This document shows positions 1 to 64,000 of a DNA stretch of 64,000 nucleotides, in pieces (the first letter of the stretch is position 1; the number at the start of each line of letters is the position of its first letter). The notes beneath the pieces were generated by a model that saw only the letters and a program-made list of their open reading frames with translations, did not search any database and had not been told where the DNA came from. The translations under genes and the position numbers were made by a program. The stretch comes from Chloroflexota bacterium (GTDB lineage: Bacteria; Chloroflexota; UBA11872; VXOZ01). Location of the stretch: positions 1,696,001-1,760,000 of the forward strand of contig OY760183.1 in the NCBI GenBank assembly GCA_963663275.1, given 5' to 3'.

Positions 1-963
1 CGACTGCGAAATCAGCACTTTGTCCACGTTGACCATGGCTTGCTCCACGGCCTCGATGTACATGCGCTCGCGGGTCACTTCGGGAGCGCGGCGGTACTCT
101 TCCAGGATGGAGAGGAAGCGTTCGCTCTCGCCGCGGGCGCTGCGGACGCGCTCTTCCTGGTAGGCCAGGGCTTGTTCCAGAATGCGCTTGGCCTCGCCGC
201 GGGCGCGGGGCACCACGTCTTCGCGGTAGGCCTGGGCCTCGTTCACTTTGCGTTCGCGGTCTTCACGGGCGCGGACCACCTCGTGGAAGGCGTCCCGCAC
301 CTGATCGGGGGCGTCCGCCACTTGCAGGCGCACGTCGGTAATCAGGATGCCGGCGTTGTACTCATCGATGAGTTGCTGCAAATAGGCGCGGGTATTCTCC
401 TGCACCTCGGCGCGGCGCTCGGTGATAACGCCGTCAATTGGCATCTTGCCGACGGCGCTCCGCAGCGCGACCTCCGTGGTGGTATGGAGCACCGCCTCCG
501 GATTGTTCACGTTGAAGACGAACGCGGCGGCGTCTTTCACCCGGTACTGCACCAGCAGGCCGACCTCGACGATGTTCTCGTCGGCGGTGAGCATCAGCGC
601 TTCCTCCAGGATGCGCCGGGATTCCTGGCCTTCGATGGTGCGGAATCCGATTTCGGCGCGGCGCACGTTGGCGATGTCAACGATGACCACGTTCTGCACG
701 GGCCAGGGCAGGTGGTAGTTCACGCCGGGTGAGGTGGTATTCACGTGCCTGCCGAATTGGAGGACGACGCCCTGCTCGGCGGGGTCTACGATGTAGACGC
801 CGGAGCCGATCCAGATTATCACCGCGATTGCCAAGCCGAGGATGATGAAACGTTGCGCCCGCCGGGCCCGGTCGCGGGTCTGGCGGAAAACCTCGCCAAA
901 ATCCTCATTGTCTTCGTCGTCCGGCGGCCCGCCGCGCGGCCCGCCACGATCATATACGGACAT
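1..963 (-). CDS. hflK: FtsH protease modulator HflK (SPFH domain), 3' end runs off the window
   Basis: Absent from the ORF track; manual translation from ATG at 963 behind AAGGAGG gives MSVYDRGG...TM helix-SGVYIVDPAEQGVVLQFGRH...MLTADENIVEV...AFHEVVRAREDRER...VVPRARGEA...YRRAPEVTRERMYIE, all typical of HflK. Confidence 0.92.
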   Translation of the reverse strand, partial: MSVYDRGGPRGGPPDDEDNEDFGEVFRQTRDRARRAQRFIILGLAIAVIIWIGSGVYIVDPAEQGVVLQFGRHVNTTSPGVNYHLPWPVQNVVIVDIANVRRAEIGFRTIEGQESRRILEEALMLTADENIVEVGLLVQYRVKDAAAFVFNVNNPEAVLHTTTEVALRSAVGKMPIDGVITERRAEVQENTRAYLQQLIDEYNAGILITDVRLQVADAPDQVRDAFHEVVRAREDRERKVNEAQAYREDVVPRARGEAKRILEQALAYQEERVRSARGESERFLSILEEYRRAPEVTRERMYIEAVEQAMVNVDKVLISQS

Positions 964-1372
964 GCCTTAGCCTCCTTCTGGCATGTTTTGCGTGGGTGCT
1001 CTCTGCCTGGGGCGGCCGCTGCCAGCGGCGGCGTCCCAGATTGCACGGTTCTTGGTTCTCTCCTACTACCGTACCATGCTACCGGCACGTTTGTAGAGCG
1101 CGACGCCTTCCCGATGCGAACGGGGCGCCGTCTCCGGTGTCCGGTTCGTTCTGCCGGGAGTCGTCACTACCATTCTACCGCTAGTCCGTAGGATAAGGAA
1201 GAAGCGGCCGGCGCTCACGCGCCGCGCGGCAGCGGGGCCGGGGCGCGCCGCCATTGCCGCCGGTTGCGGTTGGCTCGAGCCGCGCGCGCCGGTTGCGGAA
1301 CTCTTCCCGCATAGTAGAATGGGTGTGAGGGTTATGAGACTCCCACGATTACTCTAGTAAGGAGCGGCAACC

Positions 1373-1870
1373 ATGTTGTCGGAATCGATACGCACGGCGT
1401 TGAACAAGCAGATTACCGATGAACTCTATGCGTCCCACCTCTACCTGGCGATGGCGGCGTACTTCGAGTCGCAGGCGCTGCCCGGCTTCGCCCACTGGAT
1501 GCGGGTGCAAAGCGACGAGGAACGCGCCCACGCGCTGCGCGTGATCGACATGGTGGTGAACCGGGGCGGCGACATAGTCATCCGGGGCATCGAGGCGCCC
1601 TCAGCGTGCATGGGCACGCCATTGGCGGTCTTCGAGAACGCGCTGGCCCACGAGCAGGCGGTCACACAGACGATCCACAATCTCTACGCCCTGGCCGAAA
1701 AAGAGAATGACTACACTACCCAGGCGGAATTGCAGTGGTTCTTGGTGGAGCAGGTGGAGGAAGAGCGCGTCACCGGCGACATCGTGCAGCAACTGAAGCG
1801 CGTGCAGGGCGAGCCGAGCGGCTTAATGATGCTGGACCGGGAACTGGCGGGACGGGCCGGGGAAGAATAG
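1373..1870 (+). CDS. ftnA: Non-heme ferritin
   Basis: LNKQITDELYASHLYLAMAAYF, EERAH, HEQ, LQWFLVEQVEEE ferroxidase-centre motifs; RBS AAGGAG. Confidence 0.93.
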   Translation: MLSESIRTALNKQITDELYASHLYLAMAAYFESQALPGFAHWMRVQSDEERAHALRVIDMVVNRGGDIVIRGIEAPSACMGTPLAVFENALAHEQAVTQTIHNLYALAEKENDYTTQAELQWFLVEQVEEERVTGDIVQQLKRVQGEPSGLMMLDRELAGRAGEE

Positions 1871-1942
1871 TCTCGCGGCTGCGCGCGGCCAGACTGGGAG
1901 TTGCAGGCAGGGCGCGGTTTGCCGGGGCCGGTTGCGTTCGCT

Positions 1943-2017
1943 TGGAGCGGGCAGTGGGATTCGAACCCACGATCTCAACCTTGGGAAGGTCGCGTGTTGC
2001 CACTACACCATGCCCGC
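1943..2017 (-). tRNA. tRNA-Gly(CCC)
   Basis: Reverse complement GCGGGCATGGTGTAGTGGCAACACGCGACCTTCCCAAGGTTGAGATCGTGGGTTCGAATCCCACTGCCCGCTCCA folds as a cloverleaf; anticodon CCC, GTTCGAA T-loop, encoded CCA. Confidence 0.96.
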
Positions 2018-2197
2018 GCGCCTATAAACTACGGTAGGCGATTTTCGCGGCGTCGTCAAGCCGCCGCAGTCCGGCCGGCATGAACGGGCGGCGCGGCGAC
2101 GGCGGCGCTTCTTGAACGAAGGACGCGGCGGCGGGTACCGCGCCAGAGGCCGCAATGGCAATTCATGGAAAGAAGGCCCGCAGGCGGGAAGGGCGCT

Positions 2198-2944
2198 ATG
2201 AGTGAGAGTCTGGCCGGCCGCCGTGTGCTGGTTACCGGCGGCGGGCGCGGCATCGGACGTTCGATTGCTTTGGCCTGCGCGCGGGAGGGCGCGCGGGTTG
2301 CCGTCACCGCGCGTTCTGAAGACCAACTCGCGGCCGTTGTGGAGGAGATTCACGCGGCGGGCGGCGCGGCGGTCTCGTTTGGGTGCGACGTGGGGGACGT
2401 GAAGCAGGTAGAGCGCATGGTGGGAGAGGCCGCGGCGGCTCTGGGCGGCATCGACATCTTGGTCAACAATGCCGGCGGCGGCACGGAACACGGCCCGGTG
2501 GCGGAAAGTACGCCGGACTTGTGGGTGGCGTGCATCGACGCCAACCTCATCGGCACGTACGCCTGCGCGCGCTACGTCCTGCCGGGGATGATTGCCAACG
2601 GCGGCGGCAAAGTCATCAACATCGGCTCCGGCATGGGCCACGAGGCGCGGGCCGGCAGCGCGTCGTACAACACGGCCAAGGCGGCGGTGTGGATGTTCAC
2701 CAAGTGCCTGGCGTTGGAGGTGTGGGAGCACGGCGTCGAGGTAAACGAGATTGTGCCCGGGCCGGTGCTGACGCCGCTCACGGCGGACCGGTTTACGTTG
2801 GACGGGCCGCCGCCGTTTGCGCCCAGCGAGCGGGTCAAGCTGCCGGAAGAAGTGGCGGAACTGGCGCTGTGGCTGGCTACTCGCCCGCCGGGCGGTCCCA
2901 CCGGCCAGAGTTTCAGCCTCGCCCGCCGCCCTCCTGGAGGCTGA
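2198..2944 (+). CDS. SDR family NAD(P)-dependent oxidoreductase
   Basis: TGGGRGIG, NNAG, YNTAK (YxxxK), VPGPV motifs. Confidence 0.92.
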   Translation: MSESLAGRRVLVTGGGRGIGRSIALACAREGARVAVTARSEDQLAAVVEEIHAAGGAAVSFGCDVGDVKQVERMVGEAAAALGGIDILVNNAGGGTEHGPVAESTPDLWVACIDANLIGTYACARYVLPGMIANGGGKVINIGSGMGHEARAGSASYNTAKAAVWMFTKCLALEVWEHGVEVNEIVPGPVLTPLTADRFTLDGPPPFAPSERVKLPEEVAELALWLATRPPGGPTGQSFSLARRPPGG

Positions 2945-3038
2945 GGAAGAGATACAAGCGCGTTAAGTGCTTTCTTTTGCTTACAGAGTCTATGCAGACG
3001 CATGGGGCGCTGGCGAATTGCTATCGAGAAGAAGACTC

Positions 3039-3857
3039 TCAGGCGAGGGATCTTCGCCTGAACAAGGCCACCAGTGCGAATATCCCGCTTGCTACCAGGG
3101 TCATAGCAGGAGCGGCGGGCACATTGAAGTGGTAGGAGACGTAGAGGCCTGTCACGGCGGACGCGGCCCCCAGCGCCGCGGCCAGCATCATCATCGAGAC
3201 AAAGCGCCTGACCAGCAAGTACGCCGCGGCGGCAGGCGTTACCAGCATCGCCATGACAAGCACAATACCCGCCGCCTGAATCCCTATGACGATAACGAGC
3301 GCAAGCATTACCAGGAACACGTAGTCGACCAAATTGGAACGGGAACCGACAACCTGCGATCCCACGGGGTCAAAGCTCGCGAACAGCAGCCAGTGGTGGA
3401 GAGTGAACAGCCCCAGGATGACGATCACGGTTATCCCAAGGGACACATAGATGTCGGTCGGGGATATGGCCAATACCTTGCCCAGGAGCAGGTCTTCCAT
3501 ATTGACTCTGATGGTCGTCGCGCTTGCTAGCATCACCAGTCCCAGGGCAAACATGGCCGCAAAGAGAATGCCTATGGAAGTATCGGTGCTGAGACCCGCG
3601 CGCCGGCTCACCGTTCTGACCAGAATGGCAACAGAGACCCCGGTTGGGATGGCGGCAATGGCCGGATTGATGCCGACAATGAAGCCAAGCACCATTCCCG
3701 GCAGCACGGCGTGGGCGAGTGCGTCCCCAATGAAGGCGAGATTCCTGGTGACGACGTACGCGCCAACCAGCGGACACATCACGCCCACAAGTATCGAGCC
3801 GATGAGGGCTCTCACCATGAAGCCATACTCAAGCGGGGCGACAAAGAAGTCGATCAT
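3039..3857 (-). CDS. Zn/Mn ABC transporter permease (ZnuB/MntB type)
   Basis: FIGDALAHAVLPG ABC-3 signature, multiple TM helices. Confidence 0.92.
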   Translation of the reverse strand: MIDFFVAPLEYGFMVRALIGSILVGVMCPLVGAYVVTRNLAFIGDALAHAVLPGMVLGFIVGINPAIAAIPTGVSVAILVRTVSRRAGLSTDTSIGILFAAMFALGLVMLASATTIRVNMEDLLLGKVLAISPTDIYVSLGITVIVILGLFTLHHWLLFASFDPVGSQVVGSRSNLVDYVFLVMLALVIVIGIQAAGIVLVMAMLVTPAAAAYLLVRRFVSMMMLAAALGAASAVTGLYVSYHFNVPAAPAMTLVASGIFALVALFRRRSLA

Positions 3858-3872
3858 GTCTTCCGTCTACGG

Positions 3873-4622
3873 CTATCCATCCGCGGCAAGGCGCAAACCG
3901 TGGGCGCCGTACAGCTTCTCCATGACTTTGGACGTAAAGACCAGGTCGGGAGGGCCGCAGGCGCACACCTGGCAGTTCAGGCACAATACCTCGTCGAAGC
4001 GGCCGGCCAGGTTGGTGACGTCGTGGGTCGCCAGCATGACAATGCACCCATCATCCCGCAGCGATCGAAGGACCTCGACGAGGCCCTCTTGAGCGCCGAC
4101 GTCGACGCCGCTGAAGGCCTCATCAAGGAGAAGGACGCTCGCCTCCTGGGCCAGAGCCCTGGCGACGAACACCCTTTGCCTCTGTCCTCCCGATAGCTCC
4201 GTCATGAGCGCGGAGCGATGCTCCCACAGGCCCACACGGCAGATGCACGCCTTGACCAGTTCTCGGTCTCTCTTTCCAGGCCGCTGAAACCACTTGAGCC
4301 GGCAGCGCCGGCCCATCATGACAACGTCCGACACGGTCACGGGAAAGCGCCAGTTGACGCTCTCCCGCTGAGGCACGTACGCCAGCGCCCCGCCCCCCTG
4401 GTCTACACGGTTCAGAGTTACCTTGCCCTGGTGAACCGGAAGGAGACCGGCAATGGCATTGAACAGGGTGCTCTTGCCGGCTCCATTCGGTCCGACAACG
4501 CCCATGAGCGTTCCCGCGTCCACGTCGAAGGTGACGTCGTTCAGGGCCATGTGCCCATCGAGCTCGACAGTCACGTTCCGAAGCGATACGCTCGCTCTAT
4601 GCGCGTTCGGGGCGGTGTTCAC
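3873..4622 (-). CDS. Zn/Mn ABC transporter ATP-binding protein (ZnuC type)
   Basis: GPNGAGKST, YVPQR, LSGGQRQRV, LLLDE, THD. Confidence 0.92.
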   Translation of the reverse strand: MNTAPNAHRASVSLRNVTVELDGHMALNDVTFDVDAGTLMGVVGPNGAGKSTLFNAIAGLLPVHQGKVTLNRVDQGGGALAYVPQRESVNWRFPVTVSDVVMMGRRCRLKWFQRPGKRDRELVKACICRVGLWEHRSALMTELSGGQRQRVFVARALAQEASVLLLDEAFSGVDVGAQEGLVEVLRSLRDDGCIVMLATHDVTNLAGRFDEVLCLNCQVCACGPPDLVFTSKVMEKLYGAHGLRLAADG

Positions 4623-6826
4623 TTCAATGCCTCAACAATTCGGGTCACATTGGCGCGCACCATGCCAAGGTACGTGCCGGCGTCGCTGTCCTCCGGCCCA
4701 AGCGATCCTGAGTAGAGCTGGACCACCTCCGCGCCGGTCTCCCTCGCGACGGCCTGTGCCAGCCTGTCACTGACAGTCGTCTCGCCAAACAATGCCGGCA
4801 CCTCATGCTCGCGAATCACGTCGACCAGTGCCGCAATGTGCTCCGCGGAGGGCTCCACGTGCGTTGAGAGTGACGGGATGACCAGACCGACCACCTCGAA
4901 CCCATACGCCTTCGCAAAGTAGGCGAGGCTGTCGTGTGACGTAACCAACAGTCTGCGCTCCGGCGGCAACACGCTGACCTGCTCTTGGATCCAGGCGTGT
5001 AGCTCGTCGAGCTTCACCTCGTACTCAGCCGCATTTTGGTAGTAGAGGCTCGCGTTGTCCGGGTCTAGAATCGCAAGCCGGGCGGCTATCTCGTTGACGG
5101 CGATCTTCACGCGGATCGGATCGAACCAGAAGTGAGGATCGTACGCGCCGTGCGCGTGTCCATCATGGCCATGTTCGTCTTCGTGTTCAGCATGTCCCGC
5201 GATTCCTACGAAGGTAATCTTGGTGGGCACGCCCTCTACGTGCCAGTGCCGGACCACCTCCAGGTCGTGCTCGTCTAGCTGCAGCACCTCGCCTCCCACC
5301 GAGTCCGTGACGAAGATTGCGCCTGGCGCCACGGCCAGGTGCGGGCGCGTCCAGAAGCCTGTCTCCACCGGTGTCGCCAGGAAGCCGGCCTTGGAAGCCA
5401 TCAGATCCCCGTCGTGAGCGTCATACACACGAAGTTCACCGTCGCTCATGACCACCAACAGAGTCTCACCACCATGGCCAAACTGGATTTGGATTGGGTG
5501 GAGGCTATCCGTAGCGGCGAGGAGCAACTCCATCGTCTCCTCTTCCGGCTCCACGACGTACAGCCCGGACGCCGAGCCCAGGGCAAAGAAGTGATCCAGG
5601 CCGTGGAAGCCCCAAACGTCTGTCACCTGGAAGTCTTCAGCAACCCCGTCCGGCGCTATGAAGACATGGGAATACTCGCCATCATGAGCCTCCAGAACCA
5701 AGACGCCCCCGAGGCATCCGAATGCGGCCTCGTGGCCGTTGCTTGTGCCTCCCTGCAGCGAGTCGCAACCCTCAGCGCTGTAGAGGACAGTGCCGTCCAG
5801 TTCTCTTATCTCCGCGCCAATCGGAAGCCGAGCGTCAGCGTTGCCGGGGTAATCCGGATGCTTGATGGTTACGGCGAACAGATCGTCATCCAGGGGTACC
5901 GCCGCTCCATGCTGGGGGCCTGCGTCCATCCGTAGAGGAACATAGCTGTCCCCATGCTCTTCCAGTTCATGTAGGTCGAGAAGCACCACTTCACCGGAGC
6001 CCGCGTAGAAGATCGCCGCCCAATCATCGCCAATATGCACGTTCACGGGACTGTCCCCGCTCAAGTCCAGGGGAAGCATACGCGTGTCTGATTCTACCAG
6101 GTCTTCGTGGTCTCCATGAGCCTCCATGAATATCCCGCCATCGAAGACGTGAGCCGTGTCGGCTTCCGCGGAGACGGCGAATGCAAAGCGGCCATTCTCG
6201 GTGGAGTAGATCAGGCCGGCCCGCGAACCCAGGTCGAAGCGGTTCTGGTCCACCGCGCCGGTTTCCAGGTCGATGACGGAAACTTTCCCTTCCTCGCCAT
6301 CGCCGACGAGCAAGCGCCCTATGAGCATCTCGTCATGGTGGTCGCCTTCATCCTCGTGATCGTCATGCATAGCGATCTCGGTGAACTCGATCGGATCGAC
6401 GCTTTCACCAAGCGCGACTATCTTGGATTCATCCGCACTGGCGTTGTGCAAGAGTTCCTCCAGCCAAGCGGCCTCCAGCAAGAGGCCGACAGACAAGACG
6501 AGATCCGCATCGGCTACCCTGGCAATGTCGCGGGGTGTGGGCTGGAAGTGGTGCGGGTCGCCACCCACCGGCAGCAGGCTGAAGACCTCCACTCTGTCTC
6601 CGCCTACCACCCGCGCCCAATCTGCCAGGAAGTTGGTGGTTGTCACCACCTGTAGCCGCGGCAAGTCGGCTTTGGGCGCCTCCTCGACAGGCGCTTGGGA
6701 ATCCTCGTCACTTGCGCAGGCAGCCAGGAAAGCCATAGCGAATACGACAAGACCCACAGCTACCGTTTGCGCCAACCGCCCGAAGCGATTATTGCGACTA
6801 AGTGTCGGGAGCATTCCGATTTCCAT
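4619..6826 (-). CDS. Cluster A-I metal-binding lipoprotein (ZnuA/AztC-like) with an AztD-like beta-propeller inserted in the His-rich loop
   Basis: Lipobox LAAC; ligand motifs DPHHF, DPHFW, SHDS; about 375-aa insert (aa ~167-541) with RLLVGDGEEGKVSVIDL, DGG..AHGDH, QHGAAVP between two His/acidic tracts. Confidence 0.85.
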   Translation of the reverse strand: MEIGMLPTLSRNNRFGRLAQTVAVGLVVFAMAFLAACASDEDSQAPVEEAPKADLPRLQVVTTTNFLADWARVVGGDRVEVFSLLPVGGDPHHFQPTPRDIARVADADLVLSVGLLLEAAWLEELLHNASADESKIVALGESVDPIEFTEIAMHDDHEDEGDHHDEMLIGRLLVGDGEEGKVSVIDLETGAVDQNRFDLGSRAGLIYSTENGRFAFAVSAEADTAHVFDGGIFMEAHGDHEDLVESDTRMLPLDLSGDSPVNVHIGDDWAAIFYAGSGEVVLLDLHELEEHGDSYVPLRMDAGPQHGAAVPLDDDLFAVTIKHPDYPGNADARLPIGAEIRELDGTVLYSAEGCDSLQGGTSNGHEAAFGCLGGVLVLEAHDGEYSHVFIAPDGVAEDFQVTDVWGFHGLDHFFALGSASGLYVVEPEEETMELLLAATDSLHPIQIQFGHGGETLLVVMSDGELRVYDAHDGDLMASKAGFLATPVETGFWTRPHLAVAPGAIFVTDSVGGEVLQLDEHDLEVVRHWHVEGVPTKITFVGIAGHAEHEDEHGHDGHAHGAYDPHFWFDPIRVKIAVNEIAARLAILDPDNASLYYQNAAEYEVKLDELHAWIQEQVSVLPPERRLLVTSHDSLAYFAKAYGFEVVGLVIPSLSTHVEPSAEHIAALVDVIREHEVPALFGETTVSDRLAQAVARETGAEVVQLYSGSLGPEDSDAGTYLGMVRANVTRIVEALK

Positions 6827-7001
6827 CTCTCCTCCTCTTTCGTCTGTTTGGTTACTCGATGCTGTCTTTGGCGCTCAGCCAAAGCGTTACGATGCGCGTG
6901 TAAACCGTGGACGGCCAATACCTTTAGAGAGATCCCTACCAATGAGGAATTCACCAATCGGTCTTGGCAGTCCCACTCTTGCGAACGCCGAGCGAATGCG
7001 A

Positions 7002-7061
7002 CGCAGGTTGCAAACCTACTCTACCGGAAGGAACTGATCGCAGGTTGCAAACCTGCGCTAC
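7002..7061. repeat. Pair of GTAG-type REP palindromes (CGCAGGTTGCAAACCTGCGCTAC)
   Basis: Two tandem copies; the same family recurs near 37143, 40822 and 40933. Confidence 0.75.
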
Positions 7062-7141
7062 CGGACGGGATTAACCGCGGGATACAAGCCTTCTCACACC
7101 CATCCCGGCCTCTCCCCGTCATATTGGGGAACACCCTGCGC

Positions 7142-7231
7142 CAGTCCACAGCCGGCCGTAATGGCCGCACGTCCGGTTCCAGTCGCGGCGGCGAGGACAC
7201 GGCGTCAACTCAATCAAGGATGATCCAGTAT
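7142..7231 (-). pseudogene. Degenerate 5' stub of a Tat-exported lipoprotein gene, paralogous to the start of the 11603-13252 gene
   Basis: After RBS AGGAGG: ATA CTG GAT CAT CCT TGA TTG AGT TGA CGC CGT... = (I)LDHP*LS*RRVLAAATGTGRAAITAGCG, versus MKDTQLNRRSFLAGAAATGLAALAAACG. Confidence 0.7.
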
Positions 7232-7286
7232 AGTCCAGACCTCCTATCGCAATGCATACGAACACTCACTTCCAATTGGCACAGGT

Positions 7287-7318
7287 AGTGTAGCATTTAA
7301 TGAGAACAGTTGTCAATT
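7287..7318 (-). promoter_or_regulatory. Sigma70-type promoter (TTGACA-N18-TACACT) overlapped by a Fur/Zur-family palindrome
   Basis: Box TAATGAGAACAGTTGTCAATT at 7298-7318 (7-1-7 core TGAGAAC-A-GTTGTCA) covers the -35 element; points toward the Zn ABC operon. Confidence 0.75.
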
Positions 7319-7538
7319 AGAGGCAAGAAGCGCCTCAATCCGCGGGCATGAAGAGGAAACGGAATGATAGACGGCCCCGGCCACCGTTGCCTGGCAGCGC
7401 TTCCTTGCCTTCACCCATGCCCACGCGAAACTTCGTTCGACCCGGCAGCGGGCCGGCCCAGGCACACGGCTCTTGGCGCCGCCTCCGCCGTGTGGGCAGC
7501 CCTCTCACACAGGCCGAGACCTGATCAATTGTCCGCGT

Positions 7539-8531
7539 TCAGCGCGTCTCGTCTTCGTATAAGTGACAGGCAACCGTATGGCCGGTGCCTACCTCCCTGG
7601 TCGGCGGCATGACCTGCTTGCACACGGGCATCACGTGGGCGCAGCGCGGGTGAAACGGGCAGCCTGACGGGGGATGGAGCGGGCTGGGCACGTCGCCGCC
7701 GAGCACGATCCGCTCCTGGCGCTCTCCCGGTCGCGGCTGCGGAATGGCCGAGAGCAGCGCCTGGGTATAGGGATGCCGGGGCTGCCGGTACAACTCGTCG
7801 CCGGGCGCGGTCTCCACCAGTTTGCCGAGATACATCACCCCGATCCGGTCCGCGATGTACCGGACCACCGCCAAGTTGTGGGCGATGAACAGGTAGGTCA
7901 GGCCGCGCGCGGCCTGTACGTCGCGCAGCAGGTTGAGAACTTGCGCCTGCACCGAGACGTCCAGCGCCGAAACCGGTTCATCGCAGACGATGAGTTGGGG
8001 TTGCAGGACCAGCGCCCGGGCAATGCCGATACGCTGGCGTTGCCCCCCGCTGAACTCGTGCGGGTAACGCCGCGCGTATTCGGGACGCAGGCCGACGGCC
8101 GTGAGCGCCTCATGCACCTGCGCCTCTCGCTCGCGCTGCGTGCCCAAGCCGTGCACAACCAATCCCTCAGCGATGCTGGCGCCGACGGTCACACGTGGAT
8201 TCAGGGAGCCATAGGGGTCTTGGAAGATGATCTGGGCCTGCCGGCGCCAGGCGGCGAGGGCGCGGCCGCGCAGTTTGAACACGTCCTGTCCGGCAAAGCG
8301 CACGCGGCCGCCGGTCGCGGGAATGAGGCGCAGGATGACGCGCCCGGTCGTGGTCTTGCCGCAGCCCGATTCTCCTACGAGGCCAAACGTCTCGCCGCGC
8401 CGGATGTGGAAGGAGACTCCATCGACTGCCCGCACCGCCGGCCGGCGACCGATCCGGCTTCCCCGCACCGGAAAGTGCTTGACCAGGTCTCTGACCTGGA
8501 GCAGCGGCTCTGTCTCGCGTGTGCCGCTCAT
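7539..8531 (-). CDS. Oligopeptide/nickel ABC transporter ATPase (OppF/DppF type)
   Basis: [19 protein letters not shown]-terminal CPFHPRC/VACHL; ATGA overlap with the upstream gene. Confidence 0.93.
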
Positions 8532-9583
8532 GGCGGCGCCTGCCCGGAGACGGATGACTGGGCGCCACCGGCCGGCGGCGCGGAAGCGTGCAGCCAGCAG
8601 CGGACGCGGTGGCCCGGCCCTGCGGCTACCTCCGGTGGCCGTTCGGTCATGCAATGTGGCAGCGCATGGGGGCAGCGCGGGGTGAAGGCGCAGCCGGCCG
8701 GCAGCCGGCTCGGATGCGGCACGCTGCCCGCGATGGCCGGGAGTTGCCGGCTGCGGTCGGTGGCAAGTGAGGGCATGCTCATGAGCAGCCCTTGGGTGTA
8801 GGGGTGTTGCGGGGCCTTGAACAAGGTCTCGACCGGCGCGTACTCGACGATTCGCCCGGCATACATAACGGCCACGTCGTCGGCCAACTCAGCAATCACT
8901 CCCAGATCGTGGGTAATGAACAGCAGACTCATCCCCAACTCTTCCTGAAGTTCCCGGAGCAGATCGAGGACTTGGGCCTGAATGGTCACGTCAAGCGCCG
9001 TCGTTGGCTCGTCCGCGATCAGCAAGGCTGGGCGGCACGCCAGGGCCATCGCGATCATTACACGCTGGCGCATGCCGCCGCTCAGTTCGTGGGGATACGC
9101 GCGGGAGCGCTCGGCCGGAGCCGGGATTCCCACCTGGTGGAGCAACGCGACCGCTTGCTCCCGCGCCGCGCGTCGATTCACGCGCCGGTGTACGCGAACC
9201 GCCTCCGCAATCTGATCCCCGACCCGTTGCACGGGATTGAGCGAGGTCATCGGTTCCTGGAAGATCATCGCGATGTCCCGGCCGCGAATCCTCTGCCGCT
9301 CCCGTTCGCGGAGCGTGAGTAGATTACGGCCTTCCAGCCGGATCTCACCGGCAAGCTCGCAGGCCGGCGGCGAGGGCAGCAACCCCATCAGGGCCAAAGC
9401 CGTGACGGACTTGCCGCAGCCGGATTCGCCGACCAAACCGAGAATGCGCCCCGGCCCGATGTCGAAGGCCGCGTCCTGCACGGCAGGCACGTCGCCGTCG
9501 GAGGTGGCAAACGAGACGCATAGCCCTTGCACCGCAAGCAGAGGCGTTTGCTCTGAGTGGGATTGCTTTGATATTTCGGCCAT
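8528..9583 (-). CDS. Oligopeptide/nickel ABC transporter ATPase (OppD/DppD type)
   Basis: [32 protein letters not shown]. Confidence 0.93.
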
Positions 9584-9625
9584 CGGTGCTCGCTTGTACT
9601 CCCAGTTTAGCAAATCTTCTTTCGA

Positions 9626-10561
9626 TTAGCGGTGCCGCGAGCGCGGATCCAGGGCCGCGCGCAGCCCGTCTCCAAGCAAGTTGCACGCCAAGACGGACAG
9701 GAGAATGCACAGCCCCGGCAAGAGGACCAGATGCGGCGCTTGGTCGAGGTAGGTGCGGGCGTCGTTCAGCATCGCGCCCCATTCCGGGGTCGGCGGCTGG
9801 ATGCCCAAGCCCAGAAAGCTGAGCGATGAAATCATCAGGATGATGTGGCCCAGGTCCAGCGTGGCGAGCACCACGATGGGGCCGATGATATTGGGCAGGA
9901 TGTGCCGCGCCATGATACGCAGGTTCGAGGCGCCCAGCGCGCGTGCCGCCAGCACGAACTCCCATTCGCGGGCCGCGAGCGTCGCGGCGCGAAAGATGCG
10001 GGCGTGATCGGCCCAGCCGACGGCGATGATGGCGATCAGGAGGCTCTGGAGGCTGGGGCCGAGAAAGCCGACCAATGCCAGCGAAAGGATCAGCCGCGGC
10101 AGCGCCAGTAACACGTCGATACCGCCCACCACGACGCGGTCTACCCACCCGCCGAGAAAACCGGCCGAAATGCCGATCGCCAGACCAACGAGGAGCAACC
10201 CGATGGTCGTGGGAATGGCGCTCCCCAGGGTGGCGCGGGCGCCGTAGATGAGCCGGCTCGCCAGGTCGCGGCCCAGTTGGTCGGTCCCGAGCGGATAGCG
10301 CGCGCTGGGGCCTTGCAGTTTGTCGCTCAAGTGAATGGCGAGCGGATCGTGCGGCGCGATGAGGGGCGCCGCTGCCGCGACGGCGACGAACAGACCCAGC
10401 AAGATCAGGCCGCCGAGCGCCGCCCGATCGGCCCGTAACACCTGTCGCGCCGCGCGCCACGGGGAGTGCTCGCCGACCGCATAGAGCTCTTCGTCGCGCA
10501 GCGTCTCCGTTGGCGCCGGGGCGGCCGGCAGCGCGGGGCTAGGCATGGTCGTCGCCTCCAC
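9626..10561 (-). CDS. ABC transporter permease (OppC/NikC type)
   Basis: [12 protein letters not shown]-like loop, [20 protein letters not shown]. Confidence 0.93.
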
Positions 10562-11507
10562 CCTGCGCCCGCGCGCCCAAGCGGATGCGCGGATCGATTA
10601 CGGCGTAGAGCAGGTCGGTCGCCAGATTGACGAGCACGAACGTCAGGCCGGCAATCAGCACGAAGCCCTGGATGATGGGGTAGTCGCGCGCGTAGATCGC
10701 GTCCACCACCAGCTTGCCCACGCCCGGCCACGCAAAGATCGTCTCGACGATGGCCGCCCCGCCGAGGAGTTGGCCGAACTGGGTGCCGGCGACCGTGACG
10801 ACCGGGAGGAGCGCGTTCCGCAACGCATGTCTGAGCACGACCACCCCCTTGCTCAGGCCCTTGGCGTAGGCCGTGCGAATATAGTCTTGCCCCAAGACTT
10901 CCAACACGCTGGCGTGGGTCAGCCGGACGAGTGTACCCATCGTGAAGACGCTGAGGGAAATGGCAGGCAAGATCAGGTACCGGGGGTGGCCGTCGCCGTA
11001 GCCCGCGACCGGCAGAAGCCGCAGCGTCACGGCGAAAGCATAGACCAGGATCAGCGCCACCGCAAAACTCGGCAGCGAGGCGCAGAGCAAGGCGAGCACC
11101 CGGCCGGCTTCGTCCACCAGCGAGCCGCGGTACACGGCCGTCACCGTGCCAATCGAAACTCCCAAGACCAGGGCCAGGAGCAGGGCGGCCGTGGCGAGCT
11201 TGACCGTCGCGGGAATGCGCCGGGCCAATTCCGGCAACACCGGCACGCGGTCGGTGTACGTCAGTCCCAGGTCCCCGCGGGCCACGTCACCGAGCCAGCG
11301 GACGTAACGCAGCGGCATGGGAGCGTTGAGTCCCAACTCCTCCTGTTTGGCCGCGATTTCCGCCGCCGTTGGCTCCTGGTCGCCTTGGCTCAGGGCGAGC
11401 TCGGCCGGATCGCCCGGCGAAAGATTGGCCAGGAGAAAGGCCAGCAGCGAGACGCCCAGGAGCACCGGTACCAGCGCGAGGAGACGGCTCAACGTGTAGC
11501 GGACCAT
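10539..11507 (-). CDS. ABC transporter permease (OppB/NikB type)
   Basis: PGDPA, DYIRTAYAKGL, ETIFAWPGVG, RDYP, DPRI. Confidence 0.93.
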   Translation of the reverse strand: MVRYTLSRLLALVPVLLGVSLLAFLLANLSPGDPAELALSQGDQEPTAAEIAAKQEELGLNAPMPLRYVRWLGDVARGDLGLTYTDRVPVLPELARRIPATVKLATAALLLALVLGVSIGTVTAVYRGSLVDEAGRVLALLCASLPSFAVALILVYAFAVTLRLLPVAGYGDGHPRYLILPAISLSVFTMGTLVRLTHASVLEVLGQDYIRTAYAKGLSKGVVVLRHALRNALLPVVTVAGTQFGQLLGGAAIVETIFAWPGVGKLVVDAIYARDYPIIQGFVLIAGLTFVLVNLATDLLYAVIDPRIRLGARAQGGGDDHA

Positions 11508-11602
11508 TGTATTGACTCCTCGCAAACGAGGCGGCGGCTGGGGCCCTCAGCCGCCAGCCGGCCCCTGCCGCCGCCTCGGACGAACCACGTTGCCGACCGG
11601 AA

Positions 11603-13252
11603 TCAGTCCACGGAGATATCCGCCAGGGTCGGCTGGTAGAGCGCGCTCACGTTGTAGCCCTTCACGGCTGGGTGGTGGGCATAGACGACGTGATCGTAGA
11701 GCAGCGCCGCGAAGCGCACGTCATTGAACGCGATCTCCTGCAACTGGTCGTACAGGGCTCTGCGCTCATTGTAGTCTAGCGCGACGGCTGCCTGTTCGAT
11801 GAGACTGTCGACCTCGGGGTCGTTATAGTCGAAGTGCCGCGTAGCATTGGTATTGCCCTGCGAGTGCATGAAGCGGCTGAAGATGTAGTCAGGATCACCG
11901 TTGGCCCAGCCGAAGGTGCTCACGGTCAGGTTATAGTCCCCGTTCGCAACCACTTCTTTCCAAGCCGCATGCTCGATGAGCTGGAGTTCGGCGTCCAAGC
12001 CCAGCGGCGCAATGACGGCCTGGATGACTTCAAACAGGCTCTTGTAGGGGTAACGGTTGTTCTGCAGCGACGAGATGGGCGCTGTGATCTTCATCCGCTG
12101 ACCGCCGAGGGCCGCTTGCGCCAACTCCTGCGCCTTTTGCGGGTTGTATTCCGGGACGAGGTCCTGGCGCGCCCACGTGGTGGCAAACGACGGCAAGATA
12201 CTCTTCCCGGCCGTGGCAAAGCCATGCCACAGGTCGGACGCCAGCGACTCCCGGTCGATGGCCATGTTCACTGCCTGGCGCATCTCGGGCTTGTCGAACG
12301 GCGGTTTCCTACTGTTGAACGACAGGTACTGGAAGAGCGCGATGGGCTTTGAATTCACGACCACTGCGCCCTCTCCGCGCAACTGCGCGCCCTGTTGCGG
12401 CTGCAAACCACCGAGGTCGACCACGCCGTCAATCTCACCGGAGCGCAACGCCGCGACACGCGTATTGGGGTCCGGCAAGGAGCGAAGGATGATTTGCTTC
12501 ACCGCCGGCGCGCCGCGATGGTACCGATCAAAGGCCTCCAGAATGAGGTGTTGGCCTTTCTCCCACTCGACAATCTTGAACGGCCCGGTGCTCGCCGGCG
12601 GCGCATTGAAGCTCCCTTCGGCCGTAAAGGATGCCGGTGAGAACATCGCCGAGTAGAAATTAGACATCGTGTGCGGCAGCGCGGGCCGGGGCTGGCCCAG
12701 AGTCAGCCGCACCGTGCTCGCGTCCACCGCCTCGACCTTCTCGAACTCGCCCAGGGCCCGTTCCTTGCTGTAGCCGAAAAAGCGCGAACTGCGCGGGCTG
12801 ATCTTGACGTAGCGCTCGATATTGGCGGCAACAGCGCCGGCATCGAACTCACCGCCATCATGGAAGGTTATCCCGGGGCGGAGCTTGATGGTCCACACCC
12901 GCGCATCGTCGCTCGATTCCCACGACTCGGCCAACTCGGGCTGGGGCACCAGATCGTTGTCCAGTTTGGAGAGACTGTTCCACGCATTCACGATTAGATG
13001 CGTGAAATACGGGTCTTCAAGACCATTGGCCAGGTCGCGCGGGGCCGCGAGGATGAGTTCCTCGCTGCTGCGGTTGCGGGGAGGCGCATCGGCCGACCCT
13101 TGTGCGCTCGGCGCCTTCGTCTCGCCCTGAGCGTCGGCTGCGTCTGCGGGTCCCGGGGAGCCCGCCGGTCCACAGGCGGCCGCCAAGGCGGCAAGTCCGG
13201 TTGCTGCCGCGCCGGCGAGAAAACTGCGCCGGTTGAGTTGCGTATCCTTCAC
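11603..13252 (-). CDS. Family 5 ABC substrate-binding lipoprotein (Opp/Dpp/Nik/Cnt type), Tat signal
   Basis: RRSFL Tat motif, AAAC lipobox, PELAESWE, LRPGITFHDG, TGPF; GTG start with AGGAGG. Confidence 0.92.
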   Translation of the reverse strand: MKDTQLNRRSFLAGAAATGLAALAAACGPAGSPGPADAADAQGETKAPSAQGSADAPPRNRSSEELILAAPRDLANGLEDPYFTHLIVNAWNSLSKLDNDLVPQPELAESWESSDDARVWTIKLRPGITFHDGGEFDAGAVAANIERYVKISPRSSRFFGYSKERALGEFEKVEAVDASTVRLTLGQPRPALPHTMSNFYSAMFSPASFTAEGSFNAPPASTGPFKIVEWEKGQHLILEAFDRYHRGAPAVKQIILRSLPDPNTRVAALRSGEIDGVVDLGGLQPQQGAQLRGEGAVVVNSKPIALFQYLSFNSRKPPFDKPEMRQAVNMAIDRESLASDLWHGFATAGKSILPSFATTWARQDLVPEYNPQKAQELAQAALGGQRMKITAPISSLQNNRYPYKSLFEVIQAVIAPLGLDAELQLIEHAAWKEVVANGDYNLTVSTFGWANGDPDYIFSRFMHSQGNTNATRHFDYNDPEVDSLIEQAAVALDYNERRALYDQLQEIAFNDVRFAALLYDHVVYAHHPAVKGYNVSALYQPTLADISVD

Positions 13253-13265
13253 AGCACAAACCTCC

Positions 13266-13338
13266 TATTGCAATTCATACGCAATACCATTCCCAATAAA
13301 CGGGGATAGTGTAGAATTAACGAGAACTGTTGTCAAGT
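13266..13338 (-). promoter_or_regulatory. Promoter (TTGACA-N17-TACACT) with a Fur/Zur-family box and a second 21-bp palindrome beside the RBS
   Basis: TAACGAGAACTGTTGTCAAGT at 13318-13338 and TATTGCAATTCATACGCAATA at 13266-13286; region is homologous to 7241-7338. Confidence 0.75.
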
Positions 13339-13537
13339 AAAGAGAGGAAGCGTCCCAAGCCCCGGGCACGAAGAGGGAGCGGAAAGAGACACGATGCAGG
13401 CCGTCACGCTCGCGCCGAGCGTCCTCTGCAACAGGTTCGGATCAGGCGCGGGTCCGATGTGGACAACAGAGCTTTCCGTTTTTTGAGCCGGGAGAGTGCG
13501 GAAGCTTCTCCGGCCAGGTTACAAAGGAGTACATTGC

Positions 13538-14410
13538 GTGAAACTACCGATGGAAGGAACGAGCGAAACGCCCCGCCTGCCGTTCGACCCATTTGCGCTC
13601 TGGCGCGCGGAACAGCAAGCGGGCACAGACCGGGGCCCCAGACTGGACGATGCGGTGGATTTGGCGGTCTGGCGGGAACTCGCCCACGACTTCGACGGAC
13701 CGAATACACAGACGAAGCGCGCTCCCGACTTGCTGGGGCGGGTGCTGGAGTTGGCCCCTGCGGGCGCTTCGGTCCTCGACATTGGAGCCGGCACGGGAAA
13801 CTACGCGCTCCCGCTGGCGGAGAAGGGTTGCGCCGTGACCGCCCTTGAATACAGCCCCGACATGTTGGCCGTATTGAGGCGCAAACTGGAGGAGCAGGGG
13901 GTTGAGGGCGTCACTCCCCAGCCGGATAGGTGGGAGGATACGCAGATTGCTCCCCACGACTACGTGCTCGCCGCCAACTGCCTCTACCGCACTGACGACC
14001 TGCGCTACGCGCTGGAGCGGTTCTCGGCGCTGGCGCGTTCGCGTGTGCTCGTCATCTTCAGCATTGGCACGCCGCACGTGCTTCTGAACGCACTCAGCCA
14101 GGCGCTTGGTAGAGGTCCATTCATTACCGGCGCGGGGCCGGACCACGTTGTCTGGGGCTTGCAGGCGCTGGGCGTGCTGCCATGGGTGGAGCCCTTCAAC
14201 GTGAGGCGAAAACTGCAATTCGCGGATCTTCCTGAAGCGGCGCGCCAGCTTGGACGGACGCTGAATCTAAAGGCCGATGATCACAGTCGCGCCATTGACG
14301 TTCTCGCGTCTCTGCTGCAGCCGGTGGCAACCGGTTGGGAATATCCCTACACCTTGACGATTCCGCTTATCCATTGGGAGGCGGCGGCTCTGCGCGCCAA
14401 CGACCGTTAG
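13538..14410 (+). CDS. Class I SAM-dependent methyltransferase
   Basis: SVLDIGAGTG motif I, VTALEYSPDML motif; GTG start after AAGGAG; divergent from the ABC operon. Confidence 0.88.
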   Translation: MKLPMEGTSETPRLPFDPFALWRAEQQAGTDRGPRLDDAVDLAVWRELAHDFDGPNTQTKRAPDLLGRVLELAPAGASVLDIGAGTGNYALPLAEKGCAVTALEYSPDMLAVLRRKLEEQGVEGVTPQPDRWEDTQIAPHDYVLAANCLYRTDDLRYALERFSALARSRVLVIFSIGTPHVLLNALSQALGRGPFITGAGPDHVVWGLQALGVLPWVEPFNVRRKLQFADLPEAARQLGRTLNLKADDHSRAIDVLASLLQPVATGWEYPYTLTIPLIHWEAAALRANDR

Positions 14411-14464
14411 GCGCAGGCGCGTTGCTGGCGCGGGATTGCGCCAGCATCTTCCAGGGTTAGCGCG

Positions 14465-17400
14465 TCAGGGCGCCGGAATCCTTAGGCGTTGGCCGGCGAA
14501 GATCACATCAGGATCAGTGATCTCGTTCAACTCCGCCAGCGCCGCCACGGTCACGCCGAACTCCTGGGCGATGGCGGTGAGCGTGTCGCCGGCCTGCACG
14601 ACGTACTCGGCGGTTTCGGGCAGCGGAGTCGGCGGCGTGGGTGCGGGGGCCGGTGTTGGTGAACTGCCGGGCGTCGGAGCCGGCGCGGGAGTTGGCTGCG
14701 GCGTCTGTGGCGCCGCCAGCAATTGGGGCGTGGCGGTTGGCGTCGCGGGCGGCGTCGCTGCCGCCGCCGCGCTGGCGCCGGTGGATGCCGCCGCGGTATC
14801 CGGATACCAGACGTTGCGGGTCGCGAACGTCACCGCAATGAGCGCGGCGACGGATACAAAGACAATTCCCCGCGCCAGGCCCTGGTCGCCCCCAAGGGGC
14901 GCTCTGGTACCGGCGGGGAGGAGCGGCCACCAGTTGGCGCGCACAGAGGCCGGCCACCAATTCGCGCTGCCCACCAAGGTGGCAATACCGGGCACCAGCA
15001 GCGAGCGCACGACCAGCGCGTCGATGAGGATTCCCAGCGCGATGGCAGCGCCCGTTTGGAAGAGCATTTCCAGCGGCGCCGCCGTGAGCGCGCCAAAGGT
15101 GCCGGCCAGAATGACGCCGGCGGCGGTGATGATGGCGCCGGTGCGCGCCGAGGCCACGCGCACGCCCTCGCGCAGCGGCAGCGACGCGCTCTCTTCCCGG
15201 ATGCGGTGCACCAGGAAGACGTTGTAGTCCGCCCCGAGCGCGACGAGCATGACCATCATCGTCAGGGGCAAGAGGTAGTAGACCCCCTGGTGGCCGAGCA
15301 CGCCCTGGAAGAGGAGGGTCACGAGTCCCAGGCTGCTGCCGTACGAAAAGACGACGGTGGCGACCAGGTAGATCGGGGCGACCAGGCTGCGGAGCAGAAT
15401 GGCGAGAACGCCAAAGACTCCCACCACCGTCACGACGCCTACCGCTTGAATGTCCTGCCGGACGACGTGCCGCATGTCGGTAATCTCGGCGGTGGCGCCG
15501 CCGACGGAGATGCGCGCCGCGGACAACGGCCCCGCGCTCTGCCGCCGCAGCGTCTCGCGGATTTCCTCCAAGCCGTCGATTGCCGCCGCGTGCAGCGGAT
15601 CTTCCGCAAGGATCACGAAGAAGCGCATGGTCGCGCCGTCAGCCGAAATGAAGTGCGGCGTAAGCGCGCTCGCGGCCTGCGCCGCGCCGGGGAGCGCCGT
15701 GGGGATGAAGTACGGGTGCGGGTAGGCCGCGAAGACCGCGCGCAAGTTGGTGAGCGACTCCGCCGCAACCAAGATCGCCGGGGCAAGCGGATAGTCCGCG
15801 GACTCCGCGGCGGGCGGGCCGCTGGGCGTGAATTCCGCGTCCGGTCTCGAGTCGAAGAACGCCGCAAGCCGCTCAAGCCGGTCGGCTAGAGAGCCCGTGA
15901 GAGCGACAAACTGGGACTGCCGCGCCGCGCGCTGCTCGGCGGTGAGGCCGGACGACGCGGTCGAAGCCTGGGCGAACTGTTGGGCGGTCTCCAGCAGCGA
16001 GGCCGCTTCGCCGAAAGCCGGCTCCCCGCGAACGTCCGGGAACGCTGCGGCGAGTTCCACCAGATAACGGCTCGCTCCCGCCAATGCCGCCGTGGGGTCG
16101 GACGCGCCCGCGGACGGAGCGGGCGCGCGCAGTTGCTCCGCCATCTGCCGCAACTGCGCGCCGGGGTGGGCTTGGTTGCGGATGGCGGTGGTGATGATCG
16201 CCAGATGTGCCAGCGCGTCGCGCGCCTGTGTGAATTGCGCCCCCTGCGCCACGTCGGGAAAGGCGCTTCCCAACTCAGCCAGGTACGCCCGCAGCGCGTC
16301 CACCTGCGCCGCCAATGCGCCAAGCCGGTTCCCGGCCGGCGCTCCTTGATCTTCCGGCGGCGCGCGCAGGGAGGCCAGAATCTGGTCGAGTTGCCCCGGC
16401 ACCGAGAATACCGAGGCGGCGCCGTCGCCGGAGGGATCGATGAGGCTGCGGGTCTGCGCAACGTTGCTCAACGCCATGAGTTCATCCTGGAGCGCCGCGA
16501 GCGCCCGCAGGTACGGCGTGGACGTGAGGGCGGCGTCTTGCGGGAACTCGAGCAGCACCGACGCGGGGGCGAACTCGCCTGGCGGGTAGTGCCTGGCCAT
16601 GGCATCGAAGCCTTGGCGCGAATCCATGGACTTTGGCAGCGCCGCGATCATCGCGATGTTCTCGCGGAACTGTGTGAGACCCAGGTAGGGAAGAGCGAGA
16701 AGTACGGTGATGACGATCACCGGGATGAGCGGGCGAATGGCGACCAGGTTGCTCACCCGCACCCAGAACGCAGACGGTTGGGTATTCTCGACGCTGATCC
16801 TGCGCGGCCAGAAGAGATGGCGGCCAAAGAGGGAGAGCAAGGCGGGCGTCAGCGTAAGCCCGGCAAGCAGCGTGATGCCTACGGCAAAAGCCAGACCGGG
16901 CCCCATAGTCTGCAGGATGCCGAAGCGCGCCATGCCAAGGGCGGAGAGGCCGACCATCGTGGTAAGGGCGCTGGCGGAAATCACCGCGCCGATGCGCTGC
17001 ACGGAGCGTACCGCCGCTTCATACGCCGGATTCTGCGCCAGTTCCTCCCGAAAGCGCGAGATGAAGAAGAGCGAGTAGTCGGTGCCCGCGCCAAAGACGA
17101 GCACCACCATGTACGTATCGAGGAGCGACGAAATCTGCCAACCGGCCTGGGCCAGGTAGCCCAGAATGCCCCGGGACACGAGATACGCGAGCGTGATCGT
17201 GATGAGGGGGATGAGGACTGCCAGCGGGGACCGGTAGATGAAGAAGAGAAGGGCGATGACGAGCACAACCGTAACGATGCTGGTGCGGTCGGTGCTCTCG
17301 GCGACGCTGGCAACGAGATCGGTGCCAATCCCGGCTTCACCGGAGAAGTGCACCGTCAGCCCGTCCGGTATTCCCTGTTTCACACGCTCGCGGATGGCAT

Positions 17401-17851
17401 GGGTCAGATCGTCCGCCGCCGGCTGAAACGCCGCGATCGTGAGATTGACCGTGAGCAGCATGGCCGCGTTGTCCGGGCTGATCAGCGTGCCCGCCTGCTC
17501 CGGGTGGCTGAAGACGGAGACGACGTCCTGCACGATGGCCGGACCTTCGGGGGAAAGCAGCCAGTTGTGGATGTCCTCGGCAAAGGCGCGGTCGGCGGGG
17601 GTGAGGCCGCCCTCCCGCACAAAGACCAACAGGCCGCTGCCGGCGCTGCCGCCGGCCTCGAACTTCTCCGCCTCCAGCGCGCGGGCGGTGATGGAATCGG
17701 ACGCGGAGGGGAGGAAACTGGTCTGGTCGGATGAAGAAACGTCCCTGATGGAAGGGGCGGTGAGACCGAGGACCACCGCGAGGGCAATCCAAGAGAGAAT
17801 CACGAGGACGCGGAAGGACACGACGGCGTGCCCGATCGTGCGGAACATCAA
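14465..17851 (-). CDS. MMPL (RND) family transporter with C-terminal Pro/Thr linker and LysM domain
   Basis: Two MMPL halves (GAGTDYSLFFISRFREE; ALGADYNVFLVHRIREE); C-terminal YVVQAGDTLTAIAQEFGVTVAALAELNEITDPDVIFAGQRLRIP. Confidence 0.9.
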   Translation of the reverse strand: MMFRTIGHAVVSFRVLVILSWIALAVVLGLTAPSIRDVSSSDQTSFLPSASDSITARALEAEKFEAGGSAGSGLLVFVREGGLTPADRAFAEDIHNWLLSPEGPAIVQDVVSVFSHPEQAGTLISPDNAAMLLTVNLTIAAFQPAADDLTHAIRERVKQGIPDGLTVHFSGEAGIGTDLVASVAESTDRTSIVTVVLVIALLFFIYRSPLAVLIPLITITLAYLVSRGILGYLAQAGWQISSLLDTYMVVLVFGAGTDYSLFFISRFREELAQNPAYEAAVRSVQRIGAVISASALTTMVGLSALGMARFGILQTMGPGLAFAVGITLLAGLTLTPALLSLFGRHLFWPRRISVENTQPSAFWVRVSNLVAIRPLIPVIVITVLLALPYLGLTQFRENIAMIAALPKSMDSRQGFDAMARHYPPGEFAPASVLLEFPQDAALTSTPYLRALAALQDELMALSNVAQTRSLIDPSGDGAASVFSVPGQLDQILASLRAPPEDQGAPAGNRLGALAAQVDALRAYLAELGSAFPDVAQGAQFTQARDALAHLAIITTAIRNQAHPGAQLRQMAEQLRAPAPSAGASDPTAALAGASRYLVELAAAFPDVRGEPAFGEAASLLETAQQFAQASTASSGLTAEQRAARQSQFVALTGSLADRLERLAAFFDSRPDAEFTPSGPPAAESADYPLAPAILVAAESLTNLRAVFAAYPHPYFIPTALPGAAQAASALTPHFISADGATMRFFVILAEDPLHAAAIDGLEEIRETLRRQSAGPLSAARISVGGATAEITDMRHVVRQDIQAVGVVTVVGVFGVLAILLRSLVAPIYLVATVVFSYGSSLGLVTLLFQGVLGHQGVYYLLPLTMMVMLVALGADYNVFLVHRIREESASLPLREGVRVASARTGAIITAAGVILAGTFGALTAAPLEMLFQTGAAIALGILIDALVVRSLLVPGIATLVGSANWWPASVRANWWPLLPAGTRAPLGGDQGLARGIVFVSVAALIAVTFATRNVWYPDTAAASTGASAAAAATPPATPTATPQLLAAPQTPQPTPAPAPTPGSSPTPAPAPTPPTPLPETAEYVVQAGDTLTAIAQEFGVTVAALAELNEITDPDVIFAGQRLRIPAP

Positions 17852-18158
17852 GCTATCCTCGCCCTGGCACGTGCAGAAAGGAGCGCTACGATGCGCGCTC
17901 CCGGTTTCGTTCGCTTGAGCAGCGCCCGTCAGCCCCCGGCGGACTCATTGTACCGCGCAGTACTCGTAGTCACAACGGGTACCGGCGGCAAGCGCGCGGC
18001 GCCGCAGTCCGTTCTCTCTTGCCGCTCTGTGCCGCACAATTGACTTCTGCCCCTCGAACGGGTTTCATGGTTGGTTATAGTGGTCCGCCCAACGCCGTTT
18101 CGCGCCGGCAGGATTTTGGCGCGGGACGGGTTAGCAACGAGGAGTAAGAGAGGCACTC

Positions 18159-18974
18159 ATGAAGAAAGGTCTCAACCGGGGCGCTTTGCCGGGCGATTGG
18201 CAGCCGCGCGAGATTCTGGATACCGCCAAGGCGGCGGGTTTCGACGGCGTGGAGTTGACGTTCGCGAACGAGGGGTCTCTGCACGTCAACCTCACCAATG
18301 ATGAGTTGCGGGCAATCCGCAAGCACGCGGAGTCCATCGGCCTGGAGTTGCCCAGCACCTACACCGGGTTGAACTGGCAGGTGCGCATGACCGCCGGAGA
18401 TGCGGACGAGCGGGCGCACGCGGCGCGCATCAACGAGCGCATGTTGGAAATCGCGCATGAGATCGGGGCGAATACGCTCCTGGTTGTGCCGGGCGTGGTT
18501 GACGAAGACACGGCCTACGACGACGCTTACAACCGGGCCCGCGACGCGCTCGGCGGGCTTGTGCCCAAGGCGCGCAGCCTGGGCGTGACGATCGGCGTCG
18601 AGAATGTGTGGAACAAATTCCTGCTCAGCCCGCTGGAGTTCGCCCGCTTCGTGGACGAGATCGATGATCCGCACGTCGGCGCGTACTTCGACGTGGGCAA
18701 CATCCTGGCCTACGGCTACCCGGAGCAGTGGATACGCATCCTCGGCAAGCGCATCGTGAAGTGCCACGTGAAGGATTTCGTGGTCCAGCGGCCTGGCGGC
18801 TACTTCACGACCTTGCTGGAAGGTTCGGTGGACTGGCCGGCGGTGCGCCGGGCATGGCAGGAAATCGGATACGACGACTTCGTGACGGTGGAGATTGGGC
18901 CGATGCGCCACAATCCGGCGCTGGGCGCGCGCATCATGGCGGAGTCCTTGGATACGATCTTCGGCCTGGAGTAG
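18159..18974 (+). CDS. Sugar phosphate isomerase/epimerase (xylose-isomerase-like TIM barrel)
   Basis: AGFDGVEL, ENVWNKFLLSPLE, YFDVGN, HVKDF. Confidence 0.88.
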   Translation: MKKGLNRGALPGDWQPREILDTAKAAGFDGVELTFANEGSLHVNLTNDELRAIRKHAESIGLELPSTYTGLNWQVRMTAGDADERAHAARINERMLEIAHEIGANTLLVVPGVVDEDTAYDDAYNRARDALGGLVPKARSLGVTIGVENVWNKFLLSPLEFARFVDEIDDPHVGAYFDVGNILAYGYPEQWIRILGKRIVKCHVKDFVVQRPGGYFTTLLEGSVDWPAVRRAWQEIGYDDFVTVEIGPMRHNPALGARIMAESLDTIFGLE

Positions 18975-19020
18975 CAGCGGCGGCGGAAGTCTCGCAGCGG
19001 CGAATCCTTCTCTCGATGCG

Positions 19021-19176
19021 GTCGCACTAACGTAGAGCGGGGGCGGGTCTTCTATTGGTGTCGCATCAACGCAGCGCGGGGGCTGGTTTTCTATTGGTGT
19101 CGCACTAACGTAGCGCGGGGTCTTGTCCCCTATTCGTGTAGCAATTGCGTAGCGCGGGGGCTTGTCCCCCGCCGGA
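19021..19176. repeat. Four degenerate 39-bp tandem units, each containing a GTAG-type REP
   Basis: Units start at 19021, 19060, 19099 and 19138 (GTCGCACTAACGTAGCGCGGGGGCTTGTCCCCTATTGGT-like). Confidence 0.8.
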
Positions 19177-19281
19177 TGCGCGAGGAACGGACACGCAGAG
19201 GGTAGACCGAAGAAAGACGCAGGTTACGCGCGCGTCCGCTGCGAACCTGCGCTACCGGAATTGAGGGTCGCTGAGAGCCAC

Positions 19282-19403
19282 GGCTTGTCACAAGGTGTAG
19301 GGGCACGACTTGTCGTGCCCCTACACCTTGTTGACGTCAGGTCAGGGGCATTGTCAGCGCGGATTCGCCGTGGTTGCCAACGTCAGGGTTAAATGCGACA
19401 GCA
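19282..19403. repeat. Dispersed ~120-bp element containing the palindrome GTAGGGGCACGAC-GTCGTGCCCCTAC
   Basis: Inverted homologous copy at about 36712-36830. Confidence 0.75.
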
Positions 19404-19432
19404 TTGCCCCCTCACCCCGGCCCTCTCCCCCA

Positions 19433-19574
19433 GGAGACCTTTGCATAACTCCGTCATTCCGGTGAAAACCGGAATCCAGAGCGGTTTTACACCTAAAGAT
19501 TGCATGATTTCAAGCCATTTCACCCCCCATCCCAACCTTCCCCCCAATGGGGAAGGGGTTACGCAAAGGTCTCC
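19433..19574. mobile_element. MITE family B (142 bp, TIR GGAGACCTTTGCATAAC)
   Basis: Terminal inverted repeats; sits in the loop of a CCCTCTCCC-GGGAGAGGG hairpin with the loop bases (CCA) duplicated; same-length copy at 21904 and an interrupted copy at 31734. Confidence 0.8.
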
Positions 19575-19675
19575 CCAGGGAGAGGGTGTCTGGACCAGAA
19601 TGAGGGTGTCTAGACCAGGAAGAGGGTGTCAGTTCTTGTCATTTCGCGTGCGAGGCAGGAGGAGAGGACTTTGCG

Positions 19676-20629
19676 CTAGGGGGCGACGACGCCGAGGGAG
19701 CGGTAGAAGTCGTAGCGGCGCTCTACCAGGGTGGTGAGCGGCAGGGCGCGGAGTGCCTTCAACTCTTCGGCAAGAGCGGACTTGAGGGACTGAGCCGCGG
19801 CGCGGGGGTCCACGTGCGCGCCGCCGGGCGGTTCCGGCACGACGCGGTGGATGATGCCGAGCGCTTCCAGGTCGCGGGCAAAGGGCTTCAGGGAGCCGGC
19901 CGCCTCGGGCGCGAACTTCGCGTCTTTCCAAACGATGGAGGCCGCCCCCTCCGGCGAGGCCACCGAGTACATGCTGTGCTCCAGCATGAGCACACGGTCG
20001 CCGATGCCCAGGGCCAACGCGCCGCCGCTGCCGCCTTCGCCAATGACGGTGACGACGATCGGCGTGCGCAGCCGGCTCATGGTCAGCAGGTTTTCGGCGA
20101 TTGCCCACGCCTGGCCGCGTTCCTCATCGGCCAGGAAGGGGCTGGCGCCGGGAATGTCGAGGAAGGTGAAGAGCGGCAGCCCGAACTTTTCCGCCTGGAG
20201 CATCAGCCGCCGCGCCTTGCGGAAGCCCTCCGGATGCGCCATGCCGAAGTTGCGCTGCTGGTTGTCTTTGGCGTCCTTGCCCTTTTGGTGGCCCAGCGCC
20301 ATCACCGGCGTATCGTCCAGGCGCGCCGGCCCGCCGACCACGGCCAGATCGTCGCCATAGTGGCGGTCGCCGTGGAGTTCCACGAAGTCAGTGAAAGCGT
20401 GGCGGATGAAGTCCAGCGTGCGGGGCCGCTGCGGATGCCGCGCCAGTTGCACCCGCTCCCACGGCGAGAGTTGCGCGAACACCTCGGCCGTCTGTCGATC
20501 GAGCTCGGAGCGGAGGGCGTGCAGATCCTGCGCTACGCCGTCCGGCGCGCCGTTCTTGCGCCAGTCGGCCTCCAGGGCGTCGATGCGTTCGCGCAGAGCG
20601 GCAAGGGGTTGTTCGAATTCGTACGCCAT
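19676..20629 (-). CDS. accA: Acetyl-CoA carboxylase carboxyltransferase alpha subunit
   Basis: WERVQLARHPQRP, ELHGDR, EERGQ, IGEGGSGGAL. Confidence 0.96.
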   Translation of the reverse strand: MAYEFEQPLAALRERIDALEADWRKNGAPDGVAQDLHALRSELDRQTAEVFAQLSPWERVQLARHPQRPRTLDFIRHAFTDFVELHGDRHYGDDLAVVGGPARLDDTPVMALGHQKGKDAKDNQQRNFGMAHPEGFRKARRLMLQAEKFGLPLFTFLDIPGASPFLADEERGQAWAIAENLLTMSRLRTPIVVTVIGEGGSGGALALGIGDRVLMLEHSMYSVASPEGAASIVWKDAKFAPEAAGSLKPFARDLEALGIIHRVVPEPPGGAHVDPRAAAQSLKSALAEELKALRALPLTTLVERRYDFYRSLGVVAP

Positions 20630-20631
20630 CG

Positions 20632-21558
20632 CTAGACTACCGTCTCCGCGTGCGCGCCGTCGCTCGACGGCGCCGAACCGTCCGCGCCGGGCTCCGCCGC
20701 CCGCGGCGCGTAGAGGCTGATCAAGCGGGCGAGGGCGCGGCGCAGGTCGCTGCGGGGCACGATGCAGTCCACCATGCCGCGTTCCAGCATGAATTCGGCG
20801 GAGTGGGTGCCGGCGGGCAGTTTGGCGTGGGTGATCTGCTCGATGAGGCGCGGGCCGGTAAAGCCAATCGTGGCCTGCGGTTCGGCGACGATCACGTCGG
20901 CGAGGGTGGCGAAACTGGCGGTGACGCCGGCCAGCGTGGGATCGGTGAGCACCGAGACGTAGAGCACGCCCGCCTCGTGCAGCCGCGACAGGGCGGCGGA
21001 GGTCTTGGCCATCTGCATGAGCGAGAACATGCCTTCTTCCATGCGCGCGCCGGCCGACGCCGACACGATGACCAGCGGCGTGCGGGTCTCCGTGGCAAGC
21101 TCGATGGCGCGGGTGATCTTCTCGCCCACGGCCGAGCCCATGGTGGCCATGAAGAAGCCGGTGTCGATGACGGCCAGCACCGCGGCCTGGCCGCGAATCG
21201 CGCCCGTGCCGTAGATGACGGCTTCCGGGATACCGGCTTTGCCCGCTTCGTCCTCGAGTTTCTGCTCGTAACTGCGCTCGGGCCGCTCGAACCCCAGGAC
21301 GTCCCGCGAGCGCATCTCGCCGTCGCGCTCCACAAACGAATCCTCATCGAGAAGATACTCGATGCGCTTGCGGGCGCTCAGGCGGGCGTGATGGCCGCAC
21401 TTGGGACAGACGCGGGCGTTCTGCGCGAACTCCGCGGCGTAGATCATCTCGCCGCAGCCGGCGCACTTCTCCCAGAGTTCGTCGGGCACGTCGGGCCGCC
21501 GCTGCCGGCCGGGCAAGAGGCCGAAGCGCCGTTCTTTGTTGCCGAATAGTCTCTGCAT
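20632..21558 (-). CDS. accD: Acetyl-CoA carboxylase carboxyltransferase beta subunit
   Basis: Zn finger CAGC...CPKC, MGSAVGEKI, GARMEEG, SLMQMAKT, IGFTGPR. Confidence 0.96.
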   Translation of the reverse strand: MQRLFGNKERRFGLLPGRQRRPDVPDELWEKCAGCGEMIYAAEFAQNARVCPKCGHHARLSARKRIEYLLDEDSFVERDGEMRSRDVLGFERPERSYEQKLEDEAGKAGIPEAVIYGTGAIRGQAAVLAVIDTGFFMATMGSAVGEKITRAIELATETRTPLVIVSASAGARMEEGMFSLMQMAKTSAALSRLHEAGVLYVSVLTDPTLAGVTASFATLADVIVAEPQATIGFTGPRLIEQITHAKLPAGTHSAEFMLERGMVDCIVPRSDLRRALARLISLYAPRAAEPGADGSAPSSDGAHAETVV

Positions 21559-21903
21559 AGGACGGATTGAGTCAAGGGGGTGTGAGAACCTACGAACGTA
21601 TTATACCAATGGCGGCACGCAAGGTATACGCTTTCACGTTGCGCTGGCAGGGGGAGGCGGGGAAAATCCACCATTCCCGGCGTCCGTGAGCGGTAAGCGC
21701 GAAGGCATTGCCCCCTCGTTCCGGGGAGAGGGAATGGAAAGCGGAGCGCGGGCCAGTCTTGTTCCCTCTCCCGCCGGGAGAGGGTTAGGGTGAGGGAGCT
21801 GAGGACCGGGGGTGCAGCACTTTTTCCCCTCACCCCGGCCCTCTCCCAGCGGGAGAGGGAGTGGAAGGCGGAGCAGGGGCCGATCCCGTTTCCCTCTCCC
21901 AGC

Positions 21904-22045
21904 GGAGACCTTTGCATAACTCTGTCATTCCGGCGAAAGCCGGAATCCAGGGCGCTTTTGCAACTAAAAACAGTATGAAGTCAAGCCATTTCACCCCCAT
22001 CCCAACCTTCCCCCTCAATGGGGAAGGGGTTATGCAAAGGTCTCC
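21904..22045. mobile_element. MITE family B (142 bp)
   Basis: TIR GGAGACCTTTGCATAAC/GTTATGCAAAGGTCTCC flanked by duplicated AGC within a REP hairpin. Confidence 0.8.
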
Positions 22046-22177
22046 AGCGGGAGAGGGAGTCATTGGCGCTGCGAGGGCAAGCGGAGGAATGGGGCACAGC
22101 GGCATTGACGATAGGGATGGCGAGTGTTACCGTTATCTCGGTGGTAGTAGTTAGCCCCAATTCAAGGAGGGGTAGCA

Positions 22178-23575
22178 ATGATGAAAGCGCACGTTTCGCG
22201 ACGCGGATTCCTGGCGGGCGCCGGGGTTGGCGCGGCTACTTTGCTGGCGGCGGCCTGCGGCGTCCAGCCGGCGGCGGCGCCTGAGGCTGCGGAGCCGGAA
22301 GCAAAGGCGGAAGCGGAAGAATCCAAGGCCATGACCGAGCCGGGCGCGGTCGAAGGCGTGGTGACGGTCTGGAGTCCCACCAAGTACGACTTTGGCACCG
22401 ATACCGGCGGTGAGATCTCGAATGCCTTCCGCGAGGCGTATGACAACAAAGTTCGCGTGGTCGGCTCCACACCGGCCAGTCTGTGGAACACGATCATGAC
22501 CGCGGCCGCGGCCGGCGCGTCGCCGGACGTTGCCTCAGGCGGCGACTGGTTCTCGCCGGAGTGGGGCCTCACCGGCGTGGCGACCGACCTCTTGCCGCGC
22601 GTCAAGGCCTCCAACGTCGACATGAGCGAGTTCTGGGAATCGCTATTCCAGGAGAATTACTGGGACGGCAAGCTCTACGGCTTCTCGTATTCCCCCGACC
22701 TGCGGGTGATGTACATGCGGTCGGAGAGCTATCTGGAAGCCGGCCTCGACCCGGAGAATCCGCCCCAGTACTGGGACGAGATGGAAGAAGTGGTCGCCAA
22801 GACGTCCAAGCAGGACGCGGGCGGCGTGCTGACCGTCTCCGGCTACGCGCCCTTCTGGGGCAGCGGCGGCCACAACGAGTGGATCGTGCCCCTGACCCAA
22901 CTCGGCGGCTCGCGCTTCAGCGAGGATCGCTGGACGGTCACGATCAACAGCCCTGAGGCCGTGGAGGCGCTCACCTGGCTGAAGAAGATCTTCGACATCC
23001 AGGGCGGCTGGGATAACGTCAAGCAGCTCAGGGGCAGCGGCATCCGCTCCAACGTGCACTTCAAGGACGGCCGCATCGCCAACTACTGGGCGACGTACGC
23101 CGAGCGCGGCGAGTGGCTGCGGGTCAACGCGCCGGAACTGACCTTCCACTTCATGACGTATCCGCGCCCCCGCTCCACCGACAAGCACGCCACCTGGGGC
23201 GGCACGCATACCTGGCACATCGGCAATAGCGCGTCCAACCCGGACGGCGGCTGGGCGTTCATCGAGTTCGGGGCACGGCCCGAATGGAATCTGAAGTTCT
23301 GCAAGCGCTTCGACCGTATCCCCATTCGCATCGACGTGACCCACTCGGAGGAGTTCCACGAGAACGATCCATTCCTGCTGCTGCAGAATGAGATGATCCC
23401 CCATCGCGTGGGCAACGTGGGCATCCCCGGCGCCGAGGCTCTGCGCCGCCGCTGGCGCATCCCGTTGGTCGACGACGTGACCTCGGGCAAGTTGACGCCG
23501 CAGGAAGGCCTGGCGTCTGCCGAGCACGACATGCAGGCTATCCTCGACGAGTGGAAGGCCCGCATCGACGGCTAA
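22178..23575 (+). CDS. Extracellular solute-binding lipoprotein (family 1, sugar/glycerol-phosphate type), Tat signal
   Basis: SRRGFL, LAAAC, WDGKLYG, EAGLDPENPPQYWDE; no permease adjacent. Confidence 0.88.
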   Translation: MMKAHVSRRGFLAGAGVGAATLLAAACGVQPAAAPEAAEPEAKAEAEESKAMTEPGAVEGVVTVWSPTKYDFGTDTGGEISNAFREAYDNKVRVVGSTPASLWNTIMTAAAAGASPDVASGGDWFSPEWGLTGVATDLLPRVKASNVDMSEFWESLFQENYWDGKLYGFSYSPDLRVMYMRSESYLEAGLDPENPPQYWDEMEEVVAKTSKQDAGGVLTVSGYAPFWGSGGHNEWIVPLTQLGGSRFSEDRWTVTINSPEAVEALTWLKKIFDIQGGWDNVKQLRGSGIRSNVHFKDGRIANYWATYAERGEWLRVNAPELTFHFMTYPRPRSTDKHATWGGTHTWHIGNSASNPDGGWAFIEFGARPEWNLKFCKRFDRIPIRIDVTHSEEFHENDPFLLLQNEMIPHRVGNVGIPGAEALRRRWRIPLVDDVTSGKLTPQEGLASAEHDMQAILDEWKARIDG

Positions 23576-23611
23576 TCCACGGTCGCGTTAGGCGCTGAAC
23601 GCGCGAATTCG

Positions 23612-23649
23612 CACCCGCCCTGCGCTTGCGCAGGGCGGGTGGTTTTTTG
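23612..23649 (+). terminator. Rho-independent terminator
   Basis: CACCCGCCCTGCGC-TT-GCGCAGGGCGGGTG followed by GTTTTTT. Confidence 0.85.
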
Positions 23650-23790
23650 TGTACGCGGACGCGCGCGTTGGCCGGTTCTGTGAGTAATGCGCGCTTCAGG
23701 TGCAATTTGGTGGAGCGCAGCGTAGAATTGTGCTAGGTGCGTGTGGGAAGTGACGCGGGCATCACGTCAGATTACCTTAGGAGTGCAGGC

Positions 23791-24513
23791 ATGGCCCTTT
23801 CCGATGATCAGATAAAGCTCTTTCGGCACAATGGATTTTTGCGTTTGCCGGGCCGGATGTCCGATGACACGGTGGCGCGGCTGAAAGCGGCAATTCGCAA
23901 AGACGTGGAGAACGAGGTTGAACCCTTCGTACGGGACAAGCACGGGGCCGTGATCCGGCTATCTCAGGTGCTCGACCGCGACCCAATCTTCAGAGAGACC
24001 GCCACCAGCCCGCTTGTGCTCGACTCCCTGGAATCGCTGCTGGGGCCGAACATCGAACTCATCACCAACCGGCATAACCACTCAACGCTCAACCCGCCGT
24101 CGCGCGGCTACACGGGACTGCACCGCGACGTGCTCCAGTGGACGCGGGACATCGTGACGGTGCTGTTCTACCTGGAAGAGGCTACGGTGGAGAACGGCTG
24201 CACCCACGTGGTGCCGGGCACGCACCTCTTCAATTGGATTCAGAATCCCGGCACGAAATCGAGCGTTGAGAGCGTCATCACCGACGAGATTCGCGCACAG
24301 GAAGTGCCGTTGCCCAGCCCGGCCGGCGGCCTGGCGGTGATCGACAGCCAGATCTTCCACCGCGTCGGCACGAACCTGACCGACGGCACGCGCACGAGCA
24401 TGACCATGGGCTACGTGAGCGTGGATGAACTGGCCGGCGTGCAAGACCCCTACCGGCTGCTGGTGCGGGGCGAGTCGGCCTACGGCGGCAACGTGGCGCG
24501 GAGCAAGATGTAA
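23791..24513 (+). CDS. Phytanoyl-CoA dioxygenase (PhyH) family Fe(II)/2-oxoglutarate oxygenase
   Basis: FRHNGFL, HRD, ENGCTHVVPGTH, distal FH...R. Confidence 0.88.
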   Translation: MALSDDQIKLFRHNGFLRLPGRMSDDTVARLKAAIRKDVENEVEPFVRDKHGAVIRLSQVLDRDPIFRETATSPLVLDSLESLLGPNIELITNRHNHSTLNPPSRGYTGLHRDVLQWTRDIVTVLFYLEEATVENGCTHVVPGTHLFNWIQNPGTKSSVESVITDEIRAQEVPLPSPAGGLAVIDSQIFHRVGTNLTDGTRTSMTMGYVSVDELAGVQDPYRLLVRGESAYGGNVARSKM

Positions 24514-24601
24514 ACCGGAACGGGCACGCGGCATCCCCCGTTAGGGGCATGACGGCGTATCACCGTCGATCATGGTCGGCAAGGATGGGCACGCCACGCC
24601 G

Positions 24602-24832
24602 GTAGGGGCACGACATGTCGTGCCTCTGCGCAGACCTTTGCATGTCTGGACCGGTAGGCGCTAAGAACCCCCTCTCCCTGGGGAGAGGGCCGGGGTGAGG
24701 GGGAATCCTCGCCAGTACCACCTCATTTCGCACGACTTTGGCATGAGTCGCCGCAGAAATTTCCCCTCACCCTAACCCTCTCCCCAGGGAGAGGGAACTG
24801 TTCGCCTCTCAGCGGGGCTCCGCAAAGGTTTC
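24602..24832. repeat. REP cluster (GTAGGGGCAC palindrome, inverted CCCTCACC/CCCTCTCCC pair, degenerate MITE-B-like ends)
   Basis: Same motifs recur in other intergenic regions. Confidence 0.7.
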
Positions 24833-24854
24833 CTCAGAGGTGATGTAGGCGGTT

Positions 24855-26888
24855 CTACGTTGCGGCGGCCTGGGCGCGCAGCGTCTGCGGGTCTGTGGTG
24901 GGCCGCTTGCAGACGAACCGGCGGCAGACGTAGGCGGTCGCTTGGCCGTCAACTTGCGGCCGCTCCGCCAGCAGCGGGATTGCCTGTGCCGCCGCCGCGT
25001 CTTCAGGATCGCGCGCCGCGAGCACGATGTCCGGCGCGTACTGCTCGTTGATGCTGTCCAAGAGCGCCTGGGTGTCCCGCGCCCCGGGAGCGCCCACGAC
25101 AGCGACTTCCTTGAGCGGCGCTAAGAGGCTGTCCGCCGCGCAGAGCATCCGCCCAAAGGCGCTTGGGGCTTTCGCCAACGCTTCCGCTTGCAGGCGGAGC
25201 GCCGCCTCCACCGGCTCAAGGTACGCGCCGTCGCCGGTGTAGGCATGGACCCGCAGCAGGGCCTCGCACGCCAGGGACGCGCCGGCGGGCACGGCGTTGT
25301 CGTAGAGATTGCGCGGACGCACGATGAGTTCCTCGTGCCGCGTCGAGGTGTCGTAGAACACGCCGGCGCCGTCGTAGAATTCGCGCAAGACGGTGTCGCA
25401 GAGGCCGCGCGCCGCGGTGAACCACCTGGTATCGAACATGGCCTCGTAGAGCGCCAGCAACCCGACGGCCACGCCGCCGTAGTCCTCCAGAAACCCCAGT
25501 CCCGCGGCCTTGCCGGGCGTGTAGGTGTGGGCAAGGCGGCCGTCCTGCACCATCGCGCTCAGCAAGAATTCGCCGTTGGCAACAGCGGTTTCGCGGTCCG
25601 CGGGCCGCCCCAACTGGCGGGCGGCCTGGGCGAACGATTGGAGCATGAGGCCGTTCCAGCCGCTGATGACTTTCGTGTCGGTCTCCGGCTTGACGCGCCG
25701 CGCCCGCGCCTGCAAGAGTTGCGGGTTCAGCACGTTCCGCACGCGAGCAACATCCTCCTCGCTAAGGCCCGCCTCCGCGCCGCCGCCGAGGAAGAGGATG
25801 TTCTTCCCCTCGAAGTTGCCGTTGGGCGTCACGCCGTAGTAGCCGCAGAAAAGCCGGGCGTCTTCCGCGCCCAGCGCCGCTTCGATCTCGGCAGGCGTCC
25901 AGACGTAGAACTTGCCCTCCTCGCCCTCGCTGTCGGCGTCCTGGGCCGAGTAGAAGCCGCCCTCCGGCGCGGTCATCTCCCGGCGCACGTAGTCCAGGGT
26001 CTCGCAGGCGATGCGCTCGTAGAGCGGATTGCCCGTGCGCATGAAGGCGTCCAGGTAGAGGCGGCTGAGCAGAGCGTTGTCGTAGAGCATCTTTTCGAAG
26101 TGGGGCACCAGCCACTGCGCGTCCACCGAGTAGCGGTGGAAGCCGCCGCCGAGTTGGTCGTAGATGCCGCCAAACGCCATGCTGTCCAGGGTCTTGGTGA
26201 TGGCGTTGAGCACGGTGAGGTCCTGCGCGCGGTGGTAGCGGCGCAAGAGAAACTCAAGCGACATGGCCTGGGGAAACTTCGGCGCGGCGCCAAAGCCGCC
26301 GTGAATTGGATCGTAATTGGCCTGGATGGCTTCCCCCGCCTCTCTGATGGTGGTGAGCGTGAGCGTAGAGGGCGCGAGGTCGAAGGCGGTGTGCTCGGCG
26401 ATGAAGTCGCGCAGTTTCTCCGACTGCTCTTCCACTTGGGCGCGGCGCTGCTGCCAGGCGTCGATCACCGCTTCCATCACCTGCCGGAACGACGGCATGT
26501 TCATGCGCGCCACGGGTGGAAAGTACGTGCCCCCAAAGAAGGGCTTGCCGTCCGGCGTCAGAAAGACGGTGAGCGGCCAGCCGCCTTGCCCGGTGAGGCC
26601 CTGGACGGCCTTCATGTAGATGTCGTCCAGGTCGGGGCGCTCTTCCCGGTCCACTTTGATATTGACGAAGTGCTCGTTCATGTAACCGGCGGTCTCGGCG
26701 TCTTCGAACGACTCGTGCGCCATGACGTGGCACCAATGGCACGAGGAGTAGCCGATGGAGAGGAGGATCGGCCTCTCTTGCTCCGTGGCGGCCGCGAGCG
26801 CCGCTTCTCCCCAGGCGAACCAGTGCACGGGATTGTCGGCGTGTTGCAGGAGGTAGGGGCTGGTCTCGTCGGTCAGGCGGTTGGACAT
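24855..26888 (-). CDS. Thioredoxin domain-containing protein YyaL/SSP411
   Basis: [48 protein letters not shown]. Confidence 0.93.
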
Positions 26889-27104
26889 TGTCGCTCTTTC
26901 TGCTTGAGCATGGCTATGGGCGTGAATAGTGCTGCCGGGCGCAAGGGTGCGCACCCGGTTTCACATTCATCGTGACAGATGGGTATGCCGCGCGGCAAGC
27001 GCCGGCCGGTGGATTGCCGGTGGCGCCGCCCCAAATCACGCGCGGGATCAGTCTTGGCGCAGTCTCCTGCAAGTAGTGGTATTGAGCGCGGTCGGCGCCC
27101 TTTT

Positions 27105-27288
27105 CCCCCTCACCCCGGCCCTCTCCCCAGGGAGAGGGGGTCTTTTCGCCTGCCGGGCCGGCTCTCCCGGAGAGGGAGCGAAGCCGCTTCTGGTCCCCTC
27201 TCCCGCTGGGAGAGGGTTAGGGTGAGGGTCTGCCATCTGCCTCACGCGTTTCCCCCTCACCCCGGCCCTTTCCCCCAGGGAGAGGGAG
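27105..27288. repeat. Three alternating CCCTCACCCCGGCCCTCTCCCCAGGGAGAGGG REP hairpins
   Basis: Forward-reverse-forward copies between divergent genes. Confidence 0.75.
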
Positions 27289-27407
27289 TTTTCCTGCCTA
27301 TTATCCGGGTTTGCAGGGGTTTCCGGTGGGATATCAACGGGTCTTCGTTATTTGTCCGTTCCGGCGGGGGCGGGAGTATAATGGAAGAAAGGCAAGGAGG
27401 TATGGCG

Positions 27408-28739
27408 ATGCGAAGAGCGTTGCTGGGCGTTGTCGTTCTGGTTGCGGTTTTGCTCTCTGTGGAACAGGCGCTGGCGCAAGAGCGCACGGGCACGGTGGAT
27501 ACCGTCACCATTACCGGCGCTATCGATCCGGCGTCTGAGCGTCTTTTCGCCCGCGCCCTCGAACGCGCCATCGGCGACCAGGCGGAAGCGCTCATCGTTC
27601 TGCTGGACACCCCCGGCGGCCTGGACTCCTCCATGCGGGCGATGGTGCAGGGAATTCTGTCGTCGCCGGTGCCGGTAGTGGTGTTCGTCTCCCCGCAGGG
27701 CGGACGCGCGGCAAGCGCGGGAGTCTTCCTGGCGATGGCGGCGCACGTGGCGGTGATGGCGCCGGGCACGGACATAGGCGCGGCGCATCCGGTGACCGTG
27801 GGCGGCGGCCAGATTACCGGCGTGATGGACGACAAGGTGACGAATGAAGCCGTGGCGTACATCCGCAGTCTCGCGGAATTGCGGGGGCGCAACGCCGAGT
27901 GGGCCGAGCAGGCGGTGCGTTCCAGCCAGACCATGACCGCGCAGGAGGCGGTGGATGCCGGTGTGGTGGACTTCATGGCCCGCGACCTACCAGATCTGCT
28001 GGCGCAACTCGAGGGCCACCGGGTGCAGACGGCCTCGTGGACGCGCACGCTGGTGCTACGCAACGCGCCGCTGCGCGAGATGGAGTACAATTTCGCCGAG
28101 CAGGCGCTGAAGTTCATCGTCAATCCCAACACGGCCTACCTGCTGTTCCTGATCGGCCTCTACGCCGTGATCGCGGAACTCTACAATCCGGGCGCGGTAG
28201 TTCCGGCGGTGGTGGGGGCGATTGCCATCGTGCTGGCGCTGGTGGCGTTCGGCACGCTGCCCATCAACTGGGGCGGCGTGGCGCTGCTGGTGGTGGCCGC
28301 GGCGTTGATCGGCTTCGAGGCGCAGAATCCCGGTCTTGGCGTGCTCGGACTTGGCGGCGTGGCGGCGCTGGTGCTCGGCACGCTTTTGCTCTACCAGCCG
28401 CTCACCGCGCCGTTTGGCGGCCCGTTCTTCGTATCGCCCTGGGCGCTCGGCTTCATGGTGGCGCTCACCGTCGCGTTCCTTATCTTGCTGGTGCGGTTGG
28501 CCGCGCATTCGCAGAATGAGCCCCAGCAGTTTCGCGGCAGCCGGCGCATCGTCGGGCAGGAAGGCGTGGCGGTCACGGCGCTGGACCCGGAGGGCGTGGT
28601 GCGGGTGGCCGGTGAGGAGTGGTCGGCGCGGGCGCTGGGAGACGCGGTGGCGGAAGGAGAGGCGATCTGGGTCTATGAGGTGGACGGGCTGGCGCTGGTG
28701 GTTGGGCCGGCGCCGGAAATTCCGGTACTGTCGACGTGA
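27408..28739 (+). CDS. Long-form NfeD membrane-bound serine protease (ClpP class)
   Basis: LDTPGGL, RAASAG, IGAAHPV, RGRNAEWA, TM bundle, C-terminal OB domain (GEEWSA); RBS AGGAGG. Confidence 0.92.
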   Translation: MRRALLGVVVLVAVLLSVEQALAQERTGTVDTVTITGAIDPASERLFARALERAIGDQAEALIVLLDTPGGLDSSMRAMVQGILSSPVPVVVFVSPQGGRAASAGVFLAMAAHVAVMAPGTDIGAAHPVTVGGGQITGVMDDKVTNEAVAYIRSLAELRGRNAEWAEQAVRSSQTMTAQEAVDAGVVDFMARDLPDLLAQLEGHRVQTASWTRTLVLRNAPLREMEYNFAEQALKFIVNPNTAYLLFLIGLYAVIAELYNPGAVVPAVVGAIAIVLALVAFGTLPINWGGVALLVVAAALIGFEAQNPGLGVLGLGGVAALVLGTLLLYQPLTAPFGGPFFVSPWALGFMVALTVAFLILLVRLAAHSQNEPQQFRGSRRIVGQEGVAVTALDPEGVVRVAGEEWSARALGDAVAEGEAIWVYEVDGLALVVGPAPEIPVLST

Positions 28740-28848
28740 ACGTCCGCGGTCTCATTTGCCGTCAAGGGGCCCGGCCGCATGGGAGGCGCAAGGTGAAACG
28801 GCGCAGTCCGCATTGGTTCAACGTGCATGAAGGAGAGGGTCACGCGCT

Positions 28849-29778
28849 ATGAACGGTCAAGTCATTGGTCTGATAGTGGTTTTTACGCTACTGTTCATCT
28901 GGTTGGTCTACTCCGCGATCAAGATCGTGGCGGAGTACGAGCGGCTGGTAGTCTTCCGCCTGGGGCGCGTGCTGGCAGATCCGCGCGGGCCGGGCATCGT
29001 CTGGCTGTGGCCGATCATCGACCGGCCGGTGCGCGTAGACCTGCGCGAGCAATTCCTCGAAATCCCACAGCAGAGTTGCATCACCTCGGACAACGCGCCG
29101 ATTCTGATCGACTTCCTCATCTACTGGAAAGTTACCAATCCCCACGACAGTGTGGTGCAAGTGGCAAACTTCGCCGGCGCTTCGCAAGGTATCGCCACCA
29201 CCACGCTCCGTGCCGTGATCGGCGACATTTCCCTGGACGACGTGCTGGCCAAGCGCGAGCAGATCAACAACATCCTGCGCACGAAGCTGGATGAGGTGAC
29301 CGCCCGCTGGGGCGTGAAGGTGACGACGGTGGAAATCCGCGAGATCCTGCCGCCGCGCGAGGTGCAGGACGCGATGAACCGGCAAATGTCCGCCGAGCGC
29401 AACCGGCGCGCCATGGTCACCGAGGCCGGCGGCCAGAAGCAATCGGCCATTCTGGTGGCCGAGGGCGACAAGCAGTCCGAAATCCTGAAGGCGGAAGGCG
29501 ATCGCCAGGCCACCATCCTGCGCGCCGAGGCTGAGCGGGAGGCGCAATCGCTCCGCGCCGAGGGCTACGCCACCGCTATCGACCACGTCTACCAAATCGC
29601 GCAGACCGTGGACTCCAATACGATGCTCATCCAGTACCTGCAAACGTTGCAGAACATGGCGGAAAGCCCATCAACCAAGTGGGTGTTCCCGCTGGAGTTG
29701 GCAAAGTTGGCGGGCGGCCTGGGCGGAATTGCCGATTCGTTGCCGAACCAACCGCGCTCTAACGGCAGCGACTCCTGA
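28849..29778 (+). CDS. SPFH/stomatin-like protein, NfeD partner
   Basis: EYERLVVFRLGR, TTLRAVIG, WGVKVTTVE, QMSAERNRRA. Confidence 0.93.
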   Translation: MNGQVIGLIVVFTLLFIWLVYSAIKIVAEYERLVVFRLGRVLADPRGPGIVWLWPIIDRPVRVDLREQFLEIPQQSCITSDNAPILIDFLIYWKVTNPHDSVVQVANFAGASQGIATTTLRAVIGDISLDDVLAKREQINNILRTKLDEVTARWGVKVTTVEIREILPPREVQDAMNRQMSAERNRRAMVTEAGGQKQSAILVAEGDKQSEILKAEGDRQATILRAEAEREAQSLRAEGYATAIDHVYQIAQTVDSNTMLIQYLQTLQNMAESPSTKWVFPLELAKLAGGLGGIADSLPNQPRSNGSDS

Positions 29779-29862
29779 GGCGGACCGCGGCGCGCGCGAG
29801 ACGGAAGATAAGAACATGGGGCCGGCCGGCAAGCCTCTGCTTCAAGCCGGTTTCTACCCGGT

Positions 29863-30168
29863 TCAGACGTGCTGATACCGCTCGACGCTGATGTCGTCTG
29901 CCCGGGCGCGCATCTGGGAAGCATCATGCCAGGCCTGCATACGCAGCAGCAGGTCCATGCTGACGTCGAACGCCTTCTCGATCCGCAGTGCCATTTCCGG
30001 CGATAGCGCCGCGTTGCCGTTCAGCAGGTCCGATAGCGTGGCGCGCCGGACGCCCAGGATGCCGGCGGCCTTGGTCACGTTCAGGCCATATTCCTCGATG
30101 ATCTCCGTGCGGATGAACTCTCCCGGATGCGCGGGGGTCATTTTCACTATGACTTCGTCGGCAGCCAT
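29863..30168 (-). CDS. higA: HigA-family antitoxin (HTH), no cognate toxin
   Basis: PAHPGEFI, LGVRRATLSDLLNG, SPEMALRIEKAF, LLRMQ. Confidence 0.88.
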   Translation of the reverse strand: MAADEVIVKMTPAHPGEFIRTEIIEEYGLNVTKAAGILGVRRATLSDLLNGNAALSPEMALRIEKAFDVSMDLLLRMQAWHDASQMRARADDISVERYQHV

Positions 30169-30181
30169 TAGTAATACTCCT

Positions 30182-31372
30182 TTAGCCGTTCTCGCCCGTG
30201 ACGACGCGGGCGGCGGCGAGGGCGTAGACCTGGGTGGCGGTTACCATCTCCGCGATGCTGATGCGTTCGTCCGTTGTCACCCGCCAGTTGCTCGGGCCAT
30301 AGACGATCGTCGGGATGCCGTGCCGCACGATGTCGGCGGCGTCGGTGACGTAACTGCTCACCGGCAGCCCGCTGGATGATTCCGGTTCCTCTCCCGTGAC
30401 GTCTCGGTGGGCTTGTGCCGTGAGCGCCACCACCTCCGCGTCGGCGTCGATGCGGAAGGGACGCTGGTAGACCAGGGTGCGCACGTCGGCGCGGAAGTCG
30501 GGGTCTTCTTCCCCGATGCCCGCGATGACCCGCCGAAAGTCCGCGGTGAGTGTATCGGCGGTCATGCCCGGGATGATGCGCACGTCGCCGCGCGCCGTGC
30601 ACGTTTCCGCCGTGCGCGAGGCTGCGGTGCCGCCGTTGATCTGGCCGACCACGAGCCGGGGCAGTCCCTCGATCTCATCGGCGGGGTCGAAGGTGAGCGC
30701 GCGCTCGTCCAGCGCGCCGAGCAGTTTCATCATCTTGGCGTTGGCGTCCACGCCGCCGTCGCGCCGGCTGATGTGCTCGGCAACGCCGTAGGTGGTCAGT
30801 TCGAATTGCCAGGCGCCGCCGTGGGCCAGTTGGAGGCGCAAGCCGGTAGGCTCCCCGTTAATGCACATGGCGAAGGGCCGATCGCTGGACTCCAGGAAGA
30901 ACTTGGTGCCCAGTCCGCACACGTCGTGATGGACGACGGCGGTGACCACCAGGTCGCCTGTTGGCCGCACGTCGGAGCGCGCCACCGCCTCGGCGGCTTT
31001 CACCAGGCAGGCCACCGCGCCTTTCATGTCCGTCAGGGCGAACCCGTAGAGGTACCCATCCTTCTCGTAGGAGTCGTACGGATCCCGCGACCACTCGCCC
31101 GCGGGCGCGCCGGTGTCCAGGTGACCGTTCAGCAGCAGATTCGGCCCCCCGCCGCTGCCGCGCACGACGCCGATCACGTTGGGCCGCCCCGGCACGACGT
31201 CTTGCAGATGCACTTCATCGAACGCGCCGGACGCGCGCATTTGTTCCGCCAGAAAGTGGGCAATCGGCCCTTCGTGGGGTATTTCACTGGGAATGCGGGC
31301 GAGGCCGGCGGCAAGCGCCACCAGTCCATCCGCGTCTACGTGAGCAAAGAGGTCGTCCGGGCGAATTGCCAT
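30182..31372 (-). CDS. M20 family metallopeptidase/deacylase (ArgE/DapE-like) with atypical metal ligands
   Basis: GRPNV, NGHLDT, DMKG, GEPT; HHD replaces the EE motif. Confidence 0.85.
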   Translation of the reverse strand: MAIRPDDLFAHVDADGLVALAAGLARIPSEIPHEGPIAHFLAEQMRASGAFDEVHLQDVVPGRPNVIGVVRGSGGGPNLLLNGHLDTGAPAGEWSRDPYDSYEKDGYLYGFALTDMKGAVACLVKAAEAVARSDVRPTGDLVVTAVVHHDVCGLGTKFFLESSDRPFAMCINGEPTGLRLQLAHGGAWQFELTTYGVAEHISRRDGGVDANAKMMKLLGALDERALTFDPADEIEGLPRLVVGQINGGTAASRTAETCTARGDVRIIPGMTADTLTADFRRVIAGIGEEDPDFRADVRTLVYQRPFRIDADAEVVALTAQAHRDVTGEEPESSSGLPVSSYVTDAADIVRHGIPTIVYGPSNWRVTTDERISIAEMVTATQVYALAAARVVTGENG

Positions 31373-31569
31373 GGTTCCTCACCTTGCGGTTATGCGTGAA
31401 TTTGGCCGCAACCTGGCTGCGGCGAATAGAATACCTGCGGCGCGCCACCGGCCGCTGTTGCCGACATTGACTTGCTTGCAAGTATACTGCGGAACAACCC
31501 GCTTTGTCCCGACGGAGGTGTTCGCATAGCCTAGGTAGCCAGGCCAAATACCCTCTTCCTGGTGAGAGG

Positions 31570-31730
31570 CTGAGAGGGGTATGTACTCCTAATTCGACTT
31601 CACTTGTCATTCCGAACGGAGCGGAGCGAAGTGAGGAATCTAATGTGCAGCCCTGCAAAACCAGCATCTTTAGATTCCGCGAACCCTGTTCGACGCTGCG
31701 CTCGGAATGACACTTAGATACCCCTCTCCC
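31570..31730. mobile_element. Degenerate MITE family A copy
   Basis: CTGAGAGGGGTA...TACCCCTCTC ends enclosing a GTCATTCCGA...GGAATGAC doublet. Confidence 0.55.
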
Positions 31731-31733
31731 TGG

Positions 31734-32030
31734 GGAGACCTTTGCATAACTCTGTCATTCCGGTGAAAACCGGAATCCAGAGCGCTTTTGCAACTAAACA
31801 TTGCATGGTTTCAAGCCATTTCACTCCCCATCCCAACCTTCCCCCCAGTGGGGCTGACAAGGGTAGGCAATTGAATCGGCTTAACGTGTCATTCCGAACG
31901 GAGCGCAGCGCAGTGAGGAATCTGGAGTACAGCCCTGCACAATTAGCGCATTAGATTCCTCGCTCCGCTCGGAATGACACTTGCCTACCCCTGTCAGCCC
32001 CAGTGGGGAAGGGGTTACACAAAGGTCTCC
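31734..32030. mobile_element. MITE family B interrupted by a family A MITE
   Basis: 297 bp = 142 bp + 144 bp insert + 11 bp duplication; flanked by duplicated TGG. Confidence 0.8.
31854..31997. mobile_element. MITE family A (TIR CTGACAGGGGTAGGCA)
   Basis: Flanked by direct repeat CCCCAGTGGGG (31843-31853 and 31998-32008); empty site visible in the other family B copies. Confidence 0.82.
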
Positions 32031-32137
32031 TGGGGGAGAGGGCCGGGGTGAGGGGCACGCGGTCCCAGCGTAGCGACCCGCTTCCGTATCTCCCGCGCGC
32101 AACTGTGTATAATAGGCGCGATATGAAAGGGGGGCGC

Positions 32138-32887
32138 ATGGAAGTCGTCGTGGCGCCGTCGTACGAAGAGCTGAGTTCGCGGGCGGCGGAAATCGTCTGC
32201 GCGGCCATCCGGACCGAACCGGGGCTGGCGTTGGGATTGCCCACCGGCGCGACGCCCGTGGGGATGTACCGGCGGCTGGTCGCGTCGTACGCGGCCGGGC
32301 AGGTGGACTTCGGCCGGGTGCGCACGTTCAATCTGGACGAATACTGCGGCCTGCCTCCGGAGCATCCCGCAAGCTACCACACCTACATGCGGGAAAACCT
32401 CTGCGCCCACGTCAATCTTGCGCCCCAGAACGCGCACATTCCGAACGGCGCCGCGCCGGACCTCGCGGCCGAGTGCCGCGCCTTTGCGGAAGCGATCGCG
32501 GCGGCGGGCGACCTGGATCTGGCGGTGCTGGGCATCGGGCAGAACGGTCACGTGGGCTTCAACGAGCCGGGTTGCGCGTTGCGGACGGACGTGCACGTTG
32601 CCAGTCTGAGCGCCGAAACCCGCCGCCTGGCGTACGAATTCTGGCAAGACACCGCGCGGAACCCGTTTTGCTCTCTCGACGACGTTCCCGACCGCGCCAT
32701 TACGATGGGCATGGGGACGATTCTGAAGGCCAAGCGCATCCTGCTGCTGGCCAGCGGCGCGAGCAAAGCGCCGGCGGTGCGCGCGGCTACGAACGGCTCG
32801 CTGACGCCGCGGACGCCGGCCTCTTTTCTGCAACTCCACCGTGACGTGACGCTGCTGGTGGACGGCGAGGCGGCGAGACTGCTCTAG
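32138..32887 (+). CDS. nagB: Glucosamine-6-phosphate deaminase
   Basis: LGLPTGATP, TFNLDEY, LGIGQNGHVGFNEPG, AITMGMGTI. Confidence 0.95.
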   Translation: MEVVVAPSYEELSSRAAEIVCAAIRTEPGLALGLPTGATPVGMYRRLVASYAAGQVDFGRVRTFNLDEYCGLPPEHPASYHTYMRENLCAHVNLAPQNAHIPNGAAPDLAAECRAFAEAIAAAGDLDLAVLGIGQNGHVGFNEPGCALRTDVHVASLSAETRRLAYEFWQDTARNPFCSLDDVPDRAITMGMGTILKAKRILLLASGASKAPAVRAATNGSLTPRTPASFLQLHRDVTLLVDGEAARLL

Positions 32888-32941
32888 AACGAACCTATGG
32901 TACGGCTCGACCCGCCATTGTGCGCTTCGACAGGCTCAGCG

Positions 32942-33125
32942 CGAACGGATTCCTCGCTCGGAGACGAACGGATTAGCCACTTTCAGGCGAACGAACTAGC
33001 CACTTTGAGGCGAACGAATTAGCCGCTTTGGGACAAACCAATTAGCCGCTTTGGGACAAACCAATTAGCCGCTTTGGGACAAACCAAACAGTCGCTTTGG
33101 GAGGAACGAATTAGCCGCTTTGAGA
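32942..33125. repeat. Tandem array of eight 23-bp units (consensus CRAACSAATTAGCCGCTTTGGGA)
   Basis: Units start at 32942, 32965, 32988, 33011, 33034, 33057, 33080 and 33103; no spacers. Confidence 0.9.
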
Positions 33126-33169
33126 CAAGCAGTTTTGCGCCTTCTGAGAAGCCGGTGTCCTTTAGCATG

Positions 33170-33987
33170 TCAGCCCGGTTGGGGTTGCCGGAGGGGGCGC
33201 TTGGCGGGCAGGCCGGCTCGGCGGGGATACTGCGGCGGCGTGCCGGCGGTCTTGCGTACCGTTACCAAGCAGTGCGTGCGCGAGGGATTTCGGGGAGATT
33301 GAAGGGCGTTACGCGCGCATCGCGCCCGCCGAGCGCGTGAAGCGCGTGCTCTGCTTCCCGCAGTTCCACGTCAAGCGGCGTGCTTGACGACGTCGCCAGG
33401 GACTTGTAGGCCGCCAGCAGACCCCCGCGTTTACAGAAGGGCAGCGCAAGTTCCGCAATCGTGGCGAGACTGCCCACGCCCCGCACCGTAACCAGATCGT
33501 ACTGCTCGCGGTGCTCCGCCGCGTGCGCCAGGTCTTCCGCGCGGCCCCACAGCGCTTCCACATTGTCCAGGGGCAGTGATTGGATAGCGAGGCATAAGAA
33601 ATCCACCTTCTTGCGCGTGGCGTCGAGCAGCATTACGGAGAGGCGCGGAAAGGCAATCGCCAGCGGTATGCCCGGGATGCCGCCGCCAGTGCCGATGTCC
33701 AGCAGCCGTGGGGCCGCCTTGCCGGCAGGGGCGGCCAGAGTTTCGGACAGCAGCGGAATCGCCGCTACGGCGGCAATCGATTCCAGCAGCAAGAGCCGCT
33801 CCGCCTGCGCGGGTTCGCGGATGCCGGTCAGGTTGACCCGACCGCGCCGCTCCAGGAGCAGTTCCAGGTAGCGGTGCAGCCGGCGGATTTGCTCGGGAGC
33901 GAGCGCGACTCCTAACTCAGCGCTGCGGGCGCGCAGGGTGGGCAAGAGGTGAGCGGCATCATCCGGCGGAGGCATCGATGGCTGCAC
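33170..33987 (-). pseudogene. rsmG: 16S rRNA m7G527 methyltransferase RsmG with a frameshift near the 3' end
   Basis: NLTGI, LDIGTGGGIPGIPL, LDATRKK, RAE; main frame stops at 33262 while the conserved tail THCLVTVRK..TPPQYPRRAGLPAKRPL is in another frame ending at 33170. Confidence 0.8.
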
Positions 33988-34002
33988 TGCCGTTCCAGGC
34001 GC

Positions 34003-35103
34003 TCAGCGTTTCTTGCGCCGCGCCGGACGCTTGCGCCGCGCTTTCGCGCTCTTCTTGCCCTTGGCGTCAACGGACTCCGTCAGCTTGCGGGGCAGCACCT
34101 TGAGGAGGTACCAGAACGTCCTCACCAGGATGTAGACCTGGATGACGACGATGAGCACGAGCACGAAACGGTAGGAGAGTATGCCCCATTGCGCCTGGCG
34201 CAGGAAGACGGCCAGCAAGCCGAGGGCGTTTACCACCATGCTCGTCAGCAGCACCACCCGCACCGCCAGGCGGCGCAGCGGGCTGCTGCCGAACATCCAG
34301 CCGCTGATGAAATAGTAGACCAGAGAGATGACGAGGCCGGAGCCGAAGCCGAGCGTCAGCAACGGCGCAAGCTGGCGATAGAGGGTCCCCGTCGGCCCGG
34401 GGGCCGCGAAGAGGTATTCGAAGAGATCGGGGGGCACTAGTTCTCGCACCTCGCCGCGGGCCGCGGCCGCGTTTTCGCCAGCGGTGCTATCGGTGACCGT
34501 GATCGTGCTGAAAACCGCCACCGCGCCGGCGCCGGCGGCCTCTTTGCGGCCGCCCGGCTCGGGCACGATGAGTTGGAAGTGCTCGATGACGCCAACGCTT
34601 TCTACCGGCCAGTAGGCCACCCAGACCTTGCCCACGATGAACTTGCGCGGCAGGAAGCCCCACTCGCGGGAATCCCGGCTGCCGCGCCGGTTGTCCCCCA
34701 TGACGAAGTAGGCGCCGTCGGGCACGACTCGATCGGAAAGCTCGTCACGGACCGTCAGCCCGGCGATCTGGGCGCCGCTGGTGACGTAGGGCTCGACGAT
34801 CTTCTCGCCGTTGACGTAGACGACGCCTTGCTGGATTTCGATCACGTCGCCCGGTACGGCAATGACGCGCTTGACGAACTGCTCCGACGGGTCTTCAGGA
34901 TAGTTGAAGACGATGATGTCGCCGTGGCGCGGCTCCGAGCGGACGTAGGCCAGCTTGTTGACCAGCACGAATTCGCTGTGGTGCAAGGTGGCGTACATGC
35001 TGCTGCCCTCCACGCGGTAGTTCTGCACCGCCAGGCGCGTGCCAAAGAAGATGACGGCGGTGAGGAGAAGGGTTTGCAGGACTTCCTTCGCAAACGCTTT
35101 CGT
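34003..35103 (-). CDS. lepB: Signal peptidase I with C-terminal 3-TM extension; apparent ACG start
   Basis: VEGSSM (catalytic Ser), FVKRVI (Lys), GDNRRGSRDSR; N-terminal TM begins at ACG 35103 behind GGAGGAGG. Confidence 0.88.
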   Translation of the reverse strand, partial: TKAFAKEVLQTLLLTAVIFFGTRLAVQNYRVEGSSMYATLHHSEFVLVNKLAYVRSEPRHGDIIVFNYPEDPSEQFVKRVIAVPGDVIEIQQGVVYVNGEKIVEPYVTSGAQIAGLTVRDELSDRVVPDGAYFVMGDNRRGSRDSREWGFLPRKFIVGKVWVAYWPVESVGVIEHFQLIVPEPGGRKEAAGAGAVAVFSTITVTDSTAGENAAAARGEVRELVPPDLFEYLFAAPGPTGTLYRQLAPLLTLGFGSGLVISLVYYFISGWMFGSSPLRRLAVRVVLLTSMVVNALGLLAVFLRQAQWGILSYRFVLVLIVVIQVYILVRTFWYLLKVLPRKLTESVDAKGKKSAKARRKRPARRKKR

Positions 35104-35360
35104 GGCGGTCCTCCTCCGATAGGGTAGGTCGCATTCACGCTGTGAGACTTTTGCGCGAGTCTGCCGAGCAACGAAGAGCAGGCGGCGTCCAGGGAGATGT
35201 CCCCCCTCACCCCGGCCCTCTCCCCAGGGAGAGGGAGTTTAGCCAGCTTGGTTTCGATTGGGTTTGGCAGAACTCTTCTCTATAGCATAGCACTATGCGC
35301 GGGGCGTTACGCCTGGCCGGGCGCGGCTGCGCGCTGTTGCGCCGGTGGGATGCGGAGCGT

Positions 35361-36104
35361 CTAGCGTTTTGGGGAGAAACCAAGCCCCCGTTCGCGCAGT
35401 GAGAGGGCGCTGTGGCGCGTCATGATGATGTGGTCCACGAGTTCGATGTTCAGGAGTTTGCCGCTCTGCGCCAGTTGGGAGGTCATGGCCACGTCGTCGG
35501 CGGAAGGGGTGGGATCGCCGCTGGGGTGGTTGTGGGCTACCAGCACGGAGGCGCAATTGGCGCGCACGGCTTCGCGGAAAACCTCGGCGGGGCGCACGGC
35601 GGTCTGGTTGAGCGTGCCCCGATACAGCGTGTCTTTGCCCACCACGTGATGCTTGGTGTCCAGCAGCACCACCATGAACTTCTCCTGCTCTTCGTCCACG
35701 AAATCGGGGAGCAGGTAACTCTGGGCGTCAGCGACCGAGCGGATTGTGGGCCGGTCGGGCGGCGCGGCGGCGGCGGCGCGGCGGCCAAGCTCCAGCGCCG
35801 CCTTGAGTTGGGCGACCTTGGCCTCGCCCAGGCCGGGAAACTGCGTCAATTGACGAAAGCTAACCGCCGCCAGGCCGCCGGCGCCGCCGTGCGTCTCCAG
35901 CAGGCGCTGGGCCAGCGCCACCACCGAGTGTTCGCGGGTGCCGGTGCGCAAGATGATGGCGAGCAGTTCGGCGCTGGAAAGGTGCGCCGGCCCCAGGTCG
36001 CGCAGGCGCTCGCGGGGGCGTTCCGCCGCCGGCCACTCGCGGACGGAGAGCCGGTAGGCGTCTTGGGCCTGGGGTTCGGGATCTGGGCCGCGGTTTGACG
36101 ACAC
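35361..36104 (-). CDS. radC: RadC family JAB/MPN domain protein
   Basis: RPRERL, ELLAIILRTG, AHNHPSGDPTPSADD, DHII. Confidence 0.94.
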   Translation of the reverse strand: MSSNRGPDPEPQAQDAYRLSVREWPAAERPRERLRDLGPAHLSSAELLAIILRTGTREHSVVALAQRLLETHGGAGGLAAVSFRQLTQFPGLGEAKVAQLKAALELGRRAAAAAPPDRPTIRSVADAQSYLLPDFVDEEQEKFMVVLLDTKHHVVGKDTLYRGTLNQTAVRPAEVFREAVRANCASVLVAHNHPSGDPTPSADDVAMTSQLAQSGKLLNIELVDHIIMTRHSALSLRERGLGFSPKR

Positions 36105-36186
36105 GTTAAGCCTCGGGTTCCAGCGGCGCTTGGCCGGGGCGCGCGGCGGTGGGGCGAGCGGTCCGCAAGTCCATGGGAAGGGGCCG

Positions 36187-36612
36187 CTAGCGCAGCATCG
36201 TGCCGCAGTAGGCGCAGGAGTCCCACTCCACGCGCACGTGATTGGCGCAACTCCCGCACCGCTTCTTCAATTGCGTTTGGCACGCGGGACAGTATTGATA
36301 GTCGTCCTGAGCGCGGCGATTGCAGTTGGGACAGCGCGGGGCGCCCTCGATCTCGGCCAGATAGGCCTCTTCTTCCAGCGCCAGCGCGTATGAATCCACC
36401 AGCGTCTCTTTTGGACGGAGGAAGAGATAGAGTATCAGGCCGAAGACGTTGAACGCCAGCACGAGGAGCACGGAAAAGATCTGCACCAGGATGTCGCCGG
36501 TGCGTGAACGGATGTCGAAGTACGCCCAGATGGCAAGGGCAACCCAGAGCGAAAGTGTGTAGGCGATGAGAAAGGCGATGACATAGCGCAGGAGGGTGAC
36601 GAGGGTCTCCAT
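36187..36612 (-). CDS. Membrane protein with double zinc ribbon
   Basis: Two TM helices, LRPKETL, CPNC/CPAC/CGSC/CAYC. Confidence 0.8.
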   Translation of the reverse strand: METLVTLLRYVIAFLIAYTLSLWVALAIWAYFDIRSRTGDILVQIFSVLLVLAFNVFGLILYLFLRPKETLVDSYALALEEEAYLAEIEGAPRCPNCNRRAQDDYQYCPACQTQLKKRCGSCANHVRVEWDSCAYCGTMLR

Positions 36613-36711
36613 GGATGCTCCCTAAGCTGGTGCACGAACAGGCGCGGCTACCTCGCTATTGTACCAGTCCCCCGCCGGGAGACACTAGCGCGGGGGCTCC
36701 TCCTCATTGCT

Positions 36712-36830
36712 GCTGCATTGACTCTTGACTTAGGCGACCACAGCGAGTCCGCGCTGTTAATGTGCTTGACCTCTCGTCAACAAGGTGTAGGGGCACGACA
36801 TGTCGTGCCCCTACACCTTGTTGACGAGCC
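36712..36830. repeat. Dispersed ~120-bp element with a perfect 56-bp palindrome (36773-36828)
   Basis: CTCGTCAACAAGGTGTAGGGGCACGACATGTCGTGCCCCTACACCTTGTTGACGAG; homologous to 19282-19403. Confidence 0.8.
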
Positions 36831-36944
36831 ATTAGAGGCTCATACTCGTGGCTGCCCACTTTATTGCGACAGAATTGGAGCTTGACCCCCATCGGAAACG
36901 AGACAAGCATAGACGTAGCACGGGGGCTTGTCCCCCGCCGGAAG

Positions 36945-37090
36945 ATGACAGGGGTAGGCACGTGTCATTCCGAGCGGAGCGCAGCGGAGTGAGGAATCTA
37001 AGGCTTTCGCTGCAAGAACGTCGGTTCTAGATTCCTCGCTCCGCTCGGAATGACACGTGAAGTCGGATGTAGAATGCCTACCCCTTTCAG
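36945..37090. mobile_element. MITE family A (146 bp)
   Basis: TIRs; flanks CCCGCCGGAAG/CCCGCTGGAAG; empty-site homolog at about 37248-37290. Confidence 0.8.
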
Positions 37091-37402
37091 CCCGCTGGAA
37101 GCGGGAGAAAAGGCTTCGCGCGAGGACCGACGAAAGAGAAGACGCAGGTTCCAAACCTGCGCTACCGGAGGAGCGGGGCGCGGTGTTCAGCGCCATTGAG
37201 ATAGGTGAGATAGCACCGGTAGTGGCAGCCAAGCTTGTCATGTAGACGTAGCGCGGGGGCTTGTCCCCCGCCGGAAGCGGGAGAAGAGGTTTCGCGACGG
37301 ACTGAGCGAGGAAAAGAGGCAGGCTACGCGCACGACCCGCGCGAACACGCGCGAACCGGCGCTACCAGCGCTCCCACCCAGCGATGCGACGTGGGTGAAG
37401 CG

Positions 37403-38236
37403 CTAGAACGAGTAGCTGAGGATGCGGTACGTTTCGCTGCCGGCCGGTGTTTCCACCGCCACGGTATCGCCGGCGCGCTTGGCCAGGAGGCTGGCGCCAA
37501 CGGGAGAGAGGTAGGAGATGCGGCCTTCGAGGGGATCGACTTCCGAGGGGCCGACCAGTTGGTAGGCAATTTGCTCACTGCCGTCGGTGAGTTCCAGTTC
37601 CACCTTCATGCCGATCTTTATGCCCTCATCGATGGCGGCGGCGCCAGCGGCGTCCGCTTGCGCTTCATCCTCGGCTATTGTACTGGTGCGGAGGGTCTGT
37701 TCCAATTCGCGGATGCGGGCTTCCAACATGCCTTGCTGGTACTTGGCCTCGTCGTAGGCGGCGTTCTCGCGCAGGTCGCCGTCCTTGATGGCCGCGTGCA
37801 GCATCTTGCTGATGCGTTCGCGTCCCTCGCCGCGCAGTTCCTCCAGTTCGGCGGTCAACTCCTCGTGCCGCCCGCGGCTGATGAAGGTGGGCCCGGCCTG
37901 GGGAGCGGCGACTCTGCCGACGCTCTTGGCGCCGCGCTTGGAGATGCGCAGTCCGGTGGAGGGATTGGATTCGAGCCAGCCGGCCTTCAGCGCATGGGCG
38001 AAGAACGTGCGCAGGGCGGCGGCGCAGGGCTTGGGGTCGGCGGCGGTGGACGCCACGTGGTCGAGGTACGTCTGCAACTGATGGAGATGGATGGCCGCGA
38101 TGCGCGTTTCGGGTCCGCACCAACTGACAAACCGGCGGAGATGCTGCGCTTCCTCGCCTTTGAGTTTTGCCACGCCCACTGCTTGCACGTACCGGGTGAA
38201 GAGTGGGCCTAATTGGTTCGGATCCTGTGCGCTCAT
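37403..38236 (-). CDS. greA: GreA-family transcription elongation factor with an N-terminal integrase core-binding (SAM-like) domain
   Basis: GDLRENAAYDEAK, RIRELE, ISYLSPVGASLL; N-terminal LRRFVSW...LQTYL...AALRTFFAHA..GWLESNP. Confidence 0.88.
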   Translation of the reverse strand: MSAQDPNQLGPLFTRYVQAVGVAKLKGEEAQHLRRFVSWCGPETRIAAIHLHQLQTYLDHVASTAADPKPCAAALRTFFAHALKAGWLESNPSTGLRISKRGAKSVGRVAAPQAGPTFISRGRHEELTAELEELRGEGRERISKMLHAAIKDGDLRENAAYDEAKYQQGMLEARIRELEQTLRTSTIAEDEAQADAAGAAAIDEGIKIGMKVELELTDGSEQIAYQLVGPSEVDPLEGRISYLSPVGASLLAKRAGDTVAVETPAGSETYRILSYSF

Positions 38237-38311
38237 GGCTCCTCCTTAAGAGGCGACGATGCGTCTGTCTCCCTGCCGGTGGTACACTCCCGCCGTACGA
38301 TTTTCTGAGGG

Positions 38312-38396
38312 TGCCGAAGGAGGGATTCGAACCCTCACGAGCGCAAGGCCCACTACGCCCTGAACGTAGCGCGTCTTCCAATTCCGCCACTTCGGC
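38312..38396 (-). tRNA. tRNA-Leu(CAG)
   Basis: GCCGAAGTGGCGGAATTGGAAGACGCGCTACGTTCAGGGCGTAGTGGGCCTTGCGCTCGTGAGGGTTCGAATCCCTCCTTCGGCA; long variable arm; followed by CCC rather than CCA. Confidence 0.95.
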
Positions 38397-38490
38397 CGCG
38401 TGCCGTAGCCGGCACCAGTCATGATGTGCGTTACTTGGCTGATTCTATCACGGGGTCTGCCAGCGGGCAAGCAGCCGGCGGGCAGGTAGG

Positions 38491-39450
38491 CTAGCGTGCG
38501 GCTTCCGGCGCGCGTGCCGTATAGTGGCTGTAGAGGGTCGCCGGCAGGCCGGTGGGCAGACCCGTGCCGGGCTCGACGCTGAAGGGCATTGCTTTGGCCA
38601 GCGTCCGCGTCGCCGCCTGCGCAATCGCGTGAAAGCCTCCGCCGGCGTGCGCCGCGAGCGCCTCCTGGACGGCTTGGTCGATCATACTGACGACGTGGAT
38701 GCTGTCCTGCACGGTCTGTTCCGCCGCCTCGCCCGTGCGCAGGGCGTCGCGGGACTCGTGAGACCAGAGGTAGCGGTGGGCCATGGCCAGGGTTTCGATC
38801 CGGAGAGACGCCAAGCGCCGCATGGATTGCTCGTAGCGGCGCGCCGTGTAGTAGAGGGGAAACGTGCCCGGTTTGCTGCCATATCCCTGCACGGCGTCGC
38901 CAACGAAAGCGATCTTCTTCTCTTCCCAGTGGTAGCCGATGCTGCCGGGCGAGTGGCCGGGCAGGTGTACGACGCGCAGTTGAATGTCGTCGCCCAGGTC
39001 TACGATCTCGTTGTCTTCCAGTTTTCGGTGCACGGCTGAGGGCCCGGTGACCGTGCGCCGGAATTGCCCGCGCCGCGCGGTGAGGTTTAGACCGAGTTCG
39101 TGCTCGTCCGCGTGCCAGATGTACGCCATGTGCGCTTCCAGATCTTCCACGAGGAACGCGTCCTCGCGGTGCATGAAGGCTTGTGCGTCCGTTTGGGAGA
39201 GCATCGCGTGGTTGCCGCCCATGTGGTCTTGGTGCCCGTGGGTGTTGAGGATAACGTCGACGTCGGTGAGTTCCAGGCCGAGTTCGCGGAGGGCCGGTTC
39301 GACGTACGCGCGGGGCGTGTCGGACGCGCCGGTGTCGATCAGCGCCCGCGTTGGGCCGTCGATGAAGTAGAGCTCGACGATGCTGTCCCAGTTCCAGATG
39401 GCCGTGATGCGATAGAGACGTGAATCGTGAGCCAACGGGATGAGCGCCAT
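38491..39450 (-). CDS. MBL-fold metallo-hydrolase
   Basis: LIDTG, THGHQDHMG, PGHSPG, GDAV. Confidence 0.9.
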   Translation of the reverse strand: MALIPLAHDSRLYRITAIWNWDSIVELYFIDGPTRALIDTGASDTPRAYVEPALRELGLELTDVDVILNTHGHQDHMGGNHAMLSQTDAQAFMHREDAFLVEDLEAHMAYIWHADEHELGLNLTARRGQFRRTVTGPSAVHRKLEDNEIVDLGDDIQLRVVHLPGHSPGSIGYHWEEKKIAFVGDAVQGYGSKPGTFPLYYTARRYEQSMRRLASLRIETLAMAHRYLWSHESRDALRTGEAAEQTVQDSIHVVSMIDQAVQEALAAHAGGGFHAIAQAATRTLAKAMPFSVEPGTGLPTGLPATLYSHYTARAPEAAR

Positions 39451-39569
39451 GGTCTTCTTCCTTACCTTGGGACTTTGTGAAATGTATGGAGATTCTAGCA
39501 CAGTGTTGGCGGCGCATAGGCGAACAAGTACAATTGAGTGAATCATAGTATCGAAGGAGGAATGAAGAG

Positions 39570-40760
39570 ATGGCCGTGCCGAACATTGCCGCGCGTACCG
39601 AGTTGCTCAGAGGCGAGTCGGCATTTGCCGTGCTGGCGCGCGCCCGCCAACTGGAAAGCGCCGGCAAAGATGTCATTCACCTGGAAATCGGTGAACCGGA
39701 CTTTCCCACGCCGGAGAATATCGTGGACGCCGGCGCGCGGGCGTTGCGGGACGGCCACACCCACTACGGCCCCACGCCGGGCCTGATGCCGTTCCGCGAG
39801 GCGATCGCCCGGTACGTGGAGCAGGGCTGGGGCGTTGCGACCGCGCCGGAGAACGTGGTGGTGACGCCGGGGGCGAAACCGATCGTCTTCGCCGGTATCC
39901 TGGCGACGGTCAATCCGGGCGACGAGGCGATCTACCCGGATCCCGGGTTTCCCACCTACGACTCGATGCTGCGCTTTGCCGGGGCGAAGCGGGTGCCGCT
40001 GACCCTCTACGAGGAGCGCCGGTTCCGCTGGGACCTGGATGAATTGCGCGACAGCATTACCGACAAGACGCGGCTCATCATCCTGAACGCGCCGCACAAT
40101 CCGACCGGCGGCGTTTTTACGGCGGAGGAACTGGGCGCGATTGCCGACATGGTGCGGGGCAAGCCGATCTGGGTGCTGAGCGACGAAATCTACAGCCGCA
40201 TCATCTACGAGGGCAGCCACGCTTCGATCCTGGCGCATCCCGGCATGGCAGAGCAGACTATCCTGCTGGACGGCCATTCCAAGACCTATGCCATGACCGG
40301 CTGGCGCTTGGGCTACGGCGTGATGCCGGAACCGCTGGCGGAGAAAATCGGGTTGATCCTGAACAACGCCACGTCGTGCACGGCGAGCTTTACGCAGATG
40401 GCGGGCATCGAGGCGCTGACCGGCCCGCAGGAATCGGTGGACGCGATGGTGGCGGAGTTTCGCCGCCGCCGCGACGCCTTCATTGGCGCGCTGAACGCGA
40501 TCGACGGCCTCTCCTGCCTGGTGCCCCAGGGCGCGTTCTATGCCTTCTGCAACGTGAAGGAACTCGGCGTGAGCGCCGCGCGGCTGGAACGATACTGGCT
40601 GGAGGAAGCCGGGGTGGCCGCGCTGGCCGGCACCGGCTTTGGCGCGGGCGGCGAGGGCTACGTGCGGTTCTCGTTCGCCAATTCGCTGGAGAATCTCATG
40701 GGGGCGGCGGAACGCATCGAGGCGGCGATGCCCGGCGCACGGGCGCTGGCCGGGGAGTGA
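39570..40760 (+). CDS. PLP-dependent aminotransferase class I/II (aspartate aminotransferase-like)
   Basis: IGEPDF, PHNPTG, SDEIY, SKTYAMTGWRLG. Confidence 0.94.
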   Translation: MAVPNIAARTELLRGESAFAVLARARQLESAGKDVIHLEIGEPDFPTPENIVDAGARALRDGHTHYGPTPGLMPFREAIARYVEQGWGVATAPENVVVTPGAKPIVFAGILATVNPGDEAIYPDPGFPTYDSMLRFAGAKRVPLTLYEERRFRWDLDELRDSITDKTRLIILNAPHNPTGGVFTAEELGAIADMVRGKPIWVLSDEIYSRIIYEGSHASILAHPGMAEQTILLDGHSKTYAMTGWRLGYGVMPEPLAEKIGLILNNATSCTASFTQMAGIEALTGPQESVDAMVAEFRRRRDAFIGALNAIDGLSCLVPQGAFYAFCNVKELGVSAARLERYWLEEAGVAALAGTGFGAGGEGYVRFSFANSLENLMGAAERIEAAMPGARALAGE

Positions 40761-40965
40761 GGAATCCCCTCTCCCTTGAGGGAGAGGGTTAGGGTGAGGG
40801 TGAGTCCGCGCAACCGGAAGACGCAGGTTACAAACCTGCGCTACCGGAGAAGAGGCGCTGGCGGGGGAGTGAAAAGTCCCCTCTCCCTCAAGGGAGAGGG
40901 TTAGGGTGAGGGTGAATCTGCGCAACCGGGGACGCAGGTTACAAACCTGCCCTACCGGAGAAGCG
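40742..40965. repeat. 112-bp tandem duplication containing two REP types and the last codons of the aminotransferase gene
   Basis: GGCGCTGGCSGGGGAGTGA at 40742 and 40854, each followed by the same two hairpins. Confidence 0.8.
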
Positions 40966-41001
40966 CGGCGGAGGTTCGGGCATTTGAGGCTTGGCGCGCG
41001 G

Positions 41002-41979
41002 CTACGTCCACTCCAAAATCACGCCCATGGCGTCTTCTGGATGCTCATAGAGCAGGTCGAAAGCCGCCTTTGCCTGGTTGCCGGGGAAGCGATGGGTAAC
41101 CAGCGGCGCTGCTCGCACGAGGCCGTTGGAGAGCGCCTCCATTGCCGCGCGTGCTATGGCGTTTATGTCGGTATCCGCAAGGTAGCCGCCAATGAGGCGT
41201 TTGCGTTGCATCTTGCTGGCGTCCAGCGGTAATGGGCTGTCGTGATAGAGGCCGATGATCTGCAGCAGGCCGCTGGAATTAAGCATGTCTTGCGCTTGCG
41301 CAAATGATTTGACGCCTGCGCGTCCGCCCACGCAGTCAATCACGATGTCCGCGCCTTGGCCGTCCGTGAGTTCCAAAACGGACTCCACCGGATCGCGCGC
41401 GGCGCCATCTATTATGATTCCCATGTTTCGCTCTGCGGCCAGTCTGCGGCGAATCGGCAGCATGTCGATACCGCAGAGTTGCGCGGCCATGAAGCGGGTC
41501 GCGGCTTGCATCACGAGATTGCCCACCAAGCCCAGGCCAAGAATGACCACGGTATGGTGCGGTTGGATGCCCGCGGCGGCGGTCCAACCAACTGAGCTAC
41601 TAACAAGAGGCTGGAACGTTCCGTCGACAAAAGGGACGTCGTCCGGCAGATGAGTCACGCGCCTGCGGACATCAGACATAGCGTCTCCAAGAGCGTATTC
41701 GGCGTGAGGCGCGGTGCAGGAGACGCGGTCGCCGGGCGCAAACCCGGTTACCTCGCTGCCGACTTTCTCAATGACGCCGGCCGTAGAATAGCCCATCCTG
41801 CTGGAGTCAACCGGCCCGGGCATAACGTAACGCTTCCAAAGTTCCGAGCCGCGGCTGATGAGGCTCCTGTGGACGCGCACAAGCGCCTCATTGGGGCCGG
41901 GATCGGGAATGGGCACCTGTTCCATCACGATGTTGCCCAAGCCCTCGTGTTTGGCAACCCGCCACATCATGCCAGCCAT
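41002..41979 (-). CDS. MDR-superfamily (zinc-binding-type) dehydrogenase
   Basis: SLISRGSE, MGYS.AG, GDRV, GLGLVG, GADIVID. Confidence 0.85.
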   Translation of the reverse strand: MAGMMWRVAKHEGLGNIVMEQVPIPDPGPNEALVRVHRSLISRGSELWKRYVMPGPVDSSRMGYSTAGVIEKVGSEVTGFAPGDRVSCTAPHAEYALGDAMSDVRRRVTHLPDDVPFVDGTFQPLVSSSVGWTAAAGIQPHHTVVILGLGLVGNLVMQAATRFMAAQLCGIDMLPIRRRLAAERNMGIIIDGAARDPVESVLELTDGQGADIVIDCVGGRAGVKSFAQAQDMLNSSGLLQIIGLYHDSPLPLDASKMQRKRLIGGYLADTDINAIARAAMEALSNGLVRAAPLVTHRFPGNQAKAAFDLLYEHPEDAMGVILEWT

Positions 41980-42054
41980 GTTCCTATTCACCTTTCGCTT
42001 CAGTGAGACTCTTCGCCACTCTCAGGTGGCACAGTTGTAGCTGCACGTTCGCTG

Positions 42055-43131
42055 CTAGTCCGGCTTGTACCGCGGCTGGCGCGCCACGTGGTCACGGCGG
42101 ATGAAGCGCAGATCGTGGTTGGTCAAGGGGAGCTCAACCCGCGCGCCGCCGCGGCGATGCGACTCTATAAAGCCGAAGATGATTTGCATGTTCCAATACG
42201 CTACCTCAGCGCCGCCGCGCGTTGGCTCGCCCGTGTCGAGAGCGTGGACGATGTCGTTGACGAGGTTGAGCGTCGCGCTCGTCGGCGGGGAATCCAGGTT
42301 TGGACCATCCTCGGACTTGTCCCTGTGTTTCACGCGGGTGCGGAATTCGACGCCGTTGTTCAGGGCGGTTATGACACCGTTGGCGCAGACTGCCTCTATC
42401 TCCGAGCGTCTGGGACTGTCCAGGGCATAGCCGATGACGTCGTTTTCAAACATGATGATGCCCGTGCCCGCCGGGTCTTCCAAGACTTCCGCGCCCACAA
42501 CGAGCTCATCGAAATGGAAGACATAGGCCTGGACCCATTTGGGCGCGGCATCGTTGTTGAGGTGTATCAGGAGGTCGAAGAAGTGACTCGACGTGTTGAA
42601 GAAGTTTCCGGTAGAGAAATTGATGAGCGTACGGAGGTCGCCAAAGTCGCCGGAGTGAATCTTGGCGCGCATGGCCGCGAAACCGTCATGCCAGCGGCGA
42701 TTGGTGCCCATGTTGAAGGCGACGTCGTTCGCCTTAACGGCATCCCGGATAGCCTCAGCTTCCGCAATCGAAGCACAGAGCGGCTTCTCGACGTAAAGCG
42801 CGCGGACTCCCTGCTTGATGGCGTGGAGGATGATTTCGCAGCGCGGCTCCGGCTGCGTGGCGATGCTGAGAATGTCGGGCCGTTCATTGGCAATCAAGTC
42901 GCGGTGGTTGGTGTACCAGTGGTCTGAGCCCACGTTGTAGCGTTCACCGAACTGCTCCAACACGTCCGGACGCAGATCGGCGCCTGCGACGAGATCGGTA
43001 CGTGGACACGCCTCATAGCCGGCGGCATGTGAATAGGGCAGCGGTATCGAGCGATTTGCGGTGACCTCATTGTCGATGAAGGCCCCCATGCGGCTGCAGC
43101 CGACCAGCGCCGCGCGGTACGTCTTTGCCAT
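42055..43131 (-). CDS. Gfo/Idh/MocA family oxidoreductase (paralog 1)
   Basis: GCSRMG, PDILSIAT, VEKP, NRRW. Confidence 0.9.
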   Translation of the reverse strand: MAKTYRAALVGCSRMGAFIDNEVTANRSIPLPYSHAAGYEACPRTDLVAGADLRPDVLEQFGERYNVGSDHWYTNHRDLIANERPDILSIATQPEPRCEIILHAIKQGVRALYVEKPLCASIAEAEAIRDAVKANDVAFNMGTNRRWHDGFAAMRAKIHSGDFGDLRTLINFSTGNFFNTSSHFFDLLIHLNNDAAPKWVQAYVFHFDELVVGAEVLEDPAGTGIIMFENDVIGYALDSPRRSEIEAVCANGVITALNNGVEFRTRVKHRDKSEDGPNLDSPPTSATLNLVNDIVHALDTGEPTRGGAEVAYWNMQIIFGFIESHRRGGARVELPLTNHDLRFIRRDHVARQPRYKPD

Positions 43132-43483
43132 CTTGACTGCTCCTCATGTGTACAGGCGTTTTGTACTCGCTGAAACTGTAACTGCCTTGACGGTATCCGG
43201 ATTGCGCCGTTTGCCTTCCAGGACTTGAAACGTCGCAGTTGCGTCATTCCCGCGATAGCTCGCCCCGGTACGGGGGCGCGGAATCCATCTTCGCGCTATG
43301 TAAAGCCGTACCGCTTCATCGAGCGGCAACGAGAATCGCGCATGAGTGTGGAGCGCGTAATCGCCTCTTCCGCGGCCACTCTGAACACGTGCGCACGAGT
43401 GGAATCGGTCGGACATTTCAGATTTCTCGCTTACGCTCGCAATGACACGCTACGGTGACAAGCTCAACCGGGATCGACCAGTC

Positions 43484-44560
43484 CTAGCCGGGCGTGTACG
43501 TTGGCTGGTTGGCTTTGCGGTCATGCCGGATGAAGCGCAGGTCATGGTTCGTCAAGGGCAGCTCAACCCGCGCGCCGCCCCGGCGATGCGACTCGATCAT
43601 CCCGAATAGCACTTGCATATTCCAATACGCCACGTCCGCGCCGCCCCGGGTCGGCTCTCCCGTATCGAGGGCGTGCACGATATCGTTGACGAGGTTCAGG
43701 GTAGAACTTACGTTGGGGAAGTCCAGGTTCGGCCCGTCCTCAGACTCTTCTGCGTCCTGCGCGCGGGTGCGAAACTCCACGCCGTTGTCCAGGGCCGTAA
43801 TTGCGCCTCTGCCGCACACGGCTTCGAATTCCGCGCGCCGGGCACTGTCCAAGCCATAGCCGATGACGTCGTTTTCAAACATGATAATGCCGGTGCCAAT
43901 GGGATCTTCCAACACTTCCGTACCCACCACGAGCTCGTCAAAGTCAAAGACGTAGGCCTGCACCCACTTGGGAGCAACATCATTGTTGAGATAGAGCATC
44001 AGGTCGAAGAAGTGGCTGAACCCATTGAAGAACTGCCCGGTGAAGAAATTGATGAGCGTGCGGAGATCGCCAATATCGCCTGAATGTATCTTGGCGCGCA
44101 TCGCCTCGAAACCGTTATGCCAGCGGCGATTCGTGCCCATGTTGAAAGCGACGTTATTAGCGCGGACGGCGTCGCGGATGGCTTCCGCTTCGGCAACGGA
44201 AGCACAGAGCGCCTTTTCAACATACAGCGCGCGCACGCCCTGCTCGATGGCGTGCAGGATAATCTCACACCGTTGTTCCGGCTGCGTGGCAATGCTGAGA
44301 ATGTCGGGCCGCTCGTTGGATATGAGGTCACGATAGTCTGTGTACCTGTGATCGGGTCCCACGTTGTAGCGGGCGCCGAATTTCTCAAGCACCTCCGGGC
44401 GGAGGTCAGCGCCGGCCACCAGGTCTGTACGCGGACACGCTTCATAGCCGGCGGCATGGGAATACGGCAGCGGAATCGAGCGTATGTCGACGTGTTCATT
44501 GTCGATGAAGGCTCCCATGCGGCTGCAGCCGATTAACGCGGCGCGGTATGTCTTAGCCAT
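43484..44560 (-). CDS. Gfo/Idh/MocA family oxidoreductase (paralog 2, tandem duplicate)
   Basis: Same 358-aa length and collinear with 42055-43131. Confidence 0.9.
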   Translation of the reverse strand: MAKTYRAALIGCSRMGAFIDNEHVDIRSIPLPYSHAAGYEACPRTDLVAGADLRPEVLEKFGARYNVGPDHRYTDYRDLISNERPDILSIATQPEQRCEIILHAIEQGVRALYVEKALCASVAEAEAIRDAVRANNVAFNMGTNRRWHNGFEAMRAKIHSGDIGDLRTLINFFTGQFFNGFSHFFDLMLYLNNDVAPKWVQAYVFDFDELVVGTEVLEDPIGTGIIMFENDVIGYGLDSARRAEFEAVCGRGAITALDNGVEFRTRAQDAEESEDGPNLDFPNVSSTLNLVNDIVHALDTGEPTRGGADVAYWNMQVLFGMIESHRRGGARVELPLTNHDLRFIRHDRKANQPTYTPG

Positions 44561-44824
44561 GCTCGCTAATCCTCGATGTTTGCCACTGGCGAAGTCTCAC
44601 TCGAGCCAAGTGAAGTATAGTCCGTTTCTTCTTCCCGGCAACGTGCAGCGGGAAATGGATCGCGGCCACGTCCATCATTACTATGAGAATAGACCGCAAC
44701 AGACCCTTCGTGCCCGCGCAAGCGGGAGTCCATCCACTCTTCTTTCCCAAACTCCGGCTTCCGCCGGAGCGAGGCGCCGTTCACCTTTCGACAGGCTCAA
44801 GGCGAACGGTGCAAAATCATCGCC

Positions 44825-45922
44825 TTAGCCACCGGGGATGTACAGGCTCCGGTCCGCCACCGGCAGCGACACCCGCGCGCCTCCTTGCAGGGATGAATGA
44901 GCCACGCCGAACTGCGTTTCCACGGCTTGCATCGTGACGTCGATATTGCCGTCGGAGCGTTGGCCGGTCTCCATCTCGCGGATGATATTGCGAATGTTCG
45001 TAATGCCAGGGGGATCGCCAGTGGCGTGGATGGTGGTCTCTTCCACCTCGTCGCCGCGCCGCAAAGGCCGCTGAATGCGGGTATCGATGCCGTTGTCCCA
45101 GCTAATAGCGCGGCCTTCCGTGCCGCGCACTTCCAAGTCAAAGGATCTCGGCGTGGGCACAAAGTAACCTACGGCGCCCGACTCATAGCCAACGCGGAAG
45201 AAATCGACCATGGGGTCGGCGATTTCCATGCCCGGCAATGGTATATAGGCGTGTTGTTCCGCGTCATACGGAGCGGTGGCCTTATCGTTACCCTTCACAC
45301 GCGGGTCGTCTGGGTCGACCAAGCGTCCTTCCACCCACACCGGTTTGGGATCGCCCAACATCATTTGGACCAGGTCGATGGTGTGGGGGTGATGCTTGAT
45401 GATGTCGGTGTAGTAGTTGAGCAACGCGTGGATGGGCCGGCCGATGGCCCCGCCTTGGATGGCGTCACGCAGCCGCTTGTAGGAGTCGTGGTGGCGGCGC
45501 TGCGCGCCCCAGTTGAAGGCCACGTTGTTGCGCGTGACGGCCTCGTGGATGCGGTCCGCCTCCGCCAGCGACGCGCACAGCCCTTTCTCGGCAAAGATGC
45601 CCCGCACGCCGTGTTCCGCGCAGAAGATTATCGGTTCCGCACGAGCGAACGACGGCGTGGTGACGCTCACGATATCCGGTTTCTCTTTCTCGATCATCTC
45701 GCGGTAATCGAGATAGGCGTTGGTAACGCCAAAGCGCTTGCAAAACCGTTCCAGGCGCTCTTTGCCCCGGTTGGCCACGGCGATGACGGTGGTCTCCGGC
45801 ATGGCGTCATAGCTGGGGAAATGACCGTAGGGCGTCGAGAAGCTGCGCTCACCTTGCTCGTCTTCAATCAGACCGCCCATGCGGCCGGTGCCGATGATGG
45901 CGACCCGGTACGCATTGCTCAT
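44825..45922 (-). CDS. Gfo/Idh/MocA family oxidoreductase
   Basis: IIGTGRMG, PDIVSVTTP, AEKG, QRRH; ATGA overlap with the VOC gene. Confidence 0.88.
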   Translation of the reverse strand: MSNAYRVAIIGTGRMGGLIEDEQGERSFSTPYGHFPSYDAMPETTVIAVANRGKERLERFCKRFGVTNAYLDYREMIEKEKPDIVSVTTPSFARAEPIIFCAEHGVRGIFAEKGLCASLAEADRIHEAVTRNNVAFNWGAQRRHHDSYKRLRDAIQGGAIGRPIHALLNYYTDIIKHHPHTIDLVQMMLGDPKPVWVEGRLVDPDDPRVKGNDKATAPYDAEQHAYIPLPGMEIADPMVDFFRVGYESGAVGYFVPTPRSFDLEVRGTEGRAISWDNGIDTRIQRPLRRGDEVEETTIHATGDPPGITNIRNIIREMETGQRSDGNIDVTMQAVETQFGVAHSSLQGGARVSLPVADRSLYIPGG

Positions 45923-46335
45923 AGGTCCACCCCCGGCCACTGGTCGCTGCTGGCGGTCACGTCCACCACGATGCCGTCCGGGTCTTCCACCTTGAACGAG
46001 CCGGAGGGCGGCTTCGACGGGTCGTAAGAGTACTCCTGGCCCTCGCTGACGCCTTCCCAGAAGATCTCGTAGCCCATGTCGTCAAGTCGTGTGGCTGCTT
46101 CCGCCAGGTCCGAAACCTTCACGCCAATGTGGAGGTAGTCGAGCATACCGGAGACGTGCGCCGGGCGGTCCGGCCCCTCGTGCTGGAAGACGCGAAAGTT
46201 GTGGTAGCCGTCGCTGAGGTCGTAGCCGTGGTGGAGTTCGTTGACAACCTCCAGGCCGAGCGCGTCGCGCCAGAAGCGTATGGTCTTGTCGATGTCGCTG
46301 GCGCGCACGCCCACGTGGACAAGTGTCGATGCCAT
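45919..46335 (-). CDS. VOC (glyoxalase-like) family protein
   Basis: HVGVRASDIDKTIRFW..ALGL, HIGVKV, EDPDG. Confidence 0.85.
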   Translation of the reverse strand: MASTLVHVGVRASDIDKTIRFWRDALGLEVVNELHHGYDLSDGYHNFRVFQHEGPDRPAHVSGMLDYLHIGVKVSDLAEAATRLDDMGYEIFWEGVSEGQEYSYDPSKPPSGSFKVEDPDGIVVDVTASSDQWPGVDL

Positions 46336-46581
46336 TGCGTTTCCCTCCCAATTCGCTGGCTGCTGACTTGAAACTCTGCGCTGCGCTGAATGACCGTTGC
46401 CGTTAGTATAGCGTCACCGGGCGCGGATTGCATACAAGCGGCGTTGCGGTTTCCCCCCTCACCCCGGCCCTCTCCCCAGGGAGAGGGAGGTTAATGGTAC
46501 CGGCCCGCTCTTGTATTGCCGGCCCCGATTTCGACAAACGGCCCCGTTTCCGACTGCTGGCCCGGTCATGGAAAGGCCTCT

Positions 46582-47415
46582 CTAGGAAGACGTAACGAAC
46601 GGGGCGAGGGCGTGGTACACTTGTTTACATAACGAATGCACGGAAACGCCTGGGAGCGCCGGCTGGTGGGAGGTGACGTAGCCTCGATAGTCGATGGCGG
46701 TGAGACCGTCGCGGAATCGGGGCAGGTCGATGCCCGCCGGGTCGCCAATCACCAACCGCTGGTAGCGCACCGGGCCGGCATTGGTCTCAACCGATGAATC
46801 GCCGCGGTCCGTGACGCGCAGGTTCTGGACGTAGACGTTGAAGACGGACGGGCCGAGCGGCGTTAGGGCCGCCGGGCCGTAGTCCTGCCCGCAGAGCGCG
46901 AAGTTCGCCGGTTCCAGGATGAGGCCGAAGTTGGGGCGGTCGATGCGCTCGATCATCTCGCGGCAGCCGGCGACGGTCTCAAAAGGCGTGGCGGTGTGGG
47001 TCTGTTGGGCGAGGCGAATGCCGTGCTCGCGCGCTTCGTCCGCGGCGCGCCGCGCCCACACGACGTCTTCCCCGCTCTTTACGCCCACGCGCATGAGGTC
47101 GGCGCCCAGCGCGGCGGCGCGCTCCAACGTCGGCCCCAGATTGCGCAGGAACGCGCCCGCGTCGAGAGCGTTGCCTTCCCGGGGCACGCGGGCGTCCGTG
47201 GTGAGCATCGAGGCGGCTAATCCGTGTTGCGCGAGGATGGCGCGCATCTCGCGCACGCGCGCGAGCGGGGTTGCGCTTGACAGATGCGTGGGGCGGACGC
47301 AGACGGCATTGAAGCCGACCTGGGCGGCAAGGCGCGCCAGGCCGCTGAAGTCGAGGGAAGCGTGGTCCTTGACGTCCTCGGCTTCGGCGATGCGTCCCGA
47401 CAGCGAGAGTTGCAT
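46582..47415 (-). CDS. Sugar phosphate isomerase/epimerase family TIM barrel protein
   Basis: LAAQVGFNAV, QTH, RPNFGLILEPAN, YRGYVT. Confidence 0.75.
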   Translation of the reverse strand: MQLSLSGRIAEAEDVKDHASLDFSGLARLAAQVGFNAVCVRPTHLSSATPLARVREMRAILAQHGLAASMLTTDARVPREGNALDAGAFLRNLGPTLERAAALGADLMRVGVKSGEDVVWARRAADEAREHGIRLAQQTHTATPFETVAGCREMIERIDRPNFGLILEPANFALCGQDYGPAALTPLGPSVFNVYVQNLRVTDRGDSSVETNAGPVRYQRLVIGDPAGIDLPRFRDGLTAIDYRGYVTSHQPALPGVSVHSLCKQVYHALAPFVTSS

Positions 47416-47625
47416 TGGCAGTTCTCCGGCGCCGCGCGCCGCGCTCCGTATGGCGTTGGGCACACTATACGCTGGGAGTTCGCGTGCGGCAAGGATTCAT
47501 GGGGGCAGTGCGGGGAGGCGGCGATTGCGCGATACGGACTCGCGTGTTGGAATGTGTGGAATGTAGTATCCTCTAGTCAGGCCGCAAAGCTCGTGGTTTG
47601 AGACGGAGTTTGTCCGTCGCGGCGG

Positions 47626-47727
47626 AGGCGGGGGACAAGCCCCCGCGCTACGTGGAACGAAGAGGCGGGGAATAAAGCCCCGCGATGCGTAGAACCAAGG
47701 AGGCGGGGGACAAGCCCCCGCGGTACG
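47626..47727. repeat. Three tandem GGCGGGGGACAAGCCCCCGCGCTAC REP units
   Basis: Family also at about 19149, 36915, 37248, 50582, 52425, 52476 and 63552. Confidence 0.8.
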
Positions 47728-47761
47728 GTAGAGAACGCCATTACGTAAGTTGAGGGATTGC

Positions 47762-50542
47762 ATGAGTACGGTAGATAGCTTCAATAGCAAGTCAACGTTT
47801 TCTGTTGGGGGAAATGCGTACACGCTCTATCGCCTGGCCGCGCTGGCGGAGGCGGGAATTGGCAACGTGGCGCGGCTGCCCTTCTCGATCAAGGTGTTGC
47901 TGGAGAGTCTCTTGCGCACCGAGGACGGTCGTTCCGTGCTGCGCGAGGACGTGGAGGCGCTGGCGAACTGGGACCCGCGCCAGGCCGGAGCGCGTGAGAT
48001 CAACTTCACCCCGGCGCGGGTGATACTCCAGGACTTTACCGGCGTGCCCTCCGTGGTTGACCTGGCGGCGATGCGAGAGGCGATCAGCGACCTGGGCGGC
48101 GATCCCGACCGCATCAATCCCTTGCAGCCGGCCGACCTCATCATCGACCACTCGGTGCAGGTGGACGTCTACGGCATGCCAGATGCGTTCGCCATCAACG
48201 CCCAACGCGAGTTCGCCCGCAACCAGGAGCGGTACGCCTTTCTGCGGTGGGGGCAGAAAGCCTTCGACAACTTCAGTATCGTGCCGCCGGATACGGGCAT
48301 CGTGCACCAGGTGAACCTGGAGTATCTGGGGCGGGTCGTCTTTGCCGATGAGCGCGGCGGCGAGCGTGTGGCCTATCTCGACTCGCTGGTGGGCACGGAC
48401 TCCCACACGACGATGATCAACGGTCTGGGCGTGCTCGGCTGGGGCGTGGGCGGCATCGAGGCCGAGGCGGTGATGCTGGGCCAACCCATCTCATTGCTGG
48501 TGCCGGAGGTGGTCGGCTTTCGTATCAGCGGCCGGCTGCCGGAAGGCGCGACCGCCACCGACCTGGTGCTTACCGTGACCCAGATGCTGCGGCAGCGGGG
48601 CGTGGTGGGCAAGTTCGTCGAGTTTTGCGGCCCGGGCCTGGCGTCGCTGAGCCTGCCCGACCGAGCCACGATTTCCAACATGGCGCCGGAATATGGGGCC
48701 ACCGTGGGCATCTTCCCGGTGGACGGCGAGACGATCCGCTACCTGCGCCTCACCGGACGGGATGAAGACCTGGTGCAACTGGTGGAGGCGTACTGCAAAG
48801 AACAGGGGATGTTCTACGGTCCCGGGGAGCCGGAGCCGGTCTTCTCGGACGTGCTCGAACTCGACCTGTCGGCGGTAGAGCCGAGTCTGGCCGGGCCTAA
48901 GCGGCCTCAAGACCGGGTGCCGCTGCACGGCGTGCGGCAGAGTTTTCACGACGCCTATCCGGAGAAATTCGCGCAGGCTAACGGCAACGGAGCGACGGGA
49001 AGCGGCGGTGCGGCGGGCGCAGTTGCGCAAGAGAGTGGCGCGGTAGCCGTGGCGGACCCGGCCGCAAACGTCGATGTCTCGTTGGACGGCGTGCCCGCGC
49101 GCATTGGCGAAGGCTCCGTGGTGATCGCGGCCATTACGAGTTGCACGAACACGTCAAATCCGGCGGTGATGATCGGCGCGGGCCTCCTGGCCAGGAACGC
49201 CGTGGCCGCGGGCATTGGCCGCAAGCCGTGGGTGAAGACGAGCCTGGCGCCCGGCTCGCGGGTGGTGATGGACTACCTGGAGAAGCTCGACCTGGTGCCG
49301 CATCTGGAGGCGCTGGGCTTCCACCTGGTGGGCTACGGCTGCACCACGTGTATCGGCAACAGCGGGCCGCTGGCGCCGCCGCTGGAAGAGACGATCGGCG
49401 ATCACGAACTGGCGGTGGCGGCGGTGCTGAGCGGCAACCGCAACTTCGAGGGCAGAATTCACCCCTTGGTGCGGGCCTCGTACCTTGCCTCGCCGCCGTT
49501 GGTGGTGGCCTACGCGCTGGCGGGCACGGTCAACACCGATCTGACGCGCGATCCCATCGGCCGCAATGAAACGGGCGGCCCGGTTTACTTGCGGGACATC
49601 TGGCCCAGCCAGCGCGAGATTGCCGACGCCATGGCGCGGGTGGTGGACGCGGAGATGTTCCGCCGGCAGTACGACACGGTGTTCGAGGGTATGTCCGAGT
49701 GGGAGACCCTGGAAGCGCCTGAGGGCACGTTGTTCGCGTGGGACCCGGACTCTACCTACGTGCGCCAGCCGCCGTTCTTTGCGGACATGGAGCCGGAACC
49801 GGGGTCTCCGACCGACATCGCGGACGCCCGGGTGCTCGCCGTGGTGGGCGACTCGGTGACCACCGACCACATTTCTCCTGCCGGGTCGATTGCCAAAGAC
49901 AGCCCGGCGGGCGCGTACCTCATCGACCAAGGCGTGCAGCCGCGCGAGTTCAATTCCTATGGGTCGCGCCGGGGCAATCACGAGGTGATGATGCGCGGCA
50001 CGTTCGCCAACGTGCGGCTGCGCAATCTGCTTGTCTCCCGCGAGGGCGGCTGGACGCTGCACCTGCCGGACGAAACGGAGACGACCATCTACGACGCCTC
50101 CATGCAATACCAGCAGGACGGCGTGCCGCTGCTGCTGTTGGCGGGGAAAGACTACGGCATGGGTTCCAGCCGCGACTGGGCCGCCAAAGGGCCGGCGCTG
50201 CTGGGCGTGCGCGCCGTTATCGCCGAAAGCTACGAGCGCATCCACCGCAGCAATTTGGTGGGCATGGGCGTGCTGCCGCTCCAGTATGAGGAGGGTGAGA
50301 GCGCGGCGTCGCTGGGGCTGACCGGCAAGGAGACGTTCTCAATTGAGGGCATCGCGGAGGGTCTGACTCCGCGCAAGCCGGTGACCGTCCGCGCGCGGGG
50401 CGCCGACGGGGATGAAAAGACCTTCACCGCGATTGCCCGCATCAACACGCCGATTGAGGTGGACTACTACCGGCACGGCGGGGTGTTGCAGTACGTGCTG
50501 CGCAATCTGCTTGCGCATGGCGGGAATGGTGACGCGAGCTAG
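47762..50542 (+). CDS. acnA: Aconitate hydratase AcnA
   Basis: [53 protein letters not shown]. Confidence 0.97.
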
Positions 50543-50685
50543 GCGCGTCGCCAAGGATGATGTCTGTCATTCGCGCGAAGAGGCGGGGGACAAGCCCCCG
50601 CGCTACGGTGTGGCGGTGGGGTTTGAGGGACACTGCCGAAGACAGCGTAGGCGGGGTAGGAGTTTTCCTGCAGCAGGAGTAGCCG

Positions 50686-51654
50686 ATGCGCATTGCGATA
50701 TTGGAGATCAGCCACTGGCACGTGCCGCTCTATCTGCCGGCGTTTACGGCGCTGGGCATCACGCCGGTGGCGGTGTCGGACGAGCAGCCGGGGTATGCCG
50801 AGCGGTTTGCCGGTCAATTCTCCGGCTGCGCTCCCTATCGGGACTATGTTGAACTGCTGGATAATGAAAAACCCGATTTCGTCTTTGCGTTCGGTCGGTA
50901 CCGCTTGCAGCCGGAGATCGCAACCCAACTGCTGGAACGGCGCATTCCGTTCGTCATCGAGAAACCGCTCGGCACCGACGCGAGTCAATTCGAACGGTTG
51001 ATTGGGCTTGCTAAAGAGAACGACGTTTTCGTTGCCATTCCGCTCACGAATCGCGCCGCGCCTTTTTCCCAGGCGGTGATGGAGTTGCGCGCCAGCGGCC
51101 GCCTGGGGCAAATCCGGCACGCGCATTTCCGCTACGCCGGGGGGCCGGTACAGCGGTACGTGGATTCCGGCTGTCCGTGGATGCTGAAAGCCGAAGAGTC
51201 CGGCGGCGGTTCGCTGCGCAATCTGGGGGTGCATTACGCCGACCTGTTTTCCTGGTTTACGGGCAGCGCGGAGGTGCGGGTCGGCTCCGCCCATCTGCGG
51301 CGCATCACGCCGGGCATTCCGGTTGAGGAATACGCCAACGTCACGTTCTGCGGCGACGACAACGCCTTTGCCGCCGTCGAGGTGGCGTATACGTATCCCG
51401 CGGACGCCGCCGACGTGGTCTGGAACGTGAGCGACGGCACAACCTACGTCACCTACCGCGACGGCGCAACCCGCATCATTACCGAAGAGGGCGTGGAAGA
51501 GCGCGGCGGCCACTCGGTACCGGGTCTCTATCAGGACTTCGTGAGGGATACGTTGCAGGCGTACCGCGAGGGCGGCGCGCCGTTGGCTACGCTTGAAGAC
51601 ATGCGCCGGGCGATGGTGTTGGTGGACGCCTGCTACGCGCTGGCGGGTGATTAG
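50686..51654 (+). CDS. Gfo/Idh/MocA family oxidoreductase
   Basis: KPDFV, IEKP, GGGSLRNLGVHYAD. Confidence 0.88.
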   Translation: MRIAILEISHWHVPLYLPAFTALGITPVAVSDEQPGYAERFAGQFSGCAPYRDYVELLDNEKPDFVFAFGRYRLQPEIATQLLERRIPFVIEKPLGTDASQFERLIGLAKENDVFVAIPLTNRAAPFSQAVMELRASGRLGQIRHAHFRYAGGPVQRYVDSGCPWMLKAEESGGGSLRNLGVHYADLFSWFTGSAEVRVGSAHLRRITPGIPVEEYANVTFCGDDNAFAAVEVAYTYPADAADVVWNVSDGTTYVTYRDGATRIITEEGVEERGGHSVPGLYQDFVRDTLQAYREGGAPLATLEDMRRAMVLVDACYALAGD

Positions 51655-51677
51655 ACCTTGCCGTGAGGAATGGTGGA

Positions 51678-52385
51678 ATGGATGCACGCACGATCTTGAT
51701 TGGCAGCGGCACGGCGGGCACGGGAGAAGCCGTCATAGGGGCGTTTCTCCAGGCGGGCTATCGCGTGGCGGCCACGAGCCGGGACCTTGACCGGCTACAG
51801 CCGATCTTGAGTAGCATTCCTCAAGGCGATGCCGTGCTCGGCATAGAGGCCGATCTTTTGCGGCCGGATGACGCCGCGAGCGCGGTGGCGCGGGCGCGCG
51901 ACGCCTTTGGCCGTCTGGACGCGGTTACGCTGCTCTCCGGCGGTTTCGCGCAGCGCGAGGCGGCGCAGACCACGCTGTCAGACCTCCAGCAGCAGATCGA
52001 AGCGAACCTCTACACAACCTACAATCTCGTCCGCGCGGCGCTGCCGGTGATGCTGGCGCAGGGGCAGGGACACATCATTACAATCGCCGGCGGCAGCGCG
52101 TTGGATCCGGCGCCGGGGCGGGCGCTCTTCGGCGCGAGCAAGGCGGCGGTGGTCACGTTCACCAAGGGCGTGGCCCGCGACTACAAGCAGCGCGGCATCG
52201 TGCCTACCTGCCTCGTGGCCGGCACGATCGCGACCGCCGAGGCGGAGGAATACCTGGATGAGGAAGACCTGCGAAATGCGGTTAGTCTCGAGGAGTTCGC
52301 CGACGCGCTGGTTTTCCTCGCCTCGCCGGAGGCGACGGGTTTTGCTGGCAGCATCCTGGAACTCTACGCGCGCGAGGTTGATTAA
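51678..52385 (+). CDS. SDR family oxidoreductase (atypical)
   Basis: GTAGTG, FGRLD, FGASK in place of YxxxK. Confidence 0.8.
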   Translation: MDARTILIGSGTAGTGEAVIGAFLQAGYRVAATSRDLDRLQPILSSIPQGDAVLGIEADLLRPDDAASAVARARDAFGRLDAVTLLSGGFAQREAAQTTLSDLQQQIEANLYTTYNLVRAALPVMLAQGQGHIITIAGGSALDPAPGRALFGASKAAVVTFTKGVARDYKQRGIVPTCLVAGTIATAEAEEYLDEEDLRNAVSLEEFADALVFLASPEATGFAGSILELYAREVD

Positions 52386-52699
52386 GCGCATTGTCGAAGA
52401 TGGTGTGTGCCTTTGATGCCAAGAGGCGGGGGACAAGCCCCCGCGCTACGCTAGTGGGTGTCAGTCACGCCAAGAGGCGGGGGGCAAGCCCCCGCGCTAC
52501 GGTGAAGTGACGGTATAGCGGTTGAGGCCCACGTTCCGCTGTAGATTCCTCGCTGCGCTCGGAATGACATGAAGTGTCAACACAGCTTGGGCGTGATTGC
52601 CGTTTCGCGGTGGCAGTTGTGTGATTGCGGTTTCGCGGGCGTGGTTGGTAGTATGGTAATTAGAGGCGCGGCGGAAAACGGAGCCAGGAGTCCATAAAT

Positions 52700-53008
52700 A
52701 TGGCTGTAGTTGGTGAGGACATCATTCGCGAAGGCCTGAAGGAAGTCATCGACCCCGAATTGGGCGTCAATATCGTGGACTTGGGCCTTATCTATGAAAT
52801 CGAAACGGCCGACGACAACAACGTGCAGATCAAGATGACGCTCACGTTCCCCGGCTGCCCGGCCGGGCCGTACATCATCGCCCAGGTGCACCAGGTGGTG
52901 GAAGACCTGGAGGGCGTGGAGGACGTGGACGTGGAAATCGTCTGGGATCCGGCGTGGTCGCCGGAGATGATGTCCGAAGAAATTCGCATGGAATACGGGT
53001 ATATGTAG
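52700..53008 (+). CDS. Metal-sulfur cluster assembly factor (DUF59/SufT)
   Basis: VIDPELGVNIVDLGLIY, MTLTFPGCP, VWDPAW. Confidence 0.92.
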   Translation: MAVVGEDIIREGLKEVIDPELGVNIVDLGLIYEIETADDNNVQIKMTLTFPGCPAGPYIIAQVHQVVEDLEGVEDVDVEIVWDPAWSPEMMSEEIRMEYGYM

Positions 53009-53155
53009 GCCCGCGGCCCTTGCACGCGGCTTACGCGGCCCTTGGGACTATGCACAGCCGCCGGATGAAAAGCGTGAGCGCTCGTCCGGCGGCTGTCGCG
53101 TGTCCCATGCCTGACGCGGCGCATGGGCGCGCAACCTATAGGAAAGCGCGGGCGC

Positions 53156-54289
53156 ATGGCTGAAGACGTTGGGCTCATCATCTTCGCGGGCAAGGAAGGC
53201 CCCAGCGCGCTCGAGGGCCTCGTTTACGAGAGTCACCGCGCCATCGCGCGCGATCTCATCGAGAAAGCGCAGGCGGCGGGCGGGTTTGCGCCAGTCGTCG
53301 TGGCGGCGGCGCGGCCCGAATCTTTCAGCGGCATTTCCGCCGGCGTCATCGTCGAGGCCACCGACCCGACGGGCGGCTTCCACTTTGGCCGCACGTTGGC
53401 CGACATCGTTGCCCGCCACCGGCTCGAGCGGGTGCTCTATATCGGCGGCGGCAGCGGGCCGCTGCTCTCCGTTGCTGAACTCGCCGCCTTGCGAGATGTC
53501 GTTGCGCGGCTCGACCATGGCGTGACCGCCAACAATTTCTTCTCCGCGGACTTCATCGGCTTTCATCCGGGCAGCGCGCTCACGGCGGTCGAACTGCCTC
53601 CCAAGCGCGACAACGGCCTGGCGCGCCGGTTAGCGCAGGACGCCGGCCTGGCGCACGACCCGCTGGAACCCACCATCGCGGGAATATTCGACATAGACAC
53701 CCCCACCGACCTTGCCATGCTGGCGCTCCATCCCCTCTGCGGCCCGGCCGCGCGGGCGTACGTGGAAGAGGAAGCGGTCGCGCGGCAATTGGCCCCACTC
53801 AGCGCGCGTCTGCGTGAGGCGATGCCGACCTTCGTGCGGCCCGATGAGGAGCTTATTCTCGCCGGCCGGGTCAGCGCGCAACTCTGGCCGTTGCTGCGGC
53901 GCGACCTAGCCTGCCGCATCCGCGTCTTTTCCGAAGAGCGCGGCATGAGCGCCAGCGACCGGCCGGTGCGTTCGTTGCTCGGCTTTTTCCTAGAGGAAGT
54001 TGGGCCGGCGGCGTTCTTCGAGGCCTTCCGCCAGATGGGCGACGCGCTCTTTCTGGATACGCGGGTGCTTTACGCCCACGGCGGTCGCCCGGTCAGCGGG
54101 CGCGATCGCTTTGCCGCCGATATGGGGTTGACGGGCGCAATTGGCGATAAGGCCGTACGCGCGTTGGCCGCGGCGGCGTGGGACGCCGGTTTTCCGGTTA
54201 TCCTGGGCGGCAACGCGGCGGTGAGCGGCGGTTTGTGGGCGCTGGCGGACGCCGCGTGGCGGCTGCACGACGACGGCGCGCTGCTGTGA
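53156..54289 (+). CDS. Hypothetical protein with CofC/DUF2064-like nucleotidyltransferase-fold N-terminal part
   Basis: Long ORF with biased codon use; FDIDTPTDL resembles the GT-A/CofC-like DxDxxxDL motif. Confidence 0.6.
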   Translation: MAEDVGLIIFAGKEGPSALEGLVYESHRAIARDLIEKAQAAGGFAPVVVAAARPESFSGISAGVIVEATDPTGGFHFGRTLADIVARHRLERVLYIGGGSGPLLSVAELAALRDVVARLDHGVTANNFFSADFIGFHPGSALTAVELPPKRDNGLARRLAQDAGLAHDPLEPTIAGIFDIDTPTDLAMLALHPLCGPAARAYVEEEAVARQLAPLSARLREAMPTFVRPDEELILAGRVSAQLWPLLRRDLACRIRVFSEERGMSASDRPVRSLLGFFLEEVGPAAFFEAFRQMGDALFLDTRVLYAHGGRPVSGRDRFAADMGLTGAIGDKAVRALAAAAWDAGFPVILGGNAAVSGGLWALADAAWRLHDDGALL

Positions 54290-54400
54290 GAGACGTCTAC
54301 GCAACGCCGGGCAGCCGCGCCCGCGTCGGCCAATATGCGCTATGATGGGGATGCGGCCCGCGCGGTCCGCGTGGGCCTGTCACGGTGAGGATTCGTCAAC

Positions 54401-54757
54401 ATGGCAAAGAAGACACGTACCAAGAAACCGCAAAACGGGGACGGCTTGGAGGAAGAACTCAAGCTGGCGGTTACGGCGCGGCGGGAGTTGGGCGAGCAGT
54501 ATGAGGACGAAGTGGTGGAGGCCCTTGCCGAGCGCATCGAGGCGCACATCGACGCGCGGGTGCAGGCCGCCCTGGGCAAGTCGCGCAAGCAGTCGAAGTC
54601 GGACGCGAAGTCGTTTCTGGCCGTGGCCATGCCGACGATGGGCATTGGCATTCCGTTGCTTGCGATCGGGGCCGGTGTGGCCGGCGCGGGCGGCTTCTAC
54701 GCGGTGCTGGGGATGATCTTTGTCATCAACCTGGCGTGGATTGCGCGTTCGCGGTAG
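54401..54757 (+). CDS. Small hypothetical membrane protein
   Basis: ARRELGEQYE helical region plus two C-terminal TM helices; RBS GAGG. Confidence 0.7.
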   Translation: MAKKTRTKKPQNGDGLEEELKLAVTARRELGEQYEDEVVEALAERIEAHIDARVQAALGKSRKQSKSDAKSFLAVAMPTMGIGIPLLAIGAGVAGAGGFYAVLGMIFVINLAWIARSR

Positions 54758-54796
54758 CGGCGTATCACCCTCACCCTAACCCTCTCCCCCAGGGAG

Positions 54797-54942
54797 CTGA
54801 CAGGGGTAGGCATTCTACATCCGACTTCACGTGTCATTCCGAGCGGAGCGCAGCGGAGAGAGGAATCTAAGGCTTTCGCTGCAAAAACGTCGGTTCTAGA
54901 TTCCTCGCTCCGCTCGGAATGACACTTGCCTACCCCTGTCAG
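54797..54942. mobile_element. MITE family A (146 bp)
   Basis: TIR CTGACAGGGGTAGGCA; direct repeat CCCCCAGGGAG at 54786-54796 and 54943-54953; near-identical to 36945-37090 in inverted orientation. Confidence 0.82.
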
Positions 54943-55019
54943 CCCCCAGGGAGAGAGGACTTGCAGGCACGTGACGCCGGCCCGATTCCCAGGGAGAGGG
55001 GACGTGCGGCCGCGTGACC

Positions 55020-55880
55020 CTATCCGTCTCCGGAGGGAGAGGGCGCCTGCGACCACATGCGGTGCAGGATGGCTGCGCCGACCAGCAGCAGGGCGACGCC
55101 GGTGAGCGTGAACCACCAAGGCTGGTGCGCGTGCACGCCTTCTTCCCAGGCGTTGAAGCCTTGGATCTCCGCTTCCAGAACGTCGGCGGCAACGACCACC
55201 ATGCCGTTATTCAGCGCGTGGCCGAGCAGCGCCGGCAGAATCGAGCCTGTGCGCACCGTCCACCAGCCAAAGGCGAGGCCGAGCAGGAACGCGCCCACGA
55301 ACTGCCAGGGGTTCAGGTGGATTGCGCCAAAGAGCAACGCCGTGCCGAATATGGCCCAGCCGGCGCCGTAGTTGCGCGCGAAGCCGTGGAGCAGGATGCC
55401 GCGAAAGAGCGGCTCTTCGGTGAGCGGGGCGATCACGACCAGCACGATGAACGTGCCCAAAGCGAAACCCTGGCCCAGGCCAAGTTCGGACAGCATCTCC
55501 GTGAACCAGTCCGGCACCGGCAGGAAGCGCTGCAAGACGTTGTCGAGTTCGGAGATGACGATGATGAGCCCCAGCGTCATGGCAAGCATCGGCGGGACCT
55601 GGATGAGCGGAAAGCCGCGCAGATAGAACAAGCGCCGGGCCGGCACGCGCGACCACGCCGCGCCCAGGATGCAGGTAGCGCCGAAGGTGGCAACGCTCAC
55701 GATGGCGAGCATGGCGGCCATTTCGGGCATAGACATGGATTGCAGGGCGAGGTACGCGCCCACGACGGCGCTCGCGCCCACTTGCAGCAGCATGAGCAGT
55801 CCCAGCAGCAGCAGCGCCTGCCGGATGATGGGAAAGGCGCGGGTTCGCGTGTGGCCGTTCTCAGGATTTGATGCGGTCAT
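55020..55880 (-). CDS. CPBP (CAAX/Abi) family intramembrane metalloprotease
   Basis: EEPLFRG, FGAIH, GHALNN. Confidence 0.9.
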   Translation of the reverse strand: MTASNPENGHTRTRAFPIIRQALLLLGLLMLLQVGASAVVGAYLALQSMSMPEMAAMLAIVSVATFGATCILGAAWSRVPARRLFYLRGFPLIQVPPMLAMTLGLIIVISELDNVLQRFLPVPDWFTEMLSELGLGQGFALGTFIVLVVIAPLTEEPLFRGILLHGFARNYGAGWAIFGTALLFGAIHLNPWQFVGAFLLGLAFGWWTVRTGSILPALLGHALNNGMVVVAADVLEAEIQGFNAWEEGVHAHQPWWFTLTGVALLLVGAAILHRMWSQAPSPSGDG

Positions 55881-56044
55881 TGCCCTGTACAGCGGGTCTT
55901 CCGCGCGGGTTGGCGCGAGTGTGCCGGAGGTCGTAAGACAACGTTGCTTTACGGGTCCAGTATAGCACCGCCGGTCGCGGGGGCATTCGCGCTGTGGGTG
56001 CGTAGACGCTACAATAAAGGGCAGTGTGTTTCGTTGCCAAGAGC

Positions 56045-56126
56045 GCTTCGACGGGCTCAGCGCGAACGGGTAGTTGGGTGGAGGGCGTGCGAGGGGTGGC
56101 GCTTCGACGGGCTCAGCGCGAACGGG
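56045..56126. repeat. Two CTTCGACGGGCTCAGCGCGAACGG repeats
   Basis: Family also at about 32925, 44786 and 61300. Confidence 0.75.
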
Positions 56127-56211
56127 TTGTTGGGTGGCGGGCGTGTGGACGGCGGCGATAGAGGCCAGCGTAAGGCGATAGCGGAACGGTAGCAGAAGGA
56201 TAGCAGACACG

Positions 56212-57048
56212 GTGAGTGTAGAGATGAAGATGTCAATTGCAGAGCTTGAGGAGCAGGCGCGCGTCATACGGCGCGACATCATTACGTGCACCACGATTGC
56301 CGGCTCGGGGCACCCGTCGAGTTCGCTTTCCGGTGTGGAAATCATGGCGGCGCTCTATTTCGGCGGCATCATGCAGTATGATCCCGCGGCGCCGCAGTGG
56401 GAAGACCGGGACCGGTTGATCATGAGCAAGGGTCACGCCAGCCCGTTGCTGTACGTCGTCCTGGCGCACGCCGGGTACTTTTCCACGGACATGCTGCCCA
56501 CGCTGCGGCAGATCGAGAGCCCGCTGGAGGGGCATCCCAACATGACCCGCCTGGCCGGCGTGGAAGCCAGCACCGGCTCGTTGGGCCAGGGTCTTTCGAT
56601 TGGACTGGGCCACGCCTTTGCCGCGCGGCTGGAGCAGAAGGACTTTCACGTGTTCGTCATCCTGGGCGACGGCGAGCAGGACGAAGGGCAGATCTGGGAG
56701 GCCGCCATGACCGCGGCCCATTACAAGCTGGACAACGTGACGGCCATCGTGGACCACAACAAGGCCCAGCAGACCGGCTGGGTGCGCGACGTGATGGATT
56801 ACGCGCCGCTGGCCGAAAAGTGGCGGGCGTTCCAGTGGGACGTGCAGGAGATCGACGGACACGACATGGAGACGGTGGCAACCGCGCTGCAACGGGCCAA
56901 GGCCGTGGAGGGCCGCCCCTCGTGCATCATCGCGCACACCGTGAAGGGCAAGGGCGTCTCGTTCGTGGAAGCGGACTACGGGTATCACGGCAAGTCGCTC
57001 ACCAAGGAAGAAGAGCGGCGCGCCCTGGAGGAACTGGGATGGCAGTAA
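56212..57048 (+). CDS. Transketolase, N-terminal subunit
   Basis: GSGHP, DRLIMSKGH, GSLGQG, GDGEQDEG TPP motif. Confidence 0.94.
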   Translation: MSVEMKMSIAELEEQARVIRRDIITCTTIAGSGHPSSSLSGVEIMAALYFGGIMQYDPAAPQWEDRDRLIMSKGHASPLLYVVLAHAGYFSTDMLPTLRQIESPLEGHPNMTRLAGVEASTGSLGQGLSIGLGHAFAARLEQKDFHVFVILGDGEQDEGQIWEAAMTAAHYKLDNVTAIVDHNKAQQTGWVRDVMDYAPLAEKWRAFQWDVQEIDGHDMETVATALQRAKAVEGRPSCIIAHTVKGKGVSFVEADYGYHGKSLTKEEERRALEELGWQ

Positions 57049-57992
57049 CACCTGAACTCGAACTGACAATGGGCAAGGCCACCCGCGACGCGTTCGGCGC
57101 GGCGCTGCGCGAGGCCGGCCGCGCGAATCCGGATATCGTGGTGGTGGACGGCGACGTGCACAACTCGACCCGCACCGAGTGGTTCGCGCAGGAGTTTCCG
57201 GAGCGCTTCATCAACGTGGGCATTGCGGAATCGAACCTGGTGGGCATCGGCGCGGGCCTGGCGGCCTGCGGCAAACTGCCGGTGATTGCCAGCTTTGCCT
57301 GCTTCATCATGTGCAACGGCTACGACCAGTTGCGCATGTCGATCGCCTTTCCCAATCTGAACGTCAAGGTGGTGGGCAGCCACGCCGGCATCAGCATCGG
57401 CGAGGACGGCCCGTCGCAGATGGCAATCGAGGACGTTGCCCTGGCGTTGGGCCTGCCGACCTTTACGGTGATCGTGCCCGCCGACGAGCCGTCCACCCAC
57501 AAAGCGGTGGCGGCCATGCTGGAAACGGAAGGCCCGGCCTACATGCGCGTGGGCCGTCCCGACGTGCCGGTGGTCTACGGCGACGACGCGCCCTTCACGT
57601 TGGGCGCGGCCAACGAACTGCGCGGCGGCAACGACGTAACGCTCGTTGCCAACGGCATCATGGTGGCGGCCGCGTTGGAAGCGGCCCAGACGCTGGCCTC
57701 TGAGGGCGTGCAGGCGCGGGTGCTGGACGTGCACACCGTGCGGCCGCTGGACGTGGAGGCGATTGCGCGGGCGGCGCGCGAAACGGGCAAGATCGTGGTG
57801 GCGGAAGAACACCTGGTGCACGGCGGGCTGGGCAGCATGGTCGCCATGGCGGTGGCCGAGCATGCCCCGTGCCGGATGGCGTTCGTGGGCGTGCAGGATA
57901 CGTACGCCGAGTCCGGCGCGCCGGACGAATTGCTCAAGAAGTATGGCTTGACTGCGGAGCACGTCGCGGACAAGGCCCGCGGCCTGTTGTAG
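57039..57992 (+). CDS. Transketolase, C-terminal subunit
   Basis: ATRDAFG, GIAESN, GEDGPSQ, EEH. Confidence 0.94.
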   Translation: MAVTPELELTMGKATRDAFGAALREAGRANPDIVVVDGDVHNSTRTEWFAQEFPERFINVGIAESNLVGIGAGLAACGKLPVIASFACFIMCNGYDQLRMSIAFPNLNVKVVGSHAGISIGEDGPSQMAIEDVALALGLPTFTVIVPADEPSTHKAVAAMLETEGPAYMRVGRPDVPVVYGDDAPFTLGAANELRGGNDVTLVANGIMVAAALEAAQTLASEGVQARVLDVHTVRPLDVEAIARAARETGKIVVAEEHLVHGGLGSMVAMAVAEHAPCRMAFVGVQDTYAESGAPDELLKKYGLTAEHVADKARGLL

Positions 57993-58240
57993 CGGCCTGG
58001 CGGCGGCCCGGGCCGCCGCTTGTATTCTGCCGCCGTACAAGGCATGATAGAAGGTAGCTTTCCTGCTTCCGATTAGCCAACACGGTGTGTGTTGCACTGT
58101 GCTGAACCATCCCCCTTTTTCCTCTCCCCCGGTTCCAGCGCAGACGATGGTGCGCACAGCTTTGATCCAGAGAGAATTTTGCTATGCGCCTGACGCGCAG
58201 GCGGTAGCGAACGGCATTGTGTAGAGGAGGAGTGTCAACA

Positions 58241-59059
58241 GTGGAAACGAGCGTTAGGCGCTATTGGCGCACGTTGCTGGCGCTGGGACTGGCGCTGATG
58301 GTGACGGGGTGCATCCCGTTTGTGGGGGATAGCGAGGATGAAGCAACGCCAACTCCCGACGTAATCCCGACGGTAATCCGTCCGGGAGCGACGGCAACGC
58401 CGTCGATAGCGCCGCCGGCCTCACCGGTGCCGACGCTCGTGCCGTTGCCTACCCAGGCGCCGCAGACCGCCGCGACCGCGCCGGCCGCGTGTACGCCGCG
58501 CGCCGATTGGCCGGAATACACGGTGCAGTCGGGCGAATCGCTCTACGGTATCGCGCTGCGCACCGATACGACCACGGCCGCGCTACAGTCGGCGAACTGC
58601 CTGGACGATCCCGACAAGATCTTCGAGGGCCAGAAACTGCGCGTGCCTACCGTTCCGTCCGCGCCGACGCCGGCGGCGACCGCCGCGCCCGGCGCGACGC
58701 CGGGGACGTTCTTCCCCACGCCTACGGCCGCAGCGCCGGCTGAGGTGGAGTTCACGTTTGTCATCGCCAACGACTCGGCGGCGCCGGGCATTGAGAACCA
58801 ATATGACGCGCTGAAAGACCCGGTCCAAATGAGCATTTTGGCATCGGGTGCGGTTCGGATTGATCTCGTGCGCGTGGGAGATAGCAGCATTTTGGGCACG
58901 GCCGAGGCGTCATCCGGAAACACCTATGCGGGCGGCACCTTCCTGCTGCGCAAGATAGACCAGCTTGAGGGATTTAACTACCTGCTCTTCAGAGTAAAGG
59001 CCACGAAGCCGGATGGGGAGATTGTGGAGAGCAATCCGATTCTGATCAGATTCCCATAG
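58241..59059 (+). CDS. LysM domain lipoprotein with Pro/Thr-rich linkers
   Basis: Lipobox VTGC; YTVQSGESLYGIA...ANCLDDPDKIFEGQKLRVP. Confidence 0.85.
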   Translation: METSVRRYWRTLLALGLALMVTGCIPFVGDSEDEATPTPDVIPTVIRPGATATPSIAPPASPVPTLVPLPTQAPQTAATAPAACTPRADWPEYTVQSGESLYGIALRTDTTTAALQSANCLDDPDKIFEGQKLRVPTVPSAPTPAATAAPGATPGTFFPTPTAAAPAEVEFTFVIANDSAAPGIENQYDALKDPVQMSILASGAVRIDLVRVGDSSILGTAEASSGNTYAGGTFLLRKIDQLEGFNYLLFRVKATKPDGEIVESNPILIRFP

Positions 59060-59160
59060 GCGGGGGCGCCTTAACGCGCAAGAGCGGAGCCTGCCTGCGC
59101 TCTCCTTAGCGGGTTCCTTGGGCTTCTTTGCGCGGTTACACAATCCTTGAAACGCAATTG

Positions 59161-59202
59161 CAACGCCGTAGGGGCACGACATGTCGTGCCCCTACGGCGT
59201 TG
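59161..59202. repeat. Perfect 42-bp palindrome of the GTAGGGGCACGAC REP family, possible terminator
   Basis: CAACGCCGTAGGGGCACGACATGTCGTGCCCCTACGGCGTTG. Confidence 0.75.
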
Positions 59203-59380
59203 TGGACATGAATGCGGCCGTGTCCCCGCGGCGTTGCGGTGATGACCGCGGCCGTACACGCTGAAGGCGGCGCCGCGTCCCGGTACCGGCGCGTTCTGCT
59301 ACACTGGGGATACCTTTCCAAACCCTAATGGCGTCGATTTGCCTTACGATTAACGCGACTGCGGAGCGAAAACAGGAATC

Positions 59381-61123
59381 ATGAGACGTTCAACCTTACT
59401 CTGTGAAACCCTGCGGGACGATCCCGCGGAAGCGGACGTGCCCAACCACAAGCTGCTGGTGCGCGGCTGCTACATCCGGCAACTAGCCTCCGGCATCTAC
59501 AGCCTGCTGCCGCTGGGCGCGCGGGTGGCGGCCAAGATCGAACAGGTGCTGCGCGCGGAGATGGACGCCATCGGCGGGCAGGAACTCATCATGCCGGTGG
59601 TGCAGCCCGCCGAGATCTGGCAGCAGTCGCGCCGGTGGTACGACATCGGCGACGACCTGGTGCGGCTGAAAGACCGGGCCGACCACGACCTGGTGCTGGC
59701 GATGACCCACGAGGAGGTGATCACCAGTCTCATCGGCTACAATGTCCACTCCTACCGCCAACTGCCGGTGATGCTCTACCAGATCCAGACGAAGTTCCGC
59801 GATGAGCCGCGCCCCCGCGCCGGGGCGATTCGGCTGCGCGAGTTTACGATGAAAGACGCCTACAGCGCCCACGTCTCCCAGGAGGACCTGGACAGTTACT
59901 ATCCGGAGGTGTACCAGGCCTATTTCAACATCTTCCGCCGCTGCGGGCTGGAGGTGATGGCGGTGGATTCCGACGTGGGCATGATGGGCGGCACCATGGC
60001 GCACGAGTTCATGTCGCTGACGCCGGTGGGGGAGGATACGCTGGCGCTCTGCGACGCCTGCGGCCTGAGCGCGAACCGGCAGATTGCGACCTTTCGCAAG
60101 GACGTAATCGACGGCGGCGCGCCGCAACCGCTGGAGGAAGTCGCGACGCCGGATACCAAGACGATCGCCGACCTGGCGATATTGCTGGACGTGCCTGAGG
60201 CCAGCACGGCGAAGGCCGCTTTCTTCATGGGCGACCGGGGCCTGATCTTCGCGGTGGTGCGTGGCGACATGGAGGTGAACGAGACCAAGCTGGTGAACGC
60301 CACGAAATCGACGGCGGTGCGGCCCGCTACCGATGCGGAACTGAGGGAATACGGGATTGTGGCGGGGTACGCCTCGCCGATTGGCGTGACCGGCGCGCAG
60401 GTGGTGGTGGATGACCTAGCGGCGGAGTCGACGAACCTGGTGGCCGGCGCGAACAAGGAAGGCTACCATCTGCGCAACGTGAACTACGGCCGCGACTATG
60501 AAGCCGACGTGGTGGCGGATATTGCCAGCGCGTACGAAGGCGCGCCTTGCCCGGATTGCGGCGGGCCGCTGCGCTTGGAGCGCGCGATCGAGGTGGGCAA
60601 CATCTTCAAGCTGGGCACGAAGTACGCGGCGGCGCTCAAGGCCCAGTACCGCGATGAGGCCGGCAAGCAGCATCCGATGGTGATGGGCTGCTACGGCATC
60701 GGCGTGGAACGCTTGATGGCGGCGATTGTGGAAGCCTCGCACGACGAGCGCGGCATCATCTGGCCGGTGGCAGTGGCGCCCTACCACGTCTACCTGGTGG
60801 TCCTGAACCAGAACGACGCGACGGTGATGGAGGCCGCCGAGCGCCTCTACGCCGACCTGGGCGCGGCCGGCATTACCGTGCTCTTCGACGACCGCAACGA
60901 AAGCCCCGGCGTGAAGTTCACCGACGCCGACCTGCTGGGCATGCCGCTGCGCATTACGGTCAGCCGCCGCACGCTGAAGAACGAGTCGATTGAACTCAAG
61001 CTGCGCACGGATAAGGACTTTACCCTGGTGCCGCTGGCGGAAGCGGTCGCGCGGGCGCAGGCGCAGATCGGCGCGCTGCAAGAGGCCATCGACGCGCGGG
61101 TGGTGGCGGAAGCGTTCGCGTAG
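59381..61123 (+). CDS. proS: Proline--tRNA ligase (bacterial type with editing insertion)
   Basis: THEE, FRDEPRPR, REFTMKDAYS, EVGNIFKLG, MGCYGIG. Confidence 0.97.
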   Translation: MRRSTLLCETLRDDPAEADVPNHKLLVRGCYIRQLASGIYSLLPLGARVAAKIEQVLRAEMDAIGGQELIMPVVQPAEIWQQSRRWYDIGDDLVRLKDRADHDLVLAMTHEEVITSLIGYNVHSYRQLPVMLYQIQTKFRDEPRPRAGAIRLREFTMKDAYSAHVSQEDLDSYYPEVYQAYFNIFRRCGLEVMAVDSDVGMMGGTMAHEFMSLTPVGEDTLALCDACGLSANRQIATFRKDVIDGGAPQPLEEVATPDTKTIADLAILLDVPEASTAKAAFFMGDRGLIFAVVRGDMEVNETKLVNATKSTAVRPATDAELREYGIVAGYASPIGVTGAQVVVDDLAAESTNLVAGANKEGYHLRNVNYGRDYEADVVADIASAYEGAPCPDCGGPLRLERAIEVGNIFKLGTKYAAALKAQYRDEAGKQHPMVMGCYGIGVERLMAAIVEASHDERGIIWPVAVAPYHVYLVVLNQNDATVMEAAERLYADLGAAGITVLFDDRNESPGVKFTDADLLGMPLRITVSRRTLKNESIELKLRTDKDFTLVPLAEAVARAQAQIGALQEAIDARVVAEAFA

Positions 61124-61372
61124 AGCGGCGGTTCACCGTCTTGAATGCCCTCTCGCCGTCGCGCTGACGGGTGGGTGTGTTACCCCAATTCGCCGGAGGC
61201 GGCTAGCCTTGTTTTGCTACGTCTTACCTCGTGAGCGGCAAGTTGCGCCGGCGGTGACACTCTATTCCTCCTCAGCACGTCGTCTCCTTGCCGTTCATGC
61301 TTCGACGAGCTCAGCACGAACGGCAATGTGGCGACGGGGCGGCCACACATCGACGATCCAACCGTGGACGCT

Positions 61373-62281
61373 TCATGAGAGCGAACCGGGCGGTTGCACT
61401 TCCAGTTCGATGCGCAGGTCGAGGGTCCAGCGCGCCTGGCTGAGGTAGGTGGCGAAGTCCATGAGCCGGAAGCCGAGCGTCTGTTCCATTGTTGCGATCT
61501 CCGCGGTGAAGCCGTCTTTCCAGAGCCAGTCGTAGTACGCCGCGTAGTCGGCGCCCATGCTTTCCGCCACCCACTCCGGCGGGAGCGGATAGAAGTCGAC
61601 GTTTCGGCCGATTGCGGCACCGATAACATGGGCGATTTCTTCCCAGGTGAGCGCGTCGCCTGCCAGGTCAAGAGTTTTCCCTGCCCATTTCTCCGGCGCG
61701 GCCAACACCGCAGCGGCGGCGCGGCCGATGTCATCCACGGCCACGAGTTGGGTGGCCACGTGGGGCGGCATAGGGGCGTGGAGCCGCCCCGCCAGCAGGT
61801 TGCCCGCCAGCGCGTCCGCGCCGAAGTTATCCATGAAGAAGACCGGGCGCAGGATGGTCCAGGATAGGCCGCTGGCGCGGAGATATTGCTCGGCGCGATG
61901 CTTTTGCGCGTAGTGCGGTACGTTAGACAGCCCTTCCGCGCGCTGAACTGACGAGTACACCACGTGCTGTACGTTGGCATCCCGCGCGGCATCGATGCAG
62001 GATGTGAGTTGCTGCCATTCCGCCTCCGGCCCGGCCGCGTAGGGCGTGCCCATGAGGAACGCGGATTCCACGCCTTGAAACGCGCGCCTCATCTGCTGCG
62101 GGTCGGTCATGTCGCCCACCACCACCTGCGCACCGGCGGCTACAAGCGCCTCGGCGCGAGCGAAGTCGCGTGTGAGAGCGCGCACGGTGTGTCCGGCGGC
62201 CAACAGGGCGCGCGCCACCGCGCCGCCTTGTTGTCCGGTAGCGCCGGTTACGAGCGTGATGGCGTTTGGGTTAGGCACCAC
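61373..62281 (-). CDS. NmrA/HSCARG family protein
   Basis: VTGATGQQGGAV, VVYSSV, VPHY..K, LRPVFFMDN. Confidence 0.9.
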   Translation of the reverse strand: MVPNPNAITLVTGATGQQGGAVARALLAAGHTVRALTRDFARAEALVAAGAQVVVGDMTDPQQMRRAFQGVESAFLMGTPYAAGPEAEWQQLTSCIDAARDANVQHVVYSSVQRAEGLSNVPHYAQKHRAEQYLRASGLSWTILRPVFFMDNFGADALAGNLLAGRLHAPMPPHVATQLVAVDDIGRAAAAVLAAPEKWAGKTLDLAGDALTWEEIAHVIGAAIGRNVDFYPLPPEWVAESMGADYAAYYDWLWKDGFTAEIATMEQTLGFRLMDFATYLSQARWTLDLRIELEVQPPGSLS

Positions 62282-62358
62282 TATGCCTTCCTTTCCCTGT
62301 CTTTGCGCCGGTGAATCGTACCACGAGCGGTGGTATAGTGGGAAAAGGAGGCAACACG

Positions 62359-62799
62359 ATGGAGAATCTGAGACGAACGACGGCGGATGAGCACGCAGCC
62401 CTTAGCCGCCGGTTTGTTCGCCAGGCGCAGGAAGAATTCGACAAGGGCGACCGCTTGCAGGCCTCGGAGAAGGCCTGGGGCGCGGCGGCGCACGCGGTCA
62501 AGGCGGTCGCCTCAGAGAGAGGCTGGAATCACGATTCGCACAGATTGCTCTTCGACGTGGTGACTCAACTCTCCCGCGACACGGCAAACGCGGCATTGAG
62601 CGCTCTCTTCAGAGAGGCAAGTTCTTTGCATCAAAACTTCTATGAAAACTGGCAGTCGGACGGTTCGGTGCAGGACGGCATCAACCAAGTGAAGAGGCTG
62701 GTCGAGATGCTGGAAGAGATCCGCGCTCAGCCCATGCAGCCGTCGGTTGTGCTCGATCCCAAGCAGTGGGAGCGTCTCACGCGCGGGCCTGCTGAATAG
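62359..62799 (+). CDS. PaREP1 family protein (HEPN-like), copy 1
   Basis: GDRLQASEKAWGAAAHAVKA...LHQNFYE signature; RBS AAGGAGG. Confidence 0.85.
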   Translation: MENLRRTTADEHAALSRRFVRQAQEEFDKGDRLQASEKAWGAAAHAVKAVASERGWNHDSHRLLFDVVTQLSRDTANAALSALFREASSLHQNFYENWQSDGSVQDGINQVKRLVEMLEEIRAQPMQPSVVLDPKQWERLTRGPAE

Positions 62800-62890
62800 G
62801 CCTTCACTCACCATGCATACCGCCTCAGCAATGGGGCGCGCCGCCAGGTCTCACCAAGAGCGGTGGTTTAGCGGGAGAAGGGGGCGGGCA

Positions 62891-63331
62891 ATGGAGAATC
62901 TGAGACGAACGACGGCGGATGAGCACGCGGCCCTCAGCCGCCGGTTTGTTCGCCAGGCGCAGGAAGAATTCGACAAGGGTGACCGGCTCCAGGCCTCGGA
63001 GAAGGCCTGGGGCGCGGCGGCCCACGCGGTCAAGGCGGTCGCCGGGGAAAGAGGCTGGAATAGTAACACGCATAGACTGCTCTTCGACATTGTGGACCAA
63101 ATCGCCCGCGACGTGGATTCCTCGGAATTGCGCGGGCTCTTTCACGCCGCGAATTCTTTGCACCAAAACTTCTACGAGAACTGGCAACCGGACGGTTTAG
63201 TGCAGGAAGGCATCAACCAGGTGAAGACGCTGGTGGAGTTGCTGGAGGAGATTCGCGCACAGCCCATGCAGCCGTCGGTTGTGCTCGATCCCAGGCAGTG
63301 GGAGCGGCTCACGCGGTCGCGGGCGGGGTAG
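62891..63331 (+). CDS. PaREP1 family protein (HEPN-like), copy 2
   Basis: Tandem duplicate with 532-bp period, same 146-aa length. Confidence 0.85.
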   Translation: MENLRRTTADEHAALSRRFVRQAQEEFDKGDRLQASEKAWGAAAHAVKAVAGERGWNSNTHRLLFDIVDQIARDVDSSELRGLFHAANSLHQNFYENWQPDGLVQEGINQVKTLVELLEEIRAQPMQPSVVLDPRQWERLTRSRAG

Positions 63332-63399
63332 CCGCGCCGGTGTCATTTGCGCTAATGGCCTTGCCCGAGATGGCGTCTGGCCTTGCTTCCCAGAGGCGG

Positions 63400-63546
63400 G
63401 GGACAGGGGTTAATATTCTATGATCGACTTCACGTGTCATTCCGAACGGAGCGCAGCGGAGAGAGGAATCTAGGGCAAAGAGCCGCAAGTCCAGTTCCCT
63501 TAGATTCCTCGCTCCGGTCGGAATGACAGTTACATACCCCTGTCAG
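63400..63546. mobile_element. Degenerate MITE family A copy
   Basis: GACAGGGGT...TACCCCTGTCAG ends, internal GTCATTCCGA doublet, flanks CCAGAGGCGG/CCAAAGGCGG. Confidence 0.6.
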
Positions 63547-63645
63547 CCAAAGGCGGGGGACAAGCCCCCGCGCTACAACTCGTAGACCGGGCTAAGTTTG
63601 GCGTTGTCAAGGGAACGCCCGCCGAATCCAGACTCTTGGGCTTTG

Positions 63646-64000
63646 TCAGCGGGGGACGGGTATGCCGGTCGTATGCAGGCGGATGCGGTAGAGGCCGGTG
63701 CGGGCCGTGACGTAGAGGGTGCACAGGTCGTCTCCGCCCCAGGCCAGGTTGGCGGGTTGCTCGTCGCCGATGATGCGTCCGAGCACGCGGCCCGCCGCAT
63801 TCATCACCCACACGCCGCCCGGGCCGGTGCAGAAGACGTTGCCGTTGGTGTCCACCTTCATGCCGTCGGGACTGCCTTCATCGCTTGAGGTCATGTCCGT
63901 CCACAGGCGGCCGTCGGCCAGCGAGCCGTCGGCGTTCACCGTGAACGCGCGAATGTGGCGGCGGCGGCTGTCGTCGACGTAGAGCGTCTTCTCATCGGGT
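63646..64000 (-). CDS. SMP-30/gluconolactonase family protein (5' end outside the window)
   Basis: TLYVDDS, PDGMKVD..GNVFCTGPGGVWV, PANLAWGG, LYVTA. Confidence 0.9.
   Translation of the reverse strand, partial: PDEKTLYVDDSRRRHIRAFTVNADGSLADGRLWTDMTSSDEGSPDGMKVDTNGNVFCTGPGGVWVMNAAGRVLGRIIGDEQPANLAWGGDDLCTLYVTARTGLYRIRLHTTGIPVPR

Follow-up and report, generated by a model that had tools for sequence, protein, structure and literature searches.

The window (the whole stretch of DNA analysed, 64,000 nucleotides from the genome of an uncultured Chloroflexota bacterium) carries on its reverse strand genes for a metal-binding lipoprotein, an ABC ATPase and an ABC-3 permease. The first of these, an open reading frame of 735 aa at 4619–6826, encodes a bilobed cluster A-I binding protein whose lobes are separated by a domain homologous to the metallochaperone AztD. 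The features, in positions of the window, are:

4619..6826, reverse strand: whole gene, encoding a 735-aa lipoprotein in which an AztD domain lies within the loop of a cluster A-I binding protein (stop codon 4619–4621)
6716..6826, reverse strand: signal peptide and lipobox, aa 1–37 (LAAC, Cys37); conservation of A36 and C37 among 67 relatives is 90% or more
6389..6667, reverse strand: binding-protein N-lobe, aa 54–146, ZnuA match, predicted metal ligand His92 in DPH
6320..6388, reverse strand: N-side linker, aa 147–169, with 4 His, 5 Asp and 5 Glu in 23 residues, predicted disordered
5204..6319, reverse strand: AztD-type beta-propeller, aa 170–541, with site 2 (H237/G238/H240/D242), disulfide pair C354/C371 and site 1 positions N262/H306/Q358
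5141..5203, reverse strand: C-side linker, aa 542–562, with 6 His in 21 residues, predicted disordered
4622..5140, reverse strand: binding-protein C-lobe, aa 563–735, predicted ligands His565 (DPHFW) and His631 (TSHD), Gly707 at the PsaA Asp280 position
3873..4622, reverse strand: ABC ATPase, AztA/MntA-like, under the equivalog cut-offs; its start overlaps the binding-protein stop by 4 nt
3039..3857, reverse strand: ABC-3 permease, best NCBIfam match AztB (4.9e-60, under the cut-off)
3038–3062: terminator-like hairpin
7287..7316, reverse strand: sigma-70-like site TTGACA-18-TACACT (10/12), the sole upstream site and a weak one

The Pfam ZnuA profile (PF01297) matches the protein in two stretches (E 1.7e-84, 283.8 bits against a gathering score of 29), the second aligning profile positions 82–263 with aa 541–733. 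The initial annotation had described two ZnuA-type halves parted by an insert of ∼375 aa (aa ∼167–541, nt 6328–5204), and this division holds. The motifs that it quoted and the flanking His/acidic tracts are all found in the 735-aa translation, with LAAC at aa 34–37, DPHH at 90–93, the N-side His/acid tract at 153–166, the C-side His tract at 545–560, DPHFW at 563–567 and TSHDS at 629–633; the lipoprotein signal and conserved lipobox likewise agree with its view of a membrane-tethered protein. Among NCBIfam families, all of which score below their equivalog cut-offs, the binding protein is closest to AztC (NF040870, 260.2 bits against 350, the match being split by the insert) and next to MntC. 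In the AlphaFold2 (AF2) model, holo AztC (5w57_A) superposes across both lobes with a TM score of 0.83 (Foldseek).

The insert is an AztD homologue, complete both by sequence and by fold, as had been surmised. The NCBIfam AztD profile (NF038015) aligns over positions 1–354 of 356 (E 1.8e-29), with a score of 102.6 bits where this “exception” model sets its cut-off at 400, and the PDB entries of AztD match at 7.6e-28 (6cmk) and 5.4e-22 (6ck1). AztD crystal structures are also the top Foldseek matches (TM 0.83–0.86, E 6e-28, rmsd ∼3 Å over ∼380 columns), so that an eight-bladed propeller fold coincides with full-length AztD homology. AF2 modelling of the full chain, which the initial annotation had suggested as a check, gave a pLDDT of 84, with a folded propeller at aa 170–541 and disordered linkers at 147–165 and 545–561; its pTM of 0.57 leaves the inter-domain geometry without confidence. 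A three-chain complex prediction (N-lobe, C-lobe, propeller) scored 0.00 with a mark of 0.32 and is evidence neither way.

A protein of this composition could in principle be a chimeric mis-assembly of two genes. We found nothing in favour of this explanation, whose probability we consider negligible, and rejected it on the grounds of an architecture shared by relatives and of boundary-bridging contigs. The survey across relatives recovered the fused architecture in at least 120 proteins, with the same N-lobe/AztD/C-lobe order in 120 of 121 near relatives, and syntenic orthologues occur in two further genomes (G197 and G402). The source genome is a single 3.53-Mb contig, and independent metagenome contigs cross both insert junctions: those of run X5 span all four domain boundaries and those of run X2 span two. 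Contigs of two RNA libraries also map on the gene; their cover is partial and the gaps are uninformative.

At a broader scale, the fused form was present in 14 of the 150 listed representatives of 50%-identity clusters, and matches in the ESM Atlas were confined to the Chloroflexota ZnuA cluster of the protein itself. The fused form was additionally observed in a distant clade.

Comparison with homologues places the insert where the initial annotation had put it, in the place that the His loop occupies in such binding proteins. A 429-aa paralogue in the same genome (L013), whose C-lobe is 61% identical, carries a 113-aa acidic His/Asp/Glu loop exactly at the insert site. ZnuA-type proteins with a long His/Asp/Glu loop have the same scaffold, three-His site and loop position, but their loop is disordered, whereas here it is a folded propeller of 372 residues. 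The short flexible His loop of AztC is missing and is replaced by linker, propeller and linker; H120, H122 and H131 are the transfer-loop residues named for AztC in the available text of PMC9175090. The “anchored repeat” binding proteins of TIGR03772 (cluster A-I, 486-position profile) likewise accommodate an additional module between their two lobes. Positions 121–305 and 99–204 of this profile are matched by the choice-of-anchor-M regions of P0127 and P0166, respectively, and the C-lobes match from ∼285–311 on. Judged from these alignments, TIGR03772 is a precedent for a domain at the insert site, although the inserted module is another one and the fused protein scores only 178.7 against a cut-off of 350. 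Streptococcal AdcA (ZnuA-like plus ZinT) is also a Gram-positive-type lipoprotein with an accessory zinc-recruiting protein in the same chain, and the fused AztD form is, by analogy, its counterpart. AdcA is presented as a zinc-binding protein fused to ZinT in accessible passages of PMC6689063 and in a table of PMC9175090; ZinT is, however, appended C-terminally there, whereas AztD lies inside the loop here. The fused protein gave no ZinT match and scored 124 against a cut-off of 700 for NCBIfam AdcA (NF033605).

We compared the metal site with the canonical ligand positions of PsaA (67/139/205/280), the ligand roles of which we take as given; the E205Q and D280N mutants among the Foldseek matches bear PDB titles consistent with these roles. 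Zinc-type sites typically have His where PsaA has Glu205. H92, H565 and H631 are each conserved in 67 of 67 aligned relatives. His631 occupies the Glu205 position and the fourth position (PsaA 280) is Gly707, where relatives have Gly in 48 and Asp in 18 of 67 cases. The predicted metal site is thus three-His and ZnuA-like. It is very improbable, in our estimate, that another metal (Mn or Fe) is carried or that the propeller binds a non-metal partner. The ATPase has a Deinococcus Mn transporter as its best NCBIfam match, MntC ranks second for the binding protein and site 1 of the propeller is altered, all of which would fit such a reading, but Mn-binding PsaA has Glu205 and Asp280 (on the presumed roles) where His631 and Gly stand here, and a COG0523 gene adjoins the fused gene in relatives. 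His-rich linkers, moreover, are regarded as a mark of zinc specificity in the available part of PMC7463823.

Within the propeller, the two AztD metal sites have fared differently. Site 2 is intact (H237/G238/H240/D242, equivalent to His99/Gly100/His102/Asp104 of the Paracoccus denitrificans protein, Pd) and nearly invariant among relatives (67, 66, 65 and 67 of 67, respectively), as is the disulfide pair C354/C371 (Pd Cys214–Cys231; 67 of 67). The fourth site-2 ligand of Pd AztD, the C-terminal His408, has no fixed counterpart; H545 and H548 sit in the C-side linker, which aligns with the His-rich C-terminal tail of Citrobacter koseri AztD. At site 1 (Pd His124, His167 and His218), two of the three ligands are replaced (N262, H306, Q358). 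In the insert region, this leaves site 2, the transfer site, together with the His-rich linkers as likely zinc sites. Of the single-chain store-and-deliver protein proposed in the initial annotation, the delivering half stands, with site 2 and the His-rich linkers kept, while the storing half is weakened by the site-1 replacements. Its idea that the fused domain replaces a free chaperone gains from the genome itself, as no other AztD was found in the 3.53-Mb contig.

The losses at site 1 raise the question of whether the propeller is a decaying passenger in this genus, adding little beyond a His-rich loop to a self-sufficient binding protein. The closest relatives have all three site-1 ligands changed, or H240 too, and at orthologous loci, members of the genus have lost the propeller in frame (G214), carry a His/Asp repeat in its stead (G403) or have a frameshift (G143), so that some lineages can dispense with the propeller. 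In three within-genus comparisons, the AztD domain also had a higher dN/dS than the lobes (0.25–0.27 vs 0.10–0.20). Nevertheless, its dN/dS is far under 1 in all eight pairs (0.09–0.27), estimates that indicate purifying selection, and in the window's protein site 2 with Gly238 and the disulfide pair are intact and the frame is open across 1.1 kb of propeller. Distant relatives retain all ligands, with the three site-1 His present in 64, 65 and 62 of 67 proteins of the wider family. We therefore hold the passenger explanation to be unlikely.

The gene neighbourhood points to transport. An intact operon of binding protein, ATPase and permease, headed by the fused gene, occurs in the window and in three relatives' loci (L002, L003 and L011). 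A Fur-family gene lies directly upstream in 7 of 10 relatives' loci and a CobW/COG0523 GTPase gene downstream in 6 of 10; such neighbours are the usual company of zinc-starvation rather than detoxification genes. These observations, with the invariance of the three-His transport site, argue against a protein that chiefly buffers or sequesters surface zinc for storage or protection and feeds no transporter, which we consider quite unlikely. Such a role would suit the many potential ligands in the two His-rich linkers and the propeller sites, as well as loci L004–L009, in which only a remnant of the neighbouring ATPase is left and the locus yielded no permease gene. Knockout work, as reported in the accessible text of PMC6689063, also suggested a role of AztD in periplasmic zinc accumulation.

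On the observed architecture, fold, conserved ligands, operon and spread, we favour, with a probability of about 0.72, the reading that the gene product serves an AztABC-like zinc importer of the ABC family as its substrate-binding lipoprotein, and that the metallochaperone AztD is built into the flexible loop of this lipoprotein, at the entrance to its metal site; zinc binding and an intramolecular hand-off we infer from homology and context. According to the available sections of PMC6689063 and PMC7463823, zinc reaches AztC solely from AztD site 2, which lies on an extension built from the N-terminal and C-terminal strands; formation of the complex is the slow, rate-limiting step, and transfer requires the AztC loop. 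In the fused protein, zinc would be captured outside the cell by the His/Asp/Glu-rich linkers and by site 2 (H237, H240, D242 and a His of the C-side linker). Both propeller termini would help to form the extension bearing site 2, and a disordered linker of ∼20 residues connects each of them to the cleft rim, so that site 2 would be held next to the three-His site. At the resulting very high local concentration, zinc could pass to H92/H565/H631 by ligand exchange, after which the propeller would swing away on its linkers and the loaded binding protein dock on the permease and ATPase encoded downstream. The fusion would provide a non-diffusible chaperone at 1:1 stoichiometry for a cell without a closed periplasm, and may circumvent the slow encounter of free AztD with AztC.

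The nearest known system is AztABCD of Paracoccus denitrificans, in which AztC is served by a free periplasmic AztD. The two protein families are the same, the permease is closest to AztB, and the site 2 ligands and disulfide of AztD are shared; the insert takes the place of the flexible AztC loop required for transfer. The systems differ in that two genes there correspond to one lipid-anchored polypeptide here, in Gly707 at the position of the AztC-type Asp ligand, and in the degenerate site 1. Most of what is understood about direct zinc transfer between proteins outside the cytoplasm comes from the AztD/AztC pair, and to our knowledge this type of two-protein hand-off has so far been studied only with separate proteins; we found no published description of an AztD-in-loop fusion in the literature. 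The AztD–AztC complex is transient and represented by a docking model only, as far as the accessible portion of PMC6689063 goes. That model, in which the AztC loop is threaded into the AztD pore, is inapplicable as such to the fused protein because the loop is the propeller itself. A natural single chain that joins the partners via the very loop and termini implicated in transfer supports the view that site 2 works beside the binding cleft, and is tractable for structures and kinetics.

The contents of the loop vary widely, comprising a single AztD, two AztD in tandem, ZinT plus AztD (both in relative P0167), long His/Asp/Glu repeats or almost nothing. It is conceivable, at somewhat less than an even chance, that cluster A-I zinc-binding proteins have, in the loop at their mouth, a plug-in socket for zinc-capture modules swapped over short evolutionary times, and that with AztD as the module the tethered site 2 loads the three-His site intramolecularly, perhaps transiently lending the fourth ligand missing at Gly707. 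If so, the fused protein would be a stable natural stand-in for the AztD–AztC transfer complex, which has resisted structural study, and the same-genus deletion and repeat alleles would be ready-made controls. With the propeller, its in-frame deletion and a His/Asp repeat all occurring at one orthologous locus, the genus offers a natural experiment that compares a chaperone with a simple His-rich loop. The architecture also flags as chaperone fusions hundreds of database proteins named only “metal ABC transporter substrate-binding protein”.

The promoter scan found one site against 1.0 expected by chance, Rfam returned a single chance-level match in 6600–7700, and no Fur/Zur-type operator, including TGATAC-N3-GTATCA, was found upstream of the fused gene; nor was this palindrome enriched in the window's genome (39 matches with at most two mismatches vs 28 for the control). 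The tandem palindromes at 7002–7064 were rejected as an operator, their core recurring ∼346 times in the genome as a dispersed REP-like element. In loci L004–L009 and L011, the stretch from the Fur-family gene to the fused gene contains TGATAC-N3-GTATCA.

The gene at 4619–6826 (−) is an open frame of 735 codons whose product begins with a signal peptide and an LAAC lipobox (aa 34–37), with Ala36 and Cys37 at least 90% conserved among 67 aligned relatives, in keeping with the membrane-tethered lipoprotein proposed in the initial annotation, whose quoted motifs were all found in place. The Pfam ZnuA profile (PF01297) matched the protein at 1.7e-84, split over two stretches, the second of which (aa 541–733) covers profile positions 82–263. 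The best NCBIfam family was AztC (2.3e-77, again in two stretches), and the AztD profile (NF038015) matched aa 174–540 at 1.8e-29 over positions 1–354 of 356, with every NCBIfam score falling under the curated equivalog cut-offs. When the insert alone was searched against PDB sequences, the sole matches were the two solved AztD proteins, from Citrobacter koseri (6cmk, 7.6e-28) and Paracoccus denitrificans (6ck1, 5.4e-22).

An AlphaFold2 model built from 67 input sequences (mean pLDDT 84.0, pTM 0.57) comprised an all-beta domain (aa 170–541) and two confident alpha/beta lobes. pLDDT fell below 50 in four segments (aa 1–13, 38–53, 147–165, and 545–561), of which 147–165 and 545–561 are the His/Asp/Glu-rich linkers joining the domain to the lobes; because pTM is modest, the model does not settle how the propeller is oriented against the lobes. 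Nine AztD chains ranked first in a Foldseek search of the PDB (E 6e-28 to 2e-23; target TM 0.83–0.86; rmsd 2.8–3.3 Å over about 380 columns), followed by cluster A-I binding proteins. Holo AztC (5w57_A) aligned with the model across 681 columns at TM 0.83, so that the two lobes coincide in the superposition and the insert loops out. The earlier proposal of an AztD-like beta-propeller lodged within a two-lobed binding protein is thus borne out by sequence and predicted fold alike.

A chimeric assembly is ruled out as the source of this architecture. A word-indexed search with aa 100–620, a query spanning both junctions, scored 8000 candidates and returned 1103 proteins with E no greater than 1e-3, the best 120 of which have 62–96% identity at 88–100% coverage. 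With HMMs for the three parts (N-lobe, propeller, C-lobe), each derived from alignment A1, we found the N-lobe/AztD/C-lobe order in 120 of 121 sequences (these best 120 matches plus the query), the remaining one being a fragment. The genome itself is one contig of 3.53 Mb, and contigs from public sequencing runs, compared over window positions 4619–7320, cross the junctions. Those of run X5 (records 21, 5105–5696, and 23, 5701–6515) bridge all four domain boundaries, and record 5 (5113–6382) of the sponge metagenome X2, where 27 of 58 matched pieces are at least 99% alike, spans two propeller/linker boundaries. Records from two RNA-library runs, which are not proof of transcription, bridge the N-side junction (X9 record 31, 6288–6480) and the C-lobe/linker boundary (X20 record 11, 5031–5186). 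Length differences among the run contigs are of 9 nt, in frame, and confined to the linkers.

Residue correspondences were taken from HMMER alignments and conservation was counted in the 67 relatives.

Metal-site and disulfide residues (Pd, Paracoccus denitrificans AztD numbering)
AztD site 2: Pd His99, Gly100, His102, Asp104 = H237, G238, H240, D242; conserved in 67, 66, 65, and 67 of 67
AztD disulfide: Pd Cys214–Cys231 = C354, C371; conserved in 67 and 67 of 67
AztD site 1: Pd His124, His167, His218 = N262, H306, Q358; His in 64, 65, and 62 of 67
Binding-protein site: PsaA 67, 139, 205 = H92, H565, H631; conserved in 67, 67, and 67 of 67
Binding-protein fourth position: PsaA Asp280 = G707; Gly in 48, Asp in 18, and a gap in 1 of 67

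PsaA positions 67, 139, 205, and 280 are those we take to be metal ligands, and the PDB titles of E205Q and D280N mutants are consistent with them. With H92, H565, H631, and G707 at these positions, the binding-protein site is predicted to be of the three-His, ZnuA type rather than the His/His/Glu/Asp type of manganese proteins; beside this predicted site, service to another metal or another partner appears very improbable. Loss of one to three site-1 histidines is limited to the five closest sequences (the window protein P0001 and its homologues P0003, P0004, P0005, and P0007). The C-side linker aligns to the His-rich tail at the C-terminus of C. koseri AztD, and the N-side tract is similar to DHDHDHE, a motif that PMC7463823 describes at the N-terminus of Paracoccus AztD.

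According to PMC6689063 and PMC7463823, site 2 of free AztD lies on an extension made of the N- and C-terminal strands and the blade 2 hairpin, zinc passes to AztC from site 2 only, and the role of site 1 is given as unknown. In the same papers, transfer needs the flexible loop of AztC and its three histidines, complex formation is apparently slow and rate-limiting, and a docking model places site 2 in the AztC cleft, about 10 Å from the final site (PMC6689063, PMC7463823). In the fused protein, both propeller ends, which carry site 2, are attached to the stumps of the binding-protein loop. From this attachment we infer, rather than observe, an intramolecular transfer: the linkers and site 2 would capture zinc, site 2 would hand it within the chain to the three-His site, and the propeller would swing away on its linkers, letting the binding protein dock on the permease. 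We assign a probability of roughly 0.7 to the reading in which this protein, with AztD tethered in it, serves an AztABC-like zinc importer as its binding lipoprotein and acts by such a hand-off, the propeller moving aside.

Features around the fused gene
3873–4622: ABC ATPase gene, after the fused gene with a 4-nt overlap
3039–3857: ABC-3 permease gene, best NCBIfam match AztB (4.9e-60), with a terminator-like hairpin downstream
7539–13252 (−): Opp/Dpp-type ABC operon directly upstream, five genes (family-5 binding protein, two permeases, two ATPases)
1373–1870 (+): neighbourhood feature downstream of the zinc operon, where an SDR and a ferritin-like gene lie
7039–7064 and 7002–7027 (−): tandem pair of palindromic elements 5′ of the fused gene

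Loci L002 and L003 share the order fused gene, ATPase, permease and the same flanks (Opp-type ATPases, SDR, ferritin, Band-7), the Opp/Dpp-type operon and the SDR and ferritin-like genes forming a neighbourhood conserved in both. In L011 the genes are Fur-family regulator, fused gene, ATPase, and permease. L004–L009 carry a Fur-family gene directly upstream of the fused gene and a CobW/COG0523 GTPase gene downstream, itself followed by a gene for a WD40-repeat protein. Between the fused gene and cobW (about 7710–8300 in each), these loci hold ABC ATPase fragments alone (aa 1–75 plus smaller pieces, interrupted by stop codons), and a search for a permease gene there found none. Their fused binding proteins may be orphans. 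The ATPase and permease genes of the window speak against, and the ATPase remnants of these six loci for, a fused protein that buffers zinc at the surface instead of delivering it, a reading that we consider improbable.

Across ten loci, a Fur-family gene lies upstream in seven and cobW downstream in six, L010 being cut at its 5′ end; NCBIfam left the regulator unsplit between Zur and Fur. These neighbours match those of free AztD genes, which adjoin Fur-family regulators and COG0523 proteins according to PMC6689063. The window's genome has a single Fur-family gene, far from the fused gene, and no second AztD was found on its one contig. A palindrome, TGATAC-N3-GTATCA, is conserved between the Fur-family and fused genes of L004–L009 and L011, where it adjoins a TTGCC/TTGCT −35-like box and is a candidate Fur/Zur operator; none of this type was found near the window's gene. 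The tandem palindrome there (core AGGTTTGCAACCT, within CCGGTAG-N-GCAGGTTTGCAACCTGCG) was rejected as an operator and looks like a REP-like dispersed repeat, its core having 178 + 168 copies at up to one mismatch in the genome against 0–2 for the control, commonly in short tandem arrays.

About 90 kb from the fused gene, a paralogue (L013:1351–2640, G000:C1) encodes a 429-aa zinc-type cluster A-I binding lipoprotein with its own ATPase and permease downstream. It shares 61% of C-lobe and 46% of N-lobe residues with the window protein, and Asp fills its fourth ligand position. A repetitive His/Asp/Glu loop of 113 aa occupies exactly the AztD insertion point, which agrees with the initial annotation's placing of the insert in the His-rich loop. 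We surveyed 17 genomes of the genus with the whole window protein as query, assigning insert-less orthologues by C-lobe identity (81–87% vs 56–60% for the paralogue).

States of the locus within the genus
Intact fused gene: G000 (window's genome), G197, G402
Fused gene broken within the propeller into two frames, by a frameshift or a sequencing error: G143
Propeller-less orthologue: G214, G403, G401, G170
Paralogue only found: G080, G382, G134, G318
No match of the query to any cluster A-I binding protein with E of 1e-15 or less: G404, G278, G188, G238, G405 (97–99% complete)

The last five may take up zinc by a different route. The split gene (L018) consists of 276- and 476-codon frames. The loci of G214 (L016) and G403 (L017) are orthologous to the window's, since their flanking OppF, ATPase, and permease are 90–97% identical. 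The 358-aa G214 protein keeps the N-side His tract and V-G-D-G, with which the first propeller strand begins, and then continues directly with the last part of the C-side His tract; its breakpoints have the bases AT GGC in common. This remnant and the common bases mark the allele as derived from a fused ancestor by in-frame, microhomology-type loss of about 376 residues, and not as the primitive state, and distant fused relatives (L004–L011, 62–79% identity) agree with that direction. In G403, a His/Asp/Glu tandem repeat of roughly 70 residues stands in place of the propeller.

Propeller dN/dS is 0.25–0.27 in three within-genus comparisons (lobes 0.10–0.20), 0.20–0.26 against L011, and 0.09–0.14 in pairs involving L004, well under 1 in all eight pairs. 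Together with the allele states, this pattern indicates that purifying selection acts on the propeller where it is kept, with some relaxation in this genus, and that certain species can do without it. The relaxation and the deleted alleles would suit an insert that is largely vestigial here, a reading that is unlikely beside such ratios. The propeller, deletion, and repeat states constitute a natural experiment, and the gene is a Rosetta-stone fusion joining two known partners, with a useful natural allelic series.

Our literature search turned up no account of AztD as a fusion with, or an insertion into, a binding protein; fused entries may be present in the supplementary tables of sequences and the neighbourhood file that accompany PMC6689063. 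In PMC6689063 the word 'fused' occurs once, for ZinT in AdcA, and in PMC7463823 not at all. AdcA is analogous to the AztD fusion, which was made by domain insertion. In public annotation, the fused proteins bear no more specific names than 'metal' or 'zinc ABC transporter substrate-binding protein' or ZnuA.

All ten loci from named genome records belong to uncultured Chloroflexota or Dehalococcoidia MAGs, and a 207-member ESM Atlas cluster is for the most part Chloroflexota. In an even sample of the phylum (401 genomes, 217 genera, G227 included), insert relatives at E up to 1e-10 occurred in 6 genomes and 4 genera, each within a long frame of 747–1227 aa except the split G143 gene, and the proteobacterial AztD HMM matched 22 genomes at E up to 1e-3, 7 of them below 1e-10. 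G227, a genome flagged unpublished, supports no claim here. The fused form is thus patchy in the phylum yet common in one group of Dehalococcoidia-like MAGs.

Searching 1.84 billion cluster representatives exhaustively yielded 24,324 matches with E no higher than 1e-3, most of them to ordinary binding proteins. Among the best 150, 13 have the N-lobe/AztD/C-lobe order, identity of fused forms reaches as low as 31–33%, P0125 and P0126 are fused fragments, and P0122 (1216 aa) has two AztD domains between its lobes. P0250 is probably a third fused fragment: the HMMs label it AztD alone, but its match starts at aa 32 of the query. P0128, P0132, and P0249 are free-standing AztD proteins. In an unrooted tree of 31 AztD domains, the free proteins P0128 and P0132 fall within the well-supported clade of the window's fused relatives, as does the surface form P0127, and well-supported branches force at least three changes of state; with long branches and no root, the tree is taken to show only that AztD has moved on more than one occasion.

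The nearly identical propellers of the tandem protein (P0122 / G396:C1:448324–450705; 1216–1227 aa), both inside the loop, have tree branch lengths of 0 and 0.005 and look like a very recent internal duplication. In P0167 (895 aa, a metagenome protein), one loop houses two different zinc chaperones between the lobes, ZinT (aa 128–281; Pfam 41.4 bits, cut-off 27) and AztD (aa 327–695). P0127 (1094 aa) and P0166 (680 aa) combine AztD with choice-of-anchor M / TIGR03769 repeat surface modules of 'anchored repeat' transporter systems.
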